Positions 1 through 64,000 of a stretch of 64,000 nt of DNA are shown piece by piece. Under the pieces are notes generated by a model that searched no databases, was not told the origin of the DNA, and was given only the letters and a program-made list of their open reading frames with translations. Within the stretch, counting starts at the first letter, position 1. Every line of letters begins with the position of its first letter. Position numbers and translations under genes: made by a program. Source of the stretch: an uncultured Dehalococcoidia bacterium (GTDB lineage: Bacteria > Chloroflexota > Dehalococcoidia > Lucifugimonadales > CAZENU01). The stretch covers positions 24,173 to 88,172 of the forward strand of contig CAZENU010000002.1 in the NCBI GenBank assembly GCA_964513735.1, read 5' to 3'.

Positions 1-5
1 AGGGC

Positions 6-1100
6 ATGGCCAACGATTTCGTACTTTGGGGGCCGCCGGTCGTTCCGAGCGTGCCGGGCGAACCGCGTTACGAGAGGGACGTGCGACGGTGGGTAGGCCG
101 TTGTCAGGGCGTGGGCGTGACGAAGATGATCACCGGGGCCGCCGACCCGGTCCTGGTCGATGCGGCGCACGAAAAAGGCATCGACATCTCGCCGTACGTG
201 GACTACACGGCCTTCCCGAGCTATGGCTCCAGACCGGCGACCTACGGCTGGTCGCTGGCGTACCTCAGGCCGCCCGTGGAGTCGCCTGAGGCCCGTGAGA
301 TAGCGGACCGCCACCGTCCGGTGTGGGACGGCCCGACGGTCGGAGAAGAGACCCTGGACGACTTCGCGCGGGAGCACCCGGAACTCTGGAGCCTTACCCG
401 GGACGGCAAACGCGAGCTGCGACCCGGCGAGCGGCGCTATCTGAGCCTCGCGTTCCCCGAGGTTAGAGCGGATAAGACCGCCAGGTTCATCGCGGCCCTG
501 GAGTGCTCCGGCGGCGCGGACGGCATACAGGTCGAGTTCGTGCTGGGCGACGAGGACGAGCACGGCGTCACGCCCTACGGCTACGAGGAGGCGGTGGCCG
601 GACCGTTCCGAGAGCAGACCGGCCGCGACCCCTTCGACATAGCCAACGGCGACCTTGAGTGGTTGCGGTTCCGGGCCGGCTACGTCACCCTGTTCCTGAA
701 GGAGCTCAGGCAGGCGGTCGCTACGCGGTTTCCGGGGACCCGGCTCACTACGACCATGATCGCCGGTGACCCCGACAACTACATCAAGGTGCTGCAGGAC
801 TGGCCTTCATGGCTAGACGACGGCACCGTCGACGAGCTGTACGTCTGGTGGCGCACCGACTCAGACCTGGGGCGGCTGGAGCGCCAGGCCCGTCACGTGG
901 CCGACGTGGTCGCGGGCCGGTGCCCGTTCATCGCGGAGCTATCGTGCTACCACCCGGGCAGCTTCCAGGACCCCGAGCTGATGGTGGAGGGAGCCCGCGT
1001 CGCCAGGGCAAACGGCGCCGACGCCGTGGGCGTCTACCGCAGCCACGCGGTGGAGCAGCTCGGCCTCTGGTCCGCCCTGGAGCAGATGGCGAAACAGTAG
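6..1100 (+). CDS. hypothetical protein, possibly glycoside-hydrolase-like TIM barrel (GHL10-like)
   Basis: A 364-aa ORF fills the interval. Family resemblance is weak (segment PEVRADKTARFIAALECSGGADGIQVEF). The frame is open to the window edge, so the 5' end may be truncated. Confidence 0.45.
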   Translation: MANDFVLWGPPVVPSVPGEPRYERDVRRWVGRCQGVGVTKMITGAADPVLVDAAHEKGIDISPYVDYTAFPSYGSRPATYGWSLAYLRPPVESPEAREIADRHRPVWDGPTVGEETLDDFAREHPELWSLTRDGKRELRPGERRYLSLAFPEVRADKTARFIAALECSGGADGIQVEFVLGDEDEHGVTPYGYEEAVAGPFREQTGRDPFDIANGDLEWLRFRAGYVTLFLKELRQAVATRFPGTRLTTTMIAGDPDNYIKVLQDWPSWLDDGTVDELYVWWRTDSDLGRLERQARHVADVVAGRCPFIAELSCYHPGSFQDPELMVEGARVARANGADAVGVYRSHAVEQLGLWSALEQMAKQ

Positions 1101-1102
1101 GG

Positions 1103-1405
1103 TCACCTACACATTACGTCCAGGTCGACCGTGTCGTACTCGTGGATTCGCCGGTTGCGCATCCCGATGATCCGAGGCCAGTCGATCCCCTGGTGCTTGC
1201 GCTGCTCGTCCGGCGGCATCCTGCCCGCTGCTTCTCCGACTATCTCCATGAGGTGGGTCAACGCCAGGTTGAGGAGGCGATCGTCTTCAAGGTCGCTGCG
1301 GCCCCAGTCCTGGACCAAAGAGATGGCCTCCCCGGCATGGTCCAGCATAGGTCCCAGCGTGACGGAGTAGTCACGTCTCGTTATAGAGGTACTTACTGAT
1401 TCCAC
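1103..1405 (-). CDS. hepT: HepT-like (DUF86) RNase toxin of a HepT/MntA toxin-antitoxin pair
   Basis: 100 aa. The Rx4HxY motif is present as RNRRIHEY. It starts at a GTG and overlaps the upstream nucleotidyltransferase gene by 35 nt. Confidence 0.8.
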   Translation of the reverse strand: MESVSTSITRRDYSVTLGPMLDHAGEAISLVQDWGRSDLEDDRLLNLALTHLMEIVGEAAGRMPPDEQRKHQGIDWPRIIGMRNRRIHEYDTVDLDVMCR

Positions 1406-1631
1406 CCCGCGTGTGCATATCTACTTTGCGACCGGCGGCGAGCTCGGACAGCTCGATCTCGCCGCCAGCAAGTGTCATGAGGCAAGGAATGTCCTTTAGG
1501 CGAAACTCGACCAGAACGTCTACGTCGCTATCCGGACCGAAGTCGTCCTGCAGAATTGAGCCGAAAAGCGACATGTCACGGATGTGAGGGCGGCGGCAGA
1601 CGTCCACCAGCGGCTCATTGGTGACCTTCAA
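1371..1631 (-). CDS. mntA: MntA-like minimal nucleotidyltransferase antitoxin
   Basis: 86 aa. The GSx10DxD motif is present (GSILQDDFGPDSDVD). It lies immediately upstream of hepT on the same strand. Confidence 0.8.
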   Translation of the reverse strand: MKVTNEPLVDVCRRPHIRDMSLFGSILQDDFGPDSDVDVLVEFRLKDIPCLMTLAGGEIELSELAAGRKVDMHTRGGISKYLYNET

Positions 1632-1676
1632 TTCTGCTTAGCCGTACTCGGCACGTTGGGGTTCATGCCGCCTGTG

Positions 1677-2354
1677 TCACACGCGGGATTGCGCGGTAGC
1701 GCGGATGGTGGCGATGGCCTCGGCGACGGTCGAGTCTGCGGCGTAGACCGCCGAGCCCGCCACCAGCACACGGGCGCCGGCCTCCGTCACGAGGCGGGCG
1801 TTGGCTGGCTTGATGCCGCCATCCACCTGCAGCTCGGCATCGAGTCGGCGCTGGTCGAGGGTCGCTCGCAGCCGGCGGATCTTGTCCACCATCGTCTCGA
1901 TGAAAGGCTGGCCGCCGAACCCCGGGTTGACCGTCATGACCAGCGCCAGGTCCAGGTCCGGCAGCACCTCCTCGACGGCTGACACCGGAGTGGCCGGATT
2001 GATGGCCACTCCAGGCCTGGCTCCGGCCTGCCTGATCTGGCCCACCACGCGGTGCAGGTGCACGCACGCCTCGGCGTGGACGGTGATGACGTCCGCGCCG
2101 GCGTCGGCGATCTCGTCAACGTACCGCTCCGGAGCTTGGACCATCATGTGGACGTCCAAAGGCGTCTTGGTCCAGCGGCGGATCGCCCGCACCACCTCGG
2201 GGCCGAAGGTCAGGCTGGGGACGAAGTGGCCGTCCATCACGTCGACGTGGATGTAGTCGGCGCCGCCCTCCGATGCCTCTGCCACCTGCTCGCCCAGACG
2301 GCTGAAGTCTGCCGACAGGATAGACGGCGCGATCTTGATAACCCTATCGGCCAC
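1677..2354 (-). CDS. rpe: ribulose-phosphate 3-epimerase
   Basis: Motifs IAPSILSADFSRLGEQV and HVDVMDGHFVP are present. The long ORF N-terminus is Arg/Pro-rich junk. An in-frame GTG at 2354 gives 225 aa and overlaps the argH stop by 11 nt. Confidence 0.9.
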   Translation of the reverse strand: MADRVIKIAPSILSADFSRLGEQVAEASEGGADYIHVDVMDGHFVPSLTFGPEVVRAIRRWTKTPLDVHMMVQAPERYVDEIADAGADVITVHAEACVHLHRVVGQIRQAGARPGVAINPATPVSAVEEVLPDLDLALVMTVNPGFGGQPFIETMVDKIRRLRATLDQRRLDAELQVDGGIKPANARLVTEAGARVLVAGSAVYAADSTVAEAIATIRATAQSRV

Positions 2355-3693
2355 CTTCAGCCTCCAGCTCCGCCCTCGCTCCGGCCAGCGCCTGCCGTAC
2401 CTGGCCGGGGCCCGTACCGCCGGGAACGTCCCTGGCGGTGATGGACGAGTCGACGGTAATCGACAGCACGTCCTCTTCGAACAGCGACGAAAACTCCTTG
2501 TACGCGTCCAATGACAGCTCGTCGAGCCCTTTGCCCTCGTCGTACGCGCGGGCCGAGACGCGAGCGGCCAACCCGTGTGCCTCCCGGAAGGGCATTCCCC
2601 GGGCAACCAGGTAGTCGGCGACGTCGGTGGCCAGGATGTACCCGGCCTCGGCGGCCCGGCGCAGATTGGCCTTTCGCAGCTCCAGCGACAAGACCATCCC
2701 GGCCATCGCGCTCAGGGTCGGCACGAGGGTGTCGACCGTGTCGAACAGCGGCTCCTTATCCTCCTGAAGATCGCGGTTGTAGGTCATCGGCAGACCCTTG
2801 AGCACGGTCAGTGTCGCGACCAGGTTGCCGAACACCCTTCCGGTCTTGCCCCTGGCCAGCTCGGCGAAGTCGGGATTTCGCTTCTGCGGCATGATGCTGC
2901 TGCCGGTGGTGTAGTCGTCGCTGAGCCGGATAAACCCGAACTCGTCGGACGACCAGACCACGATCTCCTCGGCCATGCGGGATAGGTGGGTGGCGCATAT
3001 TGCAGACGCGGCGTGGAAGTCCAGCAGGAAGTCGCGGTCCGAGACCGCATCCATGCTGTTGGCCGATACGGCGGCGAAGCCCAACTCCCCCGCCAGGAAG
3101 TCGCGGTCGACGGGGTACGGGACCCCCGCCAGCGCCCCGCTGCCCAGCGGCAGCACATCGGCCCGCCCTCTGGCCTGACGGAAGCGCTCGCCGTCCCTGC
3201 CGAGCATCTCGAAGTAGGCCAGCATGTGGTGGGCGAAGAGCACGGGCTGTGCCCGCTGAAGATGCGTGTATCCCGGCATTATGACGCCGGAGTTGGCCTC
3301 TGCCAGGTCGACCAAGGCCAGGCGCAGCCCGCGTATCACTGACAGGACGTCGCCGATGGCGTCCTTCACGTAGAGGCGCATGTCGACCGCGACCTGGTCG
3401 TTGCGCGAGCGAGCGGTATGCAGCTTGCCGGCGACGTCGCCGATGGTCTCGAACAGCCGGCGCTCGACGTTCATGTGAATGTCTTCGAGCTCGGCACGCC
3501 AGGGGAATTCGCCGCCTTCGATCTCTTGGCGGACGGCCGTTAGACCATCGACGATGACCGAGGCCTCATCGTCAGCGATGATACCTTGCCGCCCTAGCAT
3601 CCGGGCGTGCGCTATCGAGGCCGCGATGTCCTGGCGATACAGCCGGCGGTCGTAGTGGACGGATACAGTGTAGTCAGAGGTGGCGTTGTCCAT
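2344..3693 (-). CDS. argH: argininosuccinate lyase
   Basis: 449 aa of the fumarate-lyase family, with GYTHLQRAQP and the GSSIMPQKRNPD signature loop. An in-frame TGA four codons upstream of the ATG fixes the start. Confidence 0.95.
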   Translation of the reverse strand: MDNATSDYTVSVHYDRRLYRQDIAASIAHARMLGRQGIIADDEASVIVDGLTAVRQEIEGGEFPWRAELEDIHMNVERRLFETIGDVAGKLHTARSRNDQVAVDMRLYVKDAIGDVLSVIRGLRLALVDLAEANSGVIMPGYTHLQRAQPVLFAHHMLAYFEMLGRDGERFRQARGRADVLPLGSGALAGVPYPVDRDFLAGELGFAAVSANSMDAVSDRDFLLDFHAASAICATHLSRMAEEIVVWSSDEFGFIRLSDDYTTGSSIMPQKRNPDFAELARGKTGRVFGNLVATLTVLKGLPMTYNRDLQEDKEPLFDTVDTLVPTLSAMAGMVLSLELRKANLRRAAEAGYILATDVADYLVARGMPFREAHGLAARVSARAYDEGKGLDELSLDAYKEFSSLFEEDVLSITVDSSITARDVPGGTGPGQVRQALAGARAELEAEGGR

Positions 3694-3792
3694 GAGCTCG
3701 ACTCAGACGCGGCGGTCAGGGTCGTGGCTGCTATCCAGAGTGAGCAGCCATGATAGCTGATTTCGCGACAGCCCGGCATTCCAGAATCAGAA

Positions 3793-4197
3793 TCAAGGGA
3801 AATCGGGGTGGTGCCTGAACCCAGCCTCCTCCGGGTCGAGCTCGGTGAGCACCGCGGGGTTTGTTCGTATCGACGTATCGGGAAAGGGCGCGGCTTCTCG
3901 TAGCATATCGATGAACCGGCCCGTCCTCACCTCCTCGATAATGCGCTCGGCTTCCTGCCTGGCGCCGTCGTACCAGGCCTGCCCGAATAGGCCATCGTCG
4001 TAGGCGCTCTGGAAGTCCTGGACGTCCGAGTGCAGGCCGGTGGTATAGATGGCGTCGACGTAGTGCGGCGGCGTCATGTCGCAATTGAAGGCGAACGGGA
4101 ATTCGTCTCCTGGGTAAGGGGTTGAGCTCAGGTCATCGACGTCGAAAGTGACGAAGGCACTGAGCCATCGGTCGAGAAAGCCAGTAGTAGCGACCAT
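3793..4197 (-). CDS. hypothetical protein; possibly the 3' part of a frameshifted SMI1/KNR4(SUKH)-like gene
   Basis: 134-aa ORF. The overlapping upstream ORF 4133..4390 in another frame looks like the matching N-terminal part (see findings). Confidence 0.45.
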   Translation of the reverse strand: MVATTGFLDRWLSAFVTFDVDDLSSTPYPGDEFPFAFNCDMTPPHYVDAIYTTGLHSDVQDFQSAYDDGLFGQAWYDGARQEAERIIEEVRTGRFIDMLREAAPFPDTSIRTNPAVLTELDPEEAGFRHHPDFP

Positions 4198-4423
4198 AGG
4201 CCCTCCAGCCCCGCCATTCGGCGAGCGCTTCGATGACTATCGCGTCGCGACCCCCTTGTTGGGGCATCGTTGGGTACTCCCACAGGCTTACGTGCCGGTC
4301 CGGCCATCCCTGCGACGGGAGGAATAGCTGGTAGAGCGTAGGAGTCCAGAGACCGGAGGACATAGGCGGCCTTCTGCTTTCTCGGCGCATTCCCGTAGTG
4401 CGCTCGCTTGGTTGCTGGCGACA

Positions 4424-4894
4424 CTACATCTGTCGCTTCGGGACCAGGAACCGCCGCCTGAGCGTGAGCACTTTCTTGCCGTCCTGGTTCGAGGCGCGGC
4501 TCTCCATGTAGACCACGCCGCGGTCGGGCCGGCTGCGGGACTCCCGGACCTCCAGCACCTCGCTCTCGGCGTATATCGTGTCGCCCTGGCAGACCGGCGC
4601 GTCGTGGGTGATCCGCTCGTACTCCAGGTTGGCGACGGCCTTGCCCGAGGTGTCGCCGACGCTCATCCCCACCACCAGGCTGAGCACGTACGTCCCGACC
4701 ACCAGGACGCGGCCGTGCTGGTGGTCCTTCATGTAGTTCTCGTCGATGTGCAGCGGGTTGTGGTTCATCGTCAAAAGCGAAAAGAGGTGGTTGTCGGCTT
4801 CGGTTATAGTCTTGCCCGGCCAGTGCTTGAAGACATCGCCGACGGCGAAGTCCTCAAGGTACCTTCCGAAGTTTTCATTACCGTCGTGAATCAT
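4424..4894 (-). CDS. MaoC-family (R)-specific enoyl-CoA hydratase/dehydratase
   Basis: 156 aa with a hot-dog-fold pattern: FSLLTMNHNPLHIDENYMK ... GDTIYAESEVLEVRES. Confidence 0.85.
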   Translation of the reverse strand: MIHDGNENFGRYLEDFAVGDVFKHWPGKTITEADNHLFSLLTMNHNPLHIDENYMKDHQHGRVLVVGTYVLSLVVGMSVGDTSGKAVANLEYERITHDAPVCQGDTIYAESEVLEVRESRSRPDRGVVYMESRASNQDGKKVLTLRRRFLVPKRQM

Positions 4895-4912
4895 GCTCGG
4901 CCCTATTCTACG

Positions 4913-5511
4913 CTAGCCGGCCGGGACAGCTTCGTGGACGTGCAGCCGGAGCCAGTCCTCGAACTCGCCTAACGTGGCGACGCCGTGGTTGGCCACCGCA
5001 TCGTAGACATGGCCGTTGTAGGCTCCTTTACGGTACTGCCCCCACCCGCATACGGCGTCCTTGACTCGCAGGACCGCCATCCGGTCCGCGCCTGCCAGAG
5101 TCTGCCGGAGCTTCTCGAAGGCGCCCTTTTTCTCGGCGTATTCTCTCTCACCGTACCCCACAGGTCGACCTTCCACGTCTGACCTCGGTGCAGGAGCCGG
5201 ATACCCCGGTACAGCCCACTTGGGAAGTCCTGGTCCGTCCGGATGAACATGTTGGCGTAGGACATCATGGTCGCCTCAAACCGATTGGCGGTCGCGACAC
5301 CGATCCGGAAGAAGGTCGCGACGTCTCTCTCATCCGGTAACTGAATGTCGATGTCGCGCCAGGTCATCAGGTCGAGGGCGTACGAACCGATCACCTCAGT
5401 CAGGCCATAGCTCGCGATGCCGGACAGCAACCCGTACTGGTCCAGCAGCTCACCGGCCTCGCCGCGCAGGCCGGCGGCCTGGTCGAGGAACTCCTTGTCG
5501 GTCTCGACCAT
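4913..5511 (-). pseudogene. nucleotidyltransferase-domain protein interrupted by a 1-nt frameshift
   Basis: ORF 4969..5511 is protein-like until ...GQTWKVDLWG and then turns Arg/Pro-rich. ORF 4913..5176 in another frame continues sensibly (GYGEREYAEKKGAFEKLRQTL...). The switch lies at a G4 run (plus strand CCCC 5156-5159). Confidence 0.6.
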
Positions 5512-5522
5512 GCGTCGGCTCT

Positions 5523-6785
5523 TTAGCGGTCGAAGCGGGGGAACTGTCGTTCGCCCACGTTCTTGGCGGAGATGCCGAGGACCTTCAGGAAGCCCTCGGC
5601 GTCGGCGTGGCCGTAGGTCCCCATCGCCTCCATGGACGAGTCGTCGGTATAGAGCGAGTGGGGCATCGCCTCCGGAGTGTCCTCGGCGGTCTCAAAGTAG
5701 ACGTCCCCACGGTGCAGGCGTACGGCGATGGTGCCTGTGACCAGCCTGTTTATGGGCTCCACGGCGGCCAGCGCGGCCGTCGTCGCCAGGTCGAGCCAGT
5801 AGCCCTGGTATATCTGCAGGCTGATGACGGCCGATAGCTGGTCGAAGAGCTGCCGCGCTCGGCGGTCGAGGATGAACTGGAGCAGATATTCGTGGGTGCG
5901 CCCCAGGAGCTCCATGCCGGGGGACTCGTAGATGCCCCGTGACTTGACCCCGACGAACCGGTTCTCCACGACGTGTGTGCCTATGCCGACGCCATGCACG
6001 CCGGCTATGCGGTTTGCCTGGGCGAAGATGTCCAGCAGGCCCATCTCTTTGCCGTCCAGGGCCACCGGCACGCCCTCCTCCCAGCGAATGCTGACCACCT
6101 CGTGCCGCGACGGCGCGTCCCAGGGCCACACGCCCATGCCGGGCTCGACGAACCAAGGCGACTTGCCCACGTCCTCTAGATCGCCCGCCTCGTGGGTCAG
6201 GCCCAGGAAGCTGGCGTCGGTCGAGTAGCGCGCCTCGCTCGCCGGCTTGATCGGCAGGTCGTTGGCCTGGCAGTAGTCCAGCATCTGCTGCCGCCCCGGG
6301 AACTGCTCCACGAACTCCGGGTCGCGCCATGGAGCATAGACATCCAGGCTGGGCGCCAGCGTGTTGGCCGCAAGCTGGAAGCGGACTTGGTCGTTGCCCC
6401 GGCCCGTGGCGCCATGGAAGAAGACTCCGATGTCTTGGTCCTCGAGGCGGGGCAGGATGGCGCGCACCGTCACCGGGCGGGCGATGCCCGTCGTGTTCCA
6501 GTAGCCGCCTTCGTACCGAGCCTGTGACTGGATGACCTGCAGGCCGACTGCGGCCAGCGCTTCGCGGCCGTCGACGATCTCCGACACCGTTGCGCCGCAG
6601 GCCACCATGCGCCGCTTGACGGGCTCCAGGCTCTTCTCGTCGGGTTGGCCCAGGTCAACTGTGTAGCCGCGGACGTCAAAGCCCTTGCTGCTCAACCAGT
6701 GTGCCGCCGTGCAGCTATCCAGGCCGCCGGAGACGGCACCTCCCAGCACCGTCTGGCCGTTATCTTTCAGCTCCCGCCAGTTCAC
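5523..6785 (-). CDS. argG: argininosuccinate synthase
   Basis: ATP-PPase motif AVSGGLDSCT plus ArgG-like remainder. The ORF N-terminus overlaps vapC and is implausible. A GTG at 6785 has an AGGGAG Shine-Dalgarno 5 nt upstream, giving 420 aa. Confidence 0.9.
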   Translation of the reverse strand: MNWRELKDNGQTVLGGAVSGGLDSCTAAHWLSSKGFDVRGYTVDLGQPDEKSLEPVKRRMVACGATVSEIVDGREALAAVGLQVIQSQARYEGGYWNTTGIARPVTVRAILPRLEDQDIGVFFHGATGRGNDQVRFQLAANTLAPSLDVYAPWRDPEFVEQFPGRQQMLDYCQANDLPIKPASEARYSTDASFLGLTHEAGDLEDVGKSPWFVEPGMGVWPWDAPSRHEVVSIRWEEGVPVALDGKEMGLLDIFAQANRIAGVHGVGIGTHVVENRFVGVKSRGIYESPGMELLGRTHEYLLQFILDRRARQLFDQLSAVISLQIYQGYWLDLATTAALAAVEPINRLVTGTIAVRLHRGDVYFETAEDTPEAMPHSLYTDDSSMEAMGTYGHADAEGFLKVLGISAKNVGERQFPRFDR

Positions 6786-7186
6786 TTCTTCTCCCTGAGG
6801 ACTGTCAGGCTCTCTGATGGGAACCGCCCGTCGAACGAGTAGATGACGCCGCTCCCAGACGAACGAGCCGCCGCCCATATCAACGCGTCCCCGAAAGAGA
6901 CACGTCCCGAGGGCCGACACATGAGCAACGCGTGGATAACTACGTCCTTTCTGAGGCCGAAGAGCGAGATATTCGCCTTGCGAACAAAGCTTACAAGATG
7001 GTCGACTATTGCGTCTCGCGGGAAGTGGTAAACGGAAGCCAGGACAAACGCCGTCTCAGCCAATGCTACGTCAGTAACTTGAAGGTCCTCCTCCTGATCG
7101 ATTATTCCAGCGGCCTGCTCCGCGCCTTCAGTAGGGACACCTGTCAGGTAGCGTACCATCACACTGGTGCCGACGAACCGGCTCAC
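6782..7186 (-). CDS. vapC: PIN-domain VapC-like toxin
   Basis: 134 aa with a PIN layout: ...ALAETAFVL..., FGDALIWAAA, SFDGRF. The start is GTG within a GTGA overlap with the vapB stop. The first conserved Asp position reads Gly (FVGTSVMV). Confidence 0.75.
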   Translation of the reverse strand: MSRFVGTSVMVRYLTGVPTEGAEQAAGIIDQEEDLQVTDVALAETAFVLASVYHFPRDAIVDHLVSFVRKANISLFGLRKDVVIHALLMCRPSGRVSFGDALIWAAARSSGSGVIYSFDGRFPSESLTVLREKK

Positions 7187-7464
7187 GGCTGCCGCTCTCG
7201 GACCCCCACCTTTTCCTCAGCCGCGATTGTCCAGGCCCTCTCCTTGACCTCGTGCCAGTCTTCGTCCGAAGGGACTTCCCCTCCCTTGATGTACTTCTTC
7301 AAGCCCCCCATCAATGATCGATTGTGCTCCGGCGGCACAAAATAGAGCTCCACGTGGTCATCTACGAGCCTCTGGATTGCCATCCAGCCCGGCTTTATGC
7401 CCAGGCGGTCTCGGATCTCTTTTTCGACGACGACTTGCCCCTTCGTTCCTACTTTGGCGGCCAC
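7183..7464 (-). CDS. vapB: AbrB/MazE/SpoVT-type antitoxin (VapB-like)
   Basis: 93 aa with a SpoVT-AbrB swapped-hairpin motif (KGQVVVEKEIRDRLGIKPG). GTG start with GAGG 8 nt upstream. Confidence 0.8.
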   Translation of the reverse strand: MAAKVGTKGQVVVEKEIRDRLGIKPGWMAIQRLVDDHVELYFVPPEHNRSLMGGLKKYIKGGEVPSDEDWHEVKERAWTIAAEEKVGVRERQP

Positions 7465-7494
7465 AGTATGACCTCAATGCGTCGTGTATGACAC

Positions 7495-7524
7495 AGAATA
7501 AGATACCGTACCCGAGAGGGTCAA
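7495..7524 (-). promoter_or_regulatory. candidate sigma70-type promoter for vapBC (TTGACC-18-TATTCT)
   Basis: The minus strand reads ttgacc ctctcgggtacggtatct tattct. It lies in the AT-richer 93-nt gap between argD and vapB. Confidence 0.3.
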
Positions 7525-7557
7525 AACAAGCTCAGCGCTGCGTCACCGGGTGCGGTG

Positions 7558-8763
7558 CTAGGCGTTGGCCGCGGCGACGGCTTTGGGAAGCGCCGCCTTG
7601 AGGAGCGCTAGCGCCTCGTCGATCTCGGCCTTGGACACTGTCAGCGGGGGCATGATTCGCACCGCGTTGGGCCGCGTCACGTTCATGAGCAGGCCTGCCT
7701 CGTTGCACGCGTTCAGCACCTGGGGCGCCATCTCGGAGGTGAACTCCAAGGCGATGAGCAGGCCCATGCCGCGCACATCGGCGATGAACTCGGCCTCGGC
7801 CTGGATCTCATTCAGGCCCGCCCGCAGGTACTCGCCCATCTCCAGGGCCCGCGCGGGGACGTCGTTGTCGACGATGAACCGCACCGACGCGTTGGCCGCC
7901 GCGCAGGTCAGCGCGTTGCCGCCGAAGGTCGAGCCGTGCTCTCCCTTGGGCTCGAAAACGGCTGCGGAGTCCTTGGCAAGGAACGCGCCTATGGGGACGC
8001 CGCCTCCAAGAGCCTTGGCCAGCGTCATCACGTCCGGCTCGACGTCGAAGGACTGATAGCCGAACAGGGTGCCCAGCCTGCCCAGGCCGGTCTGCACCTC
8101 GTCCATTATCAGCAGCAGGCCGTTCTCGTCGCACCACTCCCTCACCTGGGCGAAGTAGTCGTTGGAGGGCACGTTGACACCGCCCTCACCCTGGACCGGC
8201 TCGAGCATGACGGCCGCCGTCCAGTCGGTGGTGGCGGCCTTGATGGCGTCGATGCTGTCGTAATCGACCGTCACGAAGCCGGACGGCAGTGGCTGGAACG
8301 GGTCCTCGTCGTGGGGTTTGCCCGTCGCGGCGGTCATCGCCAGCGTGCGGCCGTGGAACGAGTTCCAGGTCGTTATGACCTCGTAGGACCCGTTGCGGTG
8401 CAGCTTGCCGTACTTTCGGGCCAGCTTGACCGCGCCCTCGTTGGCCTCTGCGCCGCTGTTGCAGATGAACACCTTGTCCATGCAGCTATTCTCGACCAGC
8501 GCCTCGGCCAGTTGTAGCTGGGGCACCGTGTAGAACTGGTTCGACGTTTGCAGAAGCGTCCGCGCCTGCTCCGCGATCGCGTCCGCGACGACCGGGTTGG
8601 CGTGACCGATGTTGTTGACGGCCCAGCCCGCGGTGAAGTCGAGGTACTCCTTGTTCTGGTCGTCCCACACTCGCGTCCCTTCGCCTCGGACCAGCACGAT
8701 GGGCTGCCGCCGGACGGCGAACATGTAGTACTTGCTCTCAACCGCTTTCCAGTCGGTCGTCAT
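7558..8763 (-). CDS. argD: acetylornithine aminotransferase (class III PLP aminotransferase)
   Basis: 401 aa with typical ArgD architecture, located inside the arg cluster. Confidence 0.9.
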   Translation of the reverse strand: MTTDWKAVESKYYMFAVRRQPIVLVRGEGTRVWDDQNKEYLDFTAGWAVNNIGHANPVVADAIAEQARTLLQTSNQFYTVPQLQLAEALVENSCMDKVFICNSGAEANEGAVKLARKYGKLHRNGSYEVITTWNSFHGRTLAMTAATGKPHDEDPFQPLPSGFVTVDYDSIDAIKAATTDWTAAVMLEPVQGEGGVNVPSNDYFAQVREWCDENGLLLIMDEVQTGLGRLGTLFGYQSFDVEPDVMTLAKALGGGVPIGAFLAKDSAAVFEPKGEHGSTFGGNALTCAAANASVRFIVDNDVPARALEMGEYLRAGLNEIQAEAEFIADVRGMGLLIALEFTSEMAPQVLNACNEAGLLMNVTRPNAVRIMPPLTVSKAEIDEALALLKAALPKAVAAANA

Positions 8764-8764
8764 G

Positions 8765-11548
8765 TCACTCCCCTCCCGCCAGGTCGGCCAGGCGCTTCAG
8801 GGCCTCCTCCAGATTGGAGAGCTCTCGCTTGATTCCGTCGATGGCCTCCGACAGCGCCTTCATTTCCTGCTGCAGGCCGCCCTCTGGAACCGTCGACGCG
8901 GGCGGCTGCTGAGGGTCACCCGGAGTCTCCACGGGGCTCGTGAACCCGGTAAGCGCCGCCAATGCCTCGGGGACGGAGCCTTCCATCACTACGCGGTTGC
9001 CGGTCGCGAGGATGACCTGCTTGAGCTCCGGGAAGTCGATCCCCTCGGCCTGCAGGTAGACCGGCTCGGCATAGAGCAGTCCGAACTGGTCACCGGACGC
9101 TAACGGAATGACCAGCAAGTTGCCCCGGATGCAGAAGGAGCCCTCCTGGCAACGAAGCGTGAACCACTCGGAGATGTCCGGGTCATTGTCGATCTTGGCC
9201 TCGATCTGCTGCGGGCTGTCGACCTGGCGCTCTTTGGGGAATGTGAAGGCGACCAGCTCGCCATAGCTCTCGCCGTCGTTACGGGCTGCCAGCCAGCCGG
9301 CGAGAATGGGAGGGTCGTTCCTGGTATACGGGATCAGCAGGACGAACTCCTCCTTCTCCTCGCCCGGGATCTTCATGATCACGTAGTAGGGCTCCACGAG
9401 CTGCAGGTCCCCGCTCTGGCCGAACTTTTCGCTGGGTATGTCCCAGAGGTCCTCCTGGTTGTAGAAGTCCCGGGGCTCGAGCATGTGGTACCTGAGGTAC
9501 TTGGCCGCCTGGAAGCCAAACAGGTCTTGCGGATAGCGAATGTGGTCGCGCAGGCCCTGTGGCATCTCGTTCATGTCGCGGAACAGCTTCGGGAAGATCT
9601 CGCGATAGGTCCTCAGGATCGGGTCGTCGGGGTCGACTATGTAGAAGTCGAGGGAGCCGTTATAGGCGTTGACCACGACCTTGACGCTGTTGCGAATATA
9701 GTTGAAGCCTCTAGGATGCGGCTCCGAGTACGGGTAACGGTCGGATACGGTATAAGCATCCTGAATCCAGAAGAGCTGTCCACCGGCGGTGACGACATAG
9801 GGGTCGTGGTCCAGCACCAAGAACGGCGCGACTGTGGAGATGCGGTCCTGGACTTCCCTCCGGTACTGAATCCTGCTATCGCTCGTCACCTCGCCCGTGA
9901 TCAGGACGTTGATGTCCGCGAACTGCCAGGCGTAGGCGAGACGGCGGATATACGAGCTCAGGCCAACGCCGCCCTCGCCGTCGTAGTTATTGCTCTTGAG
10001 TTCGCCGCCTTCCGCCTGGTAGTCAAGCTCGTCGGTCTTCGTATTAACGATTACGTAGCTGGTCGTCTTCTCCCCGTAGTAGATGCGGGGGTTCGTAATC
10101 AGGATGTCGGGCTCGTCGACCGGCGTCGTCGGCTGCACCCTGATGACGCCATCGTTGGGAATGTCCTTGGCGAAGAACTCCGGACGTCCCTCGGGAGTGA
10201 ACTCCGTGACCGGGCTCATCGCCACACCGAAGCCGTGGGTGAAGCGCAGCTTCGTGTTGACCCAGGTCTGCGCGGCGGCGTCCAGCTTCTCGTGCGCCAC
10301 CTCCCGGGCAGCCAGCATCACCTGGCGGTAGGTGCCGCCAACCGTATAGCGGTCTACGTCTGAGTCGTTGAAGTCGTAGTACGGCCGGATGAGTTGGATC
10401 TGCCGGTAGACGTCGGACAGCGGCCCGTGGTCCCAGAGCCGAATGTTGTCGGCCGTTAGGAGGTTGTCGGCGATCAGCTCCGCTGACAACCCGGGGTTCA
10501 CCGGGTAGGGCCGCGTACTCACCTGGGCCAGATCGAAGCCCCGGCGCGTGAAGTCGATGTTCCTCGCGATGAACTCGCCCTCTTTCACGAGCTCGTTGGG
10601 GTTGACGGTGAATCGTTGCATCGTCCTGGGCCAGGCGACCTGCAGGAGCACCAGCATCACCACCCACAGTACGACGCCGGCCACCGCGAGCCGGACCCCG
10701 CGCATGTAGGCGTTCACCAGCATCAGTATGCTGCTGGCCGCCGCAACGACGGTCAAGATGAGCAGCGCCGGCTTGCGTGCGTTGATGTCGGTGAAGGCGG
10801 CGCCGAACACCGCGCCGTTTTCAGAGAACAAGAGGGCCCAGCGGTCCAACCAGTGACCCGCGGCCAGAATCAGGAAAAGCGCGCCCACGATGATCGATAT
10901 GTGGACCTTCAGCCCCCGGCTGATGTCGAAGCCGACGCCCCTGAAGCTGAACCGGACGAAGTAGACGCCCAGGGTCGCGATCAGAATGACGATCACACCC
11001 TTTAGCAGCCAGCCCTGGATGAAACCGTAGACAGGAAGGCTGAAGACGTAGAAGGACACGTCTCTGTTGAAGACCGGTTCCGTCTCGCCGAAAGAGACGG
11101 CGCTCCAGAACCTGAGGAACAGCTCCCACTCGGCGGCGGCTATTATGCCGAACACGACGCTGAGGATGGCAGTTGCGGCTATGGTGCCCCAGAAGATCGC
11201 GCGCCGCAGAAAGTTCGCAGCCGCCGGTGGTAGGGAAGGCGCCTCCGTGCCTCTGGACACCCGGAAGGCGAAATAGAGGCTGCCCCCGGCAAATACCGCG
11301 AAGGCGATGGCCCATGCCAGGAACAGGGCGGCCTTGGTGACCAGGACTTTGACGTAGACGCCGCGGAAGCCCAGCTCGCCGAACCAGAGCCAGTCCGTGT
11401 AGGTCCCTCGCAGGAAGTTGAGCAGGACGAAGAGCACGGCAAGGCCGGCGATGACCACCAGCCATTTCCATTTGTCGCGGACCTGGGCCGGGATCGACCC
11501 GCCCAGATCGAGAGAGAAGTCCGACTGCTCCTGAAAGTACGATGCCAT
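8765..11548 (-). CDS. UPF0182-family large integral membrane protein
   Basis: 927 aa. The N-terminal third is multi-TM (WLWFGELGFRGVYVKVLVTKAALFL...) and is followed by a large soluble domain. It starts 8 nt after the argB stop and ends 1 nt before the argD start. Confidence 0.8.
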   Translation of the reverse strand: MASYFQEQSDFSLDLGGSIPAQVRDKWKWLVVIAGLAVLFVLLNFLRGTYTDWLWFGELGFRGVYVKVLVTKAALFLAWAIAFAVFAGGSLYFAFRVSRGTEAPSLPPAAANFLRRAIFWGTIAATAILSVVFGIIAAAEWELFLRFWSAVSFGETEPVFNRDVSFYVFSLPVYGFIQGWLLKGVIVILIATLGVYFVRFSFRGVGFDISRGLKVHISIIVGALFLILAAGHWLDRWALLFSENGAVFGAAFTDINARKPALLILTVVAAASSILMLVNAYMRGVRLAVAGVVLWVVMLVLLQVAWPRTMQRFTVNPNELVKEGEFIARNIDFTRRGFDLAQVSTRPYPVNPGLSAELIADNLLTADNIRLWDHGPLSDVYRQIQLIRPYYDFNDSDVDRYTVGGTYRQVMLAAREVAHEKLDAAAQTWVNTKLRFTHGFGVAMSPVTEFTPEGRPEFFAKDIPNDGVIRVQPTTPVDEPDILITNPRIYYGEKTTSYVIVNTKTDELDYQAEGGELKSNNYDGEGGVGLSSYIRRLAYAWQFADINVLITGEVTSDSRIQYRREVQDRISTVAPFLVLDHDPYVVTAGGQLFWIQDAYTVSDRYPYSEPHPRGFNYIRNSVKVVVNAYNGSLDFYIVDPDDPILRTYREIFPKLFRDMNEMPQGLRDHIRYPQDLFGFQAAKYLRYHMLEPRDFYNQEDLWDIPSEKFGQSGDLQLVEPYYVIMKIPGEEKEEFVLLIPYTRNDPPILAGWLAARNDGESYGELVAFTFPKERQVDSPQQIEAKIDNDPDISEWFTLRCQEGSFCIRGNLLVIPLASGDQFGLLYAEPVYLQAEGIDFPELKQVILATGNRVVMEGSVPEALAALTGFTSPVETPGDPQQPPASTVPEGGLQQEMKALSEAIDGIKRELSNLEEALKRLADLAGGE

Positions 11549-11556
11549 CGATTCCC

Positions 11557-12357
11557 CTATCCGACCCGTGTACCGAGCTCGGCCCCGCTCAGGATGTCCC
11601 TGAGAGCGTGGGGTTTCCGCCCGTCTATTATGTGCGTTGAATCGACTTCTTTGAGGGCCCGGAGGCAGGCGCCGATCTTGGGCACCATGCCCCCCGCGAC
11701 CACCCTGGAGCTCATCAGGCCGCTCGCCTGCCGCTGCGTCAGCCTCGGGATCACCCGGCGGGAAGAGTCCATGACACCGTCAACGTCGGTCAGGAAGACG
11801 AGGCGTTCGGCGCCGAGGGCCAGCGCGATCTCTCCGGCAGCGGTGTCAGCGTTCACATTGAGCAGCGAGCCCCCGTGCGCTGTAGCCTCGGGGCTCCGCA
11901 CTGCCACGGGAGCAATGATCGGCATGAAGCCGGCGTCAATCACTATCCGAGCAGGCTCCGGATCAACCGCGACGACATTGCCGACCAGGCCCAAATCAGG
12001 GTCCAATTCATTCGCCCGCAGCATACCACCATCGACTCCCGACAGTCCAACGGCGCGCCCCTTCAGCGCCAGTATGGACGCCACCAGGGACTTGTTGACG
12101 ACGCCGGACAGGACGGCCACCACGATCTCCATGCTGGGAGCGTCTGTCACGCGCAGCCCGTGAACGAACCTGGGGCGGACCCCCTGCCGCTCCATCCACT
12201 CGCTGATCGCCTTGCCGCCCCCGTGCACCACGACCGGCTGGATGCCACGGCCCTGTAGCGCGACCAGGTCCTCCAGCGTCGTGTCGTGCCTTCCGAGAGT
12301 GCTCCCACCGATCTTTACGATGATCGTCCCAACGGCATCGGGCCCCTTACCCGCCAT
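11557..12357 (-). CDS. argB: acetylglutamate kinase
   Basis: Motifs IIVKIGGSTLG and VVVHGGG are present. The ATG at 12357 removes a low-complexity 32-aa extension. The alternative start is the ORF maximum at 12453. Confidence 0.9.
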   Translation of the reverse strand: MAGKGPDAVGTIIVKIGGSTLGRHDTTLEDLVALQGRGIQPVVVHGGGKAISEWMERQGVRPRFVHGLRVTDAPSMEIVVAVLSGVVNKSLVASILALKGRAVGLSGVDGGMLRANELDPDLGLVGNVVAVDPEPARIVIDAGFMPIIAPVAVRSPEATAHGGSLLNVNADTAAGEIALALGAERLVFLTDVDGVMDSSRRVIPRLTQRQASGLMSSRVVAGGMVPKIGACLRALKEVDSTHIIDGRKPHALRDILSGAELGTRVG

Positions 12358-12534
12358 AGCATCGGTCCCGCCGCCGGACGGGTCAGGCTCTTGATCGAGC
12401 CCGCCACGCCCTCCGGCTGTCAAACCGTCCGTATGACGACCTCCTGCTTCCATGGCTATCTATAAACGGGAGTCCGTTGCCTTGAGAGGGAAACGACTGG
12501 ACACCGCACACACGAGGGGACGGGTGCGTGGCGG

Positions 12535-13752
12535 CTAGGTGCTGTATGCGGAATTGAAGGTGACGTAATCTTCGGTGAGGTCGCTCCCCCAGGCGGTCGC
12601 GCTGGCGTCTCCGTGGTTGAGGCTGACGCCCAACCGGACCTCGGCGTCGCCCATCGCGCTGATGACCGCGTCCTTGAGGTACGGAATGGCGACGCCCTCA
12701 TGGACCATCTGGATGCCGGCGATGAACAGGTCGACCTTCGACTCCTCAAAGTCCGCCCCGCTCCGTCCCACCGCCATCATGATCCGGCCCCAATTCGGGT
12801 CCCTGCCGTGGACCATGGCCTTGACCAGTAACGAGCTCGCGACGGTCCGCGCGGCCATTCTGGCCTCGCCGGACGTGGCGGCGCCGTCGACGACCACCTC
12901 GATCAACGTCCTGGCCCCCTCACCGTCCCTGGCAAGCTCCTTGGCCAGCGCGGTGCAGACGTAGGTGAGCGCCTCGCGGAACGCGCCGGCCGACGCCGAG
13001 CCGTCCCGTATCTGCTCGCCCCTTGCCATTCCGTTGGCCAGCACCAGTACCGTGTCGTTAGTGCTGGTGTCGCCGTCCACGTCTATCATGTTGAACGAAG
13101 CGTCGACGGCGTCGCTCAGGGCCCGCTGCAGGAAGCCCCACGCGACGTCCGCGTCGGTGGAGACGAATGCCAGCATCGTGGCCATGTCGGGGTGTACCAT
13201 CCCCACCCCTTTCGCGGCGCCGCCCACTGTGATACGCGTGCCCGCCGCGTCGATCGAAACGGCGATCTCCTTGGATCGCGTGTCTGTCGTCATGATGGAC
13301 CGGGCGAAATCGGTGCCGCCCTGGTCGGAGAGTTCCACGTTGCCGATGTTCTGCCTGATCAGGGCCATCGGCAGCTCGACCCCGATGAGTCCCGTGCTGC
13401 ACACGAGCATCTCATCCACGTCGACGCCGGCATGGCCCGCCGCCAGCGCCGCCATCTCCTCGGCGTCTTTGAGCCCCTGCTCACCGACGGCGCAGTTGGC
13501 GCAGCCGCTGTTGGCCACGACGCCCCGGGCGTGCCCGCCCGCCACGCGCTGCCGTGACAGCACCACGGAGGGCGATACGACCTTGTTCCTGGTGAAGGTA
13601 CCTGCCACCGCGGCGGGGGCCTCGGACAGCAGGACGCCCAGATCCAGCGCCTCGGCGGTGTCGGACTTGATCCCGGCGCAGGTACCCCCTGCCACAAACC
13701 CTTTAGGCGAGGTCACGCCGCCGGCCTGAACCAGCTCTATCATCGCAGCCAT
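12535..13752 (-). CDS. argJ: bifunctional glutamate N-acetyltransferase / amino-acid acetyltransferase
   Basis: The ATMLAFVSTDA self-cleavage region is present. The ATG at 13752 (MAAMIELVQAGGVTSPKGF) gives 405 aa. The upstream 87 ORF residues are junk. Confidence 0.9.
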   Translation of the reverse strand: MAAMIELVQAGGVTSPKGFVAGGTCAGIKSDTAEALDLGVLLSEAPAAVAGTFTRNKVVSPSVVLSRQRVAGGHARGVVANSGCANCAVGEQGLKDAEEMAALAAGHAGVDVDEMLVCSTGLIGVELPMALIRQNIGNVELSDQGGTDFARSIMTTDTRSKEIAVSIDAAGTRITVGGAAKGVGMVHPDMATMLAFVSTDADVAWGFLQRALSDAVDASFNMIDVDGDTSTNDTVLVLANGMARGEQIRDGSASAGAFREALTYVCTALAKELARDGEGARTLIEVVVDGAATSGEARMAARTVASSLLVKAMVHGRDPNWGRIMMAVGRSGADFEESKVDLFIAGIQMVHEGVAIPYLKDAVISAMGDAEVRLGVSLNHGDASATAWGSDLTEDYVTFNSAYST

Positions 13753-13909
13753 GTGGTCATCCCTCGGGGCCGCCGTCAATAAGTACGTTCGCCGCCTTGC
13801 CACTGTGGGAGACGCGCCTGTGAAGAGCCTGAGAAGTATAGCATAGCGCCATTCGGGCCTTGAAGCTGAAGTCCTGGCCCGCTGCACCTGCGCCAGGCAG
13901 TGCAATTTC

Positions 13910-13938
13910 TTGAAGCCACGACGAGGCAGCGTTAGAAT
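13910..13938 (+). promoter_or_regulatory. candidate sigma70-type promoter (TTGAAG-17-TAGAAT) for archease-rtcB
   Basis: ttgaag at 13910-13915, a 17-nt spacer, then tagaat at 13933-13938. It sits about 190 nt upstream of the archease ATG. Confidence 0.35.
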
Positions 13939-14061
13939 CGGCGTATACGTAGACTCCGGGGCGCCGAGAAGTCGAGAGCAGTGGGGGCAACACCGGCGCG
14001 GTCGAGATCGCAATCTACGGCCAACCGGCCCCCTGACCCAACCGCGAGGCCGCCTCTGTCT

Positions 14062-14086
14062 CCGTTCGTCCTGAGCCTGTCGACGG
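14062..14086 (+). repeat. dispersed repeat family 1 copy (core CCGTTCGYCCTGAGCCYGTCGA)
   Basis: Reads ccgttcgtcctgagcctgtcgacgg. Near-identical cores occur at 26128, 28066 and, in reverse, at 52955. Confidence 0.7.
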
Positions 14087-14129
14087 ACCGAATACCCCTA
14101 CGCCGGCCAGGAAGCCAGACGGGAACGAC

Positions 14130-14549
14130 ATGGGCAGCTTCGAGCTTATCGAGCACACCGCGGACCTGGGCGTAGTCGGCCGAGGCGACACACTGACCGA
14201 GGCGCTGGAGTGGGTGGCCACCGGGATGCTCGGCTTCATGGCCGACCTGGACCAGGTCCGCGAGCGCGAGACTATCTCCTTGTCCATCGCCGCCTCGGAC
14301 CGGGAGGCGCTGGCGGTGGACTGGCTGAACGAGCTGCTGTACCGCTTTGAGGCCGACGGCTTCCTGCCTAAACGGCTCGAGGTCACGGTGAACGACGTCG
14401 GCACGGCGCTGGACGCGACTTGCGTGGGCGAGGTGGTCACCGCGAGGCCCATGGACGTCCGCGCAGCAGTCAAGGCGGCTACCTACCACTCAGTGGAGGT
14501 TGTCCAGGACGGCGGCGGGTGGCGGATCCGGGTCTATCTGGACATCTGA
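14130..14549 (+). CDS. archease (RtcB activator)
   Basis: 139 aa. The N-terminus MGSFELIEHTADLGVVGRG matches the archease hallmark (EHTAD). Confidence 0.9.
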   Translation: MGSFELIEHTADLGVVGRGDTLTEALEWVATGMLGFMADLDQVRERETISLSIAASDREALAVDWLNELLYRFEADGFLPKRLEVTVNDVGTALDATCVGEVVTARPMDVRAAVKAATYHSVEVVQDGGGWRIRVYLDI

Positions 14550-14590
14550 CGGGCGCTCGCCGGCCTAAGGGGAGTGTGGTTGGATATGCC

Positions 14591-14637
14591 GTGTCCCGAG
14601 CTCGCCGAAGACTGTCCCGAGCCTGTCCAGGGTGGGC
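14591..14637 (+). repeat. dispersed repeat family 1, degenerate double copy
   Basis: gtcccgagctcgccgaag followed by gtcccgagcctgtccaggg. The second unit matches copy 14067-14085 at 16 of 19 positions. Confidence 0.5.
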
Positions 14638-14662
14638 TTTCAACTAACTACCCGCCGCACTG

Positions 14663-14693
14663 CGTTGGTAGGGGCTGGTATGAAACCAGCCCC
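14663..14693 (+). repeat. dispersed repeat family 2 copy (palindromic GGGGCNGGT-loop-ACCNGCCCC)
   Basis: Reads cgttggtaggggctggtatgaaaccagcccc. It shares cgttggtaggggc with copy 25981 and the hairpin core with copy 33346. Confidence 0.65.
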
Positions 14694-14708
14694 TGGCAGG
14701 TCAATGAC

Positions 14709-14790
14709 GTATGGGGTGTGCATAGAGGCTTGGCCCCTCTGCCGGGAGCCTGAGGGTGTCCCTCAGACATGATTTCTTCTCCCTCCCTGG
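14709..14790 (+). repeat. dispersed repeat family 3 copy (about 82 nt, contains the palindrome TGAGGGTGTCCCTCA)
   Basis: The modules tatggggtgtgca.agagg ... tgagggtgtccctca ... ttcttctccctccctgg recur at 17587-17670. Confidence 0.7.
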
Positions 14791-14821
14791 CGGGGAAGCG
14801 TGTCAGGAAGGAAGAAGGCAG

Positions 14822-16276
14822 ATGGACTACAAGACGGTGCTCAAGAGGCTGGACGGGGACCGGTGGGAGCTGCCGGCGGACTACAAGGACGGCATGCGGG
14901 TCCCTGGGACTGTGTTCGCCGACGACAAGCTGCTGGAGCTCATCCGGGAGGACCAGTGCATCGAGCAGGTGGCCAATGTGGCGTTCCTGCCCGGCATCGT
15001 GGGGCGGTCGATGGCAATGCCCGACGTCCACTGGGGCTACGGGTTTCCCATCGGCGGCGTCGCCGCCACGCGCGTCGAGGACGGCGTGGTGTCGCCGGGG
15101 GGCGTCGGCTTCGATATCAACTGTGGCATCCGGCTGCTGCGCAGCGACCTGACCGAAGCCGACGTAAGGCCACGCATCGATGACCTCGTCTCGGCCTTGT
15201 TCCGGGACATCCATACGGGAACGGGCGGCGGCAACCGCGTGAAGCTCGACGCGCGCGCGGTCGACACCGTGCTCGAGAAGGGCGCCCTGTGGGCCGTCGA
15301 GCAGGGCATGGGCGACCCGGACGACCTCGAGGTAACCGAGGAGGGCGGCCGCATGGCCCAGGCCAACCCGGACGCGGTAGGCCAGCGGCCCAGGAGCCGC
15401 GGCAGCTCGCAACTCGGCACCCTGGGCTCGGGTAACCACTTCGTGGAGGTGCAGGAGGTCGACGAGGTGCTGGACGGGCAGGCCGCCGCGGCCATGGGAC
15501 TGCACGAACCGGGGCAGGTCACCGTCATGATCCACACCGGGTCCAGGGGCCTGGGGCACCAGGTGTGCACCGATTCGCTCAAGACGGTCGTCGACGACGC
15601 CCGTGGCTACGGCATCTCGCTGCCGGACCGCCAGCTTGCCGCCGTGCCGGTTTCGTCTCCTGAGGGCCAGGAGTACCTGGGCGCGATGTGCGCCGCCGCC
15701 AACTTCGCCTGGGCCAACCGCCAGACCATCGCCCACTTCGCCAGGCAGTCCTTCGAGCAGACCTTCGGCCGGTCTTGGGGCGAGCTGGGCCTGCGGCAGG
15801 TATACGACCTTAGCCACAACATGGCCAAGATCGAGACCCATGACGTAGACGGCAAGGCGGCCCGACTGTGCGTCCACCGAAAGGGCGCGACGCGGTCGTT
15901 TCCGCCTGGGCATCCGGACGTCCCCATGCGCTATCGGAAGATCGGCCAGCCGGTGCTTATCCCGGGCGACATGGGCCGCAGCTCGTACGTCGCGGTTGGC
16001 GTTCCGGAGGCGATGGGCATATCCTTAGGCTCCTGCTGTCACGGCGCCGGCAGGGTCCAGAGTCGCACCAGAGTCAAGAAAATGCTGAAGGGCCGCGACA
16101 TCGGCGTCGAGCTGGCAGAGCAGGGGATCTTGGCCAAGGGCCACGGCTGGGCATCGCTGGCGGAAGAGGCGTCCGAGGCCTACAAAGACGTCTCCAACGT
16201 GGTGCGCGTGTCCGAGGAGGCCGGTCTGTGCAAAGTGGTCGTCCGGCTCCGCCCACTGGGCGTCATCAAGGGATAG
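14822..16276 (+). CDS. rtcB: RNA-splicing ligase RtcB
   Basis: 484 aa from the ATG at 14822, with a GGAAGGAAGAAGG Shine-Dalgarno upstream. Motifs: MPDVHWGYGFPIGGV, GVGFDINCG, GSGNHF, GSRGLGHQV, CHGAGR. Confidence 0.95.
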   Translation: MDYKTVLKRLDGDRWELPADYKDGMRVPGTVFADDKLLELIREDQCIEQVANVAFLPGIVGRSMAMPDVHWGYGFPIGGVAATRVEDGVVSPGGVGFDINCGIRLLRSDLTEADVRPRIDDLVSALFRDIHTGTGGGNRVKLDARAVDTVLEKGALWAVEQGMGDPDDLEVTEEGGRMAQANPDAVGQRPRSRGSSQLGTLGSGNHFVEVQEVDEVLDGQAAAAMGLHEPGQVTVMIHTGSRGLGHQVCTDSLKTVVDDARGYGISLPDRQLAAVPVSSPEGQEYLGAMCAAANFAWANRQTIAHFARQSFEQTFGRSWGELGLRQVYDLSHNMAKIETHDVDGKAARLCVHRKGATRSFPPGHPDVPMRYRKIGQPVLIPGDMGRSSYVAVGVPEAMGISLGSCCHGAGRVQSRTRVKKMLKGRDIGVELAEQGILAKGHGWASLAEEASEAYKDVSNVVRVSEEAGLCKVVVRLRPLGVIKG

Positions 16277-16280
16277 TGAT

Positions 16281-17399
16281 TTGAACGTCACCTCGGTCGA
16301 TGCGACTACCTGCGTGGTGCCGCTGGACGGCGGCATCGCCATCGCAACCCGGACGCTGACCGAGCGCCATTACACGCTGGTCCGTGTGCGGACCGACACC
16401 GGCGCGGAGGGCATCGGGTTCTGCTACGGCGGCAACCGGGGCGGGGCCCTGGCCACGCTGGCGGTACGGGACCTACTGCGGGACTCGGTGGTCGGGCGCG
16501 ACCCGCACCAGGTCGAGGCGATCTGGGACTCGATGTTCCGCGAGGCCCTGCTCCAGGGACGGCGCGGGGCCGTGCTGCGGGCCATCAGCGCCGTGGACCA
16601 GGCGCTGTGGGACGCCGTGTCCCGGGAGGCAGGGCTGCCGCTCTACCGGTACCTGGGCGGCCACTGCGAGGACATGGTCCCCGCGTATGCCAGCGGCGGG
16701 TACTACGCCGAGGGCAAGACGCCCGACGACTTGGCCGACGAGATGCGCGGCTACCTCGACATGGGCTTCGGCGCGGTCAAGATCAAGGTCGGCGGCCTGT
16801 CCACGAGAGAGGACGCGGCCAGGGTCGCGGCGGCGAGAGAGGCCGTCGGCCCCGACGTCCCGCTCTTCCTGGACGCCAACAACGCGTGGCCCGACGCCGG
16901 CACCGCTCTCCGGGTCGTGCGCGAGTTCGAGAAGTCGGATCCGGGCTGGATCGAGGAGCCGCTGATGCCCGACGACGTCCAGGGCCACGCGGAGATCGCT
17001 GCCGCGGTCGCCACGCCGGTTGCCACCGGCGAGATCCACGCCACCCGCTGGGAGTTCGCCAATCTAATCGAGCGACGCTCGGCCTCCATCCTCCAGCCCG
17101 ACGCCGGGGTCTGCGGAGGCATCACCGAGTGGCGCAAGATCGCCGCGCTGGCGGCGGCCCACGACATCGCCGTCGCCCCCCACTGGCTCGCCGACCTGCA
17201 CGTCCACATGGTGGCCTCGACGCCCAACGCGGTCTGGGTGGAGTACTTTCCCGACTTCAGCGTGCTCAACCTGGGCATGCTGTTCTCGACCGCCCTGGAG
17301 GTCAGGCCGGGCGGCCTGGCGCTGCCCCAGGGCCCCGGCCTGGGCATCGACCTGGACGAAGCGGCCGTGTCGCGGTACTCTGTGGACGGCTGGCAGTAG
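16281..17399 (+). CDS. enolase-superfamily enzyme (mandelate racemase / muconate lactonizing family)
   Basis: 372 aa with a TTG start 4 nt after the rtcB stop. The metal-ligand pattern is LFLDANNAW, WIEEP, ILQPD. Confidence 0.85.
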   Translation: MNVTSVDATTCVVPLDGGIAIATRTLTERHYTLVRVRTDTGAEGIGFCYGGNRGGALATLAVRDLLRDSVVGRDPHQVEAIWDSMFREALLQGRRGAVLRAISAVDQALWDAVSREAGLPLYRYLGGHCEDMVPAYASGGYYAEGKTPDDLADEMRGYLDMGFGAVKIKVGGLSTREDAARVAAAREAVGPDVPLFLDANNAWPDAGTALRVVREFEKSDPGWIEEPLMPDDVQGHAEIAAAVATPVATGEIHATRWEFANLIERRSASILQPDAGVCGGITEWRKIAALAAAHDIAVAPHWLADLHVHMVASTPNAVWVEYFPDFSVLNLGMLFSTALEVRPGGLALPQGPGLGIDLDEAAVSRYSVDGWQ

Positions 17400-17424
17400 C
17401 CGACGCCCTTCTCCCGCGTTTGCG

Positions 17425-17467
17425 CCCCCCGAGTAGCCCCGATGGGGCATCGGGGCTACTCGGGGGG
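17425..17467 (+). terminator. long perfect GC-rich hairpin (19-20 bp stem) downstream of the enolase gene
   Basis: ccccccgagtagccccgat-gggg/c-atcggggctactcgggggg. No U-tract follows. Confidence 0.4.
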
Positions 17468-17586
17468 AATCTACTTCCAGGGTTCGAAGTCCGGGAAGAC
17501 CTCGAGGACGGCATGGCTTCAGCCCGTGCGCAGCGACAGGCGGGCAGCAGGCCACGGGAGGGGACCGCACTGGCAGGCTGCGGGAT

Positions 17587-17670
17587 TATGGGGCGTGCAG
17601 AGGGGCATAGCACCTAAGCCAAGAGTCTGAGGGTGTCCCTCAAATACAATTCCTTTCCCTTTCCTACTGG
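17587..17670 (+). repeat. dispersed repeat family 3 copy
   Basis: ttatggggcgtgcagagggg ... tgagggtgtccctca (17628-17642) ... ttcctttccctttcctactgg, collinear with 14709-14790. Confidence 0.7.
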
Positions 17671-17734
17671 AAACGGGATCACGGGATGCTCGAAACGGGT
17701 TTTCATCACCCCGTTAGTCAACACGCGCTGGACA

Positions 17735-19333
17735 ATGGCGGCAAGCATGGATGGCGAAGCCGACGACCGGACACCGGGCCCGCTCGGCCGAGTCAAAGTG
17801 GCCCTCGGCCTGCTGTTGGGGCTGCGGCCACACGACCTCGGAGCCGCCCGGACCTTCGTGGCGACAGCTTACCCGTCCGTCAGCACGCCCGTCGCACTCC
17901 TCAGGTTCGCCGGATGGGTCGCCGGACAGGCATTCGGCACAATCCCCAATGCCCTGACGACCGTCTCCTTCGCCCGCCACGTGTCGCGCATTTCAGTCTG
18001 GCTAGCGTCGGAGAACCCCGTCGCCAACCACCCCTGGGCGACCCGCCCAGACGCCGAGCTGCCGCGGCAGGTGGAGGTCGCCGTCATCGGCGCTGGGTTC
18101 ACCGGGTCGGCGTGCGCCTACCACTGGTCGAAGCACGGCGGCGGACCGATGGCGGTCCTGGAAATGAACGAGGCCGCCTCGGGCGCCAGCGGCCGCAACG
18201 AGGGCCTTGTTGTCATGGGCCGCTTCTTCGCCTATGTGAAGCGGACCATGCGCCAGGACCTTGACCGCATCCGCGACGACCTCAGCCCGGACCAGCGCGA
18301 CCTGCTGTCATCTCGATTTGCCGACGCCTACGTCCGCAGCGCATACAGGAATTCCGACCTGATCGAGGCCACGGTCCGGGACGAGGGTTTCCAATGTGAC
18401 TACACGCGGGAGGGCTGGATTCAGGCCGGTGATGGGGCGGCCCAGGGCGACCTACGGGAGTCGGTCCGGCTCGGTGAGGAGGCCGGTTTCGACGACTGGA
18501 CGTCGCTGGAGCCCGCGGAGGTGCTCGAGCGCGGCGGGATGGCCGTCGACCACCCGGCCGGGTTCTCCCGGCGCACCGCGTCGTGGCACCCGGCGAGGTG
18601 GGTCTGGTCGCTGCTACACGTCGCCCTGCGATCGGACAACGTGGAGCTGTTCACCAACACCAGGGTGCTAGGCATCGACGACCTTGGCGACCACTACCTC
18701 GTCCGTACGGAGCGTGGCGATGTCCGGGCGACCTACGTGGTCAACGCCACCGAGTCCTACAGCGCCATTCTGCAGCCGCGGCTGCGGAACGTGCTCCACG
18801 CGGTCCAGACTCAGGCCGCCTTCGCGGACGGTGGCCCTGCGTCCATGAAGGCCGGCGTCGGGCTCGGCGGCGGCAACGGCTGGTTCGGACGCGTCGCCAA
18901 CGGCACCATCTTCGGGTCGGACGCCACGCGGGTCTCGTATAAGAAGGCCGGGCGCAACCGCCCATCCAGGTTCGTCACCAGGTTCCTTGTCGGAGAGATG
19001 AGACGCTACTTCGGGCCCGGCAACATGAGGGTGACCCGCGAGTGGAGCTGTACCGCGGGCTTCACCGACGACGAGTACCCAATCGTCGGCCTGCTGGACG
19101 GCAAGCGGCAGTACATCGTCGCCGGCATGTGCGGGTCGGGCTCGGCGGTGCACTTCAACGGCGCGCGCCACGTCGTGCAGCATATACTGGGGCTGGACGG
19201 CCCCGACGACTACCCCGCCGAGTTCTTCTCACCCACCCGCGTGCTCGACCCGAACAACCACACGTGGCCGAGCGTCGACGCGCAGCCGACCGCGTCGGCG
19301 GACCCGCACGACAGTCGTTCTGTTCCTCTATAA
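17735..19333 (+). CDS. FAD-dependent oxidoreductase (DAO family) with an about 120-aa N-terminal extension
   Basis: Dinucleotide-binding motif VAVIGAGFTGSACAY plus GASGRNEG. The start at ATG 17735 is chosen to avoid the repeat-derived ORF head, so it is uncertain. Confidence 0.8.
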   Translation: MAASMDGEADDRTPGPLGRVKVALGLLLGLRPHDLGAARTFVATAYPSVSTPVALLRFAGWVAGQAFGTIPNALTTVSFARHVSRISVWLASENPVANHPWATRPDAELPRQVEVAVIGAGFTGSACAYHWSKHGGGPMAVLEMNEAASGASGRNEGLVVMGRFFAYVKRTMRQDLDRIRDDLSPDQRDLLSSRFADAYVRSAYRNSDLIEATVRDEGFQCDYTREGWIQAGDGAAQGDLRESVRLGEEAGFDDWTSLEPAEVLERGGMAVDHPAGFSRRTASWHPARWVWSLLHVALRSDNVELFTNTRVLGIDDLGDHYLVRTERGDVRATYVVNATESYSAILQPRLRNVLHAVQTQAAFADGGPASMKAGVGLGGGNGWFGRVANGTIFGSDATRVSYKKAGRNRPSRFVTRFLVGEMRRYFGPGNMRVTREWSCTAGFTDDEYPIVGLLDGKRQYIVAGMCGSGSAVHFNGARHVVQHILGLDGPDDYPAEFFSPTRVLDPNNHTWPSVDAQPTASADPHDSRSVPL

Positions 19334-19351
19334 CTATAACGACACTGCCGG

Positions 19352-19522
19352 TCAGTCGCCCAGACGGACCAGCGCCTTGACCAGCCTGCGGTCTGCCACG
19401 GCGTCCAGCGCGCCCCGGCGCAGTAGCGCGACCACCTCGTCGTGGACCTCGCCTTCGTCGTAGCCACCGGAGTAGTAGGTGAAGGCCCCGGCCGCGCGGT
19501 TGGGGTCGACGGTGACGGCCAT
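19352..19522 (-). CDS. small hypothetical protein (56 aa)
   Basis: The ORF tail from ATG 19522 (MAVTVDPNRAAGAFTYYSGGYDEGEVHDEVVALLRRG...) has no recognisable family. Confidence 0.3.
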   Translation of the reverse strand: MAVTVDPNRAAGAFTYYSGGYDEGEVHDEVVALLRRGALDAVADRRLVKALVRLGD

Positions 19523-19661
19523 GGGTCGCAAGCTACGTTGGAGGCAACCGGCGGTGCGCTGGTCGCTAGTTACACGTAGGATGATGTGTGCCGATGGTAC
19601 CCTCGCTGTACACCCGGTCAAACAGCTTTGTGAGAATGCGGTTGGTGGGCGTGGCTTGCCG

Positions 19662-20606
19662 CTAGTACCCCTTGTGTTTGTCGATTACGCTGAGCATGGG
19701 CCGGCCGTCAATGAACCGCCGGAGGTTGTCGCAGAACAGGCCGACCAGCCTGCCGTTGCGGTTTGGAGACCCGCCTGCGGTATGGGGCGTCACGATCACG
19801 TTGTCCATGCTCCAGAGCGGGTGGTCCAGCGGCAGCGGCTCCCGGGGTGTGACGTCCAGGCCCGCACCGCCGATGATACCGCCCTCCAGCGCCTCCATTA
19901 GCGCTGCCTCGTCGACGATACGGCCCCGTGTCACGTTGATCAGCAGCGCGTGATCGGGCATTGAGGCGAAGGCAGCCCGGTCGAACATGCCCTCGGTCTC
20001 GTGCGTGAGGGGCGCACAGACCCCGACCACGTCGGACTGGGGCAGAAGATCGTGGAAGCGGTCCATCTTCCAGCAGGACTCGACGTGTTCGGGCAGATCC
20101 ACGTCCTCCGGATCGACGGCGATGACCCTCATGCCGAACCCGCTCGCCAGCCGGGCCAGGTGGCGGCCGGTGCCTCCCAGACCAACGATGCCCATGGTCC
20201 GGCCGATTAGCTCCCACGACGCGTTGCGGATGGGTATGCGCTGATCCCAGCCATGCCTGCGGACGGCCCACGCGATGCCTCTGGTGAGCCCCAGCAGCAG
20301 CGCCATGGCGTGCTCGGCCAGGTGGACGCCCACGGTCCCCTTGGCGCTTGTCAGCAAGACGTCGCTCGCGACGAACTCAGGGAACAGAGAGCCGTCGGCG
20401 CCGGCGCCACCGGTCTGGACCCAGCGGAGCCGGTCGCCGCGCTTCAACATCTCAGGCGTAACGCCACCGAGCACGACGTCGACCTCGGGCATCGCCTCCA
20501 GGGCCTCGCCCGCGGAGTCGAGATCCAAAAGCCTGACGTCGTCCGACACGGCTCGGATTCGCTCGCGCTCTTCGTCTCCTAGCTCGACATTCAGCAGGAT
20601 GTTCAT
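19662..20606 (-). CDS. D-isomer-specific 2-hydroxyacid dehydrogenase, NAD-binding
   Basis: 314 aa from ATG 20606 (MNILLNV...). The Rossmann motif is GIVGLGGTGRHLARL and the catalytic region is TPHTAG. Confidence 0.85.
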   Translation of the reverse strand: MNILLNVELGDEERERIRAVSDDVRLLDLDSAGEALEAMPEVDVVLGGVTPEMLKRGDRLRWVQTGGAGADGSLFPEFVASDVLLTSAKGTVGVHLAEHAMALLLGLTRGIAWAVRRHGWDQRIPIRNASWELIGRTMGIVGLGGTGRHLARLASGFGMRVIAVDPEDVDLPEHVESCWKMDRFHDLLPQSDVVGVCAPLTHETEGMFDRAAFASMPDHALLINVTRGRIVDEAALMEALEGGIIGGAGLDVTPREPLPLDHPLWSMDNVIVTPHTAGGSPNRNGRLVGLFCDNLRRFIDGRPMLSVIDKHKGY

Positions 20607-20718
20607 GGACAGTCCCCCGGTTCGGCCCGGTCCCCTCATAGCGCTGGTCCGGCCGATTGTACTCGCAGTCCGGCGAGCGGGCACGTCTCCTGTGTTGACC
20701 GGGCCTCCGATACGATGC

Positions 20719-21534
20719 CTAGAGGCGCAGGTCCCGTCGCTGGAAGGCCCGGTAGCCGATGCCGACCAGCACGGCCACGGCGGCCGCCAGCACGGCGGCG
20801 TGTGCCGGGTTGAGGCCGTTGGCCAGGACGTTGGCGTCGTTGTAGTAGTAGAACGGCGACACCCACTTGGCCGGGTCTATGGAATCGGCAATCTCTCCCA
20901 AAGCGGTCGCCACGAAGGTCGACACGGCGGCCGCTGAGCTGACGCCGAGTGCGAGACCGCGGTTGCCGGTAATGCAGCCGATGGCCAGCGCCAGACCGCC
21001 GAAAGTCAGGCCCAGCAGCATGACCGTCAGCACCGCTTCGGCGAAGCGCACCGGGCCTATGTCCATGTCCACCGCCACCGCGCCGACAACCATCGCAACC
21101 CACAGCACGATGCCCAGGACGACGGTGGCGGCGATCATGGCGCCGGACTTCTCCAGGACGACGCGGCCTCGGTCCACCGGCTCTGCCAGGAGTATTTCCA
21201 TGGTCGCGCGGCCCTCCTCACCCGCGATTGCGCCGCTGCCGAGGCCGACCGCGAAAACGATGAACAGCAGCGGCACCATGAAGCCGAACAGCTCGACGTT
21301 CAGGAACCCGGCTGCCGAGGTTATGTTCTCCAGGTCCGAGGCCCCGAACAGCGCCATCAGGCCTTCAGGGTAGGCCTTCATCAGCTCCTCGATGTCGGCG
21401 TTGTCGCGAATGCTCGGAAAGAAAGCGATGATCGACGCGGTCAGCAGGACGAGGCCCAGCGACCACCACCCCAGGCTTCGCCTCTGGTCGCGCAGGGACT
21501 TGGCGAACACGCTACCCAGCATCGTCGTCCTCAT
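20719..21534 (-). CDS. ABC-2 type transporter permease
   Basis: 271 aa with about 6 TM segments. It overlaps the 3' end of the upstream ATPase gene by 23 nt. Confidence 0.75.
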   Translation of the reverse strand: MRTTMLGSVFAKSLRDQRRSLGWWSLGLVLLTASIIAFFPSIRDNADIEELMKAYPEGLMALFGASDLENITSAAGFLNVELFGFMVPLLFIVFAVGLGSGAIAGEEGRATMEILLAEPVDRGRVVLEKSGAMIAATVVLGIVLWVAMVVGAVAVDMDIGPVRFAEAVLTVMLLGLTFGGLALAIGCITGNRGLALGVSSAAAVSTFVATALGEIADSIDPAKWVSPFYYYNDANVLANGLNPAHAAVLAAAVAVLVGIGYRAFQRRDLRL

Positions 21535-22423
21535 GGTCCCCGTAGTGGGCCAGGAATATCTCCTCCAGACTCGGCTCGGTCGTCGTCAGATTGACGACCG
21601 TGTAGCGCGCCGCTGTCTTGACAAGCTGGTCCAGCGCCCCGGACACGTCACAGTTGAGCACCCCGTCCGCCACGACCACGTTGCTGACGCCCTCCAGCCC
21701 TGCGAAGGCCTCGGGCGGTACCGGGCCCGCGAACTGTAGCTCGAGGCTGCGAAAGGCCCGCGACTTGAGGGCGGCGATCTCCTCGACCGCCACCAGACGC
21801 CCCGAGCGGATAATGGCGACGCGGTCGCACACCTGCTCCACGTCGGGCAGGATGTGCGACGAGAGAAACACGGTGGACCCGGCTGCGCTGGCCTCGCGTA
21901 TTAGCTGCTCAAACACCTCCTGCATGAGCGGGTCGAGCCCGCTGGTGGGCTCGTCCAGTATTAGCACTTCTGGTTCGTGCATAAGTGCGCGAATGATGGC
22001 CAGCTTCTGCCGGTTGCCCCGCGACAGGGTGCCAATACGACGGGTCAGGTCGCTCTCCAGACGTTCCGTCAGGACGACGATCCGTCCCCAGTCGACTCCG
22101 CCGCGCACGCTGGCGAGGTATCGCAGGAGCTCTTCGCCCCTCAGGTTCGGATAGAGGGCGGGATCGGCGGGGACGTAGCCTACTCGCCGCCGAACCTCTA
22201 TCGAGTCCTTCCAAGCGTCCTTTCCCAGGACCGTTGCGGTCCCTCGGGTGGGGCGGATCAGGTCCAGGAGCATCCTGATCGTGGTCGTCTTGCCTGCGCC
22301 GTTCGGCCCCAGATAGCCGAAGACCTCGCCGGCCTTGACCTCCAGGTCGAGGTCCTCCACGCCGCGCTGCTGGCCGTAGAACTTGGTCAGCCCCTCGAAC
22401 CGTATCGCCGTGTCCGCCGTCAT
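21512..22423 (-). CDS. ABC transporter ATP-binding protein
   Basis: Walker A GPNGAGKTT, signature LSRGNRQKL, Walker B LILDEPTSGLD. The ATG at 22423 follows a CAGGAGGGAAAG Shine-Dalgarno. Confidence 0.9.
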   Translation of the reverse strand: MTADTAIRFEGLTKFYGQQRGVEDLDLEVKAGEVFGYLGPNGAGKTTTIRMLLDLIRPTRGTATVLGKDAWKDSIEVRRRVGYVPADPALYPNLRGEELLRYLASVRGGVDWGRIVVLTERLESDLTRRIGTLSRGNRQKLAIIRALMHEPEVLILDEPTSGLDPLMQEVFEQLIREASAAGSTVFLSSHILPDVEQVCDRVAIIRSGRLVAVEEIAALKSRAFRSLELQFAGPVPPEAFAGLEGVSNVVVADGVLNCDVSGALDQLVKTAARYTVVNLTTTEPSLEEIFLAHYGDHEDDDAG

Positions 22424-22551
22424 AGCCGTCTGCTTTCCCTCCTGCCCGATGCGTCCCACCCCACCTGGTTGCCTAACAGCATAGCCGTCGACGGCGCTTC
22501 GGTCCATCAACGAGTCCAACGCACGCTTCAAGAACCCGTGGCCTTCCGTCG

Positions 22552-23088
22552 CTAAGGTGTGTCGAAGAAGGCCACGAGCGTGGCGGGGGTGACTCTCCTC
22601 AGCCTTAGAGTGGCTCCGCCGCCGGTGGTGAGCTCGATGAAGAACTCCTGGGAGCTCCCTAGGCGAGGGCTGAGGCTGGTGGGGTCAACGGCGATCTTGG
22701 CGCGCTCGCCCGGGTTGACCAGCGAGCCGAAACCGATCAGCCAGGTTGCCGTCCACTCGTTGGGAGCGAGGCGCTTGATCTGGTGTTCGTCGATATAGGT
22801 GAGTCCGGACTGGTCGGGAGAGAGGCTCACGCCGTAGGTGCCTTTCGTGGCGTTGACGATCTGAACTTTATGGTGTCGGCGGTGCTCGTGTCGGCGGTGC
22901 TCGTGTCGCTGCTGCCCCCTATCATCGTGCCGCTCTGAAACAGCGTGGCCGAGCTGGCCCTCGGGCCAGTGGACCCAGGCGACGCTGCTCTCGTCCTCCA
23001 TGAAGGTCATGGCGGAGAACGTCAGGAACAGGCCGGTGAACACGATTAGGAAGCCGGCGAAGCTGGGGTCGAAGGCCAGCTCGCTCAC
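22552..23088 (-). CDS. membrane-anchored protein with an archaellin/FlaG-like C-terminal domain (tentative)
   Basis: 178 aa with one N-terminal hydrophobic helix (FAGFLIVFTGLFLTFSAMTF) and a His/Arg-rich linker. The C-terminal pattern is LVNPGERAKIAVDP...FFIELTTGGGATLRLRRVTP. It is the first gene of the ABC-2 operon. Confidence 0.5.
   Translation of the reverse strand: MSELAFDPSFAGFLIVFTGLFLTFSAMTFMEDESSVAWVHWPEGQLGHAVSERHDDRGQQRHEHRRHEHRRHHKVQIVNATKGTYGVSLSPDQSGLTYIDEHQIKRLAPNEWTATWLIGFGSLVNPGERAKIAVDPTSLSPRLGSSQEFFIELTTGGGATLRLRRVTPATLVAFFDTP
22873..22909. repeat. 15-bp tandem duplication (2.5 copies) inside a CDS
   Basis: gtgtcggcggtgctc occurs twice, followed by gtgtcgc. It encodes HEHRRHEHRRH on the minus strand. 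Confidence 0.9.
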
Positions 23089-23336
23089 GAAGAAGAGGGC
23101 CAGGCCGCTTCTCCTGCGACCGGGGCAGCGTGAAGACCCGTCTGTCTTTACACCTCACAGCGGTTTCCGCTATCCCCCTTCCTAACCTTCTTCTCCCTTC
23201 CCACCGCTCGGCCCGGCCTTGTTGACCCGTACAACGGCCTGCGGCGGCGCCATATCCGTCGCCCTCAGAGCCGTGTATCCTTTGGTCGCCTGACCGTTTC
23301 GGCCGTTACTCAGCTTGAGTCGTACCGGAGGCGACG

Positions 23337-24467
23337 ATGAGAATTACCGACGTCAAGGTGTCCGTCTTCGAGATAGAGCGGGGGCAGCGGATTTTCGACC
23401 TGGTGCTTCTGCCCGGGATGGGGAGGGACCGCTGGGTCCACGACAACGCGACTCATCAGCAGGGCCACCTACAGGTGATGCAGGTCACCACCGACGAGGG
23501 CGTAGAGGGGCTCTGCGAGGTGCCGCCGTTCCCCGGGCCAATGTCCGAACAGTCCCTGAAACAGCTCCGGCACCTTGTCGTCGGCGAGAACCCGCTTGAC
23601 AGGGAGAGGCTATACCAGAAGCTCCATGCCGGCACGCGATGGGTCTACTACCATCAGGGGTGGGCCGGCACCTTCGACAACTGCCTCTGGGACATCGTAG
23701 GCAAGGCAGCTGAGCTGCCGGTCCACGCCATCATCGGGCGGGTACGCGACTCGGCCCCCGTATACATGAACATAGGCGGCGACACCAAGGACCTGGCCGC
23801 CGAGGACGCTGCCCGGGCAGTCGCGGCCGGGTATCCGGCCGTCAAAGACCATTTCTACCACTCCGTGGCCGAGAACATCCGGTGGTTCCAGGCGATCCGG
23901 GAGGCCGTAGGGCCCAACGTCGACCTCATGCACGACCCCGTCGCGATCTACTCGCTGGAGCAGGCTGTCCGCGTGGGCCACGCCCTGGAGGAGCTGGACT
24001 ACAGGTGGCTGGAGGAGCCGCTGCCGGAGCGGCACCACTTCAGGATGAAGGCGCTCTGTGACGCGCTGGACATCCCTGTCCTGGCTCCGGAGACGATGAT
24101 GAACGACGTAGACCTGTCGGCCCAGTGGCTGATCTCCGGGGCCACCGACATGCTCCGCGCCAACGCCAGGCACGGCACCACGCCGGTCTTAAAGCTGGCC
24201 CACCTGGCGGAGCTGCACGGCACTTCCATCGAGCTCAACGGCACCGGCGGCCTCGGCGGTCTGGTGCACGCCCATCTCCTGGCCAGCATCTCCAACACGA
24301 CCTACTACGAGTACTTCGGTGGAGCTCACGAGCAGGCGAGCAGGGAGATCGGGATGACGAATCCGATAGTGCCGCAAGGAGGGAGGATCGCGCCGCCGGA
24401 TGGGCCGGGCTGGGGTGCGGAGTGGGACCTGGACTACTTCGAAGCGAAAAGGGCCGCCGAGATCTAG
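23337..24467 (+). CDS. enolase-superfamily enzyme (mandelate racemase-like)
   Basis: 376 aa (MRITDVKVSVFEI...) with the pattern VDLMHDP, WLEEP and a barrel domain. Confidence 0.85.
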   Translation: MRITDVKVSVFEIERGQRIFDLVLLPGMGRDRWVHDNATHQQGHLQVMQVTTDEGVEGLCEVPPFPGPMSEQSLKQLRHLVVGENPLDRERLYQKLHAGTRWVYYHQGWAGTFDNCLWDIVGKAAELPVHAIIGRVRDSAPVYMNIGGDTKDLAAEDAARAVAAGYPAVKDHFYHSVAENIRWFQAIREAVGPNVDLMHDPVAIYSLEQAVRVGHALEELDYRWLEEPLPERHHFRMKALCDALDIPVLAPETMMNDVDLSAQWLISGATDMLRANARHGTTPVLKLAHLAELHGTSIELNGTGGLGGLVHAHLLASISNTTYYEYFGGAHEQASREIGMTNPIVPQGGRIAPPDGPGWGAEWDLDYFEAKRAAEI

Positions 24468-24476
24468 CCTCGGGGG

Positions 24477-24848
24477 CTAGCCGATGGCGGTCGGGACGGT
24501 ACGGCCGGTCCCCGAGCCCTTCGACTCAGCCCTCGACACGTACTCGAACACGAAGCTCACCGGACGCGGTGCCACCGACACCGCGTCTCCGTCGCTCAGC
24601 ACGTGCGGCGTGAGACCGATGTGCTCGTGGTTCACGAACGTGCCATTGGTGGAGTCGAGGTCCCGGAGCACGAAGCCGGCTTCGGTCTTCTCGAGCACGG
24701 CATGGAACCGCGAAACGCCAACGTCGCGTAGGACCACGTCGTTGGCCTTGAGGCGCCCGAACGTAACGCGGCTTCCCGTGAGGAGTATCGTGGTCCCGTC
24801 GCCAGGACCCCCGTAGACCTTCAGCCTGGCAACGCCGTTCTGCGCCAT
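24477..24848 (-). CDS. FHA-domain protein
   Basis: 123 aa from ATG 24848. FHA core: VTFGRLKANDVVLRDVGVSRFHAVLEKTEAGFVLRDLDSTNGTFVN. Confidence 0.8.
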   Translation of the reverse strand: MAQNGVARLKVYGGPGDGTTILLTGSRVTFGRLKANDVVLRDVGVSRFHAVLEKTEAGFVLRDLDSTNGTFVNHEHIGLTPHVLSDGDAVSVAPRPVSFVFEYVSRAESKGSGTGRTVPTAIG

Positions 24849-25032
24849 ACCCTCGCCCACGCTACTCGGTCTGGGCCGTTGGCAGGGGGCACGGGCGGCA
24901 ACGTTCCATGGTCGGAACGGCCGTGCTCCCGTGTCCCTCCTCGTTTCAGGGTAGTGGCAGCCACTGGCGGGAAACAGGCTGCCAACACCCATGTCGATAA
25001 GGGGCCTCACCCCGAACCGCGTCCCTGTGCTC

Positions 25033-25350
25033 CTAGGCGACGCGGTCCTGCCAGAGTCCCATGACCTCTCTTATGTCCTCCATGAGCTCTCCGAGCGCGG
25101 CGTCGTCCACGGCGCCGCCGAGCGTCTTCACGTTAGCGTCGCCTTTGGCGACCTCTTCCGCGAAGATATCCATCAGATCGAGATCGTCGTCGTCCAGCCC
25201 TCCGTCCGCCAGAGGGTCCTCGTCTTCGGCCCCGTCGTCATCGAGCGCAGACACATCCACCCGCGCCTCTGCCACAGCCAGTGCGCCTGCCTCCTGAAGA
25301 ACGTCTTCGTCCGATTCGTCGCGAGACAAGATCTTGGAAAGGAACCCCAT
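25033..25350 (-). CDS. hypothetical highly acidic protein
   Basis: 105 aa. The N-terminus MGFLSKILSR looks amphipathic and the rest is very Asp/Glu-rich. It lies directly upstream of the FHA gene. Confidence 0.45.
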   Translation of the reverse strand: MGFLSKILSRDESDEDVLQEAGALAVAEARVDVSALDDDGAEDEDPLADGGLDDDDLDLMDIFAEEVAKGDANVKTLGGAVDDAALGELMEDIREVMGLWQDRVA

Positions 25351-25352
25351 AT

Positions 25353-25861
25353 TTGTTCGTTGTCCTGGGCTCGGCGCTCACCGTAGTGCCCGCGGCTGGC
25401 CTCTACCAGCTCCTGCGCCCGGCCGGCAGCACGACGCCCATCGCGCTGGCCGCCTTCGTTACCGGCTCGCTGTTCGTATTCGTCCACAGCCTCATAGAGC
25501 TGGGCCTGGGCTACGAGCTCATACCGGAGTACGCCAACGCCGCCGAAGAGGCACGACCCGCGCTCGAGGTCGTGGTCGGGACGCTCCACGTCACGGGGGT
25601 GTTCGCATTGGTGGTGGGAAACCTGTTCGCCTTCGGCGTGGATATCGCGCTCTTCGCCTTCGCGAGCATCAGGAGCGCCACGCCGCTGGCGTGGCTGGGG
25701 CTCGCCGCCGCGGCCCTGGCCGGCTGGGTCGGCGCCATGGAGTCCGTATCGGTGGTTTCGAGGTGCTCGCCCTCGCCGGGTCGCTGGCCGTGCTGGCGTG
25801 GCTGGCCCTGATGGGCATCGTGATGATGAGAAATGGCGAGCCGCAGGCGCCGGCCGCCTAG
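25353..25861 (+). pseudogene. multi-TM membrane protein (DUF4386-like, tentative) with a frameshift near a T3 run
   Basis: Frame of 25281 carries TM-like sequence up to ...LAGWVGAMES. The frame of 25334 then continues TM-like (FEVLALAGSLAVLAWLALMGIVMM). The switch is near ggtggtttcg at 25751-25760. The start is uncertain. Confidence 0.4.
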
Positions 25862-25980
25862 CGGAGCTCTTCCGGCAGATCTATCTCGAACCGCTCTGCC
25901 GTCGACCTGACTGTACAAGTGCAGTGTCAGGCGATCCAAGGTCTTTCGGTTTTCAGGGCTTCGCCGAGGTCCGCTTGGCG

Positions 25981-26010
25981 CGTTGGTAGGGGCGGGTTTC
26001 AAATCCGCAC
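25981..26010 (+). repeat. dispersed repeat family 2 copy
   Basis: Reads cgttggtaggggcgggtttcaaatccgcac. Confidence 0.6.
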
Positions 26011-26127
26011 TTGCGGTACCGGGGCGGCGAGCGTTCATGACCACAACCGCCAAAGGCATCTCCATCTGCACGGCCCTGATGCCGCATCGGAGCACAACGC
26101 TGTTCACCATCTACGGAGGCCCCTCAG

Positions 26128-26184
26128 CCGTTCGCCCTGAGTAGCCGCCGAGGGCGCCGTGTCGAAGCAAGCCCGTCGAGGGGG
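26128..26184 (+). repeat. dispersed repeat family 1 copy (extended)
   Basis: Reads ccgttcgccctgagtagccgccgagggcgccgtgtcgaagcaagcccgtcgaggggg. Confidence 0.65.
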
Positions 26185-26286
26185 AACCTCCCGTACGTCA
26201 ACAATCGCAAGACTCTGTCCGGCGACCACGGGCAGCGTGGGGTTACAATATGCTGCACCACGTTACGCAGCGGCAGCGGGAGTGCC

Positions 26287-27558
26287 ATGGCCACCAGAAA
26301 GCTACAGAGGGGTGTCTCGGTCGTGGGCAGCGCCGTATCGCGCTTCGGCGCTTTCCCCGGCACGAACTCCCGCGACTTGATGGCCGAGGCCTATGTAGAG
26401 GCACTCGCCTCGGTTGACAAGGGCTTCGACCCCGAGGACGTCGAGGCGCTCTACCTGGGCAACTTCACGGCGGACCTCTTCGAGGGCCAATCCCACCTGG
26501 GCCACCTGATGGCCGACCATCTGGGACTGGCACCGCGTCCCGCGACCCGGGTCGAGGGCGCATGCGCCAGCAGCAGCCTGGCGTTTCGGCAGGGCATCAT
26601 GGCCATCGCCTCGGGCCTGCACGACGTCGTCCTAGTGGGCGGCGTGGAGAAGATGACCGACGCTCCCGCCGCGGAGGTGCAGTCGTACCTGGCCGCGGCG
26701 GGCGACGTGCCCATCGAGGTCGACCAGGCCGCCTTCACATTTCCGGCGCTCTACGCGGCCATGGCCTCGGCCTACATGGCCCGCTACGGCGCCACCCGCG
26801 AGCACTTCATGCACGTGGCCATCAAGAACCACGAGAACGGCGCGCTCAATCCTAAGGCGCACTTCAACCAGTCGCTGAGGCAGACCATGGACCGTCGCCG
26901 CCAGCGTGCCGGCGAGCGGAGACAGCCGGTGCCCGAGTGGCGCGACGAGATCGATTTCCTGAACGACGAAAAGGCCAACCCGGTCGTAGCCTGGCCGCTG
27001 CACCTGTTCGACTGCTCTCCGGTCACCGACGGCGCGTCGTGCATGCTGCTGGTGGCCGACGAGATCTCCGGCAGCTTTACCGACAGCCCTGTTTCCGTGG
27101 TCGCCAGCTCCCAGGCCAGCGCCGGGCCCTTCGGAACGTGGGACGGCGACATCACCTCCATCCCGTCTGTCCGGGCGGCCGCCCGCGGCGCCTACGAGAT
27201 GGCCGGCGTCTCCCCGGCCGACATCGACCTGGCGGAGGTCCACGACTGTTTTACCAACGCCGAGATCATGGCAATCGAAGACCTGGGCTTCTTTCCCGCC
27301 GGCCAGGGCGCCTTCGCGACCTCCGAAGGCCTGACGGCCCGGGACGCCGGTGTCCCGGTCAACGTGTCGGGAGGACTCAAGGCCAAGGGCCACCCGGTGG
27401 GCGCCACGGGCACCGCCCAGTTGCACGAGGTCTGGACCCAGCTCCGGGGCGGCGCCGGAGAGCGGCAGGTCACGGGCAAAGACCTCCGCCTGGGGCTGAC
27501 CCACAACGCGGGCGGGACCGGCGGCACCTGCGCGGTCCACATCCTGGAGCGGCGCTGA
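26287..27558 (+). CDS. thiolase-family protein (SCP-x / archaeal-type acetyl-CoA C-acyltransferase)
   Basis: 423 aa with a nucleophile region EGACASSSLA and a C-terminal NVSGGLKAKGHPVGATG / HNAGGTGG. Confidence 0.85.
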   Translation: MATRKLQRGVSVVGSAVSRFGAFPGTNSRDLMAEAYVEALASVDKGFDPEDVEALYLGNFTADLFEGQSHLGHLMADHLGLAPRPATRVEGACASSSLAFRQGIMAIASGLHDVVLVGGVEKMTDAPAAEVQSYLAAAGDVPIEVDQAAFTFPALYAAMASAYMARYGATREHFMHVAIKNHENGALNPKAHFNQSLRQTMDRRRQRAGERRQPVPEWRDEIDFLNDEKANPVVAWPLHLFDCSPVTDGASCMLLVADEISGSFTDSPVSVVASSQASAGPFGTWDGDITSIPSVRAAARGAYEMAGVSPADIDLAEVHDCFTNAEIMAIEDLGFFPAGQGAFATSEGLTARDAGVPVNVSGGLKAKGHPVGATGTAQLHEVWTQLRGGAGERQVTGKDLRLGLTHNAGGTGGTCAVHILERR

Positions 27559-27559
27559 G

Positions 27560-27979
27560 GTGGGTCGCCAAGAACTCACGCTGGCTACGTACCGGCGCAA
27601 CCTCGCCCAGGGCAGGCTGACCGGCTCTCGGTGCCTCAAGTGCGGCGAACGCTACCTGCCGCCCAGGCCGATATGCGCCCGGTGCCATGCCAAGCGCATG
27701 GAGCTCTCCGACTTCAAGGGCGAGGGCACCGTGGCCGGGTTCGCGGCGGTCTCGGTGCCGGGCCCCACCATGGCCGACAGAGGCCACGGCCGCGACAACC
27801 CCTACATGACCGCGCTGATCACCTTGAGCGAAGGCCCCGGCGTAACGGCACGCATAGCGGCGCCCAACCCGGCCTCGCCGGACGGCGGCGTCCGCGTCGG
27901 CATGCCGGTAACGGCCGTCTTCGCCTCCGAAGGCGACGGCGAGGAAGCCACGGTCACGCTGATCTTCAAGCCGCGCTGA
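27560..27979 (+). CDS. DUF35 Zn-ribbon/OB-fold protein (thiolase partner)
   Basis: 139 aa with a GTG start 1 nt after the thiolase stop. The rubredoxin-like knuckle is CLKCGERYLPPRPICARC. Confidence 0.85.
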   Translation: MGRQELTLATYRRNLAQGRLTGSRCLKCGERYLPPRPICARCHAKRMELSDFKGEGTVAGFAAVSVPGPTMADRGHGRDNPYMTALITLSEGPGVTARIAAPNPASPDGGVRVGMPVTAVFASEGDGEEATVTLIFKPR

Positions 27980-28065
27980 CGAAGGCAATTAGACGGGCAC
28001 CTCCCTGAGGAGTCCCCGACGAAGGGCCTGGGGCGGGGTCCCATGCGCCACCACGCCAAAACCCT

Positions 28066-28090
28066 CCGTTCGCCCTGAGCCCGTCGTGAC
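28066..28090 (+). repeat. dispersed repeat family 1 copy
   Basis: Reads ccgttcgccctgagcccgtcgtgac. Confidence 0.65.
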
Positions 28091-28092
28091 CC

Positions 28093-28986
28093 CTAAACAG
28101 CCATAGTCCGGCCGGTCAACCTCCGGCCGGCGTCCGCGACCCCCCGATCCGCAGTGCCGATGATCCTCGCTCCCAACTCCTCGATGACGTACTTCGCCTT
28201 CTCCTCGTCGCTCATGATCGGGTCCGGCCAGCCGCCGTGGAAAGCGATCCCCGCCTTGTGGCAGGCCGAGATCACCGTTCTCATCGCGCCCAAGAGCTGT
28301 GGCGGATAAGGCATCGTCCGCAAGCCCGGGGCGCCGAAGGAGAAGGACATGTCTCCGGGCCCCCACTCGGCGAAGTAGATCCCCGGCGTCGCCGCGATGG
28401 CGTCGGCGTTGGGCAGCGCGTGCCGGTCCTCTATCTTCAGGCCCAGGAGCAGCTCTCCATCCGGATTGAGCGGCCAGGGATCGGCCCTGCGCAGGTACTC
28501 GTCCGAGCTGATGCCCCATATCGCGGCGGGCTGTGACTGACCGCCGCCCCCGCGGAATCCCTCCGGCAGTCCGAGGTCGCGGCCGATGGTCTGGAACGAG
28601 TACCGTGCCGTCGCGATGTAGGCCTTGACCGCCTCCGGGTCGCGGGCGTGGGTGTGGTTGACGCCGTGGGCGCCGGCCGTCAGCACATGGCGGGTCTGCC
28701 AGGCGTTGTAGATGACCTCGTCACGTGTCCTGCAGTTGGACGGCAGGGACGCGACGACGGCCGGCGTTGGGTGGCCGCTGGGCGTCGGCCCGCCGTCTTT
28801 GAGACCGCGCATGAAATCGGTCAGCCCCTTGATGTCGAATGCGAAGTGCTCAAACTCGACCAGCAGCATGTCGGCCCAGGTCTGCGACGCCTTGAGCCCC
28901 GACTCGTAAGTTAGCTCCGGCGCCGGCGTCGAGTACGCCGGCTGGCCCTGCTCCAGCAGCTCGATCACCTTGTTGATTCTCGCCAT
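28093..28986 (-). CDS. HpcH/HpaI-family aldolase (class II, pyruvate-specific type)
   Basis: 297 aa from ATG 28986. Pattern: ADMLLVEFEHFAFD ... LLLGLKIEDRHALPNADAIAATPGIYFAEWGPGDMSFSFG. Confidence 0.7.
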   Translation of the reverse strand: MARINKVIELLEQGQPAYSTPAPELTYESGLKASQTWADMLLVEFEHFAFDIKGLTDFMRGLKDGGPTPSGHPTPAVVASLPSNCRTRDEVIYNAWQTRHVLTAGAHGVNHTHARDPEAVKAYIATARYSFQTIGRDLGLPEGFRGGGGQSQPAAIWGISSDEYLRRADPWPLNPDGELLLGLKIEDRHALPNADAIAATPGIYFAEWGPGDMSFSFGAPGLRTMPYPPQLLGAMRTVISACHKAGIAFHGGWPDPIMSDEEKAKYVIEELGARIIGTADRGVADAGRRLTGRTMAV

Positions 28987-29022
28987 CTCGCTCCTCCTTG
29001 CAGCAATCCGCACGCTCGCCAC

Positions 29023-29391
29023 TCACTCGTCCACGACTACGTAGCCGCCGACCCCCACGACGGACTCCGCGCTGAGCCACGCCGCGAGCTGCTCCAGCTC
29101 GGGTCTGTCTACGCGGTAGTCCTCGTCCGAAGGGAGAACGGGGGCAGCGGAAGGTCCGGCAGCCTGCCATCCAGCCAGCTGGTAAGTATCGTCGATGTGG
29201 ACGTCGCGACCGGCCGAGTCGTCGTCGAGATCGACGGCAGGTGCCGGCTCTTCGTTCGTGAATGGCGGCTCATCGAGTTCGTTTTCCTGGGGCGTTGGGT
29301 GATTATCTTTGCGCAGGATCTTGAATACGACTATCGCACTCGGAACGGCGTTCCAGAGCCCTACGATGGTTTGCGCAATCGTGAGATCCAT
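29023..29391 (-). CDS. hypothetical protein, N-terminal TM helix plus acidic tail
   Basis: 122-aa ORF with no recognisable family. It ends 36 nt upstream of the aldolase start. Confidence 0.4.
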   Translation of the reverse strand: MDLTIAQTIVGLWNAVPSAIVVFKILRKDNHPTPQENELDEPPFTNEEPAPAVDLDDDSAGRDVHIDDTYQLAGWQAAGPSAAPVLPSDEDYRVDRPELEQLAAWLSAESVVGVGGYVVVDE

Positions 29392-29532
29392 CTCGGCGTC
29401 ATGTTACCAAGCACGACCGGAGTCGTGCACTGGCTGTTCCAGCCTCCCCCATCTCCCTTCCCCACGACTCGCCAGGTTCGTCCTGTCTTGTTTCGAAGCA
29501 TTCCAGGTAGCTATCACGGGCGGTACACAAGA

Positions 29533-29592
29533 TGTTCCATTTCAGCCACCGGTGTTCCACCATCTAGATACAGCGCGGTACAGAATGGAACA
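29533..29592. promoter_or_regulatory. candidate operator: TGTTCCAT / TGTTCCAC / ATGGAACA motif triplet
   Basis: tgttccat at 29533-40, tgttccac at 29553-60 and the inverted atggaaca at 29585-92. They sit in the divergent intergenic region upstream of the E1 alpha gene, and a CGGTACA flank is also repeated. Confidence 0.3.
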
Positions 29593-29720
29593 AAGCGCCG
29601 GCGAGCTTGACTACAGCCGGGCGGGCAGGCGCCAACGGGGCCGCCGTTCCTTGACTTCGATTTGGCTGGTATGCTACGAAAACGGCGACTCGGTTTCAGA
29701 TGCGCTGCAACGGGGTGAAC

Positions 29721-30719
29721 ATGGCTAACGCGACACCGGAAGACCTGACCCCGAACGACCTGCGGGAGATGTACCGGCTCATGCTTTTGGGCCGCAGGTT
29801 CTCCGAGCGGGCGATGGAGCTGGCGGAGGCCGGCCTCCTGCCCACCGGGCTGCATCCCAGTGCCGGGCAGGAGGCGGTAGGCGTTGGCGCCTGCTACGGC
29901 CTACGCGACACCGACTGGATCATACCCTCGCTCAGGACCACCGAGGCCTACTGGACCCGAGGCGTGACGCTGCTGCAGATGATGAACGCCATCATGGCCA
30001 ACTCGGGCAGCATCTCCATGGGGAAGGAGTCTTTCCACCACTGCGGGTACCCCGAGCTGGGCATCATCTCCGGCCCTGCCATCGTCGCCGCCCAGATCCC
30101 CATGACCGTCGGCGCGGCACTCGGAATGCGGATGAAGGGCACCGATGGCGTCGGCGTCTGCTTTTTCGGCGACGGGGCCACCGCGCGGGGCGACTTCCAC
30201 GAAGGGCTGAACCTGGCCGCGCTGCTCAAGGCGCCGGTCGTCTTCATCTGCGAGAACAACCTCTACTTCCAGACCGTCCCGACCGAGATAGGACTGCCCA
30301 TTGAGAACGTGGCCGACCGGGCCGCGTCCTACGGTCTGCCGGGCACCATCGTGGACGGCCAAGACGTGATCGCCGTCTACGAGGCGACCAGGGAGGGCGT
30401 GCGGCGGGCCCGCCAGGGCGAGGGGCCCAGCCTGGTCGAGTGCAAGACCTACCGCTTCTTCCGCCACCACTCGACCCTCAGGGAGACCAGGTCGCTGGAC
30501 GAGGTGGCGCGGTGGAAACAGCGGGACCCGCTGGCCATCATGGCCGGCTCGCTCAAGGACCAGGGCATACTGGACGACGCGACCATCGCCAAGATGGACC
30601 AACGTATCGGAGAAGAGTTGGATGCCGCGGTGGAAGAGTCGATGGCCACACCCGGGCCCGACGCCCGTGAGGCGTTCACCCACGTCTACGCCGAGCCCAT
30701 CGAGGCCATGAACATATGA
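29721..30719 (+). CDS. 2-oxoacid (pyruvate/acetoin/branched-chain type) dehydrogenase E1 alpha subunit, ThDP-dependent
   Basis: ThDP motif GDGATARGDFHEGLNLAALLKAPVVFICENN. ATG at 29721. Confidence 0.9.
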   Translation: MANATPEDLTPNDLREMYRLMLLGRRFSERAMELAEAGLLPTGLHPSAGQEAVGVGACYGLRDTDWIIPSLRTTEAYWTRGVTLLQMMNAIMANSGSISMGKESFHHCGYPELGIISGPAIVAAQIPMTVGAALGMRMKGTDGVGVCFFGDGATARGDFHEGLNLAALLKAPVVFICENNLYFQTVPTEIGLPIENVADRAASYGLPGTIVDGQDVIAVYEATREGVRRARQGEGPSLVECKTYRFFRHHSTLRETRSLDEVARWKQRDPLAIMAGSLKDQGILDDATIAKMDQRIGEELDAAVEESMATPGPDAREAFTHVYAEPIEAMNI

Positions 30720-31687
30720 GGACCCTCCAGGTAAGAGAGGCGCTGCGGGAGGCGCTCCGACAGGAGCTGGAAGCCAACCCCAGTGTCTTCGTATTCGGCG
30801 AGGACGTGGCCGGCTACGGCGGCCTGGACGCCGTCACCGCCGGGCTCCAGAAGGAGTTCGGGCCCGAGCGCGTGTTCGACACGCCGATCGCGGAGTCGGG
30901 AATGGCCGGGCTGGCCGTCGGAGCGGCGATGATGGGCATGCGCCCGGTCGTCGAGATGCAGTTCACCGGCCTGATCACCGTCGCGCTGGACCAGATCGCC
31001 AACAGCGCGGCCAAGGCCCGCTACGTCCACCAGGGCGGGCTTACGGTGCCGATCGTGGTGCGCACGATCAACTTCGGCAAGGGCAACGCGTACGTCGCCC
31101 AGGCCCTCGAGACGTGGGTGACCCACGTGCCCGGCCTGAAGGTCGTGGCACCCTCCAACCCCGCCGACTCCAAGGGGCTGATGATCGCCTCGATACGCGA
31201 CCCGGACCCCGTCGTCTTCGTGGAGCACGTCTCGCTCTACGGGCGTGAGGGGCCCGTCCCCGAGGAGCCGTACACGGTGCCGCTGGGCAAGGCGTCGGTG
31301 ACCCGTCAAGGGTCGGACGTCACGGTAGTGACCTATCTGAGCAACGTACCCATCGCCGAGGAGGCCGCCGACGAGCTGGCCGACGAGAGCATCAGCGTCG
31401 AGGTCGTCGACCTGCGCACGCTGGTGCCCTTCGACCGAGAGACCGTTTTGAGCTCGGTGTCGAAAACCGGCAGGCTAGTCGTGGCGCACGAGGCGGTCCG
31501 CCGTGCCGGCTTCGGGGCGGAGATCGTCGCCGTGGTAACCGAGAGCGAGACATTCCGTGACCTGAAGGCGCCGGTGGTCAGGGTGGCCAACGAGGGCGTA
31601 CCCGTCCCGCACAGCCACCACCTCTACCCCCACGTGCTTCCGGACAAAGACGACGTCATCGCAGGCATCAGGCGCGCCTTGGACTAG
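30716..31687 (+). CDS. 2-oxoacid dehydrogenase E1 beta subunit
   Basis: 323 aa with a 4-nt overlap with E1 alpha. Transketolase-like pyrimidine-binding and C-terminal domains are present. Confidence 0.9.
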   Translation: MRTLQVREALREALRQELEANPSVFVFGEDVAGYGGLDAVTAGLQKEFGPERVFDTPIAESGMAGLAVGAAMMGMRPVVEMQFTGLITVALDQIANSAAKARYVHQGGLTVPIVVRTINFGKGNAYVAQALETWVTHVPGLKVVAPSNPADSKGLMIASIRDPDPVVFVEHVSLYGREGPVPEEPYTVPLGKASVTRQGSDVTVVTYLSNVPIAEEAADELADESISVEVVDLRTLVPFDRETVLSSVSKTGRLVVAHEAVRRAGFGAEIVAVVTESETFRDLKAPVVRVANEGVPVPHSHHLYPHVLPDKDDVIAGIRRALD

Positions 31688-31724
31688 GCCAGCGGCACGC
31701 CCCACCTGACAGCGAGGCCGACGT

Positions 31725-33308
31725 TTGTACGACCTGCTGATTACCAACGGCCGCGTCCTCGACGGCACCGGCAGCCCCTGGTACAGGGCTGACGTGGCCG
31801 TCGCCGGCGATACGATCGTCGCCATCGGACGGCTGGCCGGCCGTGAGGCAGCGCGCGTCATAGACGCCACGGGCCACTTCGTCACGCCCGGCTTCATCGA
31901 GGAGCATGGACACTCGGACGTCACCTACCTGGTCGATCCCCACTCCCAGAGCGCCGTCCGCCAAGGAATGACCACCCTAGTCGTCGGCAACTGCGGGATG
32001 TCGGCGGCGCCGGTCTCCAACGAGATGCTCCAGACGTACCTGCGCGGCGCGCCGCTGTTCAGCTTCGACGGCTACGACTGGACGTGGGAAGGCATGGGCC
32101 AGTATCTCGAGGCGGTCGCCGCCGCACGGCCGTCCGTAAACGTCACCGCGCTGGCCGGCCACATGCCGGTGCGCGCCATTGTTCTGGGCGAGGCCAACCG
32201 GCCGGCCACGAAAGACGAGCGCGCGGACATGAGAGCGGTGCTGGACCGGGCGCTATCCGAGGGGGCCTGCGGATTCAGCACGGGCCTTACCTACCAGCAC
32301 ACCGTCTTCGCCGACACCGATGAGATCGCTGAGACCGCCAGGGCACTGAAGGCCCACGGCCGCTCCTACCACACGCACATGCGGAGCTACGGCAAGGGCC
32401 TGCTCGGCGCGTTGAAGGAGTCCATCGAGGTCGCGCGCCGCGCCGAGGTGCCGCTCGTCGTCTCACACATGTATCCGGCGGGGCGCGACTACTGGGGCAA
32501 GTCAGCCGACTGCCTCGAGATGCTGGAGCGCGCCCGCGACGAGGGCCTGGAGGTGGGGTACGACGTGACACCGTGGCTCAGGGGTGGCGGGCCGATCATG
32601 CAGATGTTCCCGCTGTGGGCCCGTGAGGGCGGCATCGACGCGACAATCGAGCGCCTCAAGAATGCCGACGTGCGCTCCGGGGTGACGGCCGAGATAGAAG
32701 GCGAGGGCCCGTACTCCATCGGCTCTCCGTGGGACGACCAGCTCATATGCCACGTCGGTGACCCGGAGCACCGGGACTGGCTGGGCCGCTCCATAGCGGA
32801 GATCGCGGCGGAGCGCGGCGAGCCGCCCGCGGAGGCGGCGCTGCTCATGCTCGTCGAGGACAAGGGCAACTACTGGGTGGCACCCACCAACAAGTGCGAC
32901 GAGGACATCGACCGGCTGATCAAGCACCCGATGGGCGTCCCGGTCGCCGACGGTTACGCCCTGGCACCCGAGGGGCCGCTGGCATACCAAGACCGTCCCA
33001 ACTCCTACGGCACCTTCCCGCGAGTGCTCGGGCGCTACGTCAGGGAGCGCGGCGTGCTGACCTGGGAGGAGGCCGTCCAGAAGATGACCGCTATCCCGGC
33101 GGCCAGGGTCGGCCTGTGGGACCGGGGTGTGCTCCGGGAGGGTCTTGCGGCCGACGTCGTCGTGCTCGATCCGGAGACCGTGATCGAGAAGGCGGACTAC
33201 TTTCACCCACAGGAGTACCCGGAGGGTATCGACTGGGTCGTCGTCAACGGCCAGGTGACGGTCTCGCCCTCTGGACACACGGGCACCCGGGCCGGCAAGG
33301 TCTTCTAG
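31725..33308 (+). CDS. N-acyl-D-amino-acid deacylase (D-aminoacylase) family amidohydrolase
   Basis: 527 aa with a TTG start. The N-terminus is LLITNGRVLDGTGSPWYRADVAVAGDTIVAIG and the metal motif is PGFIEEHGHSD. Confidence 0.85.
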   Translation: MYDLLITNGRVLDGTGSPWYRADVAVAGDTIVAIGRLAGREAARVIDATGHFVTPGFIEEHGHSDVTYLVDPHSQSAVRQGMTTLVVGNCGMSAAPVSNEMLQTYLRGAPLFSFDGYDWTWEGMGQYLEAVAAARPSVNVTALAGHMPVRAIVLGEANRPATKDERADMRAVLDRALSEGACGFSTGLTYQHTVFADTDEIAETARALKAHGRSYHTHMRSYGKGLLGALKESIEVARRAEVPLVVSHMYPAGRDYWGKSADCLEMLERARDEGLEVGYDVTPWLRGGGPIMQMFPLWAREGGIDATIERLKNADVRSGVTAEIEGEGPYSIGSPWDDQLICHVGDPEHRDWLGRSIAEIAAERGEPPAEAALLMLVEDKGNYWVAPTNKCDEDIDRLIKHPMGVPVADGYALAPEGPLAYQDRPNSYGTFPRVLGRYVRERGVLTWEEAVQKMTAIPAARVGLWDRGVLREGLAADVVVLDPETVIEKADYFHPQEYPEGIDWVVVNGQVTVSPSGHTGTRAGKVF

Positions 33309-33345
33309 TCCGCAGTATTGTACGGATGCGGGTTTACATTGGACC

Positions 33346-33373
33346 GTGGGGCGGGTTTGAAACCCGCCTCTAC
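33346..33373 (+). repeat. dispersed repeat family 2 copy
   Basis: Reads gtggggcgggtttgaaacccgcctctac. A related gcgggtttaca lies 20 nt upstream. Confidence 0.65.
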
Positions 33374-33421
33374 CAAGGCGGCGTGCGGCGCGCATCGGCG
33401 TCTTAGAGGGGGGAATCAATC

Positions 33422-34621
33422 ATGACCGAGAACCTCGCCATCGACGGCGGCTCTCCTATACGCGAGCAGTCCTTGCCGTTCACCAGGATAAGCTACGGCT
33501 ACGAGGAGCTGCGGGAGATCCTGGACGTCTTCGAGAGCGGCACGTTCTGCTCCGTCATGCCCTCCGCCGTGAAGGTGCCGGCCTTCGAGAAGGCCTTCGC
33601 CGAATACGTCGGCACCCGTTACGCCGTCGCCTTCAGCTCGGGTACGACTGCGCAGCACGCCGCGCTGGTCGCCGCGGGAGTCGGGCCGGGCGACGAGGTG
33701 ATCGTCCCACCCCTCACCTTCGCGTCAACCGGCTACACCGTGTTCATGGTCGGCGCCACCCCGGTCTTCGCCGATGTCGACGACGACACGATCACCCTGG
33801 ACGCGGCGCGCGTCGTCGAGGCAACCACCGAGCGCACCCGCGCCATCGTGCCGGTGCACTGGTTCGGTCACCCCGCCGACATGAACGCGATTATGGACCA
33901 CGCCGACCGAAACGACATCGCGGTCATAGAGGACTGCGCCCACGCCTACGGCTCACGTTACCAGGACCACGGCATCGGGACCATCGGCGCCATGTCATGC
34001 TGGAGCCTGCAGCAGTCCAAGGTCCTGACCGCGGCCGGCGAGGGCGGAGCTCTGGCGACCGACGACGAGGGACACGCCCAGGTGGCCAGGTCGATGCTCG
34101 ACCACGGCAAGGACAAGACCGCCCCGGCCGGCGTCGTAGACCGGTACTCCATCGTCCGAGTCGGCAACAACTACCGTCTCTCCGAGCTGCATGCGGGCTT
34201 CGCCCTGGCGCAGCTCAGGAAGGCCGAGCGTCTCCAGGATGCGCGAGAGGGGCACGCCCGGTACCTGGACGCTAGGCTGGGAGACGTGCCCGGTGTCCGC
34301 AGGCCCAGGCCGGCCGACGACGTGACGGTCGGTTACCCCTACTACCCGGTGCGCTTCAGCGAAGGGCACTTCAGGGCCGATCTGCACAAGATCACCGACG
34401 CCCTCCAGGCCGAAGGCATCGATACCATTCGCATCGCCGACGAGGAGTTCGTGCCGGACCACCCGCTGTTCCGGGAGAACAGCGACCCGGTCAACCTTCC
34501 GGTGGCGCGGCAGATCGGCAATGAACTGATGCTGCTGCCCCTGTACCCGGACATGGCCCAGTCGGACCTCGACGACATCGTCGCCGCCGTGAAGAAAGTA
34601 ACCGACGCCTACGCGGCCTAG
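33422..34621 (+). CDS. DegT/DnrJ/EryC1/StrS-family PLP aminotransferase
   Basis: 399 aa with a typical fold-type I sugar-aminotransferase layout (SGTTAQHAALVAAGVGPGDEVIVP ..., WSLQQSKVLTAGEGG). Confidence 0.9.
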   Translation: MTENLAIDGGSPIREQSLPFTRISYGYEELREILDVFESGTFCSVMPSAVKVPAFEKAFAEYVGTRYAVAFSSGTTAQHAALVAAGVGPGDEVIVPPLTFASTGYTVFMVGATPVFADVDDDTITLDAARVVEATTERTRAIVPVHWFGHPADMNAIMDHADRNDIAVIEDCAHAYGSRYQDHGIGTIGAMSCWSLQQSKVLTAAGEGGALATDDEGHAQVARSMLDHGKDKTAPAGVVDRYSIVRVGNNYRLSELHAGFALAQLRKAERLQDAREGHARYLDARLGDVPGVRRPRPADDVTVGYPYYPVRFSEGHFRADLHKITDALQAEGIDTIRIADEEFVPDHPLFRENSDPVNLPVARQIGNELMLLPLYPDMAQSDLDDIVAAVKKVTDAYAA

Positions 34622-34856
34622 ATGAGGTCTGCCCGCTTGTAACCAATGTGGAACCGTCTGGGTGGAGCGGTTAGGCGGGTCGGCGACGGCGAACGGATCG
34701 TGGAGATGTCGCTCCCTCGATGGGGCTACCTCATGCCCCGCCGCAGGCGCGAGGCGGGAGGGCGGGCAGCAAGAACGGGAAGGGCACCTTAACGGTAGGT
34801 CGGCCCTGGCGACCACCTCGCATTAGCCTGCATTCGGCAGATACGGAGAGACACTT

Positions 34857-36455
34857 ATGACGAGAATGACGGGCGGAGAGGCGCTGGTCCAGTCGCTTGT
34901 GCGGCACGGCGTCGAGGTGGTGTTCGGCGTGCCGGGCTACCAACTCTATCACGCCACCGACGCCCTCCACGGCGAGCCCAATATCAGGTACATAACCACC
35001 CGCCACGAGCAGGCCGCAGCCTACATGGCCTACGGCTACTCCCGCACCGGCGGGGGCACGGGCACGGCGATGGTGGTGCCCGGTCCCGGTCTGCTCAACG
35101 CCACTGCGGCCATTGGCACCGCCTACTCGGCATCAACTTCCATGCTGGTGGTGTCCGGCCAGATCCCGAGAGAATTTCAGGGATTCAACCGCGGCGAGCT
35201 ACATGAGGTCGACGACCAGCTCGACTGCGTACGACCCATCACCAAGTGGGCGGCCCGCATCGACGACCCGCGGCGCATTCCCGACGCGGTCCAGGAGGCG
35301 TTCCGACACCTCAGCACCGGCAGGCCAAGGCCCGTGGAGATCGAGATGCCGCTGGACACCCTGGAGGAGGCTGCGGACATCGATCTGCCGGTGCCGGTGC
35401 AACACCCGCGTCAGGCGCCCGCCCGCGACAGCGTCGCGGAAGCGGCGCGCCTGCTTGCCGCGGCCAGGCGACCCGTGATCTGGGCCGGTGGCGGCGTATT
35501 CTCCTCCCGTGCCTCCGGGCAGCTCGAACGGCTGGCGGAGTACCTCCAGGCCCCGGTCGTGGCCAGCTACGAGGGCCGGGGCTCTATCTCGGACCGAAGC
35601 TACCTGTCCCTGGGTGCGCCCAACCTCCGCCGCGACAGGCTAGACGACTTCCTCGACGAGTGTGACGTAGTCCTGGCCGTGGGCACCAGGCTGGCGCGGA
35701 CGAGCTTCCAGCGCCAGACGCTCGTCCAGATCGACGTCGACCCGGACGAGATCGGCAGGAACTACCAGGACAACACCGTCGGCGTCCTGGGCGACGCCGC
35801 GTTGACGCTGGACGTCCTTCGCGCGGCGCTGGAGGCCACGGGGCCGGCGAGGCCCGTTCGCCGCGAGGAGTTCGAGGCCATCAAGGCCGAGCGCAGCGAC
35901 CCAGCGAACCAGATCGAGCCCCAAGGCTCCTTCGTCCAGGCCATCCGCGCCGCGATGCCCGACGACGGCATCCTAGTGCCCGACGAGACTCAGATAGGCT
36001 ACTACAGCCGCAGCTTCTTCCCTGTGTACACGCCCGGCACCTTCGTCACCTCGTCGTACTTCGGCAACCTGGGATACGGGTTCCCGACGGCGCTCGGCGC
36101 CAAGGTCGCCTGGCCCGACCGGGTCGTCGTTTCGATCTCTGGGGACGGCGGCTTCATGTTCAACGTCCAGGAGCTGGCGACGGCCGCCATGCACCGCATC
36201 AACGTCGTGGCCATCGTGTTCAACGACAACGCCTTCGGGAACGTGATGCGCTCTCAGATCCACCAGTTCGACGGCCGCGTCGTCGGCTCCGAGCTCGAGA
36301 ACCCGGACTTCGTTAAGCTCGGGCAGGCCTTCGGCGTGCGTAGCGTCAGAGTGCACGAGCCTGACGAGCTGACCGCCGCGATCACGGATGCCACCGCCAT
36401 CGAGGCCCCGTCGCTGATCGAGGTGCCGGTGGAGATGATGCCGGACCCGCTATAG
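34857..36455 (+). CDS. ThDP-binding enzyme, acetolactate-synthase-like large subunit family
   Basis: 532 aa. The N-terminal PYR domain has GVPGYQL...RHEQAAAYMAYGY and the C-terminal ThDP motif is GDGGFMFNVQELATAAMHRINVVAIVFNDNAFG. Confidence 0.9.
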   Translation: MTRMTGGEALVQSLVRHGVEVVFGVPGYQLYHATDALHGEPNIRYITTRHEQAAAYMAYGYSRTGGGTGTAMVVPGPGLLNATAAIGTAYSASTSMLVVSGQIPREFQGFNRGELHEVDDQLDCVRPITKWAARIDDPRRIPDAVQEAFRHLSTGRPRPVEIEMPLDTLEEAADIDLPVPVQHPRQAPARDSVAEAARLLAAARRPVIWAGGGVFSSRASGQLERLAEYLQAPVVASYEGRGSISDRSYLSLGAPNLRRDRLDDFLDECDVVLAVGTRLARTSFQRQTLVQIDVDPDEIGRNYQDNTVGVLGDAALTLDVLRAALEATGPARPVRREEFEAIKAERSDPANQIEPQGSFVQAIRAAMPDDGILVPDETQIGYYSRSFFPVYTPGTFVTSSYFGNLGYGFPTALGAKVAWPDRVVVSISGDGGFMFNVQELATAAMHRINVVAIVFNDNAFGNVMRSQIHQFDGRVVGSELENPDFVKLGQAFGVRSVRVHEPDELTAAITDATAIEAPSLIEVPVEMMPDPL

Positions 36456-36542
36456 GTCGCAGCGGTCTGCTCTATCTCCTGGTCGCCCAAGTCTCCTCCT
36501 GAGCGCTCGGGCCAGCCGGCGGCTGCAAAGTCGTCCTTGGAT

Positions 36543-36881
36543 TCAGGCCTCGCCTTTGCGGCTGTAGAGCAGGCCACGGACCCAGACGTCGCGTGACTTG
36601 AGGTCTACGAACAGCTCGCCGCTCTGAAGAGCATGCCCTTCCTTCCCCAGGCGCGTCCCGTTGACGTATGTGCCGTTCCGGTTGTCCAGATCGCGGATGA
36701 TGAACCTGTCCGTTTCCGTCACGATCTGGGCGTGCATGAGCGATACGTAGGGGTTGTCAAGGAAGACGTCGGCGATCGGCGAAGCGCCCTGCATGAAAAT
36801 CTACTGGTCCAGCGGGATGACCCGGACCCCCAGGACGCCCCGTTCAACCAGCAGCATCGACACCCACTCTTCGGTCGTCAT
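36543..36881 (-). pseudogene. small FHA-domain protein interrupted by an in-frame TAG (36801-36803)
   Basis: The ATG at 36881 has an AGGGGG Shine-Dalgarno 7 nt upstream. It reads MTTEEWVSMLLVERGVLGVRVIPLDQ-TAG-IFMQGASPIADVFLDNPYVSLMHAQI..., a single frame and a continuous FHA pattern. Confidence 0.6.
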
Positions 36882-37051
36882 CAGTCGCCCCCTGGTGAGT
36901 GATAACGTTGCCGAGGTGGCAGTCGCATTCTATCTCTCGCAACCTGAAGCGGCAAGTGACCCCTGGCACGAGGCACCGTTGTCAGGCTTCCGTCAGGGTC
37001 GCGGAAGGGATGCGTCAGGCTATCGGGGTTGCCGTCTCATACGATCCTGGC

Positions 37052-37345
37052 ATGAGTAACTCAACTGCGCTCCGAGCGGACACGACCATGCTAACGTTCA
37101 ACGGTTGTCCCAGATGCAGAGGAACGGTCCTCGACTACACTGCCCGCGCGGACAAAGACGCCCTGTGTGTCATCTGCGGTTGGCGGCGACCGAACATCCC
37201 GCCGGACGTACCGGCCTACGTCGACGAGCACCCCTGGAAGCCGCGGCTGCGCGAGCGCTACGAGCGGACCACCATCGGCACCGGCAAACCGCCACTGGGC
37301 GGGTGGGAGCGACTCAAGCGCCTGAGGCACCCTAAGACCGCGTAG
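37052..37345 (+). CDS. small Zn-ribbon protein (CPRC...CVIC)
   Basis: 97 aa from ATG 37052, with two CxxC knuckles 17 residues apart and a basic C-terminus. Confidence 0.5.
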   Translation: MSNSTALRADTTMLTFNGCPRCRGTVLDYTARADKDALCVICGWRRPNIPPDVPAYVDEHPWKPRLRERYERTTIGTGKPPLGGWERLKRLRHPKTA

Positions 37346-37656
37346 GCGACTCGATGCGGTCCGGAATCGGGGGAATGATGCGCGAGGTCGCCCTCGACGA
37401 GACCACCACCCGACTCCTTGAGGCATTTATGCAGCCGGGAGAGACGATCTGCACCGCCATTCGGCGCGCGTTGAGGCTCGCATACGGCGACCGTGGGGCG
37501 CCGCCACCGACGTGGCTGTCTAGGAGCATCGCGGTCTGGCTGGAGTTCAAGGGGTTGGAATCCGACGGGGGTCGCCCTTCGGCTGGCGTCGCATACCCTG
37601 AACAACTGAGAAATGGTCCGCGTGACCACGGCCGGCCGCGCCGGAAACGCTTCTCG

Positions 37657-38664
37657 TTAATTGTAGCCGTCGGCGCGAATGCAGGCCACCCAGTGGTCCT
37701 TGCCAATCTCCCTGAGCTCCGGCATTTCGAGCTTGCACTCGTCAATGGCTATGGGGCACCGGGTGTGGAACACGCAGCCCTGCGGAGGATTCATGGGGCT
37801 GGGCACTTCTCCCTTCAGCACCATGTACTCTCGTCCGGCCTCGACCGCCGGGTCGGGAATGGGGATCGCGGACAGCAGTGCCTTGGTGTACGGGTGCAGG
37901 GGGTTCTCGTACAACTCGGTGCGGTCGGCGATCTCGACGATATGGCCCAGGTACATGACCGCCACGCGGTCGCTGATGTGGCGGACCACCGACAGGTCGT
38001 GGGCGATGAAGAGGTAGGTCAGCCCAAAAACCTCCTGAAGCTCCTCCAGCAGGTTGATCACCTGGGCCTGGATCGAGACGTCCAGGGCCGACACGGGCTC
38101 GTCGCAGACGATGAAAGCGGGGTTCGACGCTAGGGCCCGGGCCAGGCCGATGCGCTGCCGCTGACCTCCGCTGAACTCGTGGGGGTACCGGTCGGCCATG
38201 TACGGGTTGAGGCCGACGACGCCGAGCAGCTCGGCGACTCTGTCCCTGTACTCTCCCTTGCCGTCGGTGAGCTTGTGTACGATCAGCGGCTCGCCGATGA
38301 TGTCGCCGCAGGTCATCCTGGGGTTCAGCGACCCGTAGGGGTCCTGGAAGACGATCTGCATTCGCCGCCGGACGAGCCTCATTCCCCGGGAGCTCAGATC
38401 GCTCAGCATCTGCCCCTCGAAGATGACGTCGCCGGCCGTGGGATCGTATAGCTGGAGGATGCACCGGGCGACAGTCGTCTTGCCGGAGCCGCTCTCGCCC
38501 ACCAGGCCCAGCGTCTCGCCGCGCCTGATGAAGAAGCTGACGTCGTCGACCGCCTTGATCTCGGCCACCTGCTTCTGGAAGATCGCACCAGAGGTGACCG
38601 AGAAGTACATCCGCAGGTGGCGGACCTGCAACAGGATGTCCTCGCCGGTCTGTGTCTGAATCAA
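37657..38664 (-). CDS. oligopeptide/dipeptide-type ABC transporter ATP-binding protein (OppF/DppF-like)
   Basis: Walker [10 protein letters not shown], signature FSGGQRQR, Walker [12 protein letters not shown], and a Cys-containing Opp C-terminal extension. Confidence 0.9.
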
Positions 38665-39674
38665 GAGCCGGCCCCCTGGGTTACCGTGGACTTAATCTCG
38701 TGTAGCTCCACCCCCCTCCAGCACGCGGACAAGTGTGTGTCCTCGGTCGCCATGAGCTGGGGCACCTCCTGAAGGCATCGGTCGATGACGTACTTGCATC
38801 GTGGAGCGAACCTGCACTCTTCAGGCATGTCGATCAGGTCCGGAGGCATCCCCTCGATTGTCTCCAGCTTGGTCCCTTCCGGCTCGTCCAAACGGGGCAC
38901 GGACCTGAGCAGGCCGAGGGTGTAGGGGTGCCTGGGGTCGGCGTATATCTGCCTGGCTTCCCCGGTCTCGGCGATCTTGCCCGCGTACATCACGATGACG
39001 TGGGAGGCGTAGCGTGCGATGATTCCCAGGTTGTGGGTGATAAGTATCAGCGCCATCCCGAGCTGCGTGGTCAGCGACCGCATGAGCTCGAGGATCTGCG
39101 CCTGGATGGTGACGTCCAACGCCGTGGTCGGCTCGTCGGCCAGTATCAGGCGTGGGTTGCAGCTTATGGCCATTGCGATCATCACGCGCTGGCTCATTCC
39201 TCCGCTGAGCTGGTGTGGGTAGTCCTCGAGGAGGCGTTCGGCATCGGGGATCCCAACCATGCCGAGCAGCTCGCGGGCCCTCTTGTGCGCGTCGGGCCTG
39301 TTCATGCCAAGATGGAGCTCCAGCGTCTCGGTGAGCTGCCGACCGATGGTCAGCACCGGGTTAAGCGACGTCATCGGCTCCTGGAAGATCATCGACATCC
39401 GGTTGCCGCGTACCCGCCTCATCCGGGAGTTGCTCAGCTTGAGCAGGTCCTGGCCGTCGAAGATGACCTCCCCGCTTACGATCTTGCCCGGCGGGCTGGC
39501 GATGAGCCGCATTATCGAAAGGGCGCTGACCGTCTTGCCGCAGCCGCTCTCACCGACGATGCCAATGATCTCGCCCTCGTTGATGTCGTAGCTGATGCCG
39601 TCGACCGCCCTCACGACGCCGTCCTGGGTCGTGAACTCCGTGACCAGGTCTCTGACTTCGAGCAGTTTGGCCAT
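38661..39674 (-). CDS. oligopeptide/dipeptide-type ABC transporter ATP-binding protein (OppD/DppD-like)
   Basis: Walker [10 protein letters not shown], signature LSGGMSQR, Walker [12 protein letters not shown]. It has a 4-nt overlap with the downstream ATPase gene. Confidence 0.9.
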
Positions 39675-39742
39675 GTAGCGGTACCCTCCTCACCCTGACA
39701 ACTAAAGGCCACCGCCCCAATTCGGCGCCGGCCGACTCAGCG

Positions 39743-39771
39743 ATTGTAGTCCATGGCCTTTGCCGCTTCAA
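39743..39771 (-). promoter_or_regulatory. candidate sigma70-type promoter (TTGAAG-17-TACAAT) for the ATPase pair
   Basis: The minus strand reads ttgaag cggcaaaggccatggac tacaat. A GAGGAGGG Shine-Dalgarno lies before the ATG at 39674. Confidence 0.4.
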
Positions 39772-39785
39772 TACGTGCCGCAGCC

Positions 39786-40430
39786 TCATTGCAGATGCGA
39801 TGCGTCGTTGAAGCGGCTGATCCGGAAGTACGTCCCGACCAGCCGGTGCTCGCCGTCCAAGGGCCAGCGCTCCTTGTCTATGCTGAAGTCGAACACCCCC
39901 GTGTTGTGCACAGTCGTGCCCCAGGTGCGATCGGTCCCCAGCAGCACGGCAAGGATGTGCTGCAAGATGCCACCGTGGGTAACCATGACCACCGTATCGC
40001 CGTCGTAGTGGCCGCCGAGAGCGCGCTCAACGACCCTTTCGGCGCGGGCCCGGCGGGCCCGGAGCGGCTCTGCTCCCTCAACGTCGGCAAGCTGCCTGGT
40101 CCAGGCGTGCTCCAGGTCTAGGTCCGGGTACTTGACGGCGATCTCCTCGTCGTTCAGCCCCGACAGGATGCCGATGTCGTACTCCATCAGGTCGTCCATG
40201 TAGGCGACCTCGACAGGCCAGCGGCGCGCCAGTACCGCGGCCGTCTGCCTCGTCCTCATCAAGGGGCTGGCGTAGACATGAGTCGGCTCGAAGCCGTCGC
40301 GGTGAAACTGCCGGGAGAGTTGCTCGGCCTGGGCCTCCCCGAGCCCGGACAGTGGGTGCTCGGAGTGCCCCTGATAGCGTCCCTCGGCGTTGGCGGTCGA
40401 CTCGGCGTGGCGGACGAAAATAAGCTTCAT
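39786..40430 (-). CDS. histidine phosphatase family protein (phosphoglycerate-mutase-like)
   Basis: 214 aa from ATG 40430. It has the RHG-type motif LIFVRHAESTANAEGRYQG and a later THGG. Confidence 0.85.
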   Translation of the reverse strand: MKLIFVRHAESTANAEGRYQGHSEHPLSGLGEAQAEQLSRQFHRDGFEPTHVYASPLMRTRQTAAVLARRWPVEVAYMDDLMEYDIGILSGLNDEEIAVKYPDLDLEHAWTRQLADVEGAEPLRARRARAERVVERALGGHYDGDTVVMVTHGGILQHILAVLLGTDRTWGTTVHNTGVFDFSIDKERWPLDGEHRLVGTYFRISRFNDASHLQ

Positions 40431-40682
40431 TTGTCTGCACTCCACACGTTGGGATTTCGGATACAACTCTGGTGGTCTATTCTAGCGTCTTGGCAAGGGT
40501 GGCAGGTCACGTGTGGTCGCGCCTGCTCACGATGAGGTGGAGATGTATAATTCCGTGACCAGTCTGTCCGTTTATTGGTCAGTAGTTTTCAGCCACGCGC
40601 GGTCCAAATCTCTTATACTTATAGACAGTATGGACGAAAGCCGCTAGCCCGGTTTTCGAAACCCAGCAAAGAGAAGGGTGAG

Positions 40683-41813
40683 ATGGGAGATACCGTGGTC
40701 GGGCCGGGGGTAGCCGGGAGCCAGTCGACCTACAGGTCCGCAGGGGTCGATACGGCTGCTCAAGACGCCGCGTTGTCGTCTTTGGCGCAGCGGCTAAGGG
40801 GCACGTGGAGCAACCACGGCAGGCCAAGCCTCGACTTCGGTCACTATGCCAACATCATCACGATGGGTCCGGTCGGCGTCGCCATCTCCACGGACGGCAT
40901 CGGAACAAAGGCCCTTATCGCCCAACTCATGGACAAGTACGACACCGTTGGGATCGACTGTGTCGCCATGAACGTCAACGACGTTCTCTGCGTCGGCGCG
41001 GTGCCCCAGACGATGGTCGACTACATCGCCGTCGAGCGAATCGACCCCCGCGTTCTTACAGGGATCGGCAAGGGTCTTGCCGATGGTGCATCGCAGGCCG
41101 GCATCTCCATTATCGGCGGCGAGACCGCGCAGCTCCCGGAAGTCATCCGCGGAGAGAAAGATGGCGGCGGCTTCGATCTGGCGGGTACCTGCCTCGGTCT
41201 CGTGCGCCCCGAGGGGGCGATCACCGGCAGCCGGGTTGAGGCAGGTGACACGATCATTGGCTTGCGAAGCTCAGGGATACACAGCAACGGCCTGACTCTG
41301 GCGCGGGCTGCGTTCGGACTCACCTCTGCCAAGCCCTTGTCAGAACGGCGGCGGATCGCCGCTGAGTACTATACTGAGCTCGGGTCGATGTTGGGTGAAG
41401 AGCTGCTGAGGCCGACGCGCATCTACGTATCCGAGGTGTTGGCGCTTCTGGATGAGGGTGTTGACGTCAGGGGACTCGCCCACATGACCACCGACGGTTT
41501 CTTGAATCTCCCGCGGCTGGAGGCGGATGCCGGATACGTCATCGACGCTCTACCTGAACCTCATCCGATTTTCGCCATGATTCAGGACCTCGGCGATGTG
41601 TCGGATGCGGAGATGTACGAGGTCTTCAATATGGGGATCGGTATGTGCGTCATCGTTCCCGGCGGAGAGGCCGCGGCGGCGCTTGACGTCCTGGCGAAGC
41701 TCCAGCAAGAAGCGTCGGCCATCGGACACGTCGTCGCCGACGCCCAGAGGACCGTGGACATCACCCCGCGGCGGCTCCGGGGCCGGCGCCACGACGGACT
41801 CGCGTCCTACTAG
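40683..41813 (+). CDS. purM: phosphoribosylformylglycinamidine cyclo-ligase (AIR synthase)
   Basis: 376 aa from ATG 40683 with an AGAAGGGTGAG Shine-Dalgarno. Motifs: YRSAGVD, GTDGIGTK, DCVAMNVNDVLCVGA. Confidence 0.9.
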   Translation: MGDTVVGPGVAGSQSTYRSAGVDTAAQDAALSSLAQRLRGTWSNHGRPSLDFGHYANIITMGPVGVAISTDGIGTKALIAQLMDKYDTVGIDCVAMNVNDVLCVGAVPQTMVDYIAVERIDPRVLTGIGKGLADGASQAGISIIGGETAQLPEVIRGEKDGGGFDLAGTCLGLVRPEGAITGSRVEAGDTIIGLRSSGIHSNGLTLARAAFGLTSAKPLSERRRIAAEYYTELGSMLGEELLRPTRIYVSEVLALLDEGVDVRGLAHMTTDGFLNLPRLEADAGYVIDALPEPHPIFAMIQDLGDVSDAEMYEVFNMGIGMCVIVPGGEAAAALDVLAKLQQEASAIGHVVADAQRTVDITPRRLRGRRHDGLASY

Positions 41814-41818
41814 TCCCA

Positions 41819-42988
41819 TCACGGCGCTGCAGGCGCGATGTTGCCCTCGTCGTCGGCCTCGAGCAGAGCGAAGAAGTCGTAGCCGCGCCTCCTGACCTCG
41901 TCGCTCCCGCCCTGCCGCCGGTCCAGGATGCACAGCACCTTCACCACCTGGCTCCCCGCCTGCTCTACGGCATCGATTGCGTGGAGCAGGCTGCCCCCCG
42001 TGCTGCATGTGTCGTCCACCACCGCAACTCTGGTCCCGGGGGTCAGCCGTCCCTCGATCAGCCGCCCGGTACCGTGCTCCTTGGCCTTCGCCCTGACGAT
42101 CAGCGCCGAGATCGGATTGCCTTTGAGGTGGCTGACGGTGGCGATAGAGGCCACGATGGGGTCGGCACCAACCGAGGGACCGGCTATCGCCTGCGCGCCG
42201 CACCCTACAAGGACCGGATAGAACGCCGTCGCGACCCTGTAGGACCCTTCGGGGTCCAGCGTCACCAGACGCCCGTCGAAATAGTAGCTACTGGTGCCTC
42301 CGGAGGTCAGGGTGAACTCGCCGAACCGCAGCGCACCGATCTCGGTGGCCAACTCCAAGATTCCGGCAGCGGTCGAACCTGCCATGGTCGCGCTCCCTCC
42401 CTCCAGGTAGAGCCCGTGGTCGCGGATGTACTGCTCGACAGGCTCCGGCACGAGGTCGGCGATGGACAGCCCGTCGCCGGTCCGCCGCCTGACCTCTGTG
42501 CTGCTTACGTCCAGAAGCGGCCCACCGACCTGCCTCACGGCCTCCGACGCCCCCACCGCCGCCTCCTCCAGCGCGTCAAGGTCCAGGCCGGCCGCTCCAG
42601 GCCTCACGATCGCTACAGGGTCGCAGAGCTCGAGGACGCGTTCGGGCCGGTGCCATGCTCCGAGCTGGTTCAGCGCATCGGTGCCCACCAGCAGGAAGAG
42701 GATCCTGCCCGGCGCAAGCGCCTCCAGCGTGTCTACGGTATAGCTCGGCCCGGCTCGCCGAATCTCGACGTCGGACACGCTGAAACCGTCGTGAGGGCCG
42801 ACCGCCAGACGCACCATCTCAAGCCGCTGGGCCCCGGACGCCACCGGCGGCCGCGTTTTGAGTCGAGGTTGACCTGCCGGGACGAAGAGCACCTCGTCGA
42901 GCCCGACCGCCTCTTGTGCGATTCGTGCCGCGATGAGATGCCCAAGGTGGACCGGGTCGAAGGTGCCACCGAGCAGCCCGACCCTCAC
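41819..42988 (-). CDS. nadD/pyrE: fusion protein: nicotinate-nucleotide adenylyltransferase (NadD) N-domain + orotate phosphoribosyltransferase (PyrE) C-domain
   Basis: Residues 1-201 contain GGTFDPVHLGHL (the NadD HxGH motif). Residues 202-389 contain FGEFTLTSGGTSSYYFD and the PRPP loop VAVVDDTCSTGGS. No stop codon separates them. Confidence 0.85.
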   Translation of the reverse strand: MRVGLLGGTFDPVHLGHLIAARIAQEAVGLDEVLFVPAGQPRLKTRPPVASGAQRLEMVRLAVGPHDGFSVSDVEIRRAGPSYTVDTLEALAPGRILFLLVGTDALNQLGAWHRPERVLELCDPVAIVRPGAAGLDLDALEEAAVGASEAVRQVGGPLLDVSSTEVRRRTGDGLSIADLVPEPVEQYIRDHGLYLEGGSATMAGSTAAGILELATEIGALRFGEFTLTSGGTSSYYFDGRLVTLDPEGSYRVATAFYPVLVGCGAQAIAGPSVGADPIVASIATVSHLKGNPISALIVRAKAKEHGTGRLIEGRLTPGTRVAVVDDTCSTGGSLLHAIDAVEQAGSQVVKVLCILDRRQGGSDEVRRRGYDFFALLEADDEGNIAPAAP

Positions 42989-42989
42989 C

Positions 42990-44249
42990 CTATTCCCATT
43001 CCAGCTCAGTCTTGCCTATCTTCACCCTGTCCCCAGCCCTAGCGCCCGCCTTCTCCAAGGCCGAAACCACGCCCAGCCTTCTAAGCTGCTCCATGAGCTG
43101 GGTCTGAGCGTGCCAGTCGCTTGAGTCGACCATTGCAGCGATCCTCTCAGCCGAGCGCAGGGCGACGACGTATACTCCCTCGATCCTGCTCACCTCAACG
43201 CCCCGGTCTACCGGCCTGGGGCGAAGCACGGGGATCCCATCCCCCTCCGGCGCCTTGGCCGCTTCCTCCCGAGCGGACGCCAGCGTCCCGGCCACATCGT
43301 CCAGCAGGCCGTCCAGCCCTCGCCTGGCAAGTGCCGAGATGCAGTGCACCCTGTGCCCGCCGAGCTTCGGCCTCAGGACGTCGCTCTTCTCCTCTACTCC
43401 TTCAAGGTCGGCTTTGTTGACAGCAACGATCTCGGGCTTAGTGGAGAGGCTCTCATTGAACATCCCTATCTCAGAGCGTATCCGCAGGTACTCGCCAAGG
43501 CTGTCATCCTGTTCACCGTCGATAAGGTGGATGAGCACCTTGGTCCTCTGGATGTGCCTGAGGAAGTCGTGCCCGAGGCCCGCGCCCGTATGGGCCCCCT
43601 CTATCAGCCCTGGGATGTCGACCATCACGAAGCTCTCGTATCCGATCTCCACAGTGCCGAGGGCGGGCTCTATTGTCGTGAACGGGTAGCCAGCCACCTT
43701 TGGGCTCGCCCCACTAACGGCGGCCAGCAGGCTAGACTTCCCTGCATTGGGCGCGCCCACGATCCCAACGTCCGCCAGGAGCTTCAGCTCCAACCGCAGT
43801 GTCAGACTCTCTCCTGGATCGCCCCCTTCGGCAAGCACCGGGTATCGGTTCGTAGGTGAGGTGAAGCGGGTATTCCCTCTACCTCCACGCCCTCCGCGTG
43901 CGATCACTATCCGCACCCCATCCTCCCAGAGGTCAGCTACTCGTTGCCCTTCGCCGTTGTTGCTCCAGACCTCCGTGCCGACGGGCACCTCTATCTCAAG
44001 GTGCGCCCCCCGCGCGCCATGGCGCTTCTTCCCCGATCCATGGCCCCCGTTCTCTGCCGTGAATAGCCGTCTGTAGCGGAACTCACTTAGTGTACTTATC
44101 CCGCCCGATGAGCGCATAACCACCGACCCGCCCTCACCACCATCCCCACCATCCGGTCCTCCACGAGGGACATACTTCTCCCGCCGGCCACTGACACTTC
44201 CGTTGCCCCCATTTCCACTGGTGACTTGGATAGTTGCTTGATCTATCAT
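42990..44249 (-). CDS. obg: GTPase Obg/CgtA
   Basis: Gly-rich Obg fold (GGPDGGDGGEGG), G-domain GAPNAGKSS and DIPGLIEGA, and a C-terminal OCT/TGS-like domain. The homologous start is ATG 44249 (MIDQATIQV); the ORF maximum is 44270. Confidence 0.9.
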   Translation of the reverse strand: MIDQATIQVTSGNGGNGSVSGRREKYVPRGGPDGGDGGEGGSVVMRSSGGISTLSEFRYRRLFTAENGGHGSGKKRHGARGAHLEIEVPVGTEVWSNNGEGQRVADLWEDGVRIVIARGGRGGRGNTRFTSPTNRYPVLAEGGDPGESLTLRLELKLLADVGIVGAPNAGKSSLLAAVSGASPKVAGYPFTTIEPALGTVEIGYESFVMVDIPGLIEGAHTGAGLGHDFLRHIQRTKVLIHLIDGEQDDSLGEYLRIRSEIGMFNESLSTKPEIVAVNKADLEGVEEKSDVLRPKLGGHRVHCISALARRGLDGLLDDVAGTLASAREEAAKAPEGDGIPVLRPRPVDRGVEVSRIEGVYVVALRSAERIAAMVDSSDWHAQTQLMEQLRRLGVVSALEKAGARAGDRVKIGKTELEWE

Positions 44250-44414
44250 TTTGAAGAGTATAACAGCCATCTATAATAAGGCTGGGGATCTTATGGATAT
44301 CTGGTCTCCAGGGCTTCGTGGACTGGAGGACGATGGTTCATAGGGAGGGGATTCTTATGGGCAACAAGCGGTGCGAAGGTGGGTAATGTTGGGAGGGCGG
44401 AGTTAAGGGAATAG

Positions 44415-44464
44415 TTTTCCACAATGGACCGGAGTTGTCCACCTACGGCGGCGAGTTATCCACT
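44415..44464 (+). promoter_or_regulatory. cluster of three co-oriented DnaA-box-like 9-mers (candidate oriC element)
   Basis: TTTTCCACA at 44415-23, TTGTCCACC at 44435-43 and TTATCCACT at 44456-64. Each is preceded by AG, the spacing is 20 and 21 bp, and the cluster lies between the dnaA stop and obg. Confidence 0.5.
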
Positions 44465-44498
44465 GTGCTGGGCCGAAGCTCGCAGCCTGGGAAGAGAG

Positions 44499-45881
44499 CT
44501 ATTTGGCGAGAGCCTCGCGGATATTGATTACGTCCCTGCGGAGGTCCGCATCGGCGTTGATACGGCTCGATATTCGGACGCAGGCGTGCATAACGGTGGT
44601 GTGGTCCTTGCCGCCCAGGACCGCGCCGGCCGACTTCAGGGTGAGATTGGCATCTTCGCGGAGGAGGTACATGGCGACCTGCCTGGCGAGAGCGGTCTCT
44701 TTGTCTCGTCTTCTGCCCTTGAGCACCTCAACGTCAATGGAGAAGTACGAGCATACTGCGTCGAGGATCCGCTGGTCGGACACTTTATGCCGGCGGGAGG
44801 TTTTCAGGGAGTCGGCGATGGCGCGCTTGACCAGATCTACGGAGATCGGGCGTTCGGTGAGCTGCGCGTAGGCAACGATCCTGTTCAGGTTGCCCTCCAG
44901 CTCGCGGACGTTCTTGTGGACCCGCTCTGCCAGGAAGTCCAGCACGTCGTCTGGGAACTGCCGTCCGGTTCCGGCAGCCTTTGCGCGCAGGATGTCCATG
45001 CGCATCTCCAGGTCCGGGGTCTGGATGTCGACGACCAGGCCTGCGGCTAGTCTGGAGCTGACGCGGTCCTCGAGCAGGGTCAGGTTGGACACTGGCCGGT
45101 CGCTGGTGATGACCACCTGCCTGCCGGCCAGGTGGAGCGAGTTGAATGTGTGGAAGAAGCCCTCCTGGGTCTGCTCCTTCCCGATGATGAACTGGATGTC
45201 GTCCAGCAGAAGGACGTCTGCGCTGCGATATCGCGCACGGAAGTCCTCGGTCTTGCCCTCGCGAATAGCCTTGATGTACTGGTTGGTGAACTCCTCGGTA
45301 GTTGCGTAGATCGGGGACAGACCGCGAGATGCCAGCGTGTGTCCGATGGCGTGGAGCAGGTGGGTCTTCCCCAGGCCGACCCCAGAGTAGATGAACAGGG
45401 GGTTGTAGACGCTGCCCGGGCTGTCCGACACCGCAGAGGCGGCCGCGTGGGCCAACTCGTTTGACCGGCCAATGATGAAGGCCTCGAATGTGTAGCGGGG
45501 ATTGAGCACCGCGGCAAAGGGTGCCGGTTCCCGTGAGGGTATGGAGCCGCTCGCCTTCGCGGCACCGCTGGACGTTGCGCCGTTGTGGCTGCCGCCGCCG
45601 CGGGCTCCCTCGGCGGCCCTGTTCGAAGAGATCACCGTGAAGCGTACGGCCACCCCTTTGGCGACGACCCGCTCCACCGACTGGGAGATGAGCGAGTACA
45701 TTCGTTGTTCGAGCATCTCGGCCACGAAGGTGTTGGGTGCGCCGATCACGAACTCGCCATCGCCATAAGCGATGCCGGTAGTGTCGCGGAGCCACGTCTC
45801 ATAGCTTGGACGGGTTACGCGCAACTGGAGGTCGCCGAGGACCGCCTGCCAGACATCTCCAGCTTGTCGATTATTCTCCAT
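44499..45881 (-). CDS. dnaA: chromosomal replication initiator protein DnaA
   Basis: 460 aa. AAA+ Walker A GVGLGKTHLL, Walker B LLLDDIQF and a domain IV HTH (KDHTTVMHA). Confidence 0.95.
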   Translation of the reverse strand: MENNRQAGDVWQAVLGDLQLRVTRPSYETWLRDTTGIAYGDGEFVIGAPNTFVAEMLEQRMYSLISQSVERVVAKGVAVRFTVISSNRAAEGARGGGSHNGATSSGAAKASGSIPSREPAPFAAVLNPRYTFEAFIIGRSNELAHAAASAVSDSPGSVYNPLFIYSGVGLGKTHLLHAIGHTLASRGLSPIYATTEEFTNQYIKAIREGKTEDFRARYRSADVLLLDDIQFIIGKEQTQEGFFHTFNSLHLAGRQVVITSDRPVSNLTLLEDRVSSRLAAGLVVDIQTPDLEMRMDILRAKAAGTGRQFPDDVLDFLAERVHKNVRELEGNLNRIVAYAQLTERPISVDLVKRAIADSLKTSRRHKVSDQRILDAVCSYFSIDVEVLKGRRRDKETALARQVAMYLLREDANLTLKSAGAVLGGKDHTTVMHACVRISSRINADADLRRDVINIREALAK

Positions 45882-46486
45882 GCGGCCTCAGCAGAGATGG
45901 CTCTGTCCAACCAGCGCGACGGCGGCGGCTGTTGCTCCGGCCACATGCGTTGTAGCGAACGACGGCCGCCGACGAATCGCCAGGTAGAGCAAGCCTCTGC
46001 AAGAGCTCGTCTATCACAATAGTCGGCATCTGTCTTGTGGCGATCGTGGCCCTCAAAGCTATGGCTGGCTGCACGCGGCCCATCGTACCCGCGTCGAACA
46101 CCTGGAACCGCATGCTGCAGGCGCGGAGGGCTAGCGGCTCCCTGGGGAGGAGTTGGGGACGCGGGGCAGTTTACCACGGGCCTTTTCTTAGACCGCAAGC
46201 CTTGAAATAACTAATTTCCAGCGACTTTTCTCGCCCCGAGGCACGCGTCCCCTGCGCGGCTTGCCACAGGGCTCCGCTGGGCGGAAAGGCTTCGTAACGG
46301 CGGGGCGAGGCAGGCGTTGGTCGACACGGGCCTAAGTGTTTCTACCGACTATGCGCCGCAGTGCGATGCGGCGGAGGGGTCGCGAGATAGAGAAAAAGGG
46401 GCCTGTCTGCCTGGCGAGATTATACGAAGGCTAATCAACGACTGCCCAACAGCACCTAGCGGGTCTTAGACAAATCTGGGTGGCGT

Positions 46487-46560
46487 GGCCGCCGGAAGGC
46501 CTGGACCGGGCGACCGGGGAACGCATCTAAATTTCGGGAGGCCGGTCCGCGACGGCGGCC
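46487..46560 (-). terminator. large nested GC-rich hairpin about 95 nt downstream of the carB stop (candidate operon terminator)
   Basis: The outer stem pairs ggccgccg with cggcggcc and the inner stem pairs ggaccgg with ccggtcc. No clear U-tract is present. Confidence 0.3.
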
Positions 46561-46653
46561 AATCGCCCCGGCGACCTACCGGAGGGGGCTGTGCGAGCTA
46601 TCGTCCGGCAGGTGCGGTTATCGGTGAAAGAGTTCTTGGAGTTGTAGTCGGAT

Positions 46654-49955
<3,302 letters not shown>

Positions 49956-49956
<1 letters not shown>

Positions 49957-50792
49957 CAATTGGTCCTCTGAAGGCCGGTCGTCGTGGGATGTACCACCTG
50001 CGTCGGACCATCCAGAATTACCAAGCTACCCAGCAGATCGCGAGGGTGACTATCAAGCATGTCCCATACGCGTTGAGGAGCCGTCTCGTAAGCCCCGGGC
50101 AAAGTCCCTGCCTCTTGTCTCGCAGAACTCCCGCCAGGACCCAACCACCTTCCTGTGGATATAATTAACCTGCACTTCAGGTCGTAGGTCTTGCGGAATT
50201 CTCGGAGTTGCCCTGGTTTGTTGTCCACTGCGCCCCACACAGCGGCCTGTATCTTTGGTGAGGCTTCCGTCCCGCTGAACAGTACATGAGTAGCACTAAG
50301 GTCAAATGGCTTCACGGTCTTTCCGTTCGAACGCGGAACTCCTAGGCGGGCAACCTCTGCGCCGTATCGCTCGCCGAGCACCTTATCGAGGAAGTCAACG
50401 GTCTTCGTGGAGCTTTCCCTAAGCTTTAGTACGTCTCTGAACCCGATCTTCCTGGGGCAGGCATAGGCCTCAACTTCCGTCAGGAAGTCCAGGGCCTTGC
50501 TGCTTACGGTGTCCGTGTCCCCCGCAGGGGTCTCCTTGAAGATGCCTGCGAAGTATTGACAATTCGTCTTGCTTTCACTCAATACTCGCTCCAACTTGTC
50601 AACAACCTCTCGCGAGGCTTCGTCTGACATGATGCCGCGTAGGATATTCTGCCGTAAGACTGGTCTCTTAAAGCCTGGCTTAATCCACTTGCCCAGGCAG
50701 TGCCTGATATGTAGATTTGACTGAAGCCTGGTTCGGGCTAGCCGAAGTTCGCCCTCTGAGAGAGGCTCGCCTAGTTGTGCGACATCAACCAT
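49956..50792 (-). CDS. orphan hypothetical protein in a low-GC insert
   Basis: 278 aa from ATG 50792 (the ORF maximum is 50912). No family was recognised. Local G+C is about 50% versus about 70% in the flanks, by hand counts. Confidence 0.5.
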
Positions 50793-50812
50793 TTCACCAT
50801 GATGATCGGCTT

Positions 50813-51508
50813 TCACAGGATCTCCAGCAGCTCGGATAGGGCTGAGATCTGGAAGTCGGGCTGGTGCTCGCCGTCGGCCGTGGCGCCGTCGCGGTTGACC
50901 CAGACAACCCAAGCGCCGACGCCTTTGGCGCCGCCCACGTCGCTGCGCAGCGAGTCTCCCACGTGCAGCAGCTCGTGGGGCTGGCAGCCCGCCTCGTGTA
51001 TGGCGATCTGGAACAGGCGTGGGTCGGGCTTGTTGATGCCTCCGTGGTCCTGGGCGTACACGCCGAAGGAGAACAGGTGCCCCAGGCCGAAGCGCTCGGG
51101 GTAGCTGTTGCCGTTGGATAATATGCCGAGGCGATATCTCGGCGCCAGGGCTTCCAGGGCCGGGCGCACGTCGGCGAACGGTCGCGACGGCGCCCAGCGG
51201 TGCTCGAAGTAGACGTCGCTGAGCCGCTCCGCCAGGGCGTCGTCGGGCCTGCCGACGTCGATCAGCGCCTGCCTGAACGACGCTTTCCTGATCTCGACCA
51301 GGTCGGGGGTGACGTCGCGCATCTTGATGCGGACGCGGTCCCTCGTCTCGACCATTTTGTCGACGTCCAGTATGGCGGCCGCCTCGGGGTCGTGCCTCTC
51401 AAGCTCCCGCAGCGCCTTCTGCAGGGAGCCGCGCATCATCCCGTGGAAGTCCCACAGGGTGCCGTCCACGTCCAGGGTGATGGACTTGATGCCGGTGAGA
51501 CGGGTCAT
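50813..51508 (-). CDS. HAD-superfamily hydrolase, subfamily IA
   Basis: Motif I is LDVDGTLWD, motif II is ILSNG and motif III/IV is KPDPRLF ... HVGDSLRSDVGGAKGVG. Confidence 0.85.
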   Translation of the reverse strand: MTRLTGIKSITLDVDGTLWDFHGMMRGSLQKALRELERHDPEAAAILDVDKMVETRDRVRIKMRDVTPDLVEIRKASFRQALIDVGRPDDALAERLSDVYFEHRWAPSRPFADVRPALEALAPRYRLGILSNGNSYPERFGLGHLFSFGVYAQDHGGINKPDPRLFQIAIHEAGCQPHELLHVGDSLRSDVGGAKGVGAWVVWVNRDGATADGEHQPDFQISALSELLEIL

Positions 51509-51573
51509 GAGGCCGGCGAGTACAGCCGGAGGTCTGTAACACGCGCGAACTGTGGTATATCGGTATCAGCCAT
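51505..51573 (-). pseudogene. 22-codon remnant ORF in the position of a vapC partner (tentative)
   Basis: It encodes MADTDIPQFARVTDLRLYSPAS. It starts in a TAATG overlap with the corrected vapB stop and ends in an ATGA overlap with the HAD start. Confidence 0.3.
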
Positions 51574-51789
51574 TACCACCGGAGCTTTTCCTGTTCTTCC
51601 ATCTCCAATCGCTCCATCTCGCCAAGGTCGACGTCGAGGTTCCCCGCCAACGCTCGCAGCTCCGCTATCTTCCGAATACGAACGAACTCCCGCAGCGCGG
51701 GTAGTGACCGCCCCGCTCTTGGTCTTCTCGCCGATCAGCCGCACTGCGTCCGCCATCAGCTTCTCGTCGATGTTCAGCGTGGCGCGCAT
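51573..51789 (-). pseudogene. vapB: VapB-type (DUF2191-like, RHH) antitoxin with a 1-nt frameshift
   Basis: MRATLNIDEKLMADAVRLIGEKTKSGAV is followed by junk in frame. Shifting one base at about 51700-51705 restores PALREFVRIRKIAELRALAGNLDVDLGEMERLEMEEQEKLRW and a stop at 51573-75. Confidence 0.6.
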
Positions 51790-51804
51790 GACGACGCCTC
51801 GTTG

Positions 51805-52905
<1,101 letters not shown>

Positions 52906-52954
52906 ATGCGGCGCCAATTGGAGAGATGTCTAGCGCCCCAGCGTCCTGGGCGGG

Positions 52955-52980
52955 CCCTTCGACAGGCTCAGGGCGAACGG
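52955..52980 (-). repeat. dispersed repeat family 1 copy (reverse orientation)
   Basis: The plus strand reads cccttcgacaggctcagggcgaacgg, the reverse complement of ccgttcgccctgagcctgtcgaaggg. Confidence 0.7.
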
Positions 52981-53000
52981 CCGCGGTGTTCCGCTCGTGG

Positions 53001-53039
53001 TGAGCCCGTCGATAAGGCTCATGACAGGCTTGTCGAACC
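53001..53039. repeat. dispersed repeat family 1, second partially inverted unit
   Basis: Reads tgagcccgtcgataaggctcatgacaggcttgtcgaacc. Confidence 0.5.
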
Positions 53040-53063
53040 ACAGCCCTCTGCCGGCTCCGGGGC

Positions 53064-54404
53064 TTAGCCACCCTCGAAAGCGCCCCTGGCGTCGTACTTG
53101 ACCTCGCCGCCGACTATGGTGGCCACGACGCGACCCTTGAGGGTCGCGCCGTCCAGCGGCGTGTTGCGGCCCTTCGACGCGAAGGCCGCCGTGTCGACGA
53201 CCCACTCCTCCTGGGGATCGAAGACCGTTATGTCCGCGGCGGCTCCGACCTTGAGGGTCCCGAGCTCCATGCCCAGGAACCTCGCCGGGGCGGCCGTGAG
53301 CTTCTCTATCAATTTCGGGAGCTGGGCGTCGCCGGCGTGGACCAGAGACATGAGCGAGCCGAGGGCGGTCTCCAGGTTGCTGATCCCGCTGGCGGCATCC
53401 TCCAGTGTGCAGAACTTGTCGACCGGGCTGTGGGGCGCGTGGTCGGTGGCGATCAGGTCGATGGTGCCGTCCACGAGGCCGTCCACCATCGCCTCAACGT
53501 CTCTTCGGGAACGCAGGGGTGGCGCGACCTTGGCGTTGGAGTCGTAGGCGTCGGGCGTCAGGTGCTCGAAGTCGGCCCGCCCGTCTCGTCCCAGGAGCGC
53601 TTCGTCGCTAAGAGTGAGGTGGTGCGGCGTGACCTCGCAGGTGACGTTTCGAAGCCCCCGGCGCTTGGCCTGGCGCACCAGCTCGACGGAGCCGGCCGTG
53701 CTGGCGTGCGCGATGTGCAGCCGCCCGCCAGTGAGTTCCGCCAGGGCGATGTCCCGGGCGACCATGATCTCTTCAGCCGAGCTCGGAATACCCTGGACAC
53801 CCAGGAGACTCGATACCCAGCCTTCGTTGGCCAGGCCGTTGCGGCTTAGCTCGGCGACCTCGCAGTGGTTGATGATCGGCAGGCCGAAGGACGAGCTGTA
53901 GCTCAGCGCCTGCCGCATCACGTTGGCGTCGCGGACCGGAAGGCCGTCGTCGCTGAAGCCGACGACTCCGGCGTCCGACATCTCTCCCATCTCGGAGAGC
54001 TCGGCGCCCCGGCTTCCCTTGGTCACGCTGCCGATGGCCAGGACCCTGACCGCGCCCTCTTCACGGCCTTTGCGTAAGATAAAGTCGACCACGGCCCGCG
54101 CGTCGATGACCGGGTTGGTGTTCGGCATGGCGCACACTGTCGTGAAGCCGCCCCGGGCCGCGGCCCGGGTGCCAGTGGTGATGGTCTCCTTGTACTCGAA
54201 GCCGGGTTCCCTCAGGTGGCAGTGGAGGTCGATAAACCCGGGGCAGACCACCAACCCCGTAGCGTCGAAGACCTGGGCATCACCCCGGGACGTGACCCTG
54301 ACGCCCAGCCCCTTGACGACGCCGTCGTCGATCAGCAGGTTGGCCGTCCGGTCGACTTCCTGGCCGGGGTCTATGACCCGGCCGCCGGTAATGAGAATAG
54401 ACAT
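53064..54404 (-). CDS. pyrC: dihydroorotase
   Basis: 446 aa amidohydrolase with PGFIDLHCHLREPG. It lies in the pyr operon between pyrB and carA. Confidence 0.9.
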   Translation of the reverse strand: MSILITGGRVIDPGQEVDRTANLLIDDGVVKGLGVRVTSRGDAQVFDATGLVVCPGFIDLHCHLREPGFEYKETITTGTRAAARGGFTTVCAMPNTNPVIDARAVVDFILRKGREEGAVRVLAIGSVTKGSRGAELSEMGEMSDAGVVGFSDDGLPVRDANVMRQALSYSSSFGLPIINHCEVAELSRNGLANEGWVSSLLGVQGIPSSAEEIMVARDIALAELTGGRLHIAHASTAGSVELVRQAKRRGLRNVTCEVTPHHLTLSDEALLGRDGRADFEHLTPDAYDSNAKVAPPLRSRRDVEAMVDGLVDGTIDLIATDHAPHSPVDKFCTLEDAASGISNLETALGSLMSLVHAGDAQLPKLIEKLTAAPARFLGMELGTLKVGAAADITVFDPQEEWVVDTAAFASKGRNTPLDGATLKGRVVATIVGGEVKYDARGAFEGG

Positions 54405-54408
54405 GCGC

Positions 54409-55419
54409 CTAGGTCCTTCCGTGGGGCATGAGCCCGTAGAGCAGCGCCATACGAACGGCCACGCCGTTGGTCACCTGCTCTTCGATGACCGACCGGGCCC
54501 CGTGGGCGACCTCGGTGTCGATCTCGATGCCCTCGTTCATCGGCCCGGGGTGCATCACGATGACGTCGGGGCTGGCGAGCCTGAGGCGGTCCGCCGTGAT
54601 CCCGTACATCCGCGAGTACTCGCGGACGGTGGGTAGATGGCCGGCCTGCTGGCGCTCGCGCTGTATCCGGAGCGCCATCACGACGTCGGCACCCTCCAGG
54701 GCGCGCTCGACGCTGGTCTCCGTCTCTATGGAGGCGAAGGGGTGCCCTTCGGGCACTCTGGAACCCCCGATGAAGGCCGGCGGCAGCAGCGTAGGGGGGG
54801 CACAGATGACCACGCTGGCGCCCATCCTGGTCAGCCCCCACAGGTTAGACCGCGCCACACGGCCGTACAGGATGTCGCCCACGATGGCGACTCTGACGCC
54901 CTCGATGCGGCCGAGGCGCGTCTGGATGGTGTACAAGTCGAGTAGCGCCTGCGTCGGGTGGGCGTGGCCGCCGTCGCCGGCGTTGATGACGCCGGCGTCG
55001 AGGTTGCGCGCGAGGAAGTACGGCGCCCCCGAGTGTGGATGGCGCATCACGAGCAGGTCGGCGTTCATCGCCTGCAGGGTCAGCGCAGTGTTGTAGAGCG
55101 ACTCGCCCTTCTCGGCGCTGCTGCCGGTGCCGGTCACGTTGATCACGTCGGCGCTGAGGGTCTTGGCGGCGTGCTCGAAGGACACCCTGGTCCGGGTGCT
55201 GGGCTCCAGGAACAGGGTGACGATCGACTTGCCCCTGAGCGCGGGCACCTTCTTGATGTCCCGCCCGAGGACCTCCTTCATGACCGAGGAGTTCTGCATG
55301 ACCTCCTCGATCTCCTCACGGCTGAAGTCGTCAAGGTCCAGGACGTGCCGGCGGCGGGGGCGATGTGTGTCCGGTGCCTGCGCGGCAGCCTCACCTTCTC
55401 GAGCGGACCGGGAGGTCAC
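54409..55419 (-). CDS. pyrB: aspartate carbamoyltransferase catalytic subunit
   Basis: Motifs STRTR, HPTQ and the HPGPMN region are present. The start is GTG within a GTGA overlap with the pyrR stop. There is an N-terminal extension of about 22 aa. Confidence 0.9.
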
Positions 55420-55955
55420 TGCTGCCTCCTCGAGATGACGACCTCGTCTGAGCCGTCTATCTCCTTGACCCGGACCAGCACCTCCTCGTCGTGGGAGGTG
55501 GGGACGTTCTTGCCGACGTAGTCCGCCCTGATGGGCAGCTCTCGATGGCCGCGATCGATCAGCACAGCAAGCTGGATCTGCCTAGGCCGCCCGATGTCGG
55601 TCAGGGCGTCCATCGCTGCGCGGATGGTCCTGCCCGTGAACAGGACGTCGTCGACCAGCACGACTAGGCGCCCCTCGACGCTGTCGGGGATGTAGGTTGG
55701 GCGCATGAAGGACCGAATGCCGCCGGAGAAGTCGTCCCGATACAGCCCGATGTCCAGGGCGCCCACCGGAGGCCTGGTATCCTCGAACTCCTCGATCCAT
55801 GTGGCCAGCCGATGCGCCAGCGGGACGCCACGGGTATGTAGGCCCACGAGCACGATCTCGCCGGCGCCGCCGTTGCGCTCGAGGACCTCGTGGGCGATGC
55901 GTGACAGAGCACGCCGTATCTCTTCCGCCGACAGTATGGGTCTTGCCTCGGCGAT
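55416..55955 (-). CDS. pyrR: bifunctional pyrimidine operon attenuation regulator / uracil phosphoribosyltransferase PyrR
   Basis: 179 aa with the PRTase loop [13 protein letters not shown]. The start is placed at an in-frame ATC 7 nt after an AAGGGAGG Shine-Dalgarno and downstream of the leader terminator. The nearest canonical in-frame start (GTG 55997) lies inside the terminator stem. Confidence 0.8.
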
Positions 55956-55979
55956 CTCGGAGCCTCCCTTCCGGTGCGC

Positions 55980-56011
55980 AAAAAAGCCTCTTGCCACTGC
56001 TGGCAAGAGGC
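55980..56011 (-). terminator. intrinsic terminator of the pyr leader (attenuator)
   Basis: The minus strand reads gcctcttgcca-gcag-tggcaagaggc followed by tttttt. This is an 11-bp perfect stem. Confidence 0.75.
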
Positions 56012-56067
56012 CGGCACAGGTTCCGCGCAGGTCTCGTGGCCACGCTTGACCCAGGAGGGGCACCTTG

Positions 56068-56088
56068 CCAGCCTCACAGGACTGGATT
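56068..56088 (-). promoter_or_regulatory. PyrR-binding-loop-like RNA motif in the pyr leader
   Basis: The minus strand reads AAUCCAGUCCUGUGAGGCUGG followed by CAAGG. It resembles the UCCAGAGAGGCU...AAGG PyrR binding loops of Bacillus-type pyr leaders. Confidence 0.55.
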
Positions 56089-56133
56089 AAAGGTTCGCTA
56101 CTGACGTTCTGCTCCGTATTGGACGTCCGTGAC

Positions 56134-56162
56134 ATTGTACCCAATACCGGGAGGCGTATCAA
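56134..56162 (-). promoter_or_regulatory. candidate sigma70-type promoter of the pyr operon (TTGATA-17-TACAAT)
   Basis: The minus strand reads ttgata cgcctcccggtattggg tacaat, about 170 nt upstream of the pyrR start. Confidence 0.5.
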
Positions 56163-56212
56163 CCGGTGGCCGGCAGACGGGCGCGATCTTGGGGCAGGCG
56201 CCATCATTTACC

Positions 56213-56241
56213 TTGACGCTATATGGAGGCCGCCATAGAAT
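56213..56241 (+). promoter_or_regulatory. candidate sigma70-type promoter (TTGACG-17-TAGAAT) giving a leaderless NUDIX mRNA
   Basis: The -10 element ends 7 nt before the ATG at 56249, and there is no Shine-Dalgarno. Confidence 0.4.
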
Positions 56242-56248
56242 TGGCGTA

Positions 56249-56692
56249 ATGGGACGGAACAGGCGCGCCGTTGAGCTGGTCTCGGCGGGAGGCGTCGTGC
56301 TCAGAGGAGGCGCAAACGGGAACGAGGTGGTGCTCTGTGGCCGGAGCGAGCCGGTCCTCTGGGGCCTGCCCAAGGGCACGCCGGACCCGGGTGAAACGCA
56401 AGAGCAGACGGCCCTGCGCGAAGTACGAGAGGAGACCGGCCTTGAAGTAGAGATAGTCCGGCCGCTGGAGAGCATCCAGTACTGGTTCGTGCGGCCGTCG
56501 GACCGCGCCCGGTGTCATAAGACGGTCCACTACTATCTGATGTCGCCCACCGGCGGCGATACGTCACGCCACGACCATGAGTTCGACGTCGTGGAGTGGT
56601 TCCCGGTACAAGAGGCCATCAAGGCCATGACCCATCGGAACGAGGCGAGACTTGTTGAGAAAGGCACTGCCCTGGCTTCGCGGCAGGAGTGA
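56249..56692 (+). CDS. NUDIX hydrolase
   Basis: 147 aa from ATG 56249. The Nudix box is GLPKGTPDPGETQEQTALREVREETG. Confidence 0.85.
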   Translation: MGRNRRAVELVSAGGVVLRGGANGNEVVLCGRSEPVLWGLPKGTPDPGETQEQTALREVREETGLEVEIVRPLESIQYWFVRPSDRARCHKTVHYYLMSPTGGDTSRHDHEFDVVEWFPVQEAIKAMTHRNEARLVEKGTALASRQE

Positions 56693-57299
56693 GCCGGCGC
56701 GCGCTTCCAGAGTCGAGATCAGGGGCGAGAAAGTCGTCATCCGCGAGAAGCGGATCGAGGACGTCGCCGACGACTACGCGTGGCGCACGGACGAAGAGCT
56801 GTCGCGCCTGGACGCGACCCACCCGCTGCGGATGTCCTTCGCCGAGTTCGCCCGGTTCTCCCGGGATGAGATCATCTATGACAGCTCGGCTTCGAGGCGT
56901 CTCGCTATTGACACGCTCGACGGCCTGCACATCGGCAACTGCATGTACTACGACGTCAATCTCAAGCGCGGCGAGGCCGAGCTGGGGATCATGATCGGCG
57001 ACCGCGGCTACTGGGACAATGGCTACGGCACCGACTCGGTCGAGGCCCTGCTGGGCCATATCTTCACCACGACGCCACTCGGCAGGGTCTACCTCCATAC
57101 GCTGGAGTGGAACGTCCGCGCCCGGCGCGCCTTCGCCAAGTCGGGCTTCAGCGAGGTGAAGAAGGTGAGGCGCAGCGGAATGGACTTCCTCCAGATGGAC
57201 GTCCGCTGCGAGGACTGGGAGCGTCGCAACCGCAACGGTCGCAATCTCGAGCCGCTGGCTGAGCCCGACCAGGATTCCTCCCCCGGACCGGACGCCTAG
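56652..57299 (+). CDS. GNAT-family N-acetyltransferase
   Basis: 215 aa with the acetyl-CoA region ELGIMIGDRGYWDNGYGTDSV and NVRARRAFAKSGF. It has a TTG start overlapping the NUDIX 3' end. Confidence 0.8.
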   Translation: MLRKALPWLRGRSEPARASRVEIRGEKVVIREKRIEDVADDYAWRTDEELSRLDATHPLRMSFAEFARFSRDEIIYDSSASRRLAIDTLDGLHIGNCMYYDVNLKRGEAELGIMIGDRGYWDNGYGTDSVEALLGHIFTTTPLGRVYLHTLEWNVRARRAFAKSGFSEVKKVRRSGMDFLQMDVRCEDWERRNRNGRNLEPLAEPDQDSSPGPDA

Positions 57300-57562
57300 C
57301 CCCGCGGTACCTGCCGCCGTTTTCCACCAGCCGATCTGGTCCCTACGCCACCTGGTTCTCGCCTGGCCTCCGCTGCTCTCGCCCATAGCCCCCGTATCGT
57401 CCCCGGTCTCGCGGCGAGGTGCGCCAAGCCCGATCCGGGTAGCGCTCGGCGTGGCTATGGTGCCAACACCACCATGAGTTCAGGGGGCAACTCTCTACGC
57501 ACCTGGGGGAAGTTAGGCAAAACTACCGAGCGTCGATACGAACGCGTGATGGGAGGCGCGAC

Positions 57563-58061
57563 ATGAGGCGCATACGTTATCTAGTAGCATTGACCGCCGT
57601 CGTCGGTCGCGTACGCGGGTTGGGGCTGGTGGCGGAACGCCGAGATCGAACTCGAGGGCCTCGAGCTCCGGACTGCGCGGACCATCGACGGAGGCGAGGA
57701 CCCGGACGCTGCCGACGACTATCATGCCAGGATTAAGGTCTCGCTGCCCGGCGGTGCCAGGGGCACTATAGACACCACGGCCGATCAGGAGACCGTCGTC
57801 ATCAATAAGTCCAAGGGGCTGCGGTGTGGCCCCAACGGTCTTCAGGCCAGAGTGCAGTACAAGGTGAGGTCCGTCGAGAAGATCGACCTACAGGCCCGGC
57901 ACCGTGTCCAGACCAGAGTGACCCTAGACGGCAAGCTCGTGAGTGAGAAGTCCGGCAGGCACAACGAGAGCATCAAGATCAGATTCAACGTGCCGGCCGA
58001 CCACCCCGCCTGCGCCGACCCGGAGAACGATTCGAAGAAGAAGTCGAAGAGACACAGGTAA
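57563..58061 (+). pseudogene. small signal-anchored/secreted protein with a frameshift after the hydrophobic N-terminus
   Basis: The ATG at 57563 has a GGGAGG Shine-Dalgarno 7 nt upstream and reads MRRIRYLVALTAVV..., then the frame decays. The +1 frame from about 57606 is open and protein-like (VAYAGWGWWRNAEIELEG...KIRFNVPADHPACADPENDSKKKSKRHR) to the stop at 58061. Confidence 0.5.
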
Positions 58062-58389
58062 GCGGAGTCCGCGAAGTAACGGCCGCTAGAGCCGCCGCCA
58101 GGTCTGGTGCCAGACGGACCGAGAGGAGACGACGACACAGGCAACGCCTCGCATTTAGCCGGCCCCGCAGGCTTGTTGAGCCCCGAGACCACGCCCACTC
58201 GCGCATCACGGGCGTTTGGACCTGGCGGTGCGGCGGGCGGGATTTAACAATGCGGTGATCAGGCCGTACGGTAGCTGACAGCAGGACTCAGGCAAGCATG
58301 AGGTCGAAGGTGCAACCACACCTCCGGCCTCGTTTCATTCAGGGCGAAATCCTCAAAAACCAGGAGTGGCGATCAAGAAGGAGGGGAGA

Positions 58390-58671
58390 ATGTCGTTGAG
58401 CCAGCACGACAAGCTTTGGCGAGCTCTGGGAGTCAGGCCTGCCGACTCGGCGCGCGATGGGTTGATATATGCCAAACTAACAGAGAGACAGGCGACGGTC
58501 CTGCGACGGCGATTCAGGCTACAGAACCGGCGCTCTATGGCCTTGAAGTAGACTGGGCTCCACATCGGCCGCTCAGCCGAGCGCGCCCGCCAGATCGAGG
58601 CAGAAGCACTGGGAGCCCTCCGCCGCGAGCTCCCAGCCTATCTGCCTAGTTCTGAATGGCGCTCTTTTTGA
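58390..58671 (+). pseudogene. stand-alone sigma-70 region-4-like HTH mini-protein interrupted by an in-frame TAG (58549-58551)
   Basis: A perfect AAGGAGG Shine-Dalgarno lies 6 nt before the ATG at 58390. The reading is ...LTERQATVLRRRFRLQNRRSMALK-TAG-TGLHIGRSAERARQIEAEALGALRREL. The TGA stop lies inside the rpmH -35 box. Confidence 0.55.
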
Positions 58672-58697
58672 CACTGATTTGCGGCGCTGGGTATAAT
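58668..58697 (+). promoter_or_regulatory. consensus sigma70-type promoter for rpmH (TTGACA-18-TATAAT)
   Basis: ttgaca at 58668-73 and tataat at 58692-97. The GTG start of rpmH is 20 nt downstream, preceded by GTGAGG. Confidence 0.6.
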
Positions 58698-58716
58698 CAA
58701 AGTCAGTGAGGTTGCC

Positions 58717-58854
58717 GTGCCGAAAAGAACATATCAACCGAAAAAGCGAAGGCGGCACCGGGTGCATGGGTTCCGCCTCAGGATGCGGACACGGAGCGGT
58801 CGCGCCGTCATCAAGCGCCGGATGTTCAAGGGGCGGCATCGGCTGACGGTCTAG
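58717..58854 (+). CDS. rpmH: 50S ribosomal protein L34
   Basis: Translated by hand; it is below the ORF-track cutoff. Sequence: (M)[44 protein letters not shown], 45 aa, GTG start, TAG stop. Confidence 0.9.
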
Positions 58855-58883
58855 CCCATCGGCTACTCCAAGGCGGGCGTCAG

Positions 58884-59243
58884 ATGGCCACAGTCCAGCG
58901 CCTTACGAGAACGGCCGACTTCGCCGCGGCGAGACGCGAAGGGCGCTCCTGGTCCGACAACGTCCTGGTTCTGATCGCGCGGCCCAACGGCCTGGGCGTG
59001 AGCCGGGCCGGCTACTCCGTCGGCAAACGCGTTGGTAACGCCGTCGTCCGCAACAGGGCCAAGAGGAGACTGCGCGAATCGGTGCGCGGCTCCCACATCG
59101 AGAAGGGTTGGGATCTGGTATTCATCGCCCGTAAGGATGCTTCCGACGCCGACTTCCACACCCTCGACCGCTCGGTGACAGCCTTGGTTGAGCGCGCCGG
59201 AGTCGTCGAGCGGCCACACACGACACCGATTAGCCGTGCGTAG
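58884..59243 (+). CDS. rnpA: ribonuclease P protein component
   Basis: 119 aa, basic, with the RNR motif region VVRNRAKRRLRE. It sits immediately after rpmH. Confidence 0.9.
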   Translation: MATVQRLTRTADFAAARREGRSWSDNVLVLIARPNGLGVSRAGYSVGKRVGNAVVRNRAKRRLRESVRGSHIEKGWDLVFIARKDASDADFHTLDRSVTALVERAGVVERPHTTPISRA

Positions 59244-59463
59244 ACTCGCCCTGGTCGCCATCCGTCTCTACCAGCGGGTCATCTCGCCCTACACGCCGGG
59301 CTCGTGCCGCCACACGCCCACGTGCTCCATGTACACCCACGAAGCCATCTCACGCTACGGCGTCGCAAGAGGGACCTGGCTCGGGGTCCGGCGGCTCTCC
59401 CGCTGTCGCCCTTTTGGCACCAGCGGATACGATCCTGTCCCGGAGTCACGCGATTCAATCTAG
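59236..59463 (+). CDS. yidD: membrane protein insertion efficiency factor YidD
   Basis: Motifs AIRLYQRVISP and CRHTPTCSMYTHEAISRYG are present. GTG at 59236 overlaps the rnpA end by 8 nt. The ORF maximum is 59188. Confidence 0.85.
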   Translation: MRRLALVAIRLYQRVISPYTPGSCRHTPTCSMYTHEAISRYGVARGTWLGVRRLSRCRPFGTSGYDPVPESRDSI

Positions 59464-59539
59464 CTGTCTTCGACAACGCGCCGAGGACGGGTGCGCGTCG
59501 CTGGAGACATGGAAGGTCCGGTTGGTGCATAATCTAGCA

Positions 59540-60712
59540 ATGCGATTTGGTTTCTGGCCCCTCCTGCTCATCGGCGTCGTCCTGACCGGCTGCACGCAGA
59601 TCCCGAGCCCCGAGGGCTGGTCGGGCGGTGTCATCGTCGAGGACGTCACCTACCGCGACGACGTTTACCGACAGGTGCTCTACATCGGCACCCAGGATGG
59701 CGACCTCAGGGCCCTGGTCGCCGAAGACCAAGACAATCCCACCGCCAATGGGGGCGAGCTGCTGTGGCGGTACACCCTGACGGGTGCCTTAGAGAGCGAC
59801 CTGGCTATCTACGGTACGCCCGTGGTCGCGAGGGAGACGATCTTCTTCGCTAGCTACCACGGCCACCTCTACTCGCTCAGCCTAGACGGGGAGGAGCTCT
59901 GGGATACGAGGGTCGGCGAGGCCGACCATATCGTTGGAGGCGTCGCCGTCGCGGACAACCTGGTGCTGGTGGGCTCGGACGACGGCCAGTTGTACGCCTA
60001 CGAGTACGACTTCGCGGCCAATGACAGCGACCTCCGGTGGAGATTCTCCACCGACGGCGAGGTCTGGTCGACGCCGGCCGTGCGGGACGGCATCGTATAC
60101 TTCGGCTCCCTCGACCACTACGTCTATGCCGTCGACCTGGCCAACGGCTCCCAGGTCTGGAGATTCAAGACCGGCGGCGGCGTCGTCGCGGGCCCGGTGA
60201 TTGCCGCAGGCAAGGTGCTTGTGGGATCGATCGACAGCACCTTCTATGCCATCGATGCCGCGGGCGGCTCGCTGGTCTGGAAGTTCGAGGGCGCCGAGCA
60301 GTGGTATTGGGGTAGCGCCGTGGTCGACGGCGACACGGTGTATGCTCCCTCGCTCGATGGCAATCTATACGCCCTGGATCTCGACGATGGCCTGCGGCGA
60401 TGGACGCTGGAGACCGAGGGACCGATCATCGGCTCACCCGCCGTGATCGGTAACAGGCTGGCGGTGCCGTCGAAAGACGGCGGTGTATATCTGGTGGCGC
60501 TGAACGACGGCGATTTCGAGGACCAGTGCAATCTTGGAGCCAAGCTCAGGGCGTCCCTCACCATCCACGGGGACACTATCTACCTGTCCGACGGCGACCA
60601 CACGGTCCGTGAGCTGGCCGTCAAGCCCAACGGCAACCTGGACTCGGGCTGGGCCCACTTCACCAACGCCGGCGATGCCGAGGCGGATATCGGAAACTGG
60701 AACTGCGGCTAG
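59540..60712 (+). CDS. PQQ-like beta-propeller repeat lipoprotein
   Basis: 390 aa from ATG 59540. It has a signal peptide plus lipobox (LLIGVVLTGC) and repeated G.lYa.d...G...W blades. Confidence 0.8.
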   Translation: MRFGFWPLLLIGVVLTGCTQIPSPEGWSGGVIVEDVTYRDDVYRQVLYIGTQDGDLRALVAEDQDNPTANGGELLWRYTLTGALESDLAIYGTPVVARETIFFASYHGHLYSLSLDGEELWDTRVGEADHIVGGVAVADNLVLVGSDDGQLYAYEYDFAANDSDLRWRFSTDGEVWSTPAVRDGIVYFGSLDHYVYAVDLANGSQVWRFKTGGGVVAGPVIAAGKVLVGSIDSTFYAIDAAGGSLVWKFEGAEQWYWGSAVVDGDTVYAPSLDGNLYALDLDDGLRRWTLETEGPIIGSPAVIGNRLAVPSKDGGVYLVALNDGDFEDQCNLGAKLRASLTIHGDTIYLSDGDHTVRELAVKPNGNLDSGWAHFTNAGDAEADIGNWNCG

Positions 60713-60744
60713 CCGTAGTTCCTGTACGACCCAGGGAGGCCGAG

Positions 60745-62076
60745 ATGATGTCTGGCAGTCTCAGCGACGAGGTCTCCCGGTACGTGGCTAGCACGCCCAG
60801 GTCGAAGGCGCTCCACGAGGAGGCGTCCGCGTACCTGCCTGGAGGCAACTCTCGCGGCACGGCGTACTTCGATCCCCACCCCTTCTTCGTCGATCACGGC
60901 GAGGGCCACTACATCTACGACGTCGACGGTAACCGCTACCTTGACTTCATGCTCAACGCTACCACCCTCATTCTGGGACACGCCCATCAGGACGTCATGC
61001 GGGCGGTTCAGGAGCAGGCCGCCAAGGGGGTGTCATTCAGTGTGCCGACCGAGGCGCAGGCGCGACTGGCCAGGCTGATCTGCGACCGTGTACCGTCCAT
61101 CGACTCGGTCCGGTTTGCCAACTCGGGCACCGAGGCCACGCTGAACGCCATCAGGGCCGCCCGCGCATTCACCGGCCGGCACAAGATCTCCAAGTTCGAG
61201 GGCGCCTATCATGGCACCCATGAGTATGTGTCGGTCAGCTTCAGCCCGCCCCTGGACGCCCTGGACCCAGATGGGCCGAGCTCGATTCCAGACTTCCCGG
61301 CCATGCCTCCCGGGGTGATGGAGGACGTGGTCGTGCTGCCCTACAACGACCTGGCGGAGAGCGAGCGCGTCATCCGCGCACACGGCGACGAGCTGGCGTG
61401 TGTGATCATGGAGCCCGTCGCCTCGGCCTTCGGCTACCTGCCGGGCCGCCTGGACTTCCTGAAGGGCGTCCGCGCGGTCACAGAGGAGCTGGGCATACTT
61501 CTGGTGTACGACGAGGTGCAGAGCCTCCGCGTCGCGCCGGGTGGGGCCCAGGAGCTGTTCGGCGTCGCCGCAGACGTGACCGCGATGGGTAAGATCGTGG
61601 GAGGCGGCATGCCGGTCGGCGTCTTCGGCGGCCGGGCGGACGTCATGGCCCAGTTCAACCCCACCGGCGGCGCCACGATCGCTCACGCAGGTACCTTCAA
61701 CGCCAACCCGATGACCATGGTCGCCGGCGAGGTGACCATGAGCGCGCTGACGCCGGATGTCTACCGGCGCATGAGCGACCTTGGCGACTCACTGCGACGG
61801 CGGCTGCAGGCGGTGTTCGACGAGCTCGACGTTGAGGCACAGGTCACGGGGGTGGCCTCGCTGTTCGGCGTCCACTTCACCTCCGAGGAGGTGACCGACT
61901 ACCGCTCGGTCCTGCGCGCCGACCAGGACGTCAAGAAGCGCCTATTCATCGCGATGCTCAACGAGGGCATCCTGGTGCAGGTCTCCTGCGGCGGCGCCCT
62001 GTCGACGCTGACCACCGAGGCCGAGGTCGACACTCTCATTGAGGCCTATCGCACCGCTATCCAGCGCGTCAGGTAG
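60745..62076 (+). CDS. class-III aminotransferase, glutamate-1-semialdehyde 2,1-aminomutase-like
   Basis: 443 aa with a GGGAGG Shine-Dalgarno. Motifs: YLPGGNSRG, NSGTEATLNAIRAARAFTG, and a PLP lysine region MGKIVGGGMPVG. Confidence 0.85.
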   Translation: MMSGSLSDEVSRYVASTPRSKALHEEASAYLPGGNSRGTAYFDPHPFFVDHGEGHYIYDVDGNRYLDFMLNATTLILGHAHQDVMRAVQEQAAKGVSFSVPTEAQARLARLICDRVPSIDSVRFANSGTEATLNAIRAARAFTGRHKISKFEGAYHGTHEYVSVSFSPPLDALDPDGPSSIPDFPAMPPGVMEDVVVLPYNDLAESERVIRAHGDELACVIMEPVASAFGYLPGRLDFLKGVRAVTEELGILLVYDEVQSLRVAPGGAQELFGVAADVTAMGKIVGGGMPVGVFGGRADVMAQFNPTGGATIAHAGTFNANPMTMVAGEVTMSALTPDVYRRMSDLGDSLRRRLQAVFDELDVEAQVTGVASLFGVHFTSEEVTDYRSVLRADQDVKKRLFIAMLNEGILVQVSCGGALSTLTTEAEVDTLIEAYRTAIQRVR

Positions 62077-62088
62077 GTCGCCGGCCAC

Positions 62089-63231
62089 TCAGATAAACGC
62101 CGGGCTATTGTCCTGGCGGTGAGGGTCGCCCCGCCGCCAGGGCGAGTATGAGTAGCGGTCCAGCGCCGCCTCGTTCACCTCAAGGCCCCAGCCGGGCCCG
62201 GCGGGGATGTCGAGATAGCCGCCCACCGGCACCCAGGGCTCTTTGACGAGCTCGCGCCATCTTCCCGTGTCGTGGGGCTTGTACTCCAGTACGAGGAAGT
62301 TCGTGGTCGCCGCGGCGAAATGCATGTTGACCGCGCCGGCCACCGGCCCCATGGGATTATGTGGCGCCACCATGACGTCGTGGCCCTCGGCGATGGCCGC
62401 GACCTTCCGCATCTCCATCAGTCCACCGCACACGCACACATCCGGTTGGATGATGTCGGCCGCCTGGGCCTGTAACAGGTCGTTAAACTCGAATTTTGCG
62501 TACAGGGCCTCCCCGGTGGCCAGGGGGACCGGCATTCGTCGTCGCAGGAGGGCCATCTCACGGATGTTCTCCGGTCTGATCGGCTCCTCGAAAAAGAAGG
62601 GAGCGAACGGCGCGACGGCTTGGGCCAGCTCCAGCGCCCGCGCCGGCTCGAACACCTTGGCGTGGGCGTCCAGGCCGATGTCAACCCCGTCCCCCACCGC
62701 TCGGCGCACGGCCTCAAGGAATCTGGGGCCCTCGCGGAGCACCTGGTTCCAGGGGCGCAGGTCCATGTCCGGTGGATACGGGCTCATTTTCAACGCGGTG
62801 TAGCCGTATGTCCCGATGAGGGCCAGGGCGTGGTCCACCGCCTCCACAGGAGTCGCACCGCCGCAGCTCTGGTACACCCGCACGCGGTCGCGGACCCGTC
62901 CTCCCAGCAGCTTGTAGACGGGTACGCCCAGCGCCCTGGCGGATATGTCCCATAGAGTGTGCTCGATGCCGCTGATCGACGCGAGACCGACGGAGCCCGG
63001 TGGGAACCGCAATCCCTGGTACATCAGCGCCCATAGGCGCTCGATATTCCGCGGGTCCTCGCCCACGAGCCAATCCTTGAGATACTCTATGGTGGCCGCC
63101 ACCGCCAGGTCTGGCCCCACGCTGAAGGACTCGCCCCAGCCGACGATCCCCTCGTCGGTCTCCGTCTTGACGAAGATGATGTTGCGGCCGCCACCGTCTA
63201 CGACAAAAGGCGATATGTCGGTGATCTTCAC
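62089..63231 (-). CDS. enolase-superfamily dehydratase (D-galactonate-dehydratase-like subgroup)
   Basis: 380 aa from GTG 63231 (VKITDISPFVV...). Pattern: IGLDAHAKV, FFEEP, IIQPDVCVCGG, APHNP. Confidence 0.85.
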   Translation of the reverse strand: MKITDISPFVVDGGGRNIIFVKTETDEGIVGWGESFSVGPDLAVAATIEYLKDWLVGEDPRNIERLWALMYQGLRFPPGSVGLASISGIEHTLWDISARALGVPVYKLLGGRVRDRVRVYQSCGGATPVEAVDHALALIGTYGYTALKMSPYPPDMDLRPWNQVLREGPRFLEAVRRAVGDGVDIGLDAHAKVFEPARALELAQAVAPFAPFFFEEPIRPENIREMALLRRRMPVPLATGEALYAKFEFNDLLQAQAADIIQPDVCVCGGLMEMRKVAAIAEGHDVMVAPHNPMGPVAGAVNMHFAAATTNFLVLEYKPHDTGRWRELVKEPWVPVGGYLDIPAGPGWGLEVNEAALDRYSYSPWRRGDPHRQDNSPAFI

Positions 63232-63351
63232 TTCTTCCCCGTCTCTGTGTCTATCCCGTCCCTCGGGCCCGGAGCCCCTAGTCCAGGGTCTCGACTCGCG
63301 GCAACCCCGATTCGGTATCGGTGCCTGCACACCTCATATCCCCGCAACCTG

Positions 63352-64000
63352 CTAGATGAATCCCGCGCTGCCGTCGGGGTGCTGGGGGAAACCACGGTCC
63401 CACGCGATGGGAGGACTTCCGGCGATGGTATCCAGGTCCAGCTCCATGCCCAGGCCGGGCTTGGTGGGCAATGGCATGTAGCCGTCCACCGGCTTCCAGG
63501 GGTCGTCGACGAAACGCGCCTTGGTCCTGGCGTGGTCTCCGTGATACTCCAGGATGACGAAGTTTGGGATGCTGGCCGCCAGGTGCACGCTAACGGCGGT
63601 GGACAGCAGGCCCAGCGGGTTGTGGGGCGCCACGGTGACGTAGTTGGCCTCTGCCACGGCGGCGATCTTTTTCGCTTCGAGGATGCCTCCGCATGAGCAG
63701 AGGTCCGGCTGAATTATGTCCACGCCCTGAGCGTCGATCAACGTTACGAACTGGGCCAGGCCGTACAGGTTCTCCCCGGTGGCAAGCGGCACCTGAAGCC
63801 TTTCGCGGAGTCGCGCGAACGATGGAAAGTGTTCGGGGCGCACCGGCTCCTCGACGAACATCGGCCTGTATGGGGCCAGCGCCGCTGTGAGCTGCTCGGC
63901 TCGCACCGGCTCCATGAGGGCGGCGTGGACGTCGACGCCGATGTCGATGTCCTCGCCCACCGCGGTTCTCAACGCCTCCAGTCGTCGTGCAGCCTCGCGC
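63352..64000 (-). CDS. enolase-superfamily dehydratase, tandem paralog (5' end beyond the window)
   Basis: The C-terminal 216 aa are collinear with the neighbour: IGVDVHAAL, FVEEP, IIQPDLCSCGG, APHNP. Confidence 0.8.
   Translation of the reverse strand, partial: REAARRLEALRTAVGEDIDIGVDVHAALMEPVRAEQLTAALAPYRPMFVEEPVRPEHFPSFARLRERLQVPLATGENLYGLAQFVTLIDAQGVDIIQPDLCSCGGILEAKKIAAVAEANYVTVAPHNPLGLLSTAVSVHLAASIPNFVILEYHGDHARTKARFVDDPWKPVDGYMPLPTKPGLGMELDLDTIAGSPPIAWDRGFPQHPDGSAGFI

Follow-up and report, generated by a model that had tools for sequence, protein, structure and literature searches.

A NadD–PyrE fusion of Dehalococcoidia derived from an adjacent gene pair, with a candidate internal start for free PyrE in its linker

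Polypeptides in which NadD or PyrE is joined to a second domain are already represented in curated family collections. UMP synthase of the PyrE-PyrF type (NF004034/PRK05500; PDB 3qw4) combines PyrE with a second catalytic domain in one polypeptide, and in the NadD-HD-domain proteins (NF005519/PRK07152) NadD is likewise joined to a second domain. Precedents also exist for the production of two proteins from one reading frame, since in Escherichia coli the genes infB (IF2 alpha and beta), cheA (long and short forms) and clpB (93 and 79 kDa) each give two products by means of an internal Shine–Dalgarno (SD) sequence and start codon. Here we describe a gene in which nadD (nicotinate-nucleotide adenylyltransferase) and pyrE (orotate phosphoribosyltransferase, OPRT) occupy a single frame and in which an SD-like sequence and an ATG are found at the boundary between the two domains. 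The gene comes from an uncultured Dehalococcoidia bacterium (assembly GCA_964513735.1, contig CAZENU010000002.1); the window, i.e. the whole stretch of DNA analysed, has a length of 64,000 nucleotides. Coordinates are positions of the window, and the features of the fused gene and of obg lie on its minus strand.

The fused nadD::pyrE ORF (41819..42988) encodes 389 amino acids plus a stop codon from a GTG start at 42988-42986. Its N-terminal domain (aa 2-195; 42404..42985) matched the NCBIfam equivalog model for NadD, NF000840, over model positions 7-199 of 201, scoring 176.2 bits where the cut-off is 150, and the NadD model TIGR00482 with 150 bits against a cut-off of 112.45. The translation contains the NadD motifs GGTFDPVHLGH (aa 7-17; (H/T)xGH) and VSSTEVR (aa 161-167; SxTxxR), and among 121 homologues there is no variation at G7, G8, P12, H14, H17 and R167. 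A linker of six residues, E196-T201 (EGGSAT; 42386..42403), flexible by prediction, leads to M202, from which an internal ORF of 188 aa (41819..42385), comprising a complete short-type PyrE, runs to the common stop codon. This part scored 142.7 bits with the PyrE model TIGR00336, for which the cut-off is 106.8; the match lies at 41849-42355 (aa 212-380) and takes in positions 1-172 of the 173 in the model. It carries the PRPP-binding motif VAVVDDTCSTGGS at aa 321-333 and the flexible catalytic loop RAKAKEHGTG at aa 299-308, including K303, H305 and G306; D325, D326, R299 and G306 do not vary in the 121 homologues, and H305 hardly does. An earlier, sequence-only reading of this DNA had described one 389-codon frame with a complete NadD and a complete short-type PyrE, and this description holds, the motifs that it quoted all being in the translation and the curated cut-offs having been passed; the domain combination for which it had suggested a search, CTP_transf_like plus Pribosyltran, was returned in full by Pfam. 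By these criteria the NadD half is an ordinary member of the NadD family and the PyrE half an ordinary member of the PyrE family. Both domains are predicted to be catalytically active, so that the NadD domain would convert NaMN and ATP to NaAD and PPi, and the PyrE domain orotate and PRPP to OMP.

An AlphaFold model of the fusion, obtained with the 121-sequence alignment, had a mean pLDDT of 92.5 and a pTM of 0.59; pLDDT was mostly above 90 in the NadD domain and fell below 50 at residues 198-203 only, which means, as far as the model goes, that both domains are well folded and that the tether between them is short and flexible. Among the PDB matches there was no solved structure with both domains, each half matching separately; the best relatives were NadD 5db4 and 4ymi for the N-terminal half and the Mycobacterium tuberculosis OPRT structures 5hkf and 5hkl for the C-terminal half, and the alignment with 5hkf spans the PRPP-motif and catalytic-loop segments. 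The peptide that spans the junction of the fusion is DHGLYLEGGSATMAGSTAAGILELATEIGALR, and the N-terminus of a PyrE beginning at M202/A203 would be (M)AGSTAAGILELATEIGALR.

When a gene fusion is considered, it is important to weigh the possibility of error, as a single base or a shift of one nucleotide separates unfused relatives from the fusion and an assembly or sequencing error that deleted a stop codon or frameshift could mimic such a gene. However, the ORF is present with 0 differences over 1170 nt on five independently assembled contigs that differ in their samples and pipelines, and the exact fused protein is found in public collections. The samples behind GCA_024712185.1 and SRR13782123 are among those in which this population occurs. 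The 90% cluster of the window's protein contains 10 fused members plus one shorter call that matches the internal ORF (the shorter public gene call P0124, of 188 aa, begins at M202), and fusion extends to more distant relatives, in JGI-hosted and ENA-hosted assemblies from different pipelines. Assembly error, which the sequence-only reading had wished to see excluded, was rejected because the five independent assemblies carry an identical ORF, and we give an artefact practically no credence. In view of the two curated cut-offs passed, the five identical assemblies, the occurrence of at least 120 fused clusters and the two-domain AlphaFold model, the NadD–PyrE fusion is a genuine gene, and one that is bifunctional as judged from its domains. 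A separate question is whether the C-terminal phosphoribosyltransferase is PyrE at all, or an enzyme with an NAD-related role that, for example, makes NaMN for NadD. Fusion partners often work in one pathway, as such a role would have it, and the catalytic loop, RAKAKEHG, departs from the consensus of the fused family, RKEAKxHG. Against this, TIGR00336 was matched full-length and above cut-off, orotate phosphoribosyltransferases are its nearest relatives among solved structures, residues K303, H305 and G306 of the loop are in place together with the PRPP motif, the unfused orthologues are ordinary stand-alone pyrE genes, and the window's pyr operon contains no other pyrE. An identity other than PyrE was therefore rejected on curated cut-offs, motifs and orthology, and we consider it very improbable. 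The last of these arguments is a weak one: the absence of pyrE from the pyr operon (pyrR-pyrB-pyrC-carA-(HAD)-(?)-carB), already remarked upon in the sequence-only reading, is correct, yet says little because pyrD and pyrF are absent from it too.

The origin of the fusion was investigated by comparison with unfused relatives. When one genome of each species was scanned with a profile of the PyrE domain, 75 Chloroflexota loci (Dehalococcoidia, SAR202) and five from other phyla were obtained. At 65 of the 75 Chloroflexota loci nadD was located upstream of a separate pyrE, mostly immediately so; the two genes were fused at eight, and at the remaining two no nadD was found within 3 kb upstream of pyrE. 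At the Acidobacteriota, Aminicenantes and Armatimonadota loci pyrE was alone. Junctions were read for all 76 unfused pairs, from GTDB and metagenome loci. The two genes overlapped by 4 nt (NTGA, i.e. ATGA, GTGA or TTGA) in 21 pairs and by more in eight, and were within 30 nt of each other in 22, so that the nadD stop codon often overlaps the pyrE start. One frame was shared by 14 of the 76 pairs, some of them with one stop codon between the genes, and some relatives, for instance L070 (ATT TGA GGA GGG CGC ATG), are one point mutation from fusion. The SD of pyrE (GGAGG or GAAGGGAGG) is often inside the last nadD codons of unfused pairs, as in the nadD tails of L072 (LYIEGGA-stop, GAA GGA GGG GCA TGA), L085 (AGG GAG GCC GTG TGA) and L086 (GAA GGG AGG ACG GCG AGT TGA).

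The corresponding segment of the window reads CTG GAG GGA GGG AGC GCG ACC ATG. It consists of an SD-like purine run, GGAGGGAGGGAG (42393..42404), that encodes the end of L195 followed by E-G-G-S, a 7-nt spacer (42392-42386) and the in-frame ATG of M202 (42383..42385). As the unfused pairs often carry the SD inside the nadD tail, the Gly-Gly of the linker is understood as the pyrE SD read in frame. Moreover, when the 188-aa internal ORF (MAGSTAAGILELA...) is aligned with the solved chain of M. tuberculosis PyrE, a stand-alone enzyme, its first residue, M202, falls on residue 11 of that chain (MAGPDRAELAELV...), which we take to be the native Met1 following a tag; both sequences start MAG. Because the site coincides with the pyrE start both of unfused relatives and of the M. 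tuberculosis enzyme, its placement is, on this alignment, a matter of homology, not of chance. These comparisons of junctions show that the fusion derives from an adjacent gene pair and that its SD and ATG share their descent with the site at which unfused relatives start pyrE. That the junction site is by origin a relic of the pyrE start appears essentially certain, and in this the alignment to the M. tuberculosis enzyme and the junctions of orthologous nadD and pyrE, a comparison that the sequence-only reading had itself proposed, bear out its view of the SD and ATG as the original start of pyrE.

Fitch parsimony on a neighbour-joining tree of 210 NadD+PyrE sequences, which carries no support values and is indicative only, placed an unfused state at the root and required at least 10 state changes, and fusion and fission look recurrent in Dehalococcoidia nadD/pyrE. 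The gene directly upstream of nadD is obg (42990..44270). As only 1 nt separates its TAG stop codon from the nadD GTG, obg and nadD::pyrE probably belong to one operon, with coupled translation. The order dnaA-obg-nadD::pyrE is common to the relatives inspected; DnaA boxes numbered 7 across the window against 3.9 expected, which is not above chance.

The arrangement GGAGGGAGGGAG-7 nt-ATG has a duplex energy with the anti-SD of -12.1 kcal/mol. Within the window's genes an equally strong SD (<= -12 kcal/mol) precedes six of the 823 internal in-frame ATG/GTG/TTG codons, and the SD-start motif alone would therefore recur a handful of times per 64 kb. Control windows of 26 codons inside the pyrE of 101 loci had a median of about -4 (-3.7) kcal/mol, the fractions reaching -6.2, -10 and -12 kcal/mol being 0.29, 0.056 and 0.003, respectively. 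The codon pair GGA GGG is rare in the window's genes, accounting for 5 of 174 Gly-Gly pairs, and GGA makes up 11% of their Gly codons. Openness of the mRNA was not seen at the junction (-21.0 vs -20.4 kcal/mol for the coding background, accepted starts in the window being more open at -7.9 to -19.5 kcal/mol), a measure that is weakly informative here, since the passage of ribosomes along nadD would in any case unfold this stretch.

In the neighbour-joining tree the window's sequence is located inside an all-fused clade of about 26 sequences. As judged by eye, an SD and an in-frame ATG or GTG are kept at the same position of the linker in six of eight sampled lineages of this clade (the window, L001, L162-167, L168 and L169 retain them; these are few independent lineages), with duplex energies of -6.2 to -12.5 kcal/mol. 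Beside the window's junction (GGA GGG AGC GCG ACC ATG) these include GGA GGG xxx xxx GGx GTG in L162-164, GAA GGG AGC AGG GGC GTG in L165-166, GGA AGG GAC GCC ACC ATG in L167, AAG GAG GCT GGC ATG in L168 and AGG AAG GGA GAC AGT ATG in L169, so that G[GA]A[GA]GG persists as a motif of nucleotides, in rare codons, across changes in the linker residues (GG, EG, GR). Four-fold degenerate sites are near saturation over the same comparisons, with identities to the window of 0.44-0.49 (L162-166) and 0.36 (L167) where 0.375 is expected from composition. Given that SD and start persist despite such divergence, the internal start may well have been kept by selection in the window's clade. Three junction haplotypes, SATM (the window), SVTM and SVTI, occur in the window protein's 90% cluster, and the ATG is lost solely on haplotypes in which the same SD is followed by a Val encoded two codons before the ATG position. 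Four members have lost it, with Ile in all four; in L001, where the DNA was read, Ile is ATT, Val is GTG and the energy is -12.5 kcal/mol, and the Val of the other members is presumably GTG.

Conservation of the internal start is nevertheless confined to this clade. It has been lost in two of the eight lineages of the clade itself (L170, ATG to ACG, and L171), and in other fused clades five of eight sampled genes are without a start codon (L024, L029, L032) or an SD (L023, L025). No enrichment of Met was found in the linkers of the 121 fused proteins (1.3% vs 1.4% overall; 30 linkers hold Met, with about 32 expected), from which it follows that conservation is clade-specific and not family-wide, and the column of M202 is Met in 2 of the 121 homologues. 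Lineages without the internal start must rely on the fusion protein, and the internal start is, as read from these genes, clearly dispensable.

Our current working model is that nadD and pyrE, which are adjacent and often coupled in Dehalococcoidia, merged into one frame. Ribosomes initiating at the GTG at 42988, coupled to obg, would make the 389-aa fusion of about 42 kDa; the DNA of the linker is the old intergenic or overlap region, now read in frame, with its GGA GGG codons representing the former pyrE SD and M202 (ATG 42385) the former pyrE start; and the internal start may still be used in the window's lineage, giving a free 188-aa PyrE of about 20 kDa beside the fusion. Taken as a whole, a bifunctional fusion of adjacent genes with an internal start that also yields free PyrE is an interpretation that we hold to be moderately probable. 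Of its parts, an output of both fusion and free PyrE is plausible, with chances that we put at about even, and present-day use of the internal site we likewise regard as evenly poised. It is possible, at slightly below an even chance, that one ORF supplies two enzyme forms through active maintenance of its internal SD and start, a ‘fusion with a safety net’ that would keep the event reversible.

The main alternative accepts the same fusion and the same origin and supposes that the SD and ATG are a decaying relic, the 389-aa protein being the sole product with no free PyrE. Several observations are in line with this: the fusion must suffice wherever start or SD has gone (L170, L171, L024, L029, L032, L023, L025), the ATG is missing from four sequences in the 90% cluster of the window's protein itself, linker Met is not enriched across the family, the mRNA near the site is not open, and strong SD-plus-start combinations do arise by chance within genes. 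A decaying site would not readily account, however, for the survival of SD and start in six of the clade's eight sampled lineages when four-fold sites are near saturation, for conservation that is at the level of nucleotides, in rare codons, and not at the level of amino acids, or for the loss of the ATG solely where a Val codon, presumably GTG, is located two codons upstream, as with the GTG of L001 and its -12.5 kcal/mol. We therefore consider a relic without function rather unlikely, though much the strongest of the competing explanations. The purine-rich motif is conserved as nucleotides exactly at the inter-domain linker, and an SD-like run might also be kept there for a role other than initiation, such as an anti-SD pause at the domain boundary that aids folding of NadD. 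SD-like sequences have been held to pause ribosomes in general, an idea that is disputed. A pause would leave unexplained the conserved in-frame ATG or GTG 5-10 nt downstream, and the same motif is an ordinary SD in unfused relatives, so that this role is improbable.

At least 136 fused homologues were found, the named ones all from Dehalococcoidia/SAR202, and in a protein search the fused architecture was shown by at least 120 full-length clusters, with lengths of 387-438 aa and identities down to 47%; fused genomes include those with the 4.9-Mb contig that carries P0003 and with chromosome OZ244795. The linkers of 121 of the homologues are 10-51 aa long and variable in sequence. The architecture is thus common in Dehalococcoidia metagenomes and is uncharacterised rather than rare. 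The sequence-only reading had not known it as a described combination; no description of a NadD–PyrE fusion was found in the literature searched, part of that search being crowded by matches to ‘pyrene’. Public names seen for the fused proteins are ‘nicotinate-nucleotide adenylyltransferase’ or ‘hypothetical protein’. Since the proteins are named as NadD or as hypothetical only, metabolic reconstructions of SAR202/Dehalococcoidia could wrongly score pyrE, and hence de novo pyrimidine synthesis, as missing. The fusion reveals neither new chemistry nor a new kind of system. Its family does offer a dense series, comprising pairs with a gap, pairs with a 4-nt overlap, pairs with a single in-frame stop codon, fusions with a start and fusions without one, and as all these stages are present the mechanism and reversibility of gene fusion are directly testable. 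If the safety net is real, it would explain the repeated flips between fused and split nadD/pyrE in Dehalococcoidia, and the series would be a natural one that captures fusion and fission in progress together with selection on a ribosome-binding site within a protein linker. Confirmation of internal initiation would make this a clear case of a selected ribosome-binding site that doubles as linker code.

Compared with known NadD proteins (NF000840/TIGR00482; PDB 5db4, 4ymi, 1kam), the N-terminal 195 aa of the fusion show the same full-model match, with HxGH and SxTxxR, and the place directly after obg is common to all relatives inspected; the difference is that here no stop codon follows ...HGLY and the frame runs on into PyrE. 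Residues 202-389 align end to end with short-type PyrE (TIGR00336; 5hkf/5hkl; Corynebacterium diphtheriae 2p1z) from a presumed Met1 (MAG...), and the PRPP motif and the Lys and His of the catalytic loop are shared; here, however, PyrE is part of a longer ORF, with an SD and a start codon that have become coding sequence of the linker. In its free form PyrE is normally a dimer. Like UMP synthase and the NadD-HD-domain proteins, the fusion joins one of these enzymes to a second domain, and it matches the NF004034 and NF005519 models in the shared domain only. The partners in those proteins are of the same pathway or regulatory, whereas NadD and PyrE belong to two different pathways. The link between NAD and pyrimidine nucleotide synthesis that the sequence-only reading had drawn is a physical one, both enzymes being joined in one polypeptide, but metabolically their reactions are not directly connected. 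The NadD and PyrE steps are not consecutive, and the two are paired as genomic neighbours downstream of obg, not by pathway logic. The resemblance to infB, cheA and clpB is that an in-frame SD and start inside a longer ORF could yield a shorter protein; in those genes the short form is a truncated isoform, whereas the candidate short form here would be, by analogy, a complete and ancestrally independent enzyme. The closest comparison remains the adjacent nadD-pyrE pair of Dehalococcoidia/SAR202 (L002-L076, L082-L094), which has the same gene order, the same SD motif and the same pyrE N-terminus, with junctions that can be superimposed on that of the window, and which differs in possessing the separating stop codon or frame offset that the window's gene is missing.

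The methionine inside the fusion protein (M202, encoded by the ATG at 42385-42383), from which an internal open reading frame would yield a 188-aa PyrE, coincides with the start of a public gene call. The protein in question, P0124, belongs to the same 90 % cluster as the window protein, is itself 188 aa long, is encoded on an ENA contig of 1559 nt, and has as its first residue exactly this internal methionine (MAGSTAAG...). The internal methionine is accepted as a start by gene finders when the upstream part is unavailable.

Genes for PyrD, PyrF and PyrE are absent from the pyr operon of the window. This operon is preceded, upstream of pyrR-pyrB-pyrC-carA, by a PyrR-binding attenuator (RF00515; 55978-56097, minus strand; 61 bits versus 54), the only Rfam match in the 64-kb window. 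Because the mechanically called pyrR frame (55416-56207) overruns the attenuator and its match to PyrR starts only at residue 86, the real pyrR start is probably near 55950. Further along the operon, approximately 1.8 kb (49956-51804, minus strand) separate carA (51805-52917) from carB (46654-49959), and this interval accommodates a gene for a HAD-family, nucleotidase-like hydrolase (50813-51508) and a 318-aa open reading frame (49956-50912). The latter may not be a true gene, since it matched nothing in searches of Pfam and NCBIfam and the stop-to-stop frame that contains it has a low third-position GC content (0.53).

Upstream of the fusion gene, beyond obg, lies dnaA (44499-45881, minus strand). 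Two DnaA boxes that nearly match the consensus occur in the spacer between dnaA and obg (44271-44498), at 44415 (TTTTCCACA) and 44456 (TTATCCACT), a spacing of 41 nt. The cumulative GC skew reaches its minimum at about 42-46 kb in the window. Across the whole window DnaA boxes are not in excess (7 versus 3.9 by chance). The spacer and its surroundings may represent a replication origin.

Downstream, the fusion gene converges with purM (40575-41813, plus strand), their stop codons being only 5 nt apart. In six relatives the fusion gene is directly followed, with a 4-nt overlap, by a gene for a His_Phos_1 phosphatase; in the window the phosphatase gene (39786-40466, minus strand) is displaced from the fusion by purM, a local rearrangement. 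The slot occupied by the phosphatase gene in closer relatives is taken, at the locus of the relative carrying homologue P0011 (L169), by a 185-aa gene (2033-2590) that adjoins the 3' end of the fusion and has a faint Pfam match to Y1 (IS200-like) transposase. In a minority of Dehalococcoidia, represented by six GTDB loci (L004, L015, L016, L033, L040 and L042), nadD and pyrE are co-oriented but separated by 400-870 nt, and an insertion has therefore taken place between the two genes.
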